DNA of 63,839 bases, counting the filler, from Atractiella rhizophila (taxonomy: Eukaryota): the NCBI GenBank assembly GCA_021432655.1. It is 3 parts of 3 records of this genome, joined end to end, with 100 filler letters (N's around TTAATTAATTAA, not from the genome) between each part and the next. Parts side by side here need not be neighbours in the genome. Positions count along the whole stretch, not along the records: positions 31,142 to 62,156 come from MU271703.1; 2 more parts are not named here. One strand, given 5' to 3'. The stretch's first letter is position 1. The number at the start of each line of letters is the position of its first letter. Positions 1 to 63,839 of this stretch are shown piece by piece. The notes under the pieces were generated by a model. It worked only from the letters and a program-made list of their open reading frames with translations, made no database searches and had not been told where the DNA came from. Made by a program: the position numbers and the translations under genes.

Positions 1-1257
1 CCTTTCATCCTTCTGAACTTGAACGTAGGCAGTGCATCCAATGATTCTGAATCTTGAGATGGTTGGAGTAAGTCCAGTGAGTTTCGTGTGGGGAATAGCG
101 TGGTTGATCGAAGCTGAAGGAGATCTGTTGCGAATGTGGACGACGGCTGAAGCGATAGTTGGCCAGAGAAAGAGCGGAAGTCCAGATTCTTCAAACATGG
201 CGACCATAGTCTCCTGAATCGTCCTGTTGGCTCGTTCTGCTCTGCCGTTCTGATGAGGAGAATTCCTGATAGTTTGTTCACGCTGGATACCACAGGCCTT
301 AAGATATTGATCAAATTCCTTGGAGGAATAAGCGCCTTCCTTGTCCTCTCTAAACTTCTTGATCTTCTTCCCAGTGACATTCTCTACCCAATTCTTGAAG
401 GTCTTGAAGAGTTCTGGGGCCTCTGATTTCTTCTTAAGGAAGGCAATTGTGCAATGATTTGTTGCTTCGTCGATGAAGGTGACCCAATATCGATACCCTT
501 CTCTGGAAGTGACTGGAAGAGGTCCATGTAGGTCTGAGCTGATTCTACCCAATATCTCCTTCTCCCTAGTTGTTGCTGACTTGTTGAAGACCCTATGCTG
601 CTTCCCAGCTAGGCATGGCTCACAAATAGGGTCTGGATCATCCTCTAGGTCTAAAATCATCCCATTCACAAGTTGCTTCCTCTTCAGACGCTTGATGTCC
701 TCATAATTCAGGTGTCCAAGTCTTCTGTGCCACAGAGAGGCATCCATAGGCAGTGTAGAAGCATTTCCAGCAAATTCTGGAGCAGGAAGGGTGTTCCCAT
801 CAAGTATCCCAGCCATGCTTCCATTCTTGTAGTCCACAGTGGCAGTAAGGCAGAGTTTTTGACCCTGGAAGAAGAGAACCTTGTTGTGTTTGATGGAGAC
901 CCTCATTCCCTTGTAGATGGTGAGCTTGAAGACTGATAGAAGGTTGTTCCAGAGCTTGGGGACATGTAGGACATCTGAGATGGTGATGGTGATGGTCTTC
1001 TTCTCCCCCAACTTGGCTTCAAAGATCAAGCTCCCAATCCCAGCACTCCAAATTACTTCTCCACTTGCTACCCTAATAGGAATAACTTTCTTCTGATAGG
1101 TTCTGAACCAATGACGATGGGGAGACATGTGGGAAGTTGCACCAGTGTCTGCTATCCACTCAAGACTTGCTTGAGGCATAATAACATCATTTGCTGCAGC
1201 AAGACTGTTCAGCCCAGCAAATTCCAACCCATTAAGAGCCATTTCCATCCCAAACAT
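1..1257 (-). mobile_element. Ty1/copia pol ORF (aspartic protease, GAG-pre-integrase zinc finger, integrase core); runs off the window start
   Basis: Manual translation from ATG 1257 is open through the integrase core: WIADTGATSHM (protease), LWHRRLGHLN...CEPCLAGKQ (HHCC), SDLHGP, FREDKEGAY, SPHQNGRAERANRTI (DDE). Protease followed by integrase is the copia order. Confidence 0.95.
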
Positions 1258-1854
1258 CCTCCTAGACCCTGTGGTTGAGTCCTAAGATCCCCTGATGTGA
1301 TGCAGAAAGGGTGATAGGGGCTGATGTGATGATGATGTGATGGTGGCAAATTTCGAAATTTTGAGTCTTCTGATCAAGGTGATCTGTTGTAGGATAGTAG
1401 AATAGCCTATTGTGAATCCAATGGTGATAAAATTGTCCAGATCAGACCAGATCTGACTTCAAAAAGTCGAAAAATGCGTTTTGGTGGTATGAAGGAGGTG
1501 ATGGAGTGGCTATCTCGAAATTTTCACTTATTGTGACCAAGATGGTTCCTAGTAAAGTTGTAGCGCAGTGTTTCACGATCAAAATAAGCCCTATAACGTC
1601 CAAATTCGTCAAAGTTTGAGTCCAGGGTGGCAAAGTGCGTTTTGAGGCAGGTGATGGGTGGTAAGGTGATAGATTTCGATTTTTCTTGATTCCCGAGTAG
1701 GCAGAAACCTTCCAAGGTGGTAAAGGAATGTTTGAGGATCACAAATCTGTTCTGATCATCGAAATTGAGCGAAATTTGAGTGTAGGAGGGTGAAAATTGT
1801 GGTCTGGAGGAGGGGGAAGGTGATAGGTGTGACCAAATGTAATCCTAGCAACCA

Positions 1855-1867
1855 GCTCTCGCTACCA
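1855..1867 (-). promoter_or_regulatory. Primer-binding site of the copia element (tRNA-iMet-like)
   Basis: The minus strand reads TGGTAGCGAGAGC directly after the LTR end ...CCTTACA. It resembles the Ty1 iMet PBS (TGGTAGCG). Confidence 0.8.
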
Positions 1868-2067
1868 TGTAAGGATCTAAGGCTAGGAGTGGTTGGTGGT
1901 CAATAATGAGCACATTAAAGAAGTATAGAGAGACATACCTAGGAGTGGTTGGTGGTCAATAATGAGCACCAACACTCCTAGGCAGAACTAAACTACATAG
2001 TGATGACTTGTATGAGTCATAAGAGTCATAAGAGGCAGATGACCAAAACAACACACTACAACTAACA
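1868..2067 (-). repeat. 5' LTR (5'-truncated) of the minus-strand copia element
   Basis: Ends ...CCTAGCCTTAGATCCTTACA on the minus strand, the same end as the LTR at 2695-2839. Contains a 31-bp internal direct duplication CTAGGAGTGGTTGGTGGTCAATAATGAGCAC (1883-1913 and 1939-1969). Confidence 0.75.
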
Positions 2068-2472
2068 AAGATAGGCAACGGAGCAGTCAGTTGGAGCAGC
2101 AAACTACAATCCCTCGTTGCCCTTTCTACTACAGAAGCAGAATATGTCTCAGGAGTCTCAGCAGGCCAAGAAGTTGTCTGGCTAAGGAATCTTCTAGAAG
2201 AAATTGGCTTCGCTCCTCAAGGTCCTACTCCCCTCTTCACAGATAGCAGCAGCGCTCTCCAGATATCCAAGAACCCTGAGCACCATGGTCGAATGAAACA
2301 CCTGAACCTTCGCTTTTATTGGCTCAGAGATGTTGTTGAGATTGGCAAGATCAGTCCAGTCTTCTGTCCGGGTGTCAATATGCCAGCAGACCTCCTTACG
2401 AAGGCACTTTCAGTTGCTAGCATGGATAAGGTTCGACTTATGATGGGTTTGCGCCCCTACCCAAGTGTTTGA
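2068..2472 (+). mobile_element. Ty1/copia RNase H domain (5'-truncated pol end)
   Basis: GNGAVSWSSKLQSLVALSTTEAEY...WLRNLLEEIG...KNPEHHGRMKHLNLRFYWLRD...MPADLLTKAL, stop at 2470-2472. Confidence 0.95.
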
Positions 2473-2694
2473 GACAGTTATGGGGTGAATAAAAATCCAT
2501 TCCTCCTCTGCGGGGTTATAAGACGCAGCTTTAAGTAGTATGAGGATCTCTCTGCTGGTTTTAGACAGTCAATATAATATGTTTTCTGTTGTCGTGCCAT
2601 TTCATGCTGTCTTCATTCGGTGAGAGTCTTATTGGAGAGTTATGTGGATGGTTATTGGATCTGGTGCGAGCTTCAAGAGGCGGCTGCCCGGGAG

Positions 2695-2839
2695 TGTTGG
2701 ATGAGGTGTTATATTTCATGACGTTGTGTTTGTGTGGTCAGCCACCTTTGTTGTGTCTAATTACTTCGTAGTAGTTTGCAGTTTAGGAGGTCATCACCTT
2801 TGACCACCAACTCCTGTCCCCTAGCCTTAGATCCTTACA
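2695..2839 (+). repeat. 3' LTR of the plus-strand copia fragment
   Basis: TGTTGG...CCTTACA (TG..CA), preceded by a degenerate PPT-like stretch ending GGGAG, downstream of the RNase H. Its 3' 20 bp match the other LTR. Confidence 0.8.
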
Positions 2840-5800
2840 CCATTGTCCTCCACTGCTCTGAAATGCCTACTCCACAAGATTAGTGACAGAAGGTGCTGCC
2901 TCTGAGTTCTTTGTCAGCTTGGATTGAGCAAATGCTGGTTTGACCAACTTGAGGGCTTGAAGGCTGGTTCTAAATGCCTGCACAACCAAGGGATGGGTGA
3001 AGGACTAGATAGATCTTCCTTCAATCTACTGATGGTATAGTCATCTGAGAGCAATTTGGTGAAGTCCAGAAGAACCTGGTCACATCTGGCACACAAGTTT
3101 AAAGGGCACTGGGATTGGTGTAAAGGAGGTGACGATCACGTCTGCTGATGGCTTGAATTGACCAGATCCTGACAAGATTGTATGATAGAGAGCACATGTG
3201 TGTTTTGACTTTGTTCCGGGCAGAGAAACAGCATCTTAGCCTGTTTGAGCTATGGTTTCCCTGCTGCCTTCCATCCTTCACATCTGAGGGTTTCCTCTCT
3301 TCCAGAGACAATGCCCCACATCACTTTTCTTATTAATTGGACTGTGTCAAGTCCGTAGCCCATGTATCTTCCTAACTTGCAGACGTCTTGTTAGCCTCTA
3401 AACTTAATCTCATCCTAACCTTGAAGCCTTGTATAGTAGCTCTGTCCAAAACTGGGCAGTTCAGAGAGGAAAAGTCTACCTGACATTAATACATGGTCAT
3501 TGTATTGTGCAAGTGCAGCAGCACTTGTATAGAGAAAAGAAGCTGACTTTTTTACAACAAGGTTGTATTCCAGCCAGGCTGGCTTGATCAAATGAGAAGC
3601 TTAGATCAGATCTGGCTGGAATTTACAATATAAAAGAGGCGAATTTTCAAATTACCGGTTTGCAGGAGGTTTTCAAGAGACTATGTTCACAATCATTCAC
3701 TTCACTCTTGATGTCTTTCTTGACAGGTCCTTCTGGACATTTCCTTGGTGAAACGGCTGCTGATCTGAAGAAGCCCATCAGCCTGACTCTGTGAAGTCTC
3801 TCATCAAAAATCTCAACACTCACTTTCCTACTGACCACCCACCTTACACAAACAGAGCAAACAATAGTGGTACATTCGCATGCTCCTGGACATTCCGAAA
3901 GATGGAATATTTGAAGATAGCAATGTCGTTGATGATCTCCCAACGACATTGCTGACGCGATGATCGCACTTATGTTCTTAGTGGCCTAGGATTGAATCCA
4001 TCTTCATTTCAGGTCTCAAGTAGGGCCAATTTGAGACCTCATAGATTACCAAGTGTTCGTTTGGAGATGGGTCAGTTGGAGTATCGGTCGTGCTTTTGTG
4101 TCAGTTCGTCCAGATAGAAGAAGCCTTGGAAGCGTGGCTTCTGGTCCATCCTCATGCGTCGGTTGCTGAACTGACGGAAAGGTTTTGTGTATAATTTAGA
4201 CCCCAGGAACGAACCAATTCTGACATCCTCCACATCCTCCACCTCCTGCTGATGATGGGAATAAGGAAGGAACTGAAGGTGAGTTCGACGATGTCGACAC
4301 TTCTGTCCCCTGACGCGATTGTTCGGGAGTAGCACAATGACAACGCAATAATTGCGATCCGAAGTCCGCGCAGCCTGGAGTAGATGACCCAACATTGTGA
4401 GCTACACCGTAAATACTTCAGTTAGAACTAATAGCCATTCACATCAGAACAAAGACTAACCGAAAGTGATTGAAATGAGATGGTGTTGCCTAATTTTTTC
4501 AATGCCTCAATTCGATCATGTTGGTGCGACAAGGTGCCAACATGTTGTTTCCTTCTCGCATTTGGGTTTATTACTGGGCGAGAGAATACGGAATACCTAT
4601 AATCTTTTAGCGGGTGGGAAAATTTTCATGGCTGGGACGGGAAATCTATACTTGTGATAAAAGTCCTGGGCTGCAATATGTCCTTGCAGGTGGACACGTC
4701 TCCCACTATTATTCCTGGCTTCTAGAACAGCTTTGGCCGGATCAGTGTCAGCGGTATCGACGGTGCTAATCCCATTTACCCACAATTTGTCTGGTCTATG
4801 GATGGAAGAAGAGCACTGATGTCCATCATGATTTTGAACCAACAGTTTTCCGTGTTATGTTTCGTGGCGTTTAACAGGTCGCCGTATGAGAGGTAGGGAA
4901 GAGGATTAGGACACAGAGATGGCATCGGTCAATGACTGCGCAAAACGCCAATCATTTCAAGCAGAAGCGCGGCGTTTTGACACGTCCCGTTGATAAGAGT
5001 TGGAAAGGTGGTGGTGCAGGACGAACTGGTGGATGAAACAGGAGACGGACCACCAAGATCCACGGGTATGCATTCCGAATTGGTTACCACTCAATTGTGA
5101 TCCTCCACCGCGATTCACATGACCGTTCCTTCGAGGCAAATCCAGGGTGGTTGGAGAAAAGTGGTCCGCAAATCAATCTCGAACCTCTCGAGAATATCTA
5201 ACAAGATCTCACCATGGCTGGTATTCTAACGGAATACACTGTACGACCTATCGGCTCAACGCGCACAATGAAACAAGGAAGGCGCACTTTTTCAACAACG
5301 TCTCCACTAAACTTCTGTGCAGATAGAGCGCAAACGTTCTCTCTAGAAATGGAGAATGATAGCCCAAGTGAAGTGGGCCGGCCGATCTAAACGGCGAAAT
5401 TGCCTTTTGGGTCAGTGCCGCACCCAAGTCCAAGTCCTTCTGTGGTAGGGTGCAACGACCGAAGGATTTTGTGCTGGCGTGAACAAGTCGTCGCGATTCT
5501 GTTGCACCAACGATGCGTTGCTAAAGGACACAGCAACTGTGCGATCGGCGGCGAGTTCAATGCCGTTGGCACCTGCGGCATTATAGGTGAGATGAGAAAA
5601 GCCGATTCAGTAAGTGATAACCAACAGACGACAATGCGCACACCTGGTTGTTTTCCAGAGGGAGGTGATTGACGCACTTCTCGATGACATGATTTCGGGG
5701 CAAGTCTCTCGAATCAAAGTGGTCATTTCAAGGTAAGGGCGGGGCGACCGAGCTCTGAACCTGGCATGGGGTGGAAATGTGATCTGCGACGGATGTATGG

Positions 5801-7560
5801 ATGGTTCACCTGGCAAAATTCGGGCAAAGCGTCTCATCTCGCTGCTCGTCGGAAGAAACTCGAACACTCTTGGGGGACATAATTGTCGACTATTCCAGTG
5901 TGGTCGAGATAAGATCCTGAGTAGAGCACAGCAGACAGCCACTCGTCATCAATTCGCTAAAATACGGGAAGATTTCCTTGGACGTCATATTGCTCTGCTT
6001 CCTCAAACCTCTTCTGGATGTTTGAAGGTACTCGCATATCGCATACATGCTGGCTCCAAATCTTCCAGCCTCAGGGTAGCGAATTGATATGTTCCCATCT
6101 CGCTTCGTTGTCTCTTCCTCTCCCGCCGATCCCCTTCCACTCAGCCACGGGTGAAGTCAAATTTGACAACCTCCGACGTCCTGGTACCAATACAAGCGTC
6201 ACGGCGGTCATCGATCGAATGGCAGCACGGAGATGACCTATTTGAGCCTAAGGTCCGAACCGAGCACTCCGGCTGCTTCTCAGCGATTGATATCTCTCTT
6301 GGTAGTAGGAGAAGAAGTGACAGTGTCTCGAGACGGGAGCGCAAGGATGAACACTTTCCAGTGGCGGCCCATCCGTGAATCATTCAGGTCTACGGCCTAA
6401 GCCAGGTGTCAAATCCAATGCGGCCGAAGCATTGGAGCTAACCGCACAGGTGCGCCAACAACGCTTATGTTGAGGAAGCTATCCTTGCGGACCACGATGC
6501 GGATCTTACCATTGTATTCATTTGATTTTAGACTCTTTCCACTGTAGCTGGCTGAAATACCCCAAGTCAGTAGTTCAATGTCAGCTTGGTGCACGAACAA
6601 ACTGTAGTGCTTTCAATCGGTCATCATCAAAAAGGAATGAGTTGGAAGGTCGTTCTCCGCTCCTCAAACTTGGCTAGGTTTTCTAAGGTAGGTTTACACC
6701 CTCCGGTGGAGTCTTCATCACCAACACGTCGAGAAGGGTCAAAGGAACGCACTGATTCGTTTCTTCGATACACCTCATGACTTCTCCCCTCTCATCTCGC
6801 CGGCCTAATCTGGTTCCTGGCGAGCTTGTCGAAGCCGCACGGTCTTCAGGCCTATCAAAATCGTAGAGGGTTTCGGTATTGTTTTTCTATTTGGAGAACT
6901 GCTTGCTGGATGTGTGTATGTTTCAGCCTGTGTACATCAAGATCAGCGAGAACCGAGATGTTGAAGGAAGATGATGGATCACGGATGCTGCCTTCGTGCG
7001 GGACCCAAATGATTGCTCATGCCGCGAGGGAATCTTTGAAGAACCGTACAGTATTACAAAGCTTTCATTGACTGATTTCAGGACAAGGAACCGGAAGGGA
7101 TTGGTATCATTAAGCGAACACGAAACTTTCCGCCGAATGTGAAGCAGAGGCCACTCTGGAGAGTCGACCAATTGAATTTGGGCCGTGGAGGACAATTGGA
7201 CTGACGATGGTCTTTGGTTCCGGAGGCAGCTAGACGCAAAGCTAATGACGTGCAGAACATCCCTGGGGACACTCTAAGCAAAAAATTTGTTATGGATGAA
7301 CGAACAGAGACGGAAGCCGAACTGTCAAATATCTCGCAGGTTACCCACCACGGCTCCCACCACATCAAGCATGGAAATTGAATTCCGGCGGGCTGTACTG
7401 ATGAAGGACGCAGAGACGTTGGATATGTTCGCGCTCGCCGTGCTGGCAAGGCTGGCAAGGAAGGTGTGGTGAAGTCCTGGAAGGGATCGAATGTAAGCTT
7501 GGTGAACGTGAGGTTATCCTTGGTGGTTGGGAAAGTCTGTAAGTGATTATATGAACACCA

Positions 7561-7766
7561 TACGCTGGATCAAACTGTCATTCCTGATGAGTACGCTGGA
7601 TCAAACGGTCAATCCTCATGCATACGCTGGATCAAAATCGTCATTTTATGCGTACGCTAGATCAAACTGTCATTCCTGATGAGTACGCTGGATCAAACTG
7701 TCATTCTTAATACGTACGCTGGATCAAACTGTCATTCCTCATGCATACGCTGGATCAAACTGTCAT
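7561..7766 (+). repeat. Tandem array 1 of the TACGCTGGATCAAAC core (7 units, 30-31 bp period)
   Basis: Units read directly, e.g. tacgctggatcaaactgtcattcctgatgag and tacgctggatcaaacggtcaatcctcatgca. Confidence 0.95.
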
Positions 7767-8114
7767 ACCTCCTGCTGGCTCAAAAGGATAATTTTATTCG
7801 GCATCTTGTGGGTTGGTGCGGCAGGATAAGGATACGCAGTGCCAGAAGGTCCTTACGGCAATGGGATGAAATCGGAAATAGCTCTTGCTCTGCACATGCA
7901 GATTATTACAGCCATCGTTGGCCACCGTCCCTTTGCAAAGTCGTCGTCAAATTCTGAGACCGTGTCCAATTCGGAACCCCATGGCTCGACAGCAAATCTT
8001 CGGATAAGTTCAAAGTCTCGCCTCATTCAACAGGGGGACTAGCAACGTTCTACTTCCGAGCTCTTAAAGCGCGGGCAGGCACTTTGCGTCGTTGCCCGCA
8101 CGAATCCATCACTC

Positions 8115-8459
8115 AGTCATTCCAATAATTAACCCTAAAGGACACACCTGCTGCTGAGAGTGTGTGCCAAAGGTTCCTCTTCATTCTCTTCTCACATCGA
8201 TATAAACTTGTTTGGCCGCCAGAACATGGGGCATCGATACCTTTGCGAAGGACCAACCCAGGGTAGATTGGTCCGACAGACCTTTAGGCCCACGAGCGTC
8301 ACTGCGACCAGTGACGGAGAAATATTGTCAAGGTGGGAAGACAATGAAATGTTTCTTCGGAAAACCGATTTATCTCGGTTATGTTGAATAGTGAGTTTTG
8401 GAGGATAAAGTAAGCTAGCTCTTGCAGAGGCAGAGGCACACCGTTTGGAGGAAAACAGG
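8115..8459 (+). repeat. 345-bp segment duplicated at 11582-11926
   Basis: Sequences look identical by eye, and the ORF track gives identical 75-aa peptides at 8160-8387 and 11627-11854. Confidence 0.9.
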
Positions 8460-10993
8460 CACGGAATGGCGACTGTCATGCGGAAACCGAGAGCTACAGC
8501 TTCTAATGTCCAGAAAACAATAATGCAGTCGCTTCCCACAGCGTTGCAAGTCTCATCACTCCATTGATTTCCAAACTCTCATTTCTGAATAGGGAGTGAC
8601 TGCGAATATAGGAGTCGGTCGGCTATAGGCAACAAACTTGAATAGAAGCTCCTGATTGAAGGTAGGCTATATACTCCCCCAACATCTCGTCATTGACAAG
8701 GGCTAAAGAGTGTAGGCCAGGAAAGATGTGTTGTCGTCATCACTGGTGCAATGATTTGCGGAAGCTGGAGTGAAGTATTTTTCCCATAGTCTCTGAGAAA
8801 TCAAGGTCTTAAACCCCCCCAAATTTGCCGATAACGGGAAAATCCCTTCCCGATAAATGGCTACCCTAAGGGTGTAGCCACACATCAGTTTCCATCTGGC
8901 TCTCCAATAATTGATTATCGGTTTATCGCCTCCGTATATACAATCGCTGCAGGGGTTAGAACCGTCTGCTCAGCAACTCGGTCATGGCTGACGAGGTATG
9001 TGTGGATCAAACGATCTGTCCCTGATTCCGAGGGTAAAAGCAGGTCCCGAAGAAGAAAGAAGATGTGGCTGCACTGGCACAAGAGGTGATGAACGATTTC
9101 AAACTGACAGAAGTGGAGAAATCAACTATGCAACAAATCAATGAGGTGAGTTGCTGCCATGGTTCCCTAGATCTACTATCGATCTCTCACTTTTCGTTGT
9201 GAATCAACAAGGCAATAAAACGGCGCCTCACTATGAAATATGGGCCTACCTGGAACGTCTTGATGGGAGATAATTTTGAAAATGTTGGTGGTATTCTGGC
9301 AGTTGGTGCGTGTACACTCAAGGGCAAGGGGCAAAGTCCACTCATCGAAGGTTTGGGTTGCAGTACCTGGTAGCCTTTTTCTTATCCCGATTGGGAAAAA
9401 AATGTTGGTACGACGTCCCACTGACCTTTGTTTTATCTGACATCGACTGCGGGCATTTAGCTTGTGTATAAAATTTGATCGACATGCGCGTCATTCTGTT
9501 TAAACAGATGTAATTGGCCCCACTACACTGAGTAATGTTACCTTTGTACACACAAATAGTGTTGTTGCGCCATAGAAGATTCACAAAACAGGTCCAATGG
9601 TTGTTTCGACAGAGTGATCCGCTTATATCGTTATTCACATATTGAAGCTCCGATAATCTGCAAAAACAAAACGACCCTAGTGTAAAGGAGGGATCCTACT
9701 AAGTTATATTCTAGTCTGTAAGGTCAATCATTACTATTTCTTCTACGCTTTGCACAGTTATTCTAGGAAGGGAGCAAGCAATGAACGTGGTCGCTATACC
9801 TACTCTACTGGTGCTAATAAGCTTTCTGACATCATCTCATGAACTGCCTTCATTGACTAAAATTGAAGGCTGCTTATTATAATTACTGACAATCGCTGCA
9901 ATTTATGATTCTCCCGTCCAGGGGCGACAAAACGAAGCCAAGCTTCTTGATACATATGGACGCCAATTCAGCCGTCCCTCCTTCAGAGTATGACACACGG
10001 CACGTTGGGGGACCTGTCAGCCGCCTTGACAAAAGTGCGAGCCGTACCGTCATTTCAATTAGTGCCGTTTGGTGCTCATCGTCAACTTCATCCCGGCCAC
10101 TTGCCGCGTGGCAAATCCCCGTCGTTGTGCGTGCAGTGGCAGATAGAGACCGCATTACGTGCACGTAGCTAAGGATTTCCTGGTAATAGTCAGGTATGAG
10201 AACACACATCCTGGGGAGCACATTAGAACGTAGGAATTCGTCTGAAAGACAGGTCAAAAGGTGGTTTTTGGATTCGTTGAATGTTGAGCCATGACCAAAC
10301 GCCAGCCTGCGCCTCTTTGCCACGCAGAAGTTGGCCGGCATGAAGTTTACGACGACCAGCAAACGACAATAATTTCGCAAACGACTGTATCCAGGGCTCA
10401 TCCCGTCCATACTTGGGCAGGAGTACTCACATTCAGTGTCAGATATCTTAGCGAAGAGCTTCACCAAAATATGGGATGGCTGTCATGCGGTCCGGTCATT
10501 CCGATGTCATCGCATAAACTTGCGGACACAAATTATATGTTGTTACAATCTTTGGCATTCCTTTGAGCACAGATAGGGTAAGACTGAACCCAGAAAGTGA
10601 AAAGACCCGGCGGACAAAAGTGTAAGATTTGGAACGGTTGTCGAACGCGGCTCCCTTTAGGTGACCGTCTTCCTTTTTGCCTCCCTCCCTTATATCGTGT
10701 GATGCAATGGAGCCAGAATCCACAGGCATAAAGAACAGGTGAGCATTCTTTTAGCAAAAATTGGTGGAAAAATTGAGTCAAGCGGACTTCCTTTATATAA
10801 TCTCGCAAATTCGCACTAAAAAATATGTCTGCGCATACTATGAGAAAAGCATACGTTAGTAAAAATCTCTTTAACTTTTCATCAATATCTTAAGAGATTG
10901 CAACCAAACTTAGGTGAGGAGATCTCGAATCCAAAATTCGGGACTTTGATGTATGGTGTTAAGGATAATAAGGAAATCAGATTTTTTTGAGCT

Positions 10994-11539
10994 TTAACGA
11001 GGCTCGATCGTAAAGGGATCGCGTGATACATTATTTTCTCCTTCTCCTCCCTTCTTTCCTGAAGATACAACTGGCTCTGGCTGGATAAGGAATAGTTCAT
11101 CGATCCATCTAGTAGCAGGGTTGGAGACAAGGTCTGGATCCGTAGAAGCAGGGACGACTGGGTGGTGAGAGTTGCTTGCGGCTGATGCTTGAGCAACGAG
11201 CCGTTGTAAATCGAGTGCCCCTCCTATCGAGTCAGATGGTGGGTTGGAAGATACAGCTGACTCTGGCTGGATAAAGAATAGTTCATCGACCCATCTAGTA
11301 GCAGGGTTGGAGAAAAGGTCTGAATCTGGCCTAGCGGACACAGAAGCAGGGACAACTGGGTGGTGAGAGTTGCTTGCGGCTGATGCTTGAGCAACGAGCC
11401 GTTGTAAATCGAGTGCCCCTCCTATCGAGTCAGATGGCGGGTTGGAAGATGCAGTTGACTCTGGCTGGATAAAGAATAGTTCATCAACCCATCTTGTGGC
11501 GGGGTTGGGGAAAGGCTCTGAACCCGGCCGAGCGGACAC
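10994..11539 (-). CDS. Hypothetical low-complexity ORF built from a 198-bp (66-aa) tandem repeat; probably the 5' part of a decayed multi-exon gene extending towards ~9200
   Basis: NPATRWVDELFFIQPE occurs three times with variation. The DNA period is 198 bp (11144 vs 11342). An intron-like tactaac...catag acceptor lies near 10840-10860, followed by further ORF fragments (10533-10808, 9883-10467). Confidence 0.45.
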   Translation of the reverse strand: MSARPGSEPFPNPATRWVDELFFIQPESTASSNPPSDSIGGALDLQRLVAQASAASNSHHPVVPASVSARPDSDLFSNPATRWVDELFFIQPESAVSSNPPSDSIGGALDLQRLVAQASAASNSHHPVVPASTDPDLVSNPATRWIDELFLIQPEPVVSSGKKGGEGENNVSRDPFTIEPR

Positions 11540-11926
11540 GGAAGGTCGAGAGTCGCTTGCGGCTGGCGCTTAAAAAAAAAAAGTCATTCCAATAATTAAC
11601 CCTAAAGGACACACCTGCTGCTGAGAGTGTGTGCCAAAGGTTCCTCTTCATTCTCTTCTCACATCGATATAAACTTGTTTGGCCGCCAGAACATGGGGCA
11701 TCGATACCTTTGCGAAGGACCAACCCAGGGTAGATTGGTCCGACAGACCTTTAGGCCCACGAGCGTCACTGCGACCAGTGACGGAGAAATATTGTCAAGG
11801 TGGGAAGACAATGAAATGTTTCTTCGGAAAACCGATTTATCTCGGTTATGTTGAATAGTGAGTTTTGGAGGATAAAGTAAGCTAGCTCTTGCAGAGGCAG
11901 AGGCACACCGTTTGGAGGAAAACAGG

Positions 11927-12030
11927 TAGATCAAACGGTCATTCCTCATGCATACGCTGGATCAAAATAGTCATTTTATGCGTACGCTGGATCAAACTGT
12001 CATTCCTGATGAGTACGCTGAATCAAACTG
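11927..12030 (+). repeat. Tandem array 2 of the CGCTGGATCAAA core (~4 units)
   Basis: Near-identical to units 2-4 of array 1; directly abuts the 345-bp duplicate. Confidence 0.9.
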
Positions 12031-14771
12031 CATCCATCCCCATGTTATGGCAGCTATACAAGTTTGTATCCATGCGTGAGTAGAGATGCTGGCACATACT
12101 CTGAGATCGAGACATGTCCATAGGGTCGGTACTTCGACGCTATGTTGAAGAAGAATGTTGGTGGATATGAGAGTAATTCTGCGTGTTGTCACAATTAAGC
12201 TCTTTGTTCGCATTCTGAATGAATGTTGTTGTTGTTCCAACTATTGCATCAAGAATTCAGTACCTGAACATTTGGAAGTGTTCAAATACAAAGGTTAGCC
12301 ACGCTCTGGCTAAGGTAACGCTAGCCAACTCCAGCCAGAGGGTTATCTAACTCCTCTATTCTTCAGCTGCGGCTGTGCAAGCCCTCCTGCCTCAGAATAG
12401 AGTGGTCTGCATCCTGAAGCAACGGACATCCCCCAGATGGCGGACACAGTAGCCTGTAACCGGAGCCCATGACCATGAAATGCTCCAGAAAACCATTCAT
12501 CTTCTGTACCTTGGGTAGCAGTCAGGCGCCCACACTGTGTGATGCCTAAGCTAGTTGTCTCCACTCCTGTCGAAGAGAGATATTGTGAATGCAGGTTGTA
12601 ACGGGAGCGCTGGTCACGAGACTCGAGCGTTGGCGAAACATATCATTTGCTCAGCTCAGCTCAGTCAGCAGAGCACCAAACTCTAGAGAGTGACGACTCA
12701 CGGAAGAAACATCATCAGCGAAAGCGCTGGGGCGACATCCAGCGTGGCGTTAAGGCTGACAGGGAGTCATCAATAAAGAGTTGCACAGAGGAAGTTGGAC
12801 CGCCCCTGAAAGATGTGTTAGTGAATCGAAATGCAGGTGGCAAGCTGGTCAGTGGCAACGAAGGTGGCTCGAGCACGCGGGGCGTGCGAACCAGAGAACA
12901 TAGATCAGTGACGGTGGGACACTGAGCTGAAACACCTAGAGCAGGGGAGGTACCCAACGAGAGTGGAAACCCCGTTGAAAATCAAGATGACATTCAGTGG
13001 TGCGGTCTGTTGTGTAAATAATGTTGGCCATTAAAATGTTCGTAAGACATGAGAAACTGTAGTGGAACCTGCATGTGTAGGTTGCATCTTCCTCATCGTT
13101 GACCAACTCTGTGCAGCAGGCTAATCTCAGGGCAACGGCAAAAGTCTGCTACCAAGGAGATAAGGCGACTGGACTGGGCGGCAGGAACCTGGTTGCAAGA
13201 CTCCATAAAAAATGGGATAAGTCGGTGTTTTTCTCTGCTGCTTTGTTAACCTCAAACAAATGTATTACGTTTGGCTGAGCTCTTGCAAACACATGAGCAG
13301 CAGAAACACAAGAACAGGTGATTATATACATGAGTACATGAGAGCTTGTGGCAAATAGAAACTTCCAGAATGTTCATGAAGAAAGTATTACTAACATTTT
13401 ACACATCTCCAACAGTGGGTCACTCCATCGCTGACGAGAGCAAGAGGTGAGCGAGGTGGCGACTGAGCGTAACAGCAAGTCTCAATGATACTTTTCACAG
13501 CGGTCCCCACAATTGACAGGAACAATAACAGCATTACACCTTGACAGCTTGACGCGTCGAAACATGTAGACTGATGGAACAGATGGGTGAATTTCACGAT
13601 TTAGCGATGAAGAGTGCGGCAAAGACAACTTGATTCCCCTCATGTCATTCTTCAAACCAACCTCCGGCCCAATGCCACGCTTGTCCAACACCTGTAGGAG
13701 ACGTCTGGGTATCACTGTAGGAAGCTTACTTTGATCGCATTCTCCGAAGAAGGAAAAAACCGGTTTTCTTCCTCCTGGATCTTCCCCAGGCTGAGTGCGT
13801 TTGCAGATTTGATGCGTTACAATGATGCCTTCACAAACTGGCATCTATCTCGGGGGTCAGTTGCATCACGTTTAAGAAGGAGACCTGCTTTTACTGCAAT
13901 GTTGTGCTAGGTGTTGGAGTTGTGATGAAAGAACTTTCTTGGGCTTTGAAGGACAAGAAACTCTCCACTAGGCCACTAGTGAGCTGACTAGATGTGGTTG
14001 TTTCTCCTTGTACGCCTTTTCACTCTTATTCCGTCCTTCTATACAATCCTCTCCTTCACTACCTCCTCCCGAACTGCTCCAGGTGGTGAGGTCAGCAACG
14101 AGAAATACAAGACTTGGATAGCTTCTAAGATGGCCAGTCGATGGTCTGGGCTCAATATCATGGCATAGAGGACTGACATGATGCCTGAGTTTGGGCTAGC
14201 TAAATAAAGATTGGCTGGAAGTGTAGAAGAAGATTCTTGGTTCTTGGTGGAACCAACAGTCCCATGACTCAGGTTACCTTTGTTACTTTTTGATCGGTCA
14301 GACAGTACGGTTTCGCTGTTTCGCTGCTGTTTCTGATGACCTTTATTTATTGCTTTTGTTTGAGAAGGATCATAGCGACATGCTGGAGTGGGAAAGTTGG
14401 CTTGGATGGGAATGGAAACAGGACATGGTGCCACCCGTCAGCCTATGATGGATGTAATTGCTTATTCATTAGTGTCAGTCCAAGATCCTTTATGAGTAGG
14501 GCCAAACGGGCCAAAAGGATCCGGTACCAAAGCGAGCAAGTTGTAGGTGATTTTCTTGACTAGTTGAATCCTTTGTGATTGTGTCACTTCTCAGAGAGAA
14601 AACTTCCAACTGCTTCAACGGTTGTCAAGATATATTCTGCGATAGAAAACAGTTGTCCGTCATCAATTCGATGAAGCACTAGAGACCAGAAGTTTCCTGC
14701 TGCATCTGTGAACTATTCAGCCCCACAGGGCATCTGTCAGGGCCGACTCAAAGATATGGGTGAGCATGACG

Positions 14772-15748
14772 TGTGAGGTTGTGTACTGCAAGAACAATGC
14801 TAAGCGGATATCCTGAGCATACATATCATGTACTGTAAGGACAATGTTGAGCGGAAGTTCTGACAGAACAAACTAGGTCTCTCAGTGGTGTCAGGGTTCG
14901 CTTTTGTAGCATAACTCATGTTCCAGAGTATCCTATACTCTAAGATTCATCAGTTCTTGGCATGAGTCATAAGACGCACTTTTCAGCCCTCACACCTCCC
15001 TCACCATACACAATGGAATGAAATGTATTATACCATCATATCCCATATGCTTGCCCCTTTCTGAACCTGCAAGGAAATTTTATTCTGAAACAGTTGAAAA
15101 ATGTGTTTTGTGCTGGACTCGAACCCTGACAACGGTCACAGTAGGGTTCAAGGGGCCATGCCCTTGCAAGTGGGTGAGGGGCCTGAGGGACGAAGGCCGT
15201 TGACACAGTTGTATGGCAAATAGTCTATCAGGCAGGTGGCAAATAGGGTTAAAGGTGGAGTATGCTGGAACATTCTAGAACTTGTGGTTGTCTATGTATA
15301 AATACCAATGGAGTGAGATATCCAGATTGGTTCTCTTAGGATATCCACTCTACTTGGCAGCCTCCCCATTGGTCGCAAGAAGAAGAGTGTTAGCCCTAAC
15401 AAGGGATATTGTCCTTGCCTATATATAAAGGGCTGCACAGCTATAAACAATAACTCTAACTCTATTTAAGATAGTGGATAAAGGTTACTTGATATATAGG
15501 GCAAAAGAGGCAAGGAAACAGAAATGCAAAAATAAAGCAACATAAACATAAATCAGACCTATGGCTTCAATTAGGCTAGAAATAGGTGATTTACCACTGT
15601 GCCATCAGCATCCTTGATGAAATAAAATCACCGATTTTGTATACAATACATATGCTGTGGAAAATAGGTAATCTGGGGGTGATCCTGACACACACGATCA
15701 TCAGGCTTTTATTTGGTCCTTTATAAACCAATTCTTGAAAACAGTTGG
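14772..15748 (+). repeat. Degenerate LTR-like repeat copy 1, interrupted by an insertion at ~14886-15415
   Basis: Starts TGT. 14772-14885 and 15420-15748 align as a diverged direct repeat with 16187-16644 (e.g. shared CACAGCTATAAACAATAACTCTAACTCTATTTAAGATAG). Confidence 0.65.
14889..15131. mobile_element. 243-bp solo LTR or MITE with 12-bp terminal inverted repeats
   Basis: TGTCAGGGTTCG ... CGAACCCTGACA; no clear TSD. A diverged inverted partial copy lies at ~17290-17455. Confidence 0.7.
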
Positions 15749-16186
15749 CTCTGATTATGAATTAGACAGAACAGGTCCTTCTTTAGATGAAGCAGGTAAG
15801 AATAATAGCTCATCTGAGTAATGTGTTCCTATTGTCCCATATTACTAATGATTTGTCCCTTATCATTTTGATATTCTTCTCAAGCAGATCCCATGACTAA
15901 GGGGGATATTGTCAGATTTGCATTTTGTGTAAATTGGGACCTGTTCACCCATTTGTATCTCCCATCGCCGTTTGGCATCTTCCATTACCTGTTTATGTCT
16001 CCTACTGCCCTTTACATCTCCTGTTGTGTATTTGTGCCTCCTCTTACCACTTGGTGCAATTTGTGTTTACTCTCTTATTGACGCCATGTAATCCTATTGT
16101 TGCTTTCTCTTTTTGGTTTGCTTATATGTTTTGTATACTCTCTTCTACATGCCAGGGCAGACGTAATGACGTAGGTGAATGTGATG

Positions 16187-16644
16187 TGTCAGGTCGTATG
16201 CTACAAGGTCAACAAGGACAATGTTAAGCGGAAATCCAGAGAATACATATCACGTACCTACAAGGACAATACCAAGCAGAAATCCTGAGAGAACAAACTG
16301 GGTCTCTCAGGGCATTACCCGTGCCCATATACATAAAGGGCTACACAGCTATAAACAATAACTCTAACTCTATTTAAGATAGAGCATAAAGGTTACTTGA
16401 TATATATGGTAAAAGAGGAGGAGAAACAGAAAGGCAAAAATAAAGCAACATAAACGTGGATCAAAGTCACAGCTACAAATGGGCTAAAAATAGATGGTTT
16501 ACCACTGTGCTATCAGCATCCTCCATGAAATGAAATCATTGATTTTGTATATGACATATATGGTGTGGAAAATGGGGTGATCCTGATACAGGATCATCAG
16601 ACTATTGTTTGGGTCGTTTACAAACCAATTCTTGGAACAGTTGG
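16187..16644 (+). repeat. Degenerate LTR-like repeat copy 2 (uninterrupted)
   Basis: Starts TGTCAGG; colinear with both halves of copy 1. Confidence 0.65.
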
Positions 16645-18599
16645 TGTATATGAATCATACGCTATAGATAATTGGTGATTGGGGAATGAATAGGAGAATT
16701 GGGAGTGATCCTGATACTATACTCTGCGACAGTGTTATTCTCCTTGTATATAGATCAGAAGTAGTAAAGATAACCACAGACATATCACTGATCAGTGACT
16801 ATACTAATGTCGGCCTCAACACATAGCCACGCCAACCTTGTTCGCCATAAGTGAACAGGGCGGAAATGCAATGGAAGATAGTTGGCATTCTGATCACTGA
16901 CTTTGTCATAATACTGCTAACCATCAGGACCAGGCTGGCAACGGTGCTGGCACTGCTTCTGTGGGGCATATACTTGCTGCTCCTGCCAAATCTCATATAT
17001 CAAATGTTGAGGACATGTTAGTTGTATAAGCTGAAAGTGGTGTGGGCAACCCTGCAGCACACCTTTTTGAATGACAGGGAGGGTCACTATCTTCTTACCT
17101 CTGCTGCTGGGCATGAATTCGTGTCTTAGCACCTTTTTTTGCTTGGGACACGGCATAATGATCTACTTGGCCGTCAGAAGCATGCAAGAGGCCATATTTC
17201 ACTTACATGTCAGTGCTTTCCTTCCCTCATGAATGGCAAAAGCCAACTTTTGGTACGTAACCTGAGAAATGATCAAATCGTAAATCGTGAGAACAAACAC
17301 ATTTTTTCAACCCTTCAGAATAAAATTTCCCTTACAGTTCAGAAAGGGGCCAAGCATATAGGTTATGATGATATAATTCATATCATGCTATTGTGCAGGT
17401 ATGAGGGCTCAAAAGTGTGTCCTATGACTCATGCCAAGAACCCAATGTTCTTAGAAGAAAAGATGCGTGAGACCATGCTGACTACCGTTGTTGTATGATG
17501 GGGGCGGGGATCTCCACAGACAATCTCCTTTTGAAACAGGTTGACCGTCTGAACAGTCAGATGAAGGAGTAATCCGCTGGTCCTCAGCACCAGATATTGG
17601 TGGCGACGAGAAGTTCAGCAGCGTTACACCAGCTCATTTGCAGCCTCATGCTGGGAGCAAAAAGGAGATGGACGTATGGGCAAGCAGAGGTAGTTAAGAC
17701 TAGAAGCCCTTAATAGTCTTCAATCATTCTCTTCGCTCGTTCTGCGAGTGTAGTCCATTTCATTTGTGTCATAAGGATCGATGTCCGCTGCTAAGTGCTG
17801 AGACGGTGTTGAACCGTGGAAGGTTATTTACAGTCATCTGCACGGATAGAGCGAGGTCTGGTGAGACCAAATGAGGTTAATAGAATGTTCACGAGATCTT
17901 GACCCACCATCTCCTTTTTAGTGTTGATATCCTTTCTCGCAACCATCTGTTCTCTGCTTTCATGAGATCCAGTTCTTTCTGCCCTTCCAACCATGATATC
18001 ATTTCCCACAAGCCATTGTTCTCTTCCTTGATGGTGTTCAACTCTACGGAAAATGAATGCGAATGCAACCACTGATAGTTAGAGAAATACCTTTGTGCAG
18101 TAAGTCACGAGCATCGGCCATACAACCACTGAGCTGAAGGTGTTCTTAATACCGATCTTAGCTCAAACAAACACGCACCATTTGTTGGCCAAGGTCGCGG
18201 CCACTGGGGATCTTAAGCCCTCCCCTCCGTTCTTGGACCCGATGGTGATTATAAATCGCTGCAGAGGAGATTTGTTGGTGCGCATCGTGTGGTTGTGGGA
18301 ACACATAATGTGACGGTTGGTTCTAAACATGATAGCGTTTCCTCCCGTGTCATCGCAGAAGCGATGGACGCACTCTGTGTGAGTTTTCGAATCCTCGGTG
18401 ATCTCTCACAGCTGCGGAAGAGAAATGGGGATGTGGGTACAGTTGGGGCTAAGACACAGTATGTCACCTTGCCTGCTTTAGTACGAATTGAACACACATT
18501 CGCTGCTTCAGATTGTGGAGTAGGAGTCCTGACTATTTCCCGTCTATGGTGGCGTTTGTTGGTAGCTTGCATAATGCGGTGTTTGCCATTGCGCTGTTT

Positions 18600-18790
18600 C
18601 AATGCATCAACCACGATCTGAAAGAGGTTGATGAAGTTGACCATGTAATAAAGTCCTAGAAGTCTTCATAAGCTTTGCTGAATGACGAACGTTGACATGC
18701 CACAAGCATTGCAAATTCTTTTCCCAGCCTCATCCTTCCTCCACCTACAACTTGTCGAGACCTTACAATTCTCACAACCTTGACCAGTCA
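18600..18790 (-). pseudogene. GATA-type zinc finger (C-X2-C-X17-C-X2-C) in a degenerate gene
   Basis: Minus strand 18776-18700 reads CENCKVSTSCRWRKDEAGKRICNACG. After a short putative GC-AG intron it reads GLYY and, in a shifted frame, LHGQLHQPLS, matching the GATA tail CNACGLY..LHG..RPL. Confidence 0.8.
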
Positions 18791-19106
18791 TAACTGCCAG
18801 CGCTGCAGCACTCGATACATCATCGCTCAGAATGGTTCTCGTTGTATAGTCCTGAGAGCAACAGTCTGTCAGTAACGTTTGCCCGACTGGAATAAGTTAC
18901 GTACTGGGGAAGGAAGCAGCGTTGTTAGCGATTCGCTCAGCATTGTCCACACATGAAGATTGACGCACCCATAGCCCTGTTGTTTCCCGTGGTGTGGGAG
19001 GTCCTTCTGAGTCTTCTTTCACTTTGAGGTTTTATTGAATCTTGGTGATGTCCAGCTCGTTCGTCGCGTTCAATAGGACGTCCGAGAGATGCTGCACAAG
19101 GACAAG

Positions 19107-19420
19107 ATGGATCAGACTGCCATTCGGGGCGGGACGCTGGATCAAACGGGAATTCATAACAGATACGCTGGATCAAACCGCCATTCAACCGCTGGATCGA
19201 ACCGGCATTTCTGAACGCTGGATCAAACGGTGGGTTTTCACAAATACGCTGGATCAAGCCATGATCCTGTGTGGGTACGCTGGATGAAACAGGTGATGGA
19301 TGAAAGGGCCATTATTGTGTTGTGTAAGTGGACACTCTCGATCAAACCGTCGCTTCTGTGGATTCGCTGGATCAAAATGGTAATTTAAGATGGATTCGCT
19401 GGATCGCTGGATCAAATGGC
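19107..19420 (+). repeat. Array 3 of the CGCTGGATCAAA core (~9 good plus several degenerate cores, variable spacers)
   Basis: Cores read directly; the spacers differ in both length and sequence. Confidence 0.9.
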
Positions 19421-20252
19421 TATTGATTCGACCAGTCGGTATACGGGACATAACGCTTGACTGGTTTTTGATCCGTTCGGAATGGTCTCTGACACTTCGC
19501 TTCTTGCTATCTCCTTTGAGCACTTGGGGAATGGTCACAGACCAACCGATTGATCTCAAGGATTTTGGATCCATCTGGTCTGTCCCTTTTCCACTTGAAA
19601 GTACGAGTCACTAAAAGGAAAACGAGTAGGGGTCTTTTCACAAAAGTCCTGCGGGGCAATAAATAGGTCGGCGATTCGAGAACTCCTGGTACGAGGAGCT
19701 GTCCCGTTCTGCCTCTCCGTCCATGCTGTGAGGCAACCAAAGACCGTCAAAGCGCTGTTCGAGACCTTGAAACACTCCATTGAGGACGATTTCGTTGCGA
19801 CAGTGTGAAAGCGGCATTGGAAAAACTACTCCAGAGCTATCCAAGGTTTTGGAGGGTGGGAAACGGAGATAAGGAGGTAAAGGGGAGGTACGCGGGCCCG
19901 GTTGCTCAAACCACGACGGAGGAAGAAGGAAGGGTGATAATCTCTTCCATCACACTCGACTCAACATCAAATTCATCTTCATCTGCATCACGAGGTCTAG
20001 CGTCCGCTGATCTAGTGATACAGTTCGGTTGGTGGTGAGGAGAAGAATAGTGGATTCGGAAGACGAGAATATGGAATCTGTTGGGCTTGTGAACGATCTG
20101 GGCACCAGCTAGACCACAATACCAACGGTAACCACAAGGGTCAGACTTCCCCAACACGGAAAGAGGACCATTCATGAAGAATTCGCATGCACAAGGTTTA
20201 ACGATCAGTTTCATGGACACACTGACTCAAACGCGGCAGTCCGTTTCGTGAA

Positions 20253-20484
20253 TACGCTGGATCAAACGGTGGTTTCACGCATAAAAAGGCATCGGTTTCA
20301 TGGGTGCGTTGGATCAAACGGTGGGATTTCACATACGCTGGATCAAAACGGTGGGTTTTCACAAGTACGCTGGATCAAACCGTGGGTTTTCACAAATACG
20401 CTGGATCAAACCGTGGGTTTTCACAAATACGCTGGATCAAATGGAAGTTCACTGTCAGTTTCGTGAATACGCTGGATCAAACGG
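20253..20484 (+). repeat. Array 4 of the TACGCTGGATCAAAC core (7 units)
   Basis: Includes 31-bp units tacgctggatcaaaccgtgggttttcacaaa; followed by ATATAAGAG at ~20498. Confidence 0.95.
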
Positions 20485-20576
20485 CCTTTGCTGGGAGATA
20501 TAAGAGTGGTTCAAAGGAAAGCTGGGATGTGGCAGTCCTCCTTACAGTTCCACTTTGAGCTCGAAGTCTGACCGAC

Positions 20577-21160
20577 ATGGATAGAATGCAAGGTATGTGC
20601 TGACCAGATGCATGTTCATCTATTGATGAGCGCTTGATTAGAAAAACTGAGCATCTCCATGGCTCCTGAAGGAGTCTATGTCTACCCGGTCTCCCCGACT
20701 GGGAGAATCCTACTATTTACCGGGGATAGTCTGAAAACTGGTTTGCTCAACCCGTCCACCACGGGAGATGCTACCTGCTGGAGATATTGTGAGGAGGACG
20801 GCAGATATTTTGCGAGAAATAGAAAATCCGAAGCAAGATGGTACATTTCAATTTTGGCTCCAAGTTAGCAGACTAATGATGTCACCTAATCTCAAAGGTG
20901 GCTTGGTGAGGGCGGAGGCGGGAGAAGTTATGAGAGAAATAAAAGCCCGAGAAATAGAGGCTCAAAACCAAGAAGGTACGTTTCTGTTTCGCTGTCAAGT
21001 TATCAAAGGCTGATGATGTCGCCTGGTTTTAAAAGGTAACTTGGTGAGGGTGGGGCGGCAGAAATTATGGGGAAAATAGAAGCTCAGAACCAAGACGGTA
21101 CGTTTTATTGTCGCTCCCAAGTTAGCGAAGCCTAAGATGTCTCTTTGTCCGAAGTCCTCT
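20577..21160 (+). pseudogene. Small hypothetical multi-exon gene or relic with tandemly triplicated exon+intron units
   Basis: ATG at 20577 (MDRMQ|gtatgt). Three related exons end ..CAAGA(T/A/C)G|gtac, each followed by a related ~57-60-bp intron (20780-21154). The reading frame appears disrupted. Confidence 0.45.
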
Positions 21161-22392
21161 CGTTGAGGGAGACGACGGTTGGAATTGGCGAATGTTGCGT
21201 TTCGTAGCGCCATGATACCTCAATAAATGAGAAGTCACCAAATTCTGGTGAAACTGCGATGGATGATTGATGATTGGGATTTCAGACAGTACGAATGGTA
21301 AATTGAATATACAAAAAAATGCTTCTTTTGTGATTGAGTTCCAGCATTGTGTTTGCAAAGTATTCTAGCACTCGCCAATCTGAATCTTTTAGCCAAATAA
21401 GGAAGTTGAAGGGCAAGAGTCACACTAAGGCGGCTCCGTCCGCTTGTCAATAAATTTCTCGCTGACCACCTGCTTTCTCCCTCAGAGTCGTCCCAACCTG
21501 GTTTTTTTGGTGCATATTTTGTTTCTTCACCTTGCCGAATCCGACAGGTCTTACAGAGTGTTTGGGGACGGCAAGGTTCTCATTTACCTACCCCATTTTG
21601 GCAGGACGCGATTTTTAGCATCCTCGATGTACTCAACCGACAACCGAGGCCCTTTGCAGCCAATTCAAGTTTCCACGACGAGGGGGGGAGCGAGCTCAAA
21701 AAGGCTTTGGGGCCGCAGTTTTTGGGAGATTTGCACGCCAAACTAGTAACCGGGTGAGTTGTTCATCGGTTCGGTTCGGCGCCGCCCGCTCCCGTTTTGC
21801 GATTGGCTGTCCAACTAGTATGAAGGTGAAGGCTTCTCGCGCAAAATGGTTTGGCGCTTCAGTTTTGAGAACAGAACATTTGACCCCCAAAAAACGGGGT
21901 CAAAACAAAAGAAAAAAACTCATCCACGGCATCTGGTTAGGTTTTATCGCCGACAAACGAGAACCAACCTGGAATCCGCTTGAGATGAGCGGTTCGAGGT
22001 TTTCAACCGCGTTCATTTCTGATCTCCAAGGGTTGAAATATGCTGGACCTGCCTCACCCAGGTCTGCCGAAAATGCGGTATCGGCTGTCACACTGTCCTC
22101 TCTGATACCTGTTATGAAAGGCAAAGAGTATGAAGCCTGAAGACTGGAGTTACAGTGCTGCCTATGCAAGTAAATTAATACACCGCGTTCAGCCTCCCTT
22201 CGTTTATCTAGCACGAAGTGCCTTCAACAACGGTGACATTATTAGTTGGAAGAAAGAATAAGGGGGGATTAAGAATGGATTGCAATAAGACTGTGGAAGG
22301 CGATAGGGCGATAGAGCGACAACAACCAAACAGCGATGAAGGTTCTCTGTTCCTCCCAAAAAACTTTAATTCACCACCTGCTCTGCACTAGC

Positions 22393-23453
22393 CTAGTCCC
22401 CAAACCGTCCTGTGATGTTGACGCCTTCTTCATTGACGCCACCCCTGAGTTCCATGCCGCGATCTAAATGGAGTGTATTGTGCTGTTGGATAGAGGGGCT
22501 GGCAGATTCGGGAGGAGGGGATTGGGATTGGGTAAGGATCCCTCGGCTGGCAAAAGGGTTTATCGCCCCCTCAAGAAGAGATAGAAAGAGCACCTAGAGT
22601 AGGCACAACGAGGCCGTTTTTTTGGATTCGCTAATTTCCACCCATCCAGTGGCTGGAGGTCTGCATACATCGTCACTCCTTCTCGTTCGTTGGGAGAAAG
22701 ACTCTTTTCCGTCCTACGGCGGAGCCTCTTCGTTCTGCCACCCCCGCCTTTGAGCCAGACTCGGATTTGCCTGTTGGTCCGCTCAAAGGTCTTCGATGAA
22801 TCATTCAACCGCTCGGGCGCTATTTCTTTTCTCCCCCGCTTAGACCCGTGGTCCCAGATACTACCACTTGGACACCGTTCATCTATGCCGAGCATTACCG
22901 GTTTGGGTTGGGATGGGATCGACGCCGCGACTATCCAAGTCGATGCTTTATCTTGAGGCCGGCCGGCTATTGGAGGCGACTGAGTTGTCGTTTCTCTGAG
23001 CATTCGAAGCTGTCGCTTGCGGTTTCGCACGAGAGTCTCCAGGTCCTGCCTCTTTTTCTCCAAATGCCTCGTCTCCTCCTCTAAACGCTGCGCCTTTGCC
23101 TCTGCAAAAGCTGTCTTACTTTGTTCTTCCGAAAGTCTTGCTTTTAGATAATCGTTTTTCCTACGAAGCTCTTCATTCTCTTCCCACGTTTGACGATGTT
23201 TCATAATCAGCTGGCTGCAGTAACCGTCGCTGGCCTAAATGTTCGTCAGACCAGTCTACCTGCCTTCCGGGCATACCTGTGCTTCATCCTGTGGTCCTTC
23301 CCCAAGGCGTCCACCCCCCAAGTTGTGGCAGCGAAAGGTTGTATCCATGTTAGAATAGATATAGATTTCTGGCACACTTTCAAGCATATCCCAATGCCGA
23401 TGAGCCCAAAGGATGTTCTTGGGAACATGGACAACGCGCCGGCCCATCATCAA
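22393..23453 (-). CDS. Hypothetical coiled-coil protein (spliced or degenerate)
   Basis: 214-aa ORF at 22560-23204 with a heptad-rich N-terminal part (EENEELRRKNDYLKARLSEEQ...) and basic NLS-like stretches. TATAAAAG at 23609-23602 on the minus strand. Confidence 0.45.
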
Positions 23454-23682
23454 ACAAGATTATAAGTATGGCGAGTAACGCACTCGTGTAAACGACTATG
23501 CAAAGTTCCTGTTGGTGCGCTGGGAATTACGGCCTTTCTAGATTTGCTATTGAGCTTCGTGCTTCGGAATCGGTACGATCTCAGAAAGAAATCGATGGCG
23601 ACTTTTATAAACGAAAGGAGCATAAGGCGTGAGGCATTTCCCAGAAATAACCATTTGACGCAGCAGATATGGTTTGATAACC

Positions 23683-23826
23683 GTTTGATCCAGCGCATCC
23701 ATGAAGCCACCGTTCGTTCCAGCATGCACACAGTTTGATCCAGCGTATCCGTAAAGTGATCATTTTGGTCCAGCGTTTGATCCAGCGTGTGCAGAGTTTG
23801 ATCCAGCGTGTGCAGAGTTTGATCCG
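23683..23826 (-). repeat. Array 5 of the CGCTGGATCAAAC core, inverted relative to arrays 1-4 (~6-7 units)
   Basis: The plus strand shows repeated GTTTGATCCAGCG. Confidence 0.9.
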
Positions 23827-24557
23827 CCCATTTATAAAGTATAACGATTTCAACTTTCCAAGTAACAACCTGCATGACCAAGTCTACATTCAACCCTTTT
23901 CCAGCACCGTCTTCGTCTAGCCACCGCCAGCCGCAACATACTTAATAAACATGTGTCCTTTCACCAAGGCTCCCTCATCACCCCAACCACGAATTCGATT
24001 TATTCCCTCCTCCATCCCAGAGGAGTGACAAAATCTCCTTTCCGCGGGATGACTAGTCTGCTCAGAGTGTCTGAGTCTTCAGGGCAGTAGCTTTCAATGC
24101 TACCAGACCAACATTCAAGTTGTTGGTCGAAATTGTCTTCCGAAAGCAGAAGTCAATGAGCCGACTGGACAGAATGGCCTGCTTCCTCTTCATCAGAATG
24201 CTATATGTTCGCTTATTAATAATCAAACAGCTACTACTTTCTTCATCGGTTCCCTTACAGTATGAGCACAATATGGCAACAGCAGTGATTCATCATCACC
24301 ATCGTCTAAGTCATCGCTGGCGCTGATGGACAGTTCATAGGCTTGAGTGCACCAGTCCAGCATGTTCTCCAAACGGAAAAGCAAAAGAAGGAGTGTCAAT
24401 TTCGCTTTACACGGTGCGTTCATGATCCCCAGACCCCCATGATGCTTTGAAAAGTTTACTTAATTCAAGTGAGGAGTACATAACTGCCATGAACTCTCTT
24501 CGCCCAAAGTGACACCGTAGTTCCAGCGATCCAGTGTTGGCTTAAAGCAGCGCTGCC

Positions 24558-27500
24558 ACCGGTAAGCGTCCTGATATGGTTTACAGCCGTATCGCATGGG
24601 ATGTGCCGTATCCATAATGCTCTCCTGAGCCCCTAATTACTGCCAATATCACTATTGCCATAGCTCCACAATCAAGGTATGTTTTCCATATACTGCATAG
24701 ACCACCGTGTCAACATTCTCTAAGAAGGGGCCATAACCCAGATCAGCCAGATGCAGAGAGCGTGTTGCTGGCATGTATTCATGTCTGGTGGGTTGAGGTG
24801 CGCTCTTCTTTCTTCTTTCATTTGCCCTTTCCGACGACTTCCGACCCTGCAGCTTCCAGAAGATTCTATTCCAAGCGCTGTTGACATGGAGGATTCTGCA
24901 GATAGGGTTATAAAAGGTGTGCCACCTCTTCTCTTCAACCCAGTGTCGAATTTGATGCTCATAGTAGAACCGGTCCGATCTGAGGAAGTCAGGTCGTCCC
25001 CACGCCGCAACAAGGGGCTCGCCCTCAATCTCTCAACATGTTTTAGGTCACTCTGGCAGCAATGTTCTCCCCCCTGTCGAAATCAATCGTCCCCAATCCT
25101 CTTCCAGACCATCCCTCTGCCAAGTTGACGGAGCATCACTATCCACATGTGAAATCACGGCTCCAGCAGACTCAACCATCTTGGGAGTGAACAAGAGGAG
25201 GGGCGAACCAGCTTGAAGCGGAAGAGGACGACGGATATGGACACAAAAGAGGAGGAGTCCGAAGAGGAACTAGAGAGTGAGGATGGGATGGAGAAGTTGA
25301 GATTATGAAGGTAGGTGTCACTTACTGTCTTTCACTTCAAAGTGTTGTGGTGAGCTGAAGATCTACTATGTATTCAGATGTGAGCAATGCCAAATGGGAA
25401 GAGAGAACTCGACCACCCGCTCCAAAGAAGGTGCGCTGTCCTTGACTCTCTGCGTTAAGATTGCTTATTCATCTCATCAATAAAGAGCGCATGAGCAACA
25501 AAGAAGCCTGCAAAGGCGCAACGGAAAAGAGTAAAGAAGAAACTCAAAAAGAGTGACCCCGAGTTGCGCGCTGAAATTGACGCAAGTGGACCCCTCCATA
25601 TGCAGGCTTTCAGGGCAAAGGAAATCCACTGATATGGAATTGCTGGAAGGTGCTTTGATCCTGCAAAGTCTCGTATTTACGACTTATGACTGACGTGTCC
25701 TGTTGCAGCACGATCCAAATACACCTGCTTATCCGGAAGGCATGGAAGGTGACCGCTCGATTTATGAGTGCGCTCTAGGGTGTGGGTATGATATATCATC
25801 TCACATATTGAATACATCTAATAGGCATGCTAAAGGACAATCCATTCCTTCATTGGCACGGAGTACTCGAACCGCAATAAGCACACCCATGAGTGCAAGC
25901 AACGGCACCTTGCCAGTCAACTCGGTATTACCCTCCCGCCTCTCCCTCCGCAGCTGCAGCAACAGGAAGGAGACCCAAATGCGCTCAACAATTTCCTCGC
26001 CAGGAAGCGGAGCAAGGGAGAGATTGATCAGCTCTTTCACAAGATTGTTGAGTGGATCGTCTGAACAGATAAACCTTGGTCGGTAGTAGAGGAGAATGGT
26101 TTCAGAGAGATTCTGAAATCATTGGACAGTGGGGAGGCAGTCTACGGTCGAATGATGGCTTATGCAGGGGCGTCGTGCCTCCACAATGTGCTGAAGGAGC
26201 ATGTGCAAGCAGATATTGATGTGGGTGATTTGGTTTCATATTTCAATGACCATGCTCATGTGAAAATAGGCCCATGAAGGTGAAATCCACGTTAACACGG
26301 ACTGTTAGACTAGCTTTGGGTCTGTGCATGCGATTAGTGCAATGATTGGCTATTGGATCAATGGGAATCCGTGTTCTTCGCTTCTCTATCCTTGAGGAGT
26401 CCACAGGTCAATCAATCTTGCGCTAAGAATGAGACAAATGTTGATGGACCGGAACATTGTGAATAAGCTAGGTATGATTCTCTTTTACATCCATTACTGA
26501 ACAAGCTAATAAATTACAAGGAAATGTTGGCTCTGATCACGCATCAAATATCATCTCTTCCGTGCCTTGTCTTCAAGCCAGCTTAATCTCTGAATGAGAT
26601 GAAATCTGGGAGGCTGGCAAGCGACATGATGGCTGCACTCCATACAATTGCTCTTTCTGCACAAGCTGGACATTCGTGATCGTGAAAGATACTTTGAGCA
26701 GTTTCAGCCATGGGAGTCGGAGGTCCTCCGGAAGTCAAGGTTTATTACTTGAAGGACAAGAATCCTGGATTGCATGGAGGTGATACGGCTGATGAGGGAG
26801 TGGGAGAGGACGAGTAGCTGAAGGAGGTCGCGGGTTTGGATAATGACAAGCTGTCCGATGTTGATGAGTCTGATTGGGGGATGCGATGGGAGGTGGAGAT
26901 GACGAAGAGGAGCTAAAGTGCCTCTTGTTTGTTAAAAAGAGTAAATGGTCGATACAGAATAAGGTGTGGTATGGTGCAGGTCACGAAGTCCCAACACCTG
27001 GGGCCAATTTTTTGTTAAATTTTCAGAAGTCGAAATAAGTCGAAATAAGGTTTCGAGTTCGGAAACAGAAAGCAACTTTAATTGATACCGGAAATGTTGT
27101 CGGCACCGGAATATCTGCCTGCCTTGTCCACGTATAATAACCTCTGTCGTGTACATGTCCTTTCCCCCTTCTCAGCGGCCAATTTTTAGAAGTGAGATTC
27201 TAATAACTTGATCAAGAGGAAGTATTTTTAAAATCTGGTCTTAAGGAATTCAAGAGGGGTGTTTTGTAACCATTTCCTAGAGAACAGAATTGGGAAAAGC
27301 CCACAGTTGAGGTTGTAGATACAAGTTGGAATTTTTAGGTTGGGACTAGGCGACCTGCACCATAGCGTATTTCCTCTGCTCCTCCCCCATTCCTCTTCTT
27401 GAAAGAGGATACAAACACTGCTGACCAAACTTTTGTACATAGCTCTTTAAACTTTGCCGCATCATTTGCTCGACTTACAAATCATTGTTGTGTCTTCAAG

Positions 27501-28551
27501 TGTGTCTCCAATGAGACCTATCCTGATGGCCATCGGAATCGAGGTGTCATGCCAAAGAGAAACAATACAATATGTTGGAATTCTGAACATAATGTCCTGG
27601 CCAGAGGATATCGATTGAAGCAAGTGAACAATTACCATCTGAGTGCCACTTAACTCCCCTCACCAAACTATCTAGGCTTATACACCTGTTTATAAGTTTG
27701 TTGACTCATATGGTGGCCTGGCATGCATCTGTAAGCTTGATAAGTACTACACTATTGCGAAGAATACCTGGTACTATCAGTTAGCCACAGGTCTGTCTTC
27801 TGTCTATTATGTGTCCAAGCTGCTGAAGTTCCTAATAGCAGTTGACCCGTGTTATGGGCTTTCTTTTCTTGGTGAAACACCTGAAAGCGAGTTTCGGAAG
27901 ATCGTTGTAGGTAGGCTTAAAATGGAACACACTGGCGAGCTGCAACAATTGGGTGGAGAAACACAATCACTGAGACTAGGCCTCCAAGTGAGAAAGTTCA
28001 AGGCAGGTGAGGATGATGATGAGAAGGTGATGGTGCTTGTTGATTTCCCATCAAATGGTGATTCTGAAGACAGTTTACATGAGGTTGACCGCTTTCACTG
28101 GAATCAAATATCTCATGACACATGTCCCCTTCCATGGTGGAAGGTGTGTCCTCAATTGACTTCCTCACATTCTTATAAAGTCCTTCTTTGCTAACGCCAC
28201 AAAGACATGTATCCGATTTTAAGACTTATCACCCCTGATCTTCTTGCTATCTCTGCTTCAATAGCTGGTGTTGAATGTCTTTTTTCATAGACCAAAATAT
28301 TAATACCCATCAGAGAGGCTCAATGTCTGCATCCACCCTTGCTAAAACCATGACGTCAAAGGCATGGCTAATGCAAGGTGTGTTCTTGGAAGTGTGAAAT
28401 ATGATATTCCATTACCACATATATGCCATTATAGTGATCCCATATAGTATAAAGAGACCAAGCTGATGTTGTAAGGTTGTCTGTACCATACCACATTGGG
28501 AAAGGTGGATACTGCCAGTATTTTATAGCCATACCCATATACTGTACTGGT
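24558..28551 (+). mobile_element. Decayed hAT DNA transposon with a transposase pseudogene (~25150-28400)
   Basis: BED-like YECALGCG...NTSNRH; VEENGFREIL; GEIHVNTDC*TS (DxW motif with TGG>TAG); SDHASN; CWNSEHNVLAR (RWNS motif); C-terminal dimerisation region PLPWWK...YPILRLI..DLLAISASIAGVECLFS...KAWL. Termini are approximate. Confidence 0.85.
26972..27362. mobile_element. ~390-bp MITE (Tc1/mariner-like, TA TSD) inserted in the hAT transposase
   Basis: TA|TGGTGCAGGTCacgaAGTCCCAAC ... GTTGGGACTaggcGACCTGCACCA|TA: imperfect 24-bp TIRs flanked by TA. Confidence 0.8.
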
Positions 28552-29009
28552 TGTAGTGCGGCTTAAAGGGCAAAGGCCTTAAATAATTTAAGGCTTATTA
28601 ATAGACCTTTAAAACAATGGTGATTTTTAAGTCTGCTTATTAAGCCTTAAAACGCTTTATGTTTAGTTTAAGGCCAAAAGCAGAAACATCAAGGGCCCAG
28701 TAGAGCCTGCTATGAAGTCAGTAAGGAGGGAATCTGATGATGGAGCTTCCTCTTCTTCGGTTGCACGCTAGGCTGTCCTTTATTTCTCCGATCCGGCAGA
28801 GGCTCACCTTCCTTACACCTCCTGAGGAGGGTTTAGTTGAAGGTATAGCGTTGTGGGAGGTGACAGGAGAGAGAATTAATGGGAGGGTTAAGGGAGGTTG
28901 GGACCGATTTTGGAACTAGGAGTGGAAGATAAAGGATGGAGGATCAGCCTGGGAGGAGGGTCAATGCTGCCCAGAGGAACTATGACCAGAGCCGAGTACC
29001 TTTTATTAC

Positions 29010-30120
29010 AGGCAGTGGTAATGTAATGTTGTGCTGTTGTAATGTAATGTAATGCACTGTTTTCTCCCACACTTTCCTGTACAAAGTAATGGTATTACCA
29101 TTTCCAGAATCCTACACTGAGATCCATAATGCATAATAATTATTTCTTACATATTGCATGGTAGGGCATCCAGGCATCCAGGCATTGCTTGGATCTGTTC
29201 TTATTTTCTGGTTGTGTTTTCGATGCTTAGTAATCTTGACAACAGAGCTTTACCGGACATGTTAAATTAATTCAACTTCTGATGGCCATCTTCTCTGTCT
29301 CATGCTCCTTCAGTCCATGAACCATAACCGGTTCTCCACATTAGTAAGCTTCTCTTCTCCTCTCCCCTTCCAGATTTCTATCTCATGGAGTGAGTTCTTT
29401 GCTTTATATAATCTTATTCACATCCAAAGCTCAACCAATGATAGTAGAAAGGGCTTACATATGCTCCACCTCCCAGTTACTCAACCAGCGGATGAACTTC
29501 AGGGTTATTTCAATTTCGAAGCTCTGCTAATCCATCAGTATGGTGGAGGGTGAATTCTCTCATTGCTGTCTGTTTACAGTGCTCATTATGTTAGTAGACA
29601 AACATGCTTCTTTCCCAATATTGCTGGGCATGGCATTGAACTATCACACCATACCTGCTGTCATTGTCAACCTCGAAAGATACTTCTCATGGTCTCAAAG
29701 GATACTAACTAATACATGAGCCTTGATGACAACAAGGCTTGGGTAGAGCATGATCTTCAAGGTTTGGATGATACAAATTGTTTCTATTACAGTTGAATTC
29801 GGACTGATTTTGGAGGAACAAAATGTGGTGGAATAGTTACATTGTTTCTACCTGTTATTGTATTAAGGTGTGCACATCTCCATTATATTTGGGTTCTTTT
29901 GTTGTTCTCCATTAATAGTACTTTATAAACGAAAGTACGCAATTATATGGCCATATAATTATTAGAAAATAATACATAAGTTTGTTTTTGAAAGTAATGG
30001 CAGTATATTATACTCTGCCAAAAGAATATTATTTTGCATTAAGAAAGTAATGTTATAATGTAATTTGTTCAGCATTGACCATGATACCTACAATAAAGAG
30101 ATGCCGGCAATGTAACCCTG
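29010..30120 (+). mobile_element. Second hAT relic (C-terminal dimerisation domain only)
   Basis: ~29520-29780 encodes NPSVWWR...FPILLGMALNYHTIPAVIVNLERYFS...IFKVWM. GTAAT-rich subterminal repeats occur at both ends, ending ...GTAACCCTG. Confidence 0.65.
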
Positions 30121-30129
30121 ACACCTTCT

Positions 30130-30805
30130 TTTAATTCTTTAACTGCCTTCATAACAGGATCATCCTTCTCATCCACCTTTCTGATTCAGTCCAACAGTTG
30201 TTCTGATTCTTCATCACCGCCAAGATTATAGCCAGTTCCTCAGCTCATAATACGTAATGCTGAGGAAATTATTGTTTTGCCTGAATAAAATACTTCTCTC
30301 ATAGAAGTACAATGTCCTCATTACTTTAGATCCATCATAGTGATGGGTTGTCCTTCCAGTATCTCTATCCCTCTGATACCTTGACAATCAACAACATCTC
30401 CTTGTTGTAGATTTTGTAGTTGTGTTCAGCTGAGAAGAGGACTTCAATAGGAAGGCAATAGCATGATAATTTCATCATCGTTCTTCTGGAGAGAATAGCT
30501 CCAAGAGCATGAGCAGAGCTATCAGCTTCAATAAGATAAGGCTTTGTCATCTTCTGGATATGACAGAACAGGTGCTGAAGTGACTGCTCTCTTGAGGTTG
30601 TGAAATACAGACAGCCTACCTGTGGTCAGTGTCCCCAGTGAAAAACCATGCCTTATTGTGAAGATCAGAAGGAGGGCAAGTAGTAGAGAAGAAATCCTTA
30701 ATAAATCAAGAGTAAATTGAGTAAATCCGATAAAAGACAGGACTTCCTTAAGGTTCCTTGGAGTTGGCCATTCAATCACCCTAGCAACATTTACTGGGTC
30801 CATCT
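30130..30805 (-). mobile_element. Ty3/gypsy RT-connection/RNase H fragment (frameshifted)
   Basis: MDPVNVARVIEWPTPRNLKEVLSFIGF; LKRAVTSAPVLSYP; YLIEADSSAHALGAILS; EHNYKIYNKEMLLIV. Confidence 0.9.
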
Positions 30806-31041
30806 TGATTCTACTGTGCTCTTAGTCATATTAATGGTGGATCAATGGGAATCCGTGTTCTTCGCTTCTCTATCCTTGAGGAGTCCACAGGTCAATCAAT
30901 CTTGCGCTAAGAATGAGACAAATGTTGATGGGCCAGATTGTATCAAAATCGCATGCACAGACCCAAAGCTAGTCTAACAGTCCGTGTTAACGTGGATTTC
31001 ACCTTCATGGGCCTATTTTCACATGAGCATGGTCATTGAAA

Positions 31042-31141
31042 NNNNNNNNNNNNNNNNNNNNNNNNNNNNNNNNNNNNNNNNNNNNTTAATTAATTAANNN
31101 NNNNNNNNNNNNNNNNNNNNNNNNNNNNNNNNNNNNNNNNN
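31042..31141. other. Artificial contig-joining linker (N run containing TTAATTAATTAA)
   Basis: A 12-mer with stops in all six frames at 31086-31097, inside Ns. Confidence 0.95.
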
Positions 31142-31324
31142 GGAGACAAGGCAGGCGAAGGACGAGTTTTGAACTGGGAGGAAGAGCCGCCAAAGGAATG
31201 GGACGCTGCTGCAGAGATGGAGTTCGAAGATGGTGAGAAGGCAAGAGAAATGGAAGAGGTCACAGAAAACGATGGACGAAAAGGAGAAGGCAGTGAGGAG
31301 AGAAAAGTTGAAGGTGAACATTAG
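31142..31324 (+). CDS. 3' end of an unknown gene (acidic C-terminus), truncated by the linker
   Basis: Open frame GDKAGEGRVLNWEEEPPKEWDAAAEMEFEDGEK...VEGEH* from the contig edge, followed by a 3'UTR-like stretch. Confidence 0.4.
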   Translation, partial: GDKAGEGRVLNWEEEPPKEWDAAAEMEFEDGEKAREMEEVTENDGRKGEGSEERKVEGEH

Positions 31325-31650
31325 GTATTCGATTCAGTTTAGTCCCGTACATCCACATCCATCAACTCCGGTCACTACACAGCATTATAATATCACATAT
31401 GCATCTCATATTTATGTTAATCATCATGTCGACATTGCAATTCAAGCTCGCTCCATTCTACACTTGGTCTTGTTTGTGCTTAGGAAGTTGATCTACTGCT
31501 GACGGCCAGTTCTCATCCCACTCCTTCTCGATCCTTCATACTCACCAACCCTTTCAATCTACACATCCTCAATCCCTCCACATCTCCCCTCCGGACCTGT
31601 TCTGCTGGAGCTGAGCGGCATGAATGCAGTCGAGAAGCCTTGAAGCCACC

Positions 31651-34296
31651 TCAGGATTCGAGGAAGAAGTATTGACCAGAAGCTAATAAAGTCATCTTAG
31701 CTCACAATAACATCAAGGGAATGAGAGACAAACCTTTCTGCTCCTTGTCCTTCATGGAATCGTGCTTGTTAATCCTAGGCCTATAGTTCGTAGGGTCCCT
31801 CCTGAAAGTAATCTCCAGTGAGCTGAGGAACTTGTTCATACCGGACAACAAAGATTCGGGAGCATGGGCAGTGGCTTCGACGGAGGGCTGTCCGTCAAAT
31901 ACTATGACACGGTCGGCGAGGTAGGTGGCCATGATAAAATCGTGTTCGACAATGAAGGCAGTTTTCTTTGCGTGGAGGATAAACCTTTGCGTCCATCGTG
32001 CGTCAGCTTTAGATGATAACACCATATATAGAGGAAACAGACCTCTTGATGACCTTAGAAGCGATGATACGCTGTTCCGAATCGAGGTAAGCAGACGGTT
32101 CATCGATGAGGTAGACATCAGCTGGGTGTCCGAGACACAAGACGATAGCAACACGCTGAAGTTCTCCACCAGACAAAGTTTGGACTTCCTGATCGAGGAG
32201 ATCTTCAATCGCCATCGGCTTGAGGACGTCGGTGTTGAATTGAGGGTGCATAAACATCGTCCTGATCCTCTTCAGCAGCAATTGCCTAACCGTACCAGGG
32301 AACTTAGGGGCAATCGTTTGAGGCTTGATGGAACGCGACAGAGTAGGCACTTGAGCTTTGTTGTCCGATTCAAGCTTGCCGGAGAGGAGATGAACAAAGG
32401 TAGTTTTTCCTATCCAACACAATGACCTCAGAACCCCTTCTACCAAATTGAGTAGGAAGCTCACCTGTCCCATTTTCTCCAAGAAGAACAATGATCTCGC
32501 TATCCGTGAAGTCTCCTGCTTCAATATGAAGCTTGAAGTCTCCTTGAGTCTTTTCGATTGCTGGATACTTGATCTTCCTCGTTTTCTCAATAGTCACCTC
32601 ATCTGCCGTTTCTGCTAGCTTGAAATGCAGAGATTCCTGCCTAAACCTCAAGTTCTCCGAAGGAATCATTCCTTCCAAGACTGTGCCCAGGTAGTGTTGT
32701 ATCAGCTACAATCTTCCACTTTCAAATTATAGAGACGAACAGGAGTTGATTCCTTCCCTGACGGTAGCGGGATACGTGACCACACCGTACACACCGGGCA
32801 TACCGTAGAGCGTGCAGATGAAGTCGGAGAGGTAGTCAAGAACGGAAAGATCGTGCTCGACCGCGATAACATAACAGTCAGGTGTGAGGAGCGATCGAAT
32901 GACACGAGCCGCGTTGAGACGTTGTTTGACGTCGAGGTAAGAGGAAGGCTCGTCAAACATATATCTTGATCGGAGCGAATCAGCACACAAAAACAACAAC
33001 GAAATGGGAAGAACACTCACATGTCCGCTTTCTGCACGCAGCTCAATGCCAACGCAAACCTCTGTAGCTCTCCTCCGGACAGCTGGCTGGGCTGTCTGTC
33101 GAGGACGACTCTGAGATCGAGCATATCGAGAATCTCATCATACTTGTCCTTCCTTTCAAGCCTCGCCTCCAAAAGTTCCTTCACAGTTTGCGTCCCTTTA
33201 ATAGCTCTGGGGATCTGATCCACGTATTGGGGTTTCATTATCGGCTTCAAGTTGTCCTCGAGCACCTTTGTGAAGTAATTTTGCAGCTCAGAGCCACGAA
33301 AGTATTTGAGGATGTCGGTCCAATCTGGGGGGTCCTAGCATCCATATCGTCCTTCAGCGGCTTCCTACCTGTTAGGACAGAAAAACATACATCGTACCGT
33401 CCCAAATTTGGTTTCAGTTTGCCGCTCAAAATCTTCAATGCCGTACTCTTTCCTATACCGTTAGCTCCAACGAGACCCAACACTTGACCAGGACGAGGAG
33501 TAGGGAGACGATGAAGTTTGAAAGCGTTGGCAGCATATCGATGGGTGACCTCCTTCTCTAGGTTCGTTGGGAGATTGATGATCTGGATTGCTTCGAAAGG
33601 ACACTTCTTTGGGCAAATACCGCAACCGATACAGAGCTCCTCAGAGATGAATGCGATCTTCGAGGACGGGTCCACTTCGATACAGAGTTTTCCTAGAAAA
33701 GAATTAGCGATCACATACTTGAAGGGCATTGTTTGTATATTGGTCATGTGCATCAAGAAGGATGGAGATACAGGCAATATCTTTTCTTCGTTTATTGTTG
33801 TAAACGTTCCATTAATGCTCTTAAGAGCCTTTCAGCCTAATTACTGATCGATGGTGAGAGAATAGTCCAACAAAGTTTCGCCGCGTGCCACGACTCGAAT
33901 CATGACTGAATGCCCTACTGTTATGCACCAAGAATATGACGGGATAAAACTTTCTCGTGCACTCCAGATTCAAACAAAAATGTATGGAGTTAGGATATTC
34001 CCAGACAAGGGCCATATTTCACTCTCAGTAACACTTCTCGCGAGTCCCGTTTATTCTGCAGCAAATCGACCACTCACCAGTTCTCACCACGGGACAACTC
34101 TTCTTGCACTCCTGCCTACACTCTTTATATACCAGTCAAACAACAATTGAACGCAACAATCGTACAATCGGCACAATATCGAATCAAAATCAAGGCATGT
34201 CGTCAGCACCTCAGCTAGCCACTGAGGAATGAACGCACTCTTTGGCTTGCACCTGTCAGGATTGACGATGGCGATCCTAGTGAGTTTATCTGACAT
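31651..34296 (-). CDS. RLI1: ABCE1/Rli1 Fe-S ABC ATPase (ribosome recycling factor), multi-exon
   Basis: [41 protein letters not shown]...[13 protein letters not shown] (two Fe-S motifs); [16 protein letters not shown] twice; [16 protein letters not shown]; ends [10 protein letters not shown]. Confidence 0.97.
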
Positions 34297-37200
34297 CTTA
34301 GCTATCTATCTGCCGGAGAGGGACTAAGAAGAGTTCGGGGGAGGAATGAGTAGAACTTTCGTCGTTTTGATCAGTGAAAGATTGTTGCGATCAAAAATTT
34401 GTGTACGTACTGTGAGCGTACGTCAGGTTTTTGATAAACAACGAGCCATGATTGGCCAAGTGGAGAAAGGAGGATCGTTCAATGTGCATGCTTGTCCATG
34501 GAGAAGGACAGTGCTGGGAGAAATGAGATTATTTCCTAGGCCGGAACGGACTGCAAGGTTGCAGTAAAGATATTTCAGCGGCCTCAAGTAAATTCGAGGG
34601 CAAAGCTTCCTTTTTGTTGTCTATCGTGGTGACGAATGCCCTTTCACACGATAGCTCCGAACTGCGTGACCCCTTCATGATGGTCAGCATGCCTTTCGCT
34701 TTCCTGCTCACGACAGCGGCAACACTGCACTTCAAGTAGATTACGCCAGTGACCATCTTAACAAGCGTTCCTTGTATCGAGTCGTGCTCAGAAGGTCTCT
34801 TCAGCTTTTAGAAGGAAGTCGAAGCCAACCTTTAAATTCTCCGAGCGAGGTGATTACAGCGACATTCACGTCAATGTTGTGGATCACCTCTCATTCCCTG
34901 GAAAAAAGCGATGGTGCGGGATAGTGTTCCACTGGTGGTTGTGTTGCTCCGATAGGGTGGGGTTAGGGTTTGGTGTTTGCCTGGTGGTAGGATAGTGTTG
35001 AGGGAAATGACGAGTCGAAATCGAAATCTTGAATATTGAATTGAAAACCGAAACGAACATAAAAAGCTGTTGGTAAAAGCAAAAATAGGTCCGGCCCGTG
35101 GCCGGATCATGAGTCACTGTTCGAAATCTCCCACCACCAAGGTACGTCAGAGGTCCACCCCCTTACCACCATGCCCAAAACGACAAAGTTGACAATTCGC
35201 TCCTCAAGTTCACGATCGACGCGTCAAACTCCTCCCACAGACTCAGATACCTCTGTAGACTAAATTGGGATGGCAGCGACATTCGAAACACGCTCTTTTC
35301 CATGTTTCACATTCTTAGGGTGTCATCCACACGACTTTGCGCACGCGTCAATTTCGTCGAAACGCGTTATTTTGATACCAAATTCTGATATGATTCTCTT
35401 TGAGTGGCTATACACGGGATAGGATGGGTCTGAATCGACGTGACGGTCATCCTAAGTCAAAAAGTTAGTTTGTTTTTCTTTCAGGATGATCGGCCTTTAG
35501 AGGGGGATGCTACTAGGGAATCGATAGCACAGTGGCTCGTCTTGCTGCCTGTAGAGGTACGTAGCCGCTCCTTAGCCAGTTAGACGCGTTCTAATCCCAT
35601 TTGTTGCTTCTGTCAACGTGCGATTTGCCCCGTCGTAGCTTATCGGAATGAGTCGACGCGTCGTGACTTGTGAGTGTTTCCTTCCCTCTTTCCATGCTCA
35701 CAACTGATCTCCTTCTGCTGGGGCCACACAAGGTACGTGGTTTCCCGGCTTTCTAGGGTGTTTTCTCTTCTCCCTTTTCAGTGTGTAGAGCTAACAGTTT
35801 GTTTGGGTTCTTAGGTCGCCGTCTTTCCTCATCTCCAGCGCTCAAGCGCTCGACTGGTTGCTCCATTTTGCCTTCATCCGTCTTATAGGAGTTGCATCGC
35901 ATGGAACTCCCGAAAGGAGGATCTATTAGAGGCCCAGTCTCGCCGGTTGTTGTCCCTCCCGCCTTTCCTCTCTTCCCTCCCCCACCTCTCCTGTCGGCCG
36001 CCTCACGACGCGACACGATCGTCCTCGTTATCCTACACCTTCTGCAAGTTCGCTATACTGAAATCCAGCTTTTACCCGGCAAGACGTGCTTCAAGCCATC
36101 GATAGGAGCCTTCAAAGCGCATCGTCTATTCGACTTTTGCCAAGTTTTGGTGTAGGTGACGGGAGGATTGGAAGCAGTGGAACCTGGAGAAGAGCTTGGG
36201 TTGTCCTTACCAATAACGAGCGGAGGGAGAGGAATGGGGAGGCAGTAAGATATAAGAATATGCAGTAATATGATTACTTTCAAAATAATAACACTATTTG
36301 ACCCAAAAGCAAACCCTACCTGAAGAAAACTCCAACCTAGAGAACGCTAAATGGACGAAAGCGGAACGAAACAAGAACACCATAAATACCCTATCCAAAG
36401 ACCATTGAACGAAATAGAGAACACTATCCTAACACTACTTTACCACTATCCAACGTCATTAATGACCTCAAGTAGCGCCGATTTGATGTTGTTGGATGGT
36501 GTTCGAGTGGTGTTATTTTGGCCAAGATTTAAGCCACTTGAGCACCGACCCCTAAGTCAACACCACGCGACCGCTAACTAAAGGAAGTGCGTTATTCCAG
36601 GGTCTCATTCCCAGCGTCTGTAGATTGCCATTGGATTCCTCCAACCAGCACCAAATTTTGACTCCAGCCCTCATCCCCCTCCGCCTCTGTTCTACCGCAC
36701 AAGGAACAGCATGGGTAACGAATTGCTGCATCTCCTCCATTTCATGCCGCACGCAATCTGATATCCACAGCAGGTGGAAAGGTACAAGAATGAAGCTTCA
36801 ACAAGGGTCTCTTCAACCAACCGCTATTCCGCCTGTTTTAACGATCGCGTCTTTCCGGTTTCATTCAAAACGATTGGTCTTACACAGGACAAACCAGTGA
36901 AAGATAGAATGTTCCCCAAAGCCGAAATGGATTGTGACCACTGACTTGCGCCTCTTGTGTGTATGTCAACTAGGATGTTCAGGAGGTTCAAAGTACCATG
37001 AATTTGACACTGGACCTCTCACATTCGAATGATCTTTCAGCAGGAAGTCGAGGTACTCAGGGCAAAGTTGGAGAACTTGTCACTTTTGGAAAGACCTCAA
37101 GAAGGATCTAGACTTCTCGAGAGCGAATACAATCCACCTGCGCACGTTAATTGGAGCCGAAAAAACCTGAGATTCGAAGAGTGCGGCGCTGGTGATTTTG

Positions 37201-37917
37201 GCAGGGAAGCCTTGCTATTGTCTATTTGGATCAATTGTCGAGGTCAAGTTACACTTCGCAGTCTACATACTCTTGAAGTAATTCTCTATATCGCCCACAG
37301 TCTCTTGCATTCAGAATCTCGTGATGGGCGACGGTCGATATACTTGGAAAGGATGCCTGGATCAAACCTAGCTTTTTAAGGTTGCCGTCGCAAACCATTT
37401 CCCGTTCAAATAGAAATTGAAGCTTGGTCCAATTCTGACTGTGTTCTCTTTCAGTCCCTTCCTGTTGGTTGTGGGTAGGAAGAAAGGACAGGATTAGAAG
37501 AGGGATTAGAATAATGTCAACGAGCAGAGCGGATTACATAACCGCACCTTGTTTTCCCCTCCTTTCTTTCACCAAGTCAAGAATAAGAAAGTCTTTCTTG
37601 CTCGAGTCAGATCCAGTAGACACTGTTGAATCTTTGGAACAATTGAAGATTTCAGGTGGGCCATTTCTCCTTGTTTTTGGATGATTGATAGTTGCCACTT
37701 TGTACGAGAGCAGCGATTAAATGCAATCACAAACTTGAAGCCCCCTATGTGTAAGCTTACTTGGAATCTCGAGGTTTTGGTGCTCGCCTCTGCCCATGAG
37801 CTAAGTCCTCCCTTATCCGGGAATGAATGATATTTGTTTGGAACGTTTTGTTGGATGCTGATCTTGAATGCAGGATAACACACTGATCATTTGACTACCT
37901 GAAATTCCCTATGTATG

Positions 37918-37989
37918 TCCCGGATAGTGAAACGGTTAACACGTCAGACTCTCACTCTGGAGATCGGGGTTCGATTCCCCGTCCGGGAG
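37918..37989 (+). tRNA. tRNA-Glu (anticodon CTC), intronless
   Basis: Acceptor stem TCCCGGA/TCCGGGA, anticodon arm TCAGA-CTCTCAC-TCTGG, T arm CGGGG-TTCGATT-CCCCG, followed by a T-rich Pol III terminator. Confidence 0.95.
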
Positions 37990-38101
37990 CATTTCTTTTT
38001 GGTTGTAACTAATTGAGTCATCTATATCCTCATCCTTTTGCTTCATTGCTTCAAGCTCACTGCAACAGCAACGGTGAATGCAAACTGTAAATCAATAGGC
38101 C

Positions 38102-40139
38102 ATGCTGTCAAAGCACTCTAGAGACCCGAAACGAGTAGTAATCCACCTGGATCTAGACAATTTCTATGTCGTTCGTCCTACCAGCACCTAACACAGAATG
38201 TCTCTTTACCATTAACAAGGCGTGCGAACGTGTTCTGAACCCTGTGCTCGTGGGGAAGCCTGTGGGTATAAAACAGAAGGCGATATTGGCGACCTGCAGT
38301 TATGAAGCTCGCGAGCGAGGGGTAAAGAAGTGCGTCTGCCCTTTTTTAGGAGGAAAACCTCTGAGATATTTCCCTTGAATAGGCTCAGCAGGGTCAGAGA
38401 TGCGCTTGAGTTGTGTCCAGACATCATTTTGGTCAATGGGGAGGTAAGCACCGTTTCACGCTCACCGCCCACTAAGAGCTGTGTAGGACCTTACGAACTA
38501 CCGCCGCTTCTCGCTACGCATACGACAACATGTCAAATCCATGCTACCTCCTTTGACCCCAGTCGAGAAACTTGGTCTGGACGAGCTGTTTATCGACGTT
38601 TCTTCAGTTCCGGGAATCACTACCCCAACCACCGCGGCGACTTTAGCCCAATCTATCAAAGACTCCATTAAGGAGACAATTGGCTTCACTTCTACTATAG
38701 GGATAGGAAGAAATAAGTTGATTGCAAAGTTGTCTGGAGAAGGGGGGAAACGGCCAGACGGGTTGACTGTCTGGGATGCGGAAGAAGGCGAGAATGAAAC
38801 GAGAGATTGGCTCGGGAAAATTGAAGTTCGCAAGTGAGCAGCTACTTTTCTATGTAATACCTGTTGACGAATCATCACATAGAATTCCTGGCTTCGGACA
38901 CAAAACTGTGCAGACCCTGATGGAAACCATAACAGCGAACAGATCCACTCCTCCTCCCAATCCGCTCCATGTCTCCGACGTCGTCTCTTTGCTTCCTCCA
39001 TCTCGCTTTCCTCCTTCCCTCCAATCTCTGGGTGCACTCCTACAAGGATTCGATCACACTCCAGTGACGATGACTCCGCGCTATCCTTCGGTCCTATCAA
39101 TCGAAGACTCCTATCGCAATCTGTCGCCTTCTTCCCTTCAGGTAGAAGTGACAAAACACCTCGAATCTGTCATCAGGAGGATGGAAGAAGAGCTAACTTC
39201 GGAAGATGGAAAGACATGGGAGATGTGGCCAAGGACTGTCAAGGTCACCTTGCTCTGGAATGGTGGAAACGGGAGGGAAAGTAAGGGTGCGAGATTGGGA
39301 ATCGAGGTGTTTGACAAGGAAAGACCGTTAAGCGAACGAGCCGAGCTAGTGTGGAAATCAACCCTGAAAAGAGTCGTTGAAGGCATGACGAAGGGGAAGG
39401 AGAAGGAATCCCTGGTCATGTACATTGACCTCTTGTTGTGCCGCGCTAATTCAAGCATAGTATCAACGTCGCCGTCACGGATTTGACAAAGGAATGTCCC
39501 GGACGAGGCATACAAAGCTTGTTTGCGCATCCTCCCCCAGCCAAAGTGAAGGCGGAACCGTCAAGCACCACCATAGACCTTGAGATGCTGAAAGAGCTCC
39601 CGAAGGAGATACAAGACGAGTTGATCAAGGAACATGGTATAAAGAAACGAGATTTAGGTGAGTCCTTAGTCCATGCATTGATATGCATTGATATTCATAC
39701 ACATTGCAACAACAGAGAAAAGTGGGATCGTCACAGAAGAACGAACATCGAAACGGCGAAAGAAAGACGTCCGAGACTTTTTTGCGCCGAAGGTCTCTCA
39801 GAATATTAGCAAGCCAAAAGAGAAGGTGGATCTGCAAATGCTTAAGGAGTTACCAAAGTCAATGCGGAAGGAGATGATGCATCAATACGGCATCAGTCAA
39901 GATGACCTTGGTTTGTCCTCCCCTGTTTCCCAGTATGTACATTATTAATTGCAGAGATAGACTCTTTTGAAGAGAAGAATCATGAACAAGCTGATGACCA
40001 AGTGCCGCAAGCTGAGGAGGATCCTGCACTACCTGAGATTGTGGAGAACGAAGGAGAGCTGACTTGTTCCCGTTGTAACGCTACTGTTCTCCCCTTTGCT
40101 GTTGATGCTCATTTAGCATATCATTTGGAAAGATGTTAA
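38102..40139 (+). CDS. Y-family translesion DNA polymerase (Pol iota-like), multi-exon
   Basis: VIHLDLDNFY; ATCSYEARERGV; EKLGLDELFID; IGIGRNKLIAKL; IPGFGHKT (HhH); two UBM-like motifs (DLEMLKELPKEIQ, DLQMLKELPKSMR); C-terminal UBZ-like CSRC...HLAYH. Confidence 0.92.
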
Positions 40140-40557
40140 GGACCATTAAACGTCTTTCCACAGCCTACCAGACTTCCACGCCCAGCTCTTCCTTCTCAAA
40201 GTATACACAATCTGGATAACGTGTTCAAGACTACAAAGGATGATTGCTGATTGTGTTTGAAGGTAGTAGTGAAGGCTGTCCTTAATGTTGACAATTGTCA
40301 TCGAGGCAGGACTTGAAGTCTAAAGGTGCAGTTCCATCCTCCTCCAAGTGAAAATAACTCGATAACAGGCTCTCGTTCTCGAGGCAAAGGGACGCGAATG
40401 AGAGATTGATATTCCACGTGCAAAACTGATCCATTCTCTTGACTGTTTAGCGAGGGGGGTGAACGAGGATCGCGCGAGCACTGCCAGACCCTCCTGGGGT
40501 TCTTCAAAGTGCTCATGCAAAAGGAGGTAAACATACCAGCGATACATAATTGGACGT

Positions 40558-43500
40558 TACTTCGCGTATAACCCGAGCCAAACTCCCATTTCCGCCAACC
40601 AAGCTGTGACCCCTACGACCTTACTTTCTACTACTACCAATGCATGTACACGAGTCATCCCGTCTGCTATAGTAGTTCAGTCAAAGCACAGGAGACCAAA
40701 CATACATGACTGCACTGGCGCGTGTCGCAACGACCAGTAGCTGAGAGGTGTCCAAATGAACTCGTTCAGTAACAGCCCGTAGGCGAGTAGCGTCTTACAA
40801 CGCAGCAACCTCGTGGACTGTCGCAGTTTCCTGTACAGGGAAAACGTGACCACTGGGGTAGCGTATGTCTACAACGTCTCGTGCGCCTACAGTTCTTTTA
40901 CTACCTGCGTTAGTTACAAGTGTAGGCTTTTCCACGCGCTTAAAGTACTATCATATCATAAACAATGATTGGACATCGCTTTCTATAACCTAGGTATCGT
41001 TGAGATCCGCCCTAACGTCATAGAGCCAACGGCTTTTGCTCTAGTCCCTTCTGGGAGGCAGCTTGATAAGCGTGAAACCATCTCTTACGGAGGCAACCCC
41101 TTATAGTATTTGGTCGTGGGAAGGGGGGATGTTAACTTCTACGAAGTTAGCAGCTTCTACGGTCCCCTCGATAGTTGTTTCAAAAGCTTCGGTCTCCGCG
41201 TTGTTTTCGCTTCGAGACTTGTCAAGTCTTCGAATGCCTGAGAGAAAGCGCGGCAGCTCCACAAAATTCACACGAAGGAAATACATATGCGTTTTATTTT
41301 CNNNNNNNNNNNNNNNNNNNNNNNNNNNNNNNNNNNNNNNNNNNNNNNNNNNNNNNNNNNNNNNNNNNNNNNNNNNNNNNNNNNNNNNNNNNNNNNNNNN
41401 NNNNNNNNNNNNNNNNNNNNNNNNNNNNNNNNNNNNNNNNNNNNNNNNNNNNNNNNNNNNNNNNNNNNNNNNNNNNNNNNCGTAGAGGATGCCTGTCCAA
41501 GCGGAGAGGTAGTAATGTTGTCGAAGAAGGAAGCGACTTCTCTTTTCATCCACGACCTGCTTCAGTTCTGCGAGCGGCCTCACGAGGCAGTAGCAGACTT
41601 GCACGTCTTCCCGCTGTCTCAGCAGTAGATGTACGGGTACCAGGGTCGCTGGCGGAAGAGGTACGAGCGTACGCGAGCTGACCCGCGCTATGTGAGGCAG
41701 CAGAAACCACCTAAGCGCGGAGGTCTTGAGCGGTTCGCGTAGGAGAGGAGCTCTGGCTTCCACTAGGAGAGCCGGAGGAAACCTTATCTTGGCTTCCCAG
41801 AGTAGCTGATGGTACGAGAAGAGCCTCTTCGATAACTGTAACAATTCTTCCTCTCGCCACCTTTCCATGTAGGCCTTACACACTAAAACTCCGCACTTTA
41901 ACGCCTAAAATGATTACGCTGCCTACACCACTTCTTTCCTCACCTCCCTTAGTCCTTTAGACACGTTGACTCCCTTGCCCTCTCCCTAACCTTACAACTT
42001 CAATTATGCCACTCCTTCCTCCCCTTTGAACAAGTTCTCGGACTTACCCAAAGCTCGTTTCTAGGTAACATGTAAGAGATGTGGAGACCTTGATGACCAT
42101 CCGGAGATAGAGATAACTGCGAAGCATAGACTAAGTGTACAATCCATACGGCTTCCCTCAGCACTCCCTGTTACCACCGGTACGACAGCGAGAAGCAATA
42201 GCTACCTTGTATGAAAACCTAACTCTTTCTTGCTATGGTAGCGAACGAAGAGCCTGACGCCAACCCAACAGCCGGTAAGGATCATGCGTAGTGGAAGGAA
42301 GTAGTCACATGTTCGGGATTAAATCAACGTCATAATAGATACGTGGCGACGAAAACCCTCGCTGGTCGCACTAGAAACTTCCTTTCGGGTAAGAAGGCCT
42401 GCGTCCGTAGAAGACCGTTTCGCTCAAAAGAAGTAGTAGGCGTGTCACAAGACAAGGACTGACGCGCAGGAAGGTCAACAAAGCGCTATAGCGCAAAGGA
42501 CGGAGAAGTGACGAGGTTGTCGCGAGGCTCGATAGTCTTCTCTTCTAGGCCTCCGACTGAACTACTTCTTCGTGTTGTAAGCTTCGGAAGCAAGTGAGAA
42601 AGATCGACCACTTGCTAGGCTCGGCCATAACAGTCAGCCATAGTTCTCAACAACCCGCTTGACCCTCGTGGACCTCGACAACACTTGCTGTTCATGTGGA
42701 AGAAAAATTTTCCCATTTTCCGAGAAAGGGAGAAACATAGTGAAAGCATGCTTTTGAGGCTCCTTCGGGGGTGGAGCAATGTCGATCTAAGCAGTTGTAG
42801 CTCGTGTTGAGAATGCCATCGGGAAACCAAGTGCCCTGAATTCGAGCGGGAGGTAAGTACTCAACGGGAGATGATACTGTGTAAACAACTGCTTCACATT
42901 CAACAGTGTTCTTGCGAAATATTCCGAGTGACCACCTGTAAGTCCTCACACCTGCATCCTTCCTACTTCGATAATAAACTAGAGTTATGATTGCTAGATA
43001 CAGATAAATAATTTCGCGACATCATCTTCTCTTTCGAGCCGCAGGTTCAGTTCAGGCGATACATCGACGATAACGTTCAACCAGATCACGCTTCATCAAC
43101 TTCCCAGACGCAAACACACTAGAGCAGAGAGATTCGAGTTGGGATGTGAACTCCGTGGGTGTATTATCTCGAAGACGAGCCTTCGCTTAATCATGAAGAC
43201 GACTTTCAATCTTGCCGCTCATAGACCTCATTTCGTTGTAATGTCTTTGAGGCAAGTTACCACATTTATGAGGACGACCATTCACAACTATGTAACAGAC
43301 ATGTGCGATACAAAGAAGCTACAGTTGCTTCTTTTGCTGGTAATTCGAAACGTAGAATAACAGTGAACAGGACAATACACCTAGAGACCAAACGGTGGTG
43401 GATCTCTCATTGCAGAGACGCCGCGAGCAACTCTCCACACTACAAACACAACACTGCCACTCTCGCTCCAACAACACAGCAACAAAACGGTCAGGAAATG

Positions 43501-43654
43501 GACACACCTTCTCCCAAGCCCTCCTCGGCTCCCTTTTCCACTCCAACATCTTACTAGCCTCCATCCAGAATGCCTCTCCGCCATCCTTCTCCCTCCCTCC
43601 AACCAACGAGCTCTCGTGGATGCGCACCTGTTGGTGCTGCGTCTGCGTGGACAT
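40558..43654 (-). CDS. Acetyl/propionyl-CoA synthetase (PrpE/ACSS3-like) with a C-terminal PTS1 (AKL); exons 1-2 lie on the normal minus strand, the rest in mirror blocks
   Basis: Exon 1 (43654-43508) MSTQ...AFWMEASKMLEWKREP and exon 2 (~42836-42720) GTWFPDGILNTSYNCLDRH are normal minus strand. The un-reversed complement of 41481-42720 and 40558-41219 supplies KGDRVVIYMPM, RLGAIHSVVFGGF, YTSGTTG-MPKGVVRDNGGH, LAGE, FDTGDAG, SRADDIINVAGHRLST, LPKTRSGK and ...TKAKL*. Confidence 0.9.
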
Positions 43655-43989
43655 CGTTCTCCCGACTTGAACTATGCTTCTTGGGTACAATAGTCTCTTC
43701 AGGAAGGTGGCCAGCTTGGCTCTTGAGAGTATCGAGTGTCGAACAGACAGGTACTCGCGAAGGAAGTATTGTGGAAGTGACAGAGGCGAGGCAGAAAGGC
43801 GGGGTAACTGAGTTCGGCCCTTTCTTAGGCTATTGGGCTAATTTGAAATGCTATCAAGCAAAAAGCAATCGAAGCCGCGAACCAGAACGTCGCTGTTCGG
43901 CCTCCAATTAACATCTTAGATCTACGTGTCCAGCACTTCCCTCGACCTTTCTCTTCTTCCGAGCAACCCACCAATCAGCAAGCACCAAC

Positions 43990-46900
43990 ATGTCAGCGCC
44001 GAGGACGGTCTACACCACTCCTTCTCCCAGCTCCACCCTCCCGCCGCTCCCTCCTCCTCTCACTCCATCCCAGAAAGCCATCTACGCTCGTCTCCTGGCC
44101 CGTGTATCTGAACCAGACTTTGTATTGCCTCACGAGATCGCCGTCTACCGAAAAGCGACGAAAGCGAGCTACAAGAAGCTGCCGTACGCATTGCTCGTGG
44201 CTCCTCCCGCTCCTGGGGGAGGAGAGGAAGGGGAGAAGGAGAAGTGGACGGGGTTGAGGGAGGAGGAGAAGGCGTTTTTGACAAGGGAACAGCTTGAAAG
44301 GGTCCTCAGGAGCGTGAAGTGGGACGAAGGGAAGGCGATTGCGAGGTTGGAGGAAACGCTTGTTTGGAGGAGGGAGTATATCGATACCATTGAGGGGTTC
44401 GATACCACGGTTGAGCCGGAGGTAAGCTCTTTTCTTACTTGCGACGAGAGTTATGCAGGAGAGCGGAGTCCATCATTTCTGTCTCGGAAAGAGAGCTCGA
44501 AGGAGGAGAGGAAGGGGAGAAGGAGAAGTGGACGGGGTTGAGGGAGGAGGAGAAGGCGTTTTTGACAAGGGAACAGCTTGAAAGGGTCCTCAGGAGTGTG
44601 AAGTGGGACGAAGGGAAGGCGATTGCGAGGTTGGAGGAAACGCTTGTTTGGAGGAGGGAGTATATCGATACCATTGAGGGGTTCGATACCACGGTTGAGC
44701 CGGAGGTAAGCTCTTTTCTTACTTGCGACGAGAGTTATGCAGGAGAGCGGAGTCCATCATTTCTGTCTCGGAAAGAGAGCTCGATGTCCAAGCATACAGC
44801 ATTGGCATAGGAGGTTGGATGCAGAAGCGTAGGGAGAAAGTGGAAATTGGTCTTGTTGTCATTAGGAGTTAATTGTGGAGGGAGCAACGCTTGCATCGCC
44901 CCATTGCCTTACTTCCTCCCTTTCGTCGCACCTCCTTTTCTTTGCGCATTTTGAGTACGGAAGATATTTCCAGTGAGGAAAAGATTTCTTTATAAGATTG
45001 GGTATGAACGCGGCGCAAATAACCTTGAAGGAGAGGGGAAGGGAGCCCAGATTGAGGACCTTCCTTGAGGAGACTTCAAGCTGCAACAAGTGTTGTGTCA
45101 TGTAGAAACTATTTCCCTTGTCCTAAATGTTGCTGCCTATCTATTTACCGGACACAGTCAAGAGCAACATTTTACCGGATTTGAATATTTGTACTCTCAA
45201 CAATTGAAATATCAATGGGGTTGGCACAATTTCCGACCTGAGGTGACTATGCCTCAGGCCAAGATACTTTGTTTCATGCAGTCTCTTATCGTTGCTCTCC
45301 GTCTCCTGAGTTTACTTTCGTTCTTCTGTATGGTCGAAAAGAGCTTTTGCTCAAAGTCTGAAGTGTTGTGGATTGACAGAGATACTGGGATGAAACTGGT
45401 GCAGAAAGTCTTTATCAGAAACTTTTATCTACGTACATCCGTACATCGGAGGAAAAGGGGGAGTTGTGATTCCTTCAAATGAGGTAGAAAGGCGGACTTG
45501 ACTCGTCTTGTTGGCGTTGTTAACACGTTCGCGATTGTAAAGGAAGAAGGGCACAACCATGAAGAGCCTGCCAGCCCTTGCCCCTGCACACGTTCGCTCT
45601 CATTCGCGCATTTCCTTTCCAGAGTTCTCCACGGTCCAAACAAGGATTGCGAAATATTCTATCCTGACGGTCCGGAACAAGAAGGTGGAATATTCCTTCC
45701 TTGACGGAACGCCGCGACGAGATCTCTTATACATACATGAAGTCTAATATTCGGTCCAATTCCCCCCTACACCATTACATTCAGCCCAAAGAAGAGAGCT
45801 TAATGATGTCGTCGACCAAGACCAAGAGATATGTTTTGCAATAACTCCACGTTCGGCATGGGGAGTGAGGTTTCAAACCTATACATTCCCGGTCATCACG
45901 GCCCTGGCCCTACCATCTTCGCCCCACCTTACCTTCTCTTAAAAGGAGAGGAGAAGCAAAGATTGGAGACTTCTTGCGTCTGAAAGTCAACCGAAGTGTT
46001 ATTAGTGCATTCGTTGTTTCTCTGTCCGCTTTTCTTGGAGATGAACCACGCTCCCTTTTATCCCGTCGTCCGCCCGTCATGCAATATCCGGAAGCAGGAC
46101 AATATTTTGTCATGCGCCAGGTGAAGCTTAAGAGAGGAAGTGTGGTGGAGACAGGAGACATGCGTTCGTATGTCCACTCCGCCTCCCTTTTGTCTTCCCG
46201 TGCCTTGCACCCTCTTCCTTCTGCATGCTGTGCCATAAGCCAGGAAATGCACAAGTGGGTCTTGGACTGACATAGAAGCGAATTCGACACAACAAACTTT
46301 ACAGTTACTTCCCGTCTCTCCTGACGCTCGGTTGCCCATCATCCCTCAGCTGTCCTTCCAGTGCTGCTTCGATGACTGACTATTTCTCATGCAGAGCGAG
46401 TCAGGCAAAATGTACATATTGGGATACGACACGCTCTCTCGTCCCTGTCTCTACATGCACCGTGCGTTTACCCCTCTTTGCTCCTATCCCGTCGCTCACC
46501 CAAGCCTCAGCCTACCGCCAAAACACGACTGAGTCTCCACGCCAAATCCAATTCCTCGTCTATCAGCTCGAAGCGTGCATCGCGCTCATGCCACCGCACT
46601 GCGAAAGCCTGTGCATCTGCATCGATTTCGGATCCAAAAAGGGCGTGAAATCGAACCCGACCTCCGTCAATAACTCCTTACAGACTCTCACCATCCTCCA
46701 GAACTACTATGTCGAGCGACTCGGGAAAGCGATCGGAATCGATTTGCCGTGGCTCTTTGGCGCTTTCTGGAAGGTAGGCTTCTTCCCCTACACTTCGTCT
46801 CCTCTCCTTCCTTTGATTGCTACAAGACATTGATGGAGGAGTCGCCACTAGGTCGTATCGCCCTTTGTTGACCCCGTATCGAAATCAAAGATCGTCTTCA

Positions 46901-47229
46901 ACGCCACCGATCTCGACCAATACGTTCCCCCCGACCAACGCGAAAAATCGTGTTTTGGAGGAACTTGTGCCTTCGAATACGATCACGCCACTTATTGGAG
47001 TGATTTGACAAAGAAGGTGACGGAGAGGAAGGCGGAGATGTTTAATAGGTGGAAGGAGTTGGGAGGGAAGATAGGAGAGGAAGAGTGGAGGATTAGAGGT
47101 GGTTCGCCGAGGGAGGGAATGGACGTCAAGGTCACCGATGAGAAGGCGACGGCGTCTAAGGCCGTGGAGGAAAAGAAAGAGCAAGTGGCCATCCCGACTG
47201 CAGCGGAAGGAGTCGTTGTTTCTGCGTAG
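43990..47229 (+). CDS. CRAL-TRIO (Sec14/Pdr16-like) lipid-transfer protein, multi-exon with a ~1.7-2 kb first intron
   Basis: FLTREQLERVLRSVKWD...RLEETLVWRREY; SESGKMYILGYD..SRPCLY; RQNT; LQNYYVERLG; PWLFGAFWK; FVDPVSKSKI; GGTCAFEYDH. Confidence 0.9.
44219..44782 (+). repeat. Near-perfect ~284-bp tandem duplication of the exon-1 3' half and intron start of the CRAL-TRIO gene
   Basis: Second copy from ~44501. One visible substitution (AGCGTG vs AGTGTG); each copy has its own GTAAGC donor. Confidence 0.9.
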
Positions 47230-48593
47230 GGAATCGGAGGGGAGAAGTTTTAGGAGCAACAGGATCTGGCCATAGAGTTGTGAGTGGTATTTTGAGACTC
47301 GTTGGGCTCAGGGAACGATGGGGAGGGATAGATACCGGCATAATATCGTTACCCGCTTTTTACATTCCGTTCCCTGTCTGTTTCCTGAATTGATCATTGG
47401 ATATCGATTGGATTGGCTTTGGTGACGTTTTTGGAGGAAGACTGCAAACCTTTTCATTTCGGGCCTCGGTACGTCGTTCCAACATGCTTATTTTTTGAAT
47501 CGGTTTCTGGTCGCCTTCTTGCTTGCAAAGCTGCGAGGGGATCCTCCACTTCGTTTTATTCATTCACAAAGTGGGACCCTCCACTTTTCATTCTATTCCA
47601 AAGCTGGGCAACATCTTGCCGCTCAATGAAAGCATGTGGCTAGTTTTGGTTGTCACTTCTCATTGACAGATGCCCTTTCCATTCATGGTGCTTGGACAAC
47701 CGTTGAAAGTTGAAAGGACTGTGATGTTGAACCCAATGAAGTCCGCTCTTTCCTGTCCATGCAACGCGACCTCGCCATGCCATGCTTTGAGAAAAGCTGT
47801 GATCCAACTGCGAGATCGATCAAACGACTTCGTCAACACCGCTAGAAGCATGCGTTTGCGCTCGCAGGCATCATGCAGCTGACATGCTGTCCCGTTCTTC
47901 CACCTTCCCCATGCATCTTCTTGGATTCTTTTCACGGTCCAAGCAGGTCCCATGGGGAAGATGGCAGAGCATGGGGGAGAATTCGGTCCCACTCGTTGCT
48001 TTGTGCCAGCTCCATAATTATCTTTTACGTCCGAACCATGCGTGTTGGACTCAATTCATGCACTCGGATTCGTCCGAAACAAATGACCGCGCCCGTTCCT
48101 CCGTTAGCCAGGTTAAGCTTGCACTGCTTGATCGTTTAGACTCTTTCAAGGATCGGCAAATGATTGAGCCCAACGAATTACACAAAGAAGCGTGTCGTCT
48201 TGGTCTCGTCAGAAAACGGCAGGATCAATGGCAGGATCGATGGAATTGGAAGCAGCCGAGGCCATCGATTTACTGATGGCATTTGATGGCAGCATGTGCG
48301 CCTGAATTGAAGGAATAATGAGCAACCAGATGAATTTGTTCTTTCCGGTTCAAGTCCGATAGCTTCCTTCGAAACCGGCACCATCGCATGTGTCGAAATG
48401 GAGATCTCGATCTCATGCGCGTGACCTCAGCGAGGAGCACAAAAATTTAGCATGTGCTTCAGAGCAACGTCTAGAGCGTTTGCGGAGGCTATAAAAGACT
48501 GCCTCTCCAGATTTTCTCTTTCCCCACCTTCCATTCCCTGGCACTTTCCCTTCACTCCCCTTCGTGGTTGAGATTTAGTAAGGAATTATCAAA

Positions 48594-50610
48594 ATGCCTG
48601 GTGGTGCTGTCGTCGCTGGTTCCTCCGACCTTAACAGGATCGAGGCCCCTGTTACTATTAAGGGTTCGTCTTTTTCTCGCCTTGGGAGACATTTCTGATG
48701 CTGGCAACGTTGCAGCGTACCTTCTTTGCGCCTTCGCATCCTTTGGAGGTATCTTCTTCGGATACGACTCCGGTTACATCAATGGTGTTACTGGATCTGC
48801 TATCTTCAAGCACCTCATTGAGGGACCGAACGCCACTGCTCTGACGTCCTCTCACAACTCCCTGATTACCTCTATCCTCTCTGCTGGTACTTTCTTTGGT
48901 GCGCTCATTGCTGGTGACTTGGGTGCGTCTTTTCGTCTATTCTATCGAATTCAGAATTGAGCTAATTTGACCCAATAGCTGACAAGTTCGGACGAAGGAT
49001 CATCATCATCTGGGGATGCGTTGTCTACATGGCTGGTGTCATCATTCAAGCTGCTACTCAAGGATCCAAGACTACCGCCCTTACCCTGATTGTTCTTGGT
49101 CGTATCGTTGCTGGTATCGGAGTCGGATTTGTCTCGTTCGTTTTCTATCATATCCCGAGGCGACCAGCTCACATTGCCGCAACAGTGCCATCATCATTCT
49201 GTACATGTCCGAGATTTGCCCTCGCAAAGTTCGAGGTGCCCTTGTCTCGTGCTACCAGTTCTGTATCACCATCGGTATCCTCCTCGCCTCTTGCGTCACC
49301 TACGCCACCGAGAGGCGTGACGATAGCGGTTCCTACAGGATCCCCATCTGTATCCAGTTCGCTTGGGGTCTTATCCTTGGTATCGGATTGTTCTTCCTTC
49401 CCGATTCCCCCAGGTTCTATGTTAAGCACGGAGACATCGAGAAGGGACGAGAGGTGCTCGCTAGGCTCCGTGGTCAACCCGCTGACTCTGAGTACATCGA
49501 GCTCGAGCTTGCTGAGATTGTCGCCAACGCTGAGTTCGTCTTTTTTCATGCTTCAACGACCAGTAGCTAACCTCCTCATTAACAGATACGAGAGGTCCGT
49601 TATTCCTCAGGAGGGCTTCTGGTCCACTTGGGCTGTTTGCTTCACCGGATCTCTCTGGAATCAAGCCTCCAACGTCCGCCGTGTCATCCTTGGTACTTCT
49701 CTTCAAATGATGCAGCAGTGGACTGGTGTCAACTGTATGTCCCTCCATTCATCACTCAGACTATAGATGCTTAATGGAGGTATAGTCATCTTCTACTACT
49801 CTACTCCTTTCCTCCAGTCCACCGGAGCCATCAAGAACACTTTCTTGATCTCCCTCATCTTCACCCTCGTGAACGTCTGCTCGACCCCCATCTCATTCTG
49901 GACCATTGAGAAGTTCGGACGTCGCCCTCTCCTCATCGTCGGTGCTGGTGCCATGGCCATCTGTCAATTCCTCGTCGCCATCATCGGTGTCACCGTTGGT
50001 TTCAACAAGACCCACCCTGACCCCAATGATCCCACCAAGCAGCTTGCTAACAACATCCCTGCTGTCAACGCCCAGATCGCTTTCATCTGCTTCTTCATCT
50101 TCTGGTTCGCCTCCACCTGGGGACCTGGTGCTTGGGTACGGTTTTCTTTAAAGTTGTCCGCCTCGTTCTAATATGACCCTTCAGGTACTTATTGGAGAAA
50201 TCTTCCCTCTCCCCATCCGATCCCGTGGTGTTGCTCTCTCCACTGCCTCTAACTGGCTCTGGAACACCATCATCGCCGTCATCACCCCTTACATGGTCAA
50301 TGAAGACCAGGGTAACCTTAAGTCCCGCGTCTTCTTCATCTGGGGTGCTCTCTGCACCTGCGCCTTCGTCTACTCTATCATCCTTGTTCCGTACGTTGCT
50401 TTCACTTTTCCGCTCCATCTCTTACTCACGGGATTTGTAAATTGTAGTGAGACTAAGGGCTTGACCCTCGAGCAAGTCGACAGGATGATGGAGGAGTCCA
50501 CTCCCAGGACCTCCGCCAAATGGAAGCCCCACTCCACCTTCGCTGCCGATATGGGCCACGCTGGTGATGAGAAGGAGAAGGCTATCGTTGACGAGAAGCA
50601 CAGCGCTTGA
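48594..50610 (+). CDS. MFS sugar porter (high-affinity hexose transporter-like), multi-exon
   Basis: GGIFFGYDSG; DKFGRR; YMSEICPRKVRG; PDSPR; QQWTGVN; IEKFGRR; WGPGAW...GEIFPLPIRSRG; PETKGLTLE. TATAAAAG at ~48490. Confidence 0.96.
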
Positions 50611-51609
50611 TTATGTCTTTACTAATTCGACTTTCTTTAAGAAAGTATGTGCTATCATATGGGTAATACAATGAGTATTCATTAGCTGGAAATATTGTGC
50701 TCTTGCTCCGTCTCCAATATTACTCCCTCCGGACACAAATCATCTGGAGATTCCAGAAAATGACATCCGTCGTTAGAAGGTGTCACTAGGAAGTACTGGT
50801 AGTAGTGCGACTCAGCCTGAGGTTTGCGATAATAACTTCTTTGCTTTCTTTTCCTTCTTTCCTGCTGATTTTGAAGGCGTAGAACATGGTTTAGGCGCAA
50901 CGGAAATGGAAACGCTTCTGCCACGAATCAATCCCTCCATGACATTGCGGCCGTACCTAGTAGTACTTCATCGTGCCAATTCAAGTCATGGCTGCAGTGG
51001 TGTCCTCAACTCAACACCCCTCACTTGCGCTTCAGCCTTCCTTCAACTTCCATCACGATTCTCTGACAATTTTGATGGCGACAGTCCTGATCGTTGCAGG
51101 AAGTAAGCTTTGGCTCAGGATATTTGAGACTACGGCGGACTTCATTCTTAGTGACATCTTCCTGTCTTTTCTCTCCTCAAGAAATTGGCTCTGGGCAAAT
51201 ACTCACCACCTTCGACCTACTCTACCTCGTCAACCAATGACTGGACATAGCGGGGTGGAGAGAGTTCATTTATGACGATAGAACGCCGTGCACGCCGTGT
51301 GCTTACGTCTTCCGTTCCTCCAGCGCTCCAGCAGCCGGCTGAACTGGAGAGCAGAAGTTGGTGGAGCATACAAATCAACAGACATGCGACGGCTCCACTC
51401 CTCTCTGCCAGAGACACAATCCGCGGAACGCCGAGCAGCTCAGATTTCTCGGAAGCAGATTCAGCCCACCGCGTTGGAGAGCCTTCCTGGGTGGCATCAA
51501 GGTGCTCGAGCGGTATATAAGGAGAGAGATATGGCTGCTATAGGAGCAGTAAAAACAAGTTCACAAAGTCGTATTCGTCACAGGATCGTCAGAAACCAGG
51601 AAAGAAAAT

Positions 51610-53204
51610 ATGTCGATTGTTCCTAAGAGCCAGCTCAACGTTATACTGGTACGTGTTCTCATGTTTAATGAAATTGTGCTCAGCTAGTAATTCTTTAGGG
51701 CGCCGTTTGTCTTCCTCCTGATTACGTCCAGCTTTTACCTCACGGGAATCATATTGTAGATGACCTTCGGAAAGGAGGGCGCTTCTCATGTTCGCGTCTC
51801 TGATCTTGAGACAATTTCCAAGATACTAGACGTTTTTCAAAGTCATGGACATGCGTAAGCTTCCTGTGCCATTTGCAACACGTTTTTTAACTAGATGGTA
51901 CGTTTCTTAGTGAGGTAGACACATCCATGACATACGGCCATGGAGCTTCAGGTTCGTTCCTTCTCTTCTGTTGCACAAAAGTCTGATTATTGGATAACAG
52001 AGGAAGTGCTAGGCGAGGTAAACTACATTTTGTCTGCCACTTTGCTCTTCTAAAGAAATAATGGCACATGCAGCTCGAATGGCAAAAGCGTGGCTTGAAA
52101 GTAGCAACCAAGATATACCCCTCTGCCAACAGTCCCTTCTGGGCGAATAAGCCTGTACCTCAAGCCACTCATTCGATAGAAGTAGGTCCACGCTAATCTT
52201 GCTCCGACAGATGTTGAGAGATTGAACAGGATTTGAAGAAATTCAGCGCCATTTCGTTCAACCGATTGAAAACTGATGCAGTCGACGTGTACTACTTGCG
52301 TATGGTCTGCTTATTTCGTTTAGAAATTTCTTTGAAAAGAAAGCAGATGCTCCGGATCGAAAAACTCCGTTCGAAGAAACCATGAAGGGTATCGATGAAC
52401 TGTACCGCCAGGGGAAGTTCAAGAGAGTAAGCACTTCAAGCTTTATACCCCTCGAACAAATGACTGACGAAGTCTAACATTTAGTTCGGCATATCCAACT
52501 TTATGAGTTGGGAAGTTGCAGAGCTTGTTGGGATCTGTGAAAGGTACGGCTACGTTAAGCCCAGCGTTTATCAAGGATTGTACCATGCCATCAATCGAAA
52601 CGCTGAGACCGAACTCATCCACTGTCTCGTAAGTCGCTTTACTGCTTCAACACGATTTTCTGATAGGCGTATTACAGCGAAAATTTAATATCAGTCTCTA
52701 TATCTTCAATCCTTGTTCGATTTTACTCCTGTTTCTCTGTTTGTTGTCTGTCTGACGTTTGCAAAAGTGGCAGGAGGTTTCTTCACCGACAGTTACACGA
52801 AGGAGACCGAAGTCGCAGCTGGCTCTCGCTTCGACAGCAACACAGAGTTTGGCCCAGCATACCGTGCCCGTTATTGGAATGATGCTCACTTCGAGGCTCT
52901 GGAGACTGTCAGAGCAGCCGCCAAAGAGCATAAATTAACTTTAGCAGAAATTGGCTTCAGGTGGATCTCTCACCACAGCCAGTTGAAACGGTTCGTCCAA
53001 CTCTTGCGGATACGGACTGAGACTGATTAAGTGCTGCACTATAGGGAGAAAGGAGATGGTATCATCTTTGGAGTTAGCAGTTTGAAGCATATCGAGCAGA
53101 ATCTCCTCGACTTGGAGAAAGGACCTCTTCCAGAAGATGTTGTCAAAGCCATTGATCTTGCCTGGGCTAGGGTGAAAGGAGTTAGCGCGAACTACTTCCA
53201 CTAA
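51610..53204 (+). CDS. Aldo-keto reductase (AKR7/aflatoxin B1 aldehyde reductase-like), many short exons
   Basis: NVILGAMTFG; VDTSMTYG; ATK; VDVYYLHAPD; FGISNF; YQGLY; AGGFFT; RWISHHS; IIFGVSS; GPLPEDVV; ends NYFH*. Confidence 0.9.
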
Positions 53205-53409
53205 GGATATGTGGTCATGCTTGTAAATCTCTACAAAGTCTCGATGTAATTTCTAAATTCTCTTCTATCTATCCACGCACTGGATCACGTTCATTTCAAG
53301 TATAAGTCTTCGTTGCAACAAGGAGCTCATTCAAGTGGTAATGGAAACAGAAGTTAACGGTGAGGGATGGCAGTTCAAATCAATCCTATACAGAAACGCC
53401 AGGCTCTCC

Positions 53410-55769
53410 CTATTCATCTTTGATAACTGACGCTATCCGCCATCATTGTAAACACTAAAGCCAAGGAGGTAGAGAAATAAGACAGACCATGTGCGGCAGC
53501 CTGAGCACCCCAGAAATCCCTCGCTCTCAGCTTCGTCTCCCCAGAGAACTTTTCTAAATCCATCAACGCTTCCTTCGCCTCCCGTTCAATAGCTCTTCGC
53601 ACTTCCTCGTTGCGCACCGTGAAGCGGCACTTGAAAGCTTTCGGACGGATGTTTAAACCTGTACCATCAAGATCACATCAGTGGTAATCTTGTCAACTCA
53701 TGGCGGACACACCATTGGTGAAAGAAAAGATGTCGACAGGTATTTCGTCCCCATTATCGTCTAGCGCTTTTTGGACGTTGAAAGCCCATAAAATGCGGGA
53801 GACAGTGATAAACATTCCTTGTTCTATGGCTTCATCAGCGTCCATTCAAAGTGACAGGAACAAAGGCATGCCAGCAAGAGCCTGTCCGGAACAAACTCTT
53901 CTTCCGTATCCAAACGTCGAATAACCCCTTCCTCCGACGCCGGGATAATCCTGCGCTCTCAAGTGCGCTCCTTCTTCGAGCCAGCGTTCTGGTATAAAGT
54001 TATCGGGGTCTTTAAACTGTTTCTCATCTCTGTGGATTGCCCTATCGGATACAGTGTATGGTCATTCAAAATTCTGCTGGCGAAGAAAGACACCGACCAA
54101 AGATTAGCTTGGGTCCAAGTATTGGCAGGGATTGTCCATCCGTTCCACTTCACTTCTTCAGTATTTGCATGTGGTTGACCGCCGATAATAGCGACGGATC
54201 TCTGCTACAGTTTCAGAATCTGCAAAGCGAAATAAGCTCAAGTACAAACCCATCTGAAGAGCTCCGATATCAGTCCTCGCACATAAGGCAAATTCGGGGC
54301 ATCGTCCCTGGCCATCAAAATATGAGTAATGTCCTGCAAAATCCCTGTGATATCCCGCACCAAGTTGGAGAACGCTGCGATCCCACAACCTTCTCAAGCT
54401 CTGCGTGTGCCTTCGTCACAACGTGAGGAAAGGCACAAAGGGCAAGCGTGAGAGTGACGAGTGTAGATGAAGTGGTTTCTGACCCTGAAACACAAGTACA
54501 TTTAACGCTTTAGCCATACAACACTGCTACAATGGGGAGAAACGCACCAGCTCCAAATAAGCTTCCTGTTAGAGATCCCACCTCCCTGTCCGAGAGCTGA
54601 TATTGGTCTCGTAGTGCAAACACCTGCAGCACTCCTACGTTACTATCCATACATCCCAAGCCAAAATGAACGGAGACGAACCTGTTTAGCAAAACAGTCC
54701 CAGTCTGATTTTCGATTCGCTTCTTCCGCAAGTGCATAAAAGAAATCTGTCCTTCCCCTATCCGACAATGCACATCTAAATGAAAATCAAGAGCGCGTGA
54801 GAATAGGACGACTGACTTTCTCGAGCCAGCACCTTTCTTGTACCACCAGTTTCCGGGAATAAAGGCAAGAAAAGGAAAGGTTTCCAGCAACATTGGAAAT
54901 GTCTTCCCAGGAACGTTTAGTGCCGCTGCGATCTTCATAGACTACGTTGAAGCAGAAACAATTTAGAGCAGGTCACAATGCCTTAGAAACGACATGCCGT
55001 TATAACTGTCCAGTATGTGAGTGATATTTTGAGTACGCGGTAAGAACTACACACCATCTGAAATAATGGGGTCTTCATATGATGGCACCCGCCTTCCAAA
55101 TCCAATAATCGACACTGTGAGACTGGTCAGCTTGAACCTTAATACATAAAGATGGGAGAGAAAACTCGCCGACAGAAGCAGCGTATCTCTCGTAGTGCTC
55201 AACATAATGCTCAGGATTCGTTAACAGCTCATTGGCCAACACTTTTGACTCAGAATCCTGCAAGTCCCTATAGCTCTTCACCATCTGAGCACCAATTCCC
55301 TGATGCGTAATCTTCCTATGTACCCTCCACCTCTCCCCATACCTCATCGTCACGAGAGCCCATTGACCAGTTCCCAATTCGCCAAAAACAATCATTCTCG
55401 GACGAGAAGAATAGACGCCGGCTCGCTTCTCCAAGAGCTCATACGCGCTATTCTGATCGTTTAGCCATATCGTAGGATTTCTTCCGATCCACACGGTAAT
55501 CACTGGTGAGTTGTACTCTCTCGCCAGATCTGTGAACCAGAGCCATGGTTTCAGGTCGGGAAGTTGGAAGGTGTTCCCTATAAAAAACCAGCGTCAGTTT
55601 CTTCCACGTCCATAAGGAAAGGCGTGAAGAACGCACCAACGATGGGCCAAGGTAAAGGGCCAGGAGGTAATTGTCTCCTGAGCTTCAACACGCGTGCATA
55701 ATCGATAAGGACAGCAATGAAACAGGCGATACCAAGGGAGGAGAGGATTTGACCTGTTGAAAATTCCAT
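53410..55769 (-). CDS. Cytochrome P450 (OrdA/CYP64-like), multi-exon
   Basis: N-terminal TM followed by LPPGPLPWPIVG; YSSRP; YGERWRVHRK; AGSETT-type I helix across an intron; ELFR (ExxR); FIPERW; haem motif FGYGRRVCSG. Confidence 0.95.
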
Positions 55770-55957
55770 TGCTGCAGGTCCTGGGATCAAAAGGGAGACT
55801 CACGCACAAGACAGGAGCTGATCTATAAGCAGGCTCCCGCACAAAGAGAATATCCAGCTCCCGTGTCGAAAAGAACTCGAATGCGGAGACCCTGCCGATC
55901 GCCTAACACTCGGCCGTTGCAAGCTAAGGGGCCACTCAACAGGCACAACAACTTGAG

Positions 55958-56806
55958 ATGCTGCCCACCTCACGCTTCATACTTCGACGTTCGCTTGTCC
56001 GGCGCACTTATACTACTGAGTCGGCCGCTGGACGGGGGACGAATCCTCAGACGTCTATACCGGTTCAGCCTGCAACGTATCGACGGCCAGTGGGAGGGTT
56101 TCGAGGAGGGTGCGTGATTTCTTGTTGCCAGCGCTTCAGTTTAGAATGAAAAATCCTGTGCGATATTTGCATCAACTGGAGTTTGTGTATTTGGCGCAAA
56201 CTGCGTTAGATATTTAAACATCGCATAACTCTGACTGCGAATGTGTATGCTAACGAGACTTCTCACAGACTCCTCGGCTTCCTATTAGGAACAGCTACCG
56301 CTGGAACGTATTTCTACGTCCAACTCTTTCAATCATACCAAAATGCCTCCTCTCTTCTTCTCGCATCCGTCGAATCCTTAAAGGACAGCACCCAAAAGGT
56401 CCGCCTTCTCACTCCCACCTTACCTCAGTCAGCTCATGAAGTGTTGTTTTCGTATACGGATGGGATGGTAGATGTCGAGACATGTGAAGCAAATCGAAGA
56501 AGTGGAGAGGCGTCTCGTGGAGCTGGAAGAGAAAGCGGCGACACGGAAAGAGGTGGAGGACGCAAGAAAGGAAGTCAAGAAGCTTTACGTGCGAGGCTCT
56601 CTTCCACTCCCAAACTTGCGCTAACAATTGTTGATTGTTGGGTAGAACGGCTTGCACACCGAGACGCTCGAGGTCAAAGCGCACCTGTGGGGTGTGGAGC
56701 AGGATTTAACTGGTGCGTTCTGTTGTTGAGGTTCGGTTATTTGATGATGACTATTGTGTCGACAGGACTGAGCAAGAGAGATCAGAAGGAGATTAGGCTG
56801 GCCTAG
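55958..56806 (+). CDS. Small fungal protein with a mitochondrial-presequence-like N-terminus, one TM segment and a coiled coil
   Basis: Spliced: MLPTSRFILRRSLVRRTY...RRPVGGFRGG|LLGFLLGTATAGTYFY...|MSRHVKQIEEVERRLVELEEK...|...HLWGVEQDL; canonical introns. Confidence 0.7.
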
Positions 56807-57334
56807 CATCCACTCCTCTCTGCTCTCTCTGTAGATTCGCCCCTTCGCCCCACCACTGTAAGCAAAAAGCATAACCGAAGTACTGGATATTAAGTAAAGT
56901 TCATCACATTGCTTTTACTTTGCTGCGAGGAAACAATTCTGTCCGAGCTCTCTGTTCTAGAAGCTTGTCTCAATCTGGACTTTGATCTCGCCTCGATCAA
57001 AACCGGCTGCATGAGCGAAATTGATGCATTGACTTCACAAGCAGGAGCATGTACGTTTTGACATAGTTCCCAAAGAAAACCAGATGAAGACACAATTCGA
57101 CGCCTCTAGAAAGACAAAGAAAGCATTTTTCTTTGTGATAAATGCAGTGTCCTTGATGATAAAACAAAGCTCTTGTAAGCGCGAAACACACTTGAACGGG
57201 CTTCGACGAAGCCAGGTCTCCTGGCTGGAGACTTTTGATTGGAGTGAAAAGTTGATCTCTAATAGATCCCAGCAGAACAGCACCTGGTTTCATGTCTATT
57301 TCAGCGTCTACTAGCGAAGTAATGGATGACCCAC

Positions 57335-59382
57335 CTATGCCTTCCTGGAAGCCCATCCCCCCACCTCTACGACTTTCCTTTCTTCTCCCCCTTGCGCACT
57401 CTCCCACTTCCCCACCCTCCTCTTACCCCTACCCAGCTCCACCCTGCCATCCTCAACCCACCGCTGAAGCTGGTACCTTCCCTTCTGCTCAGGCTGCATC
57501 CCCTCCAACTTCTCTTCAAGGACCGGGAGCTTTTCTTCCAAGATGTCAATGAGGGCATAATCAAAGCTGCACCTCCAGTCCATCTTCTCATGTAGGAGAG
57601 AAGACAAGGATGCGTCGTAGGCCACGTCCTGTTGATACGTTTCCAAGGCGTCTTCCAGCTTCTTTCTCTCCACGCCAGTCTGTACCCGCATCGAGCGAGC
57701 AATCGACGCATCCATCCGCGATTTTACGATCCCCAAAATCCTCGCATTCTCTTCCACCTGGAGCGGCTCCACCAGCTCGGGAAATTCCACGTCCTCTTCC
57801 TCTAACGGCTGAGGAGGGAGCGAAGATGGAGGGAGGGGAATAACGCCTGTTGATTTCGCGCGAGAGGAGATGTAGAGCGGAATGAGGGGTGGGATGAGGG
57901 TGAGCGGATAGGGGTTGAGGAAGTTGGATTTGTTTGTGTCGCTTGCGGTTGCGTGGGTTTTGAGGATCGTATCTGCATAGGACGGGAGGACAGGTTCACC
58001 ACCTTCCTTTGGAAGGCTGGTTGTGCCAGTGGCGATGGAAGTGGAGGTGAAGCGAGGAGAAAGGATGTGGGCGTCCCAGATTTCGATGATGCCTTTTGGA
58101 GACAAACAGCGCGCAGCTTCTTCTATTACGTCGTGCCACTTGTCTTCTGGAATGCTGGAACCAATATTTCCCTGACCACCATTGTGCATAATTGTCAGTA
58201 CGATTTGTTTCCGCGAAAAGAAAAGGAGAACCGACAAAGTGGATCAAATCGAATTCGCCCGTCGCCCATGGCCATGGTTCGAGGAAGTTTCCAGGCAAAA
58301 AAGCGATTCTTTCGCCCATCTTCTTTGTCAAGAGTTCCAAAGGATACAAGGATGGGGCCACATCCATTCCTTCCATAGCAAACAAGAATCAGAATCATTT
58401 GGTCGACACGGAACGAGACTGCGCACCAACAAAAGACGTCTCCTCCCAACCCGGAAGGAAGGCGCATTCGATGATCCAGGTAAGGTATGGGCCGCAACCG
58501 ATGTCCAGAACCTTTTTAGGAGTCTCGAGTTTCGTCGATGAGTCCAAGGATGACCTATCCCCGGACACGATGGATGCCGTGGTGGTGAGAGACTTCATCG
58601 TGTTGCGCTTCTGAGCTGTAGACGGAACTGGAAGATGCGCCGCAGTGAAGGAGAGGTCGGGCATTCGCAGGCTCATGAGTGTTGCTGACCTGTTACCAAA
58701 ACAAAATCCGATCGTCCTCAGCGGTTGAGCTATGAAGTGCAAATGGACATACCAGTCAGAAGTGGCTGATCCGAGCCCCCACCAATAAGGATACCTCTTC
58801 TTATCATCCAGTTCGATCGAGGATAGATTGAAAGAGCCATCTTTGAAAGACTCGAAAGTAAAGCTTTCGAGCTCGTTTATCATGTCTTCTTCCTCTCCAG
58901 AAAGGACAACATCGGGATGTTCATCTCGGACTTTCTCCCGCATAAATCAGCTATTCGATGCATGCAGCTAGATGCGAGCAGAAGCAATATAACGCACGTC
59001 GCCACAGCCCTCCCTTCCTTGTCTGCTCCTCCTGAATCATAGACGACTGTGAGTTCCTAGGGCTAGCTTGACCTTCAGCTCCAACGACGCTACCGCTGAT
59101 AGAAGGGCGAAGGAGGGAAGAATTTGGGTTGTAGCTGATGGACGACAACTGAGTGGAATTGCGGGAGAGAATGGGGTTTGCGGTTGAGCTTGTGGACGTA
59201 TCAGGAGTGTTGGTGCTCCCGGTTTGGGAATGGGAATTCGAATGAGGAAGAGATAACGAGAGTCGAGAGGGTCCGCTGCCTCCATTAAGCTGAGGACTAC
59301 TAGCGGGGGAAGAGGCGTGCGACTTTCGCACCAGTTTCGAGATGGTCATTTGGCTGGAGTGGCTCTCAAGGTCTGAGCTCAA
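57335..59382 (-). CDS. Class I SAM-dependent methyltransferase-like protein with a Ser-rich N-terminus
   Basis: PKKVLDIGCG (motif I), WIIECA..GW..TSFVG-MDV, GNFLEPWPW..GEFDLIH, IPEDKWHDVIEEAARCLSPKGIIEI. Confidence 0.8.
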
Positions 59383-59577
59383 GCGATGGCTGACAACATG
59401 AGACTTTCCGGCGGGTGCGCAGACAAGGCAAAGCGCTTCGACAGATCGAGATCGTGCGGAAGCGTTTCAAAGTGTATTGTTAACCTAACCTGCAGCTTCT
59501 ATTGTCCGCAGCAAACCTTATGCCAACATTGCAAACTCAATCGCAACATTCCAGTTGGACAATCCGACAGCCTGAGA

Positions 59578-60906
59578 ATGCCAGCTGCCCCTCCCTCATT
59601 CCAATTCGCCGTTTCCTCTTCCGTCTCCTTATCTCTTACCCATTTTCCCGCACTCGTCGCCACCACTCACCCCAAGTTCGCACTCGTTGCCCATCCGCTT
59701 GGTCGATTGGGAGGAAATCAGCGCGACCCCGTGGTTGCGGTTGCTAGGAGGACGTTGACAGAACGCGGATGGGACGTCGTCACCTTTGACTCTCGAGGTG
59801 TCGGAGGCAGTGGAGGAAGAGGAAGTTTCACGTGCGTTATTGACCTTCGAGGAGTTTCTGAAATGATCTTATTATTTGCTTCATTACTATCGATTGGCTT
59901 GGTGGAAATCTCTATTAGTTTCTCCCCTTGCCTCGTTATGAAACTCTTTCTCCTAATAAGTAATAGAGATGAATTTAGTCGCATGACCACCAAATACGGT
60001 CGAAAAGGGACCCAGAAGGCAACCGTTCCTTTAAGTTTGCAAGCTCTAGCGCTCTCCGATACGCTAAGGGCTATGTGCTAATTTTCAACGTTTCAGAGCG
60101 TAGTTATCATGATGGTGTCGTATCTCTGTCCGTCCTTGACCAGTTTTGTTGGCCTTCCCATGCATAACTACGCATATGACAGAATAAGCGTCAAAGGTTG
60201 ACATGCTCCGATATATTGTGTACTAGAAGTGTTTCCAGGATACTGCATGTTACTGTCCTTTAATCCATTTCATTGTTTTCCATGCAGACCCGTTAATACT
60301 CATTTCATTCAGAGGGACCGATGAAGGAAACGATTATCAAACACTGATAGACGGCTACGTCATTCCCAAGCTATCCGAAGCAATCACGAAGGATCCAACC
60401 GCACCGAAAGCCGAGCTGCTCCTTTGTGTACCTCTACCCTTCTCCCTCACGTGGTAATCGATCGCTGATGCTGTAAGCAGGGATACTCAGCCGGCTCTCT
60501 CTATTCGACGTACGCCTTCCCCTCCTCCTCTTCCACAGCATCCATCAAGATACCCCTCCACATCGCACACCTCCTCATCTCCTATCCTCTCTCCGTCCTC
60601 TGGGCCCTCACCGCATTCCACGCCTCGACATTCCAATCGAAACTCAAAGATCTCGTCACGCGCGCTAAATCGAAGGAAGGAGGGGAGACGTATAAGTTAA
60701 TGATCATCTATGGGGATCGCGACGAGTTCACTGGAGTGGACAAATATCGAAAGTGGGTGGAGGAGTTGGAGATGAAGAAGGATGGGAGGGTGAAGGTAGT
60801 GGAGGTTGAGGATGCAGATCATTTCTGGAGAGGAGAGAGCGGAGACAGGCTGGAGAGCGCGATTGAGACGTGGTTGGAAGAGGGGGAGAAGAACCCGAAG
60901 CTCTGA
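59578..60906 (+). CDS. Alpha/beta-hydrolase fold protein
   Basis: AHPLGRLGG; FDSRGVGGSGGRGSFT; nucleophile elbow GYSAG; YGDRDEF; ADHFW. First intron ~480 bp. Confidence 0.85.
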
Positions 60907-61372
60907 GCAAGTGCTCCACTCTCCTTCCTTCGGCGCGGGAAACTTGATTTTGAGCGATTTTGAGACGTGGCGCGGATGTCGGATGAGTGGCTTCAGCCTC
61001 GCGGGTCACAGTCTGATTGAGGATACATCTCGCACTGTAGAAAGTTTGGCTTGTCGTTCAGGCTACTTGGGGGCTCCTGGTAATCATACTAGTACTTGAC
61101 AAGTTGATCTGGGTAGTTCTCCTCATCAACATTGCACATGTCAGTTCAAATCATGCAGCCTGTGTAGACCCCTTCTGAAGCTACAGTCCTACTGAAGAGC
61201 CTCTGCTTTCAACTTTTTTGGCTGAGCGTAGAAAGTCGATGAACATTGGAAACAGACAATTTCCACCAGCTCCACTGTCCCACCAGCACCACTCCTCCAC
61301 GTTTTCCATCCGGTTGCTTAGCCATTTAGCTTCTTCAGTCTCCCTATAAAAGGCTCCAGAGCCCACATTGCC

Positions 61373-62156
61373 ATGATGCCTCGTCCCTCGCTTCCCATCT
61401 CCCCCAACCGGTTATCGCAGACTTTCCGGATACAACGAAGGATGATTGCGACCAAGGTGAGAGGTTTTGGTTCCCGGGATGGGATGCGTGTGACTCAAGT
61501 GCATGTCATTTTGCGAATAGTTGACAGACCAGTCTCTCTTCAAGCAAGCTGCTTACGTCAATGGTGGCTGGATTACCTCTTCCTCCTCTTTCCCGGTATT
61601 CGATCCGGCCACAAGCAAGGAGATAGGACGAGCGCCAGAGTTGGGCGTGAAAGAAACGAAGGAGGCGATTCAGCATGCTTCAGAGGCTTTCAAGACGTGG
61701 AGCAAGACGACAGCTAAGCAGAGGGCGGATTTAATAAGGAAGATGTACGAGTTGATGGAAGGAGAATCTGTGAAGAATGATTTGGCGATGATTTGTACGG
61801 CAGAGAATGGGAAGACGGTGACGGATTCAAAGGGAGAGGTCTCATATGCAGGTTCGCCATTTTGTGCTCTTCAATTAGCTTGAACACAGGGTGATGAGGA
61901 TGGGTGTGTAAGCTTCATTCTTTGATTGGTTCGCCGGAGAAGCTTTACGGTCGTATGGAGAGACGATTCCTTCTTCAATACCCAGCCAGAGGAACGTAGT
62001 CATCAAGCAACCCATTGGCGTATGCGCCTTAATTTGCCCATGGAACTTCCCCCTGTGCGTCAGCTCCATCCACTCTCTTTCACCTCCCTTTACACATTAT
62101 GCCTTGTTTCTACAGCGCAATGTTCGCCCGCAAACTCGCCCCAGCTCTCGCTGCAG
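61373..62156 (+). CDS. Succinate-semialdehyde dehydrogenase-like aldehyde dehydrogenase (5' part, truncated at the linker)
   Basis: [67 protein letters not shown]. Confidence 0.9.
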
Positions 62157-62256
62157 NNNNNNNNNNNNNNNNNNNNNNNNNNNNNNNNNNNNNNNNNNNN
62201 TTAATTAATTAANNNNNNNNNNNNNNNNNNNNNNNNNNNNNNNNNNNNNNNNNNNN
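62157..62256. other. Artificial contig-joining linker
   Basis: N run with TTAATTAATTAA at 62201-62212. Confidence 0.95.
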
Positions 62257-63839
62257 TCGCTTAATCGTGGCAAGATATCAGCAGGGATTGTGTCCAGAAC
62301 TACTCCTGGGTAGTCGCAAGATGCGTAGACTGGCTCAGAGAAGATTCCGATTTGGAAAGCGAAGTGGCGCTTTCCAGCAATGTTAGAACTGAGTTGGCTG
62401 TGCTGCAAACAACTCACATCAGCAGCCTCTTGATCAGCAGGGTTGGATGAATCCCAAGGTACGGCTGTTGGAAGTCAGCCAGTTTCATAAGGGACGGAAG
62501 ATAAATTACGGTGAGAGTCATCGTTTTTAAAGGAGATCTCGCCAGCCTTGATCGTACCGTCCTTGACTAGCTGTCGGTAAGCTGCGACAGCATGCCCATG
62601 AGATTTCAGCACCTGCATAAATTCTTTGTCAGTCACGAAGAAATAAGATGCAAGAAAACGATACGTTATAAGTGCAGGGGTAAGGTGCTGTCGTAGAGTT
62701 CCACTTGCCGCCGTACGAGGTTTGACTGAATGGAGGACCGCCATACATCGAGCAGTAGACTCTAGAAAAAGGTTAACATTCCCTATCCATGCGAACACCA
62801 TGCCCCTCACCTTGGTTCGTTGAAAGTGAACCAAGTCGTAACCTGCAATCCTTGTCAACTGGTCGCACAATATTGAACATCAAATCAACGAGCCTTGTTG
62901 CCCAATCGCTTGAAAACAGCCTCAGCATAAGCAGTAAAATCCTCTACGACCGTTCCGTTGTTGTTGATGAAGCCACCATATCTGATCGCCTATCAAATAC
63001 TGGTATTTCTAACAGGAAGGGCATACTCGAAAACAAGATTCAAAGGTGTATCCTAATTAACGAGCTTCAGGACTTGACGACGATAAGCATTGGGAAAGAG
63101 AATCTCACCCAATGGAACAACGTAGCTTGTCTGTGCGTCAATAACTACCAGTGTAGATGGTTGGAAACATACCGACGGGTTTGATACCATTGGCTAACAG
63201 CTCGTCGACCAAGTTCTCGTAGTACTGGAGTCCTGCTTCATTGAGGGGGCTATCCTTTTTACCGAATGGGAAGACACGACTCCAGCTGGACCCAGGATTA
63301 GGACAAAGACAATTCGTGCATCATGCTAACCTGATGCTAAAGGAGTAAGCATTTACGCCCATAGCCTGCAAAGAAACAACAAAAAAACAGAGATGAAAAA
63401 AACACGGCAGTTGTACCTTGATCCTAGCAATGTCTTGTTTGTAAAGGTAGTATTGAAGGTCAGTTACATCTGACGTATAGTTGGTACAAGCGGAAGGCTG
63501 CCCAACCCTTGAGTTTGGTGAAGTTGGAGGAGCAACGAGCTCACGTAGACATGGCAAAGATAGTCCCACTGCACAAAGCGTCAGTTCGAATCAAAACAAG
63601 ATATTGTCACACACGTGAGAAGGTCCTCGCCCTTCCGCCTTGACAGCTCCCTCGACTTGTTGAGCCGCACTTGCTACGCCAAACTGTAGGAAGCATCATG
63701 AAGAAACGCATTTGATCCTCAGCTCAAGCTTACAAGGAAGCCTACAGTAGTGTTCTTTAGCGTCAATCCTGAAGATATGAACAGAAAGCGTACCCTTCGG
63801 GAACTTCAGATCCTTCGGTGCATGATCATGCAGAGAGGT
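62257..63839 (-). CDS. Glycoside hydrolase family 1 beta-glucosidase (internal part, multi-exon)
   Basis: FGVASAAQQVEGA; YYLYKQDIAR; NAYSFSI-WSRVFP; GLQYYENLVDELLANGIKP; TLFHW; WFTFNEP (acid/base Glu). Confidence 0.92.

Follow-up and report, generated by a model that had tools for sequence, protein, structure and literature searches.

A spliced acyl-CoA synthetase gene of Atractiella rhizophila emerges when the complement of positions 40449-41301 and 41481-42708 is read from left to right, that is, from two blocks that stand in the public record reversed and not complemented. The arrangement is very probably an artefact of assembly finishing, in which gap extensions were written reversed without being complemented, and no real feature of the genome. 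Positions refer to the window, the whole stretch of 63,839 nucleotides that was analysed, which consists of three scaffolds placed end to end. Five N runs are found in it. Four of them, of 44 N each, make up two artificial 100-base spacers of the form N44-TTAATTAATTAA-N44 (31042-31141 and 62157-62256), which carry stops in all six frames; given that the scaffolds were joined artificially, features are not readable across these spacers. The sole true gap is the remaining run of 179 N at 41302-41480, the unclosed remainder of a gap, and it separates the left block (40449-41301, 853 nt) from the right block (41481-42708, 1228 nt). The limits of both blocks were drawn from the loose ends of read-derived contigs, and the gene in them was identified through a public protein, P0003.

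P0003 was found with the translation of the ordinary-strand exon (P0001) as a query among longer proteins, which gave three candidates, one of them at E <= 0.001. It is a protein of 691 residues, named by its source 'putative acyl-CoA synthetase [Atractiella rhizophila]', and it comes from a record different from the one studied here (a contig of 38,655 bases there, a scaffold of about 31 kb here). We then used P0003 as the tblastn query, with the as-written window and its complement as subjects. Seven HSPs were returned, two of them on the minus strand as written (residues 1-79 and 49-94). The other five are complement-only and lie within 40455-41216 and 41551-42786. The complemented, unreversed sequence, for which such a search had been proposed as a check, thus gave strong matches, covering residues 98 to about 427 at 41551-42692 with the best E value of 1.6e-146 and residues 488-691 at 40455-41216 with an E value of 2.3e-87. 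With P0003 as the query, no as-written HSP falls inside either block, in line with the claim that the gene is invisible to six-frame translation. Of the 691 residues in P0003, our exon model covers 631 and departs from them by two substitutions, K232R and I498V. The central claim of the earlier note, an acyl-CoA synthetase gene written as a complement without reversal, is therefore borne out by identity at 629 of the 631 aligned residues. So close a match over 631 residues argues that the window derives from the same species as the source of P0003, or from a very close strain or allele.

The peptides on which that claim had been built were recovered from the complement-only, left-to-right translation of 40400-42800: ISYGQ, VLDEVKTLAGVLRHRLNVQKGDRVVIYMPM, YILYTSGTTG, MPKGVVRDNGGH, SDCGWVVGHS, LAGERSEP, VVND, AYWARFEGKGGWFDTGDAG, VAGHRLSTG, LPKTRSGK and TKAKL*. 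The same translation, made by script, also contains WFDTGDAG. The long complement-only stretches carry the hallmarks of an adenylate-forming enzyme. The core motifs of such enzymes are YTSGTTGxPKG, TGD and PKTRSGK, and all three are seen both in the complement-only translation and in P0003.

The gene begins on the ordinary minus strand. Exon 1 (43508-43654, M1-K49) reads MSTQTQ..RRAWEK and is identical to residues 1-49 of P0003. It is followed by intron 1 (42836-43507, minus strand, 672 nt, GT..AG) and by the 5' part of exon 2 (42709-42835, minus strand), which extends from G50 through KWE to the first base of S and reads GTWFPDGILNTSYNCLDRH..GKWE. The N-terminal exons had previously been assigned to the ordinary minus strand at 43654-42720; the strand was right and the limit was not, as ordinary sequence runs down to 42709. 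The end of the right block accordingly moves from 42720 to 42708, 12 bases less. In the complement of the right block, read left to right, the rest of exon 2 (41481-41497) is followed by exon 3 (41551-42097), exon 4 (42145-42282), exon 5 (42332-42420) and exon 6 (42477-42692), and the block closes with 42693-42708, the first 16 nt of a further intron. The left block, read in the same way, holds exon 7 (40449-40513, reading ..PPLAPSALVTVWEDPKKFH), exon 8 (40564-40677), exon 9 (40727-40932) and exon 10 (40984-41219), which includes the stop codon at 41217-41219. The start of this block had been put at 40558; at its corrected position of 40449 it contains one more exon (40449-40513) and one more intron. 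A 3'UTR at 41220-41301 completes the left block, with the AATAAA that had been described after the stop located at 41294-41299 in the complement reading. The ordinary minus-strand sequence at 40198-40448 would in the real genome come after this 3'UTR.

Seven whole introns, of 47-56 nt in the complement-only direction, lie inside the blocks. The GT..AG borders that had been ascribed to the introns hold for six of the seven and fail for the one at 42421-42476, which is bounded by GC..AG; the partial eighth intron, at the end of the right block, opens with GT. The GC..AG intron may have a genuine minor-class donor, or may reflect a base error in a low-quality block. Two single-base deletions, near 42200 and 42625, are present as had been described, for at each place two adjoining segments of the protein match overlap by one base, with a change of frame. 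In addition, the six consecutive G at 40454-40459, which read as six C in the complement, probably include one base too many. Probable one-base indels therefore number three in the blocks, as against none in 274 coding bases on the ordinary strand. Apart from these likely sequencing errors, the hidden gene is intact.

Reversing each block in place restores colinearity, as had been proposed: P0003 then maps to the minus strand in 12 segments, the first starting at 43654 and the last ending at 40534. After this operation the frame is unbroken over the 42709/42708 junction, where it reads ..GKWESISYGQV... We also considered reversing 40449-42708 as one unit, and rejected it. In that case the C-terminal exons would precede the middle ones, and the frame over the 42709/42708 junction favours in-place reversal. 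The missing middle of the protein had been placed in the N gap, and that is where it falls, VVND stopping at residue 427 and PPLAPS beginning at residue 488. The gap thus lacks about 58 codons (P0003 residues 429-486, out of the missing residues 428-487), which corresponds to about 175 nt together with the remainder of one intron. Since the missing residues need about 175 nt plus intron sequence, the true gap exceeds 179 nt by a little, and a length of about 210-230 bases is expected.

Contigs built from public reads show directly where the written letters cease to hold. Logan contigs of four public runs were aligned to 39400-43800; X1 and X2 represent one sample, X3 and X4 two others. The sample of X1 and X2 may be the source of the window itself, which makes these two runs well suited to a test for an artefact and not independent evidence on the species. 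Each of the four runs has a contig that agrees with the window up to 40448, at the left junction, and then departs from the written letters. The loose end past 40448 reads CTTTTATTTTGCGTATACATAAAGGAAGCA, which is the window read backwards from 41301, and its identity to the reversed block is 30/30 letters in X1, X2 and X4 and 21/21 in X3. Record 2 of X1 and record 10 of X2 (460 nt) fit 40198-40448 and then go on for 208 letters that do not fit. At the right junction, again in all four runs, a contig agrees with the window from 42709 rightwards and is preceded by a loose end unlike it. Here the loose end of X1 and X2, taken as a consensus of two contigs with 0.93 agreement, matches the window read backwards (41481 onwards) at 27 of 30 letters, and the disagreement looks like two alleles. 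In X3 the last 18 of 18 letters match and are followed by exon sequence from which the 53-nt intron at 41498-41550 has been spliced out, so that the spliced contig reads ..ISYGQ|VLDE.. across the junction. X4, which represents a more distant organism, differs at a few places at this junction. The contigs thus leave the written order at 40448 and at 42709 and follow the reversed ends of the blocks, in support of the earlier proposal that extensions written without proper reverse-complementation hide an otherwise intact gene.

X3 and X4 include contigs without introns, and the hidden gene appears in such spliced contigs. Both runs skip intron 1, with 672 bases left out between 42834 and 43507 (cut +1, borders CT..AC when read on the + strand). 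Loose ends were visible over at most 30 letters, and the interiors of the blocks are supported through the protein match and not through reads. Mean word depth was 0 in 14 bins covering 40576-42633 in all four runs; an uncovered stretch of this kind is by itself no evidence.

An approach that uses composition instead of homology singles out the same blocks. We computed a 5-mer likelihood score of forward versus reversed orientation in segments of 400 nt, measured against the k-mer usage of the genome itself and trained without the blocks and by leave-one-out. Three hundred normal segments gave a mean of +35.2 (sd 18.7, minimum -13.9), with six of them below zero, and each of the six segments that lie fully within the blocks scored between -25 and -58. 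Among about 300 segments, the orientation test flags only these blocks. The change points of the cumulative score, at 40550 and 42681, fall close to the read-defined edges, at distances of up to about 100 and 30 bases, respectively. When ORFs of at least 130 aa were counted, 30 and 28 were found in the two ordinary strands, 8 in the complement-only and 6 in the reverse-only reading; the ORF at 41551-42129 is among the eight. A second reversed block was considered at 35400-36600, where scores of -12.7 and -13.9 and a reverse-only ORF of 150 aa (35799-36248) are found. This candidate was rejected, as it looks like pyrimidine-rich non-coding DNA with no gap nearby and is probably noise.

How might such blocks have arisen? 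In an earlier scaffold, a gap of about 2.3 kb would have separated contig ends at 40448 and 42709. Both ends would afterwards have been extended, by 853 and 1228 bases from lower-quality, indel-prone data, in a step that left 179 N. Each extension string would have been put in reverse order without being complemented, which is equivalent to the opposite strand complemented and not reversed. The real genome very probably has each block flipped, and on its minus strand carries an acyl-CoA synthetase gene that is intact, spliced and expressed. Each block indeed spans exactly the distance from an old contig end, at 40448 or 42709, to an edge of the N run. This extent, together with the indels that the blocks carry, fits material added by gap extension, and we infer that a gap-extension program was the cause. 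A reverse-complement routine that skips lower-case letters was also considered as the source, and was rejected: it would leave the true strand complemented in place, and what the blocks show is that strand reversed. A phrase search of the literature found no description of a fault of this kind under the phrases used, and other wordings could be missed by such a search.

The reversal might instead have been introduced in some other step of data handling, such as a format conversion, a post-assembly edit, or a faulty routine that acted on certain pieces only during the flipping of a scaffold. The result would still be an artefact. That the error is a pure string operation is compatible with any of these, and the window, with its scaffolds joined by N44-TTAATTAATTAA-N44 spacers, has evidently been post-processed at least once. 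However, the blocks run exactly from contig ends to the single N run and contain indels, which fits gap extension, and the four 400-nt segments beside the artificial spacers score as normally oriented (+47.8 to +57.5). We therefore regard an origin in another handling step as improbable, and gap extension as the much better account of the blocks.

Far less probable, to the point of being negligible, is that the arrangement is real and that kilobase segments were copied in parallel, in reversed and non-complemented orientation. The record as written is all that speaks for it. Against it, contigs of all four runs enter the reversed blocks at both junctions, the spliced X3 and X4 contigs give a colinear transcript, and P0003, which a different record of this species encodes, is complete and colinear. 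It is also established knowledge that no known replication or repair chemistry yields copies of this kind. As far as is known, DNA synthesis is always antiparallel and no polymerase works parallel to its template; a kilobase of reversed, uncomplemented sequence is thus without a known biological source. Even less credible is the notion that chance produced the resemblance in the complement-only reading, or that the blocks hold a decayed pseudogene. The three one-base indels that break the frame could be taken as signs of decay, yet E values as low as those reported above for both blocks, identity to P0003 at all but two aligned residues, canonical splice sites and the splicing of the X3 contig at ISYGQ|VLDE are all at odds with it. 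Given that the blocks as written contradict the read-derived contigs and that in-place reversal agrees with them, an assembly artefact is the reading that we adopt.

The closest known counterpart is the partial filling of gaps. When gap-closing software reports a gap as reduced, it has added sequence from both contig ends and left a shorter N run. The blocks resemble such a product in their two-sided extension, in the shortened N run and in carrying more indel errors than the flanks. Unlike partial gap filling as it is known, both extensions are reversed here without being complemented. Inversions, biological or misassembled, also break colinearity with the flanks, and a flip in place would also restore the gene. 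However, an inverted segment is reverse-complemented and stays readable in six frames, whereas the blocks are only reversed, and they match P0003 in complement-only frames and in none of the six ordinary ones. Symmetry by reversal without complementation is shared with mirror repeats and H-DNA-forming tracts. These are short, mostly homopurine-homopyrimidine, and have both halves on one strand. In contrast to them, the blocks lack a second copy, measure 0.85 and 1.2 kb, and are made up of complex coding sequence.

The enzyme itself can be placed at the level of the family. Pfam profiles found ACAS_N (PF16177, 31.2 bits), AMP-binding (PF00501, 245.3 bits) and AMP-binding_C (PF13193, 68.7 bits) in P0003, all above the cut-off. 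The complete set of ACAS_N, AMP-binding and AMP-binding_C is thus present in the protein on which the profiles were run, and this protein equals the window reading at 629 of 631 residues. In this domain set the hidden gene, through its match P0003, resembles the acetyl/propionyl-CoA synthetase branch. The best NCBIfam matches of P0003 are to propionate--CoA ligase (564.4 bits) and then to acetate--CoA ligase (523 bits). In contrast to the curated equivalogs of these two ligases, however, P0003 scores under both cut-offs (564 vs 955 for NF007815, and 523 vs 657). By its domains and best matches, the enzyme belongs, within the AMP-binding (ANL) enzymes, to the acetyl/propionyl-CoA synthetase branch, a placement that concerns the family and not the substrate.

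The gene is thus an ordinary and intact one, also written correctly in another public record of the species, and the case is a lesson in data quality rather than new biology, with its value lying in assembly curation. Some 2.1 kb of true sequence in the record is out of reach of BLAST, six-frame translation and gene callers alike. Since reversed, uncomplemented DNA matches neither strand, a gene so affected would be annotated as truncated or missing. It is conceivable, and in our judgement somewhat doubtful, that the fault is systematic, in which case the same step may have mirrored many gap flanks, possibly also in other public assemblies from the same pipeline. If so, genes would be hidden from every six-frame search and from annotation, and scans in twelve frames or of k-mer orientation would recover them. 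Cheap detectors were sufficient here, namely complement-only and reverse-only translation and the 5-mer orientation score, and they can be applied to all gap flanks.

Several further features were seen around the gene. Over intron 1 and its borders (42818-43521), X1 and X2 give two versions of the contig. One is identical to the window, and the other carries up to 12 base differences and indels of 2 and 8 bases. The pair has the look of two haplotypes, as a heterozygous or dikaryotic strain would have. On the other side of the blocks, a contig of X3 at 39400-40143 skips three short GT..AG introns on the + strand (39420-39460, 39656-39713 and 39910-39959), which indicates a spliced + strand gene in convergent orientation to the acyl-CoA synthetase gene, towards its 3' end. 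Just upstream on that strand lies an ORF of 239 aa (38767-39483), for which no Pfam match was found. When five neighbouring ORFs were searched with Pfam, the only match was a sugar-transporter fragment at 48966-49763 on the + strand (Sugar_tr / MFS_1, E 2.2e-11), which represents an exon of a sugar-transporter-like gene.
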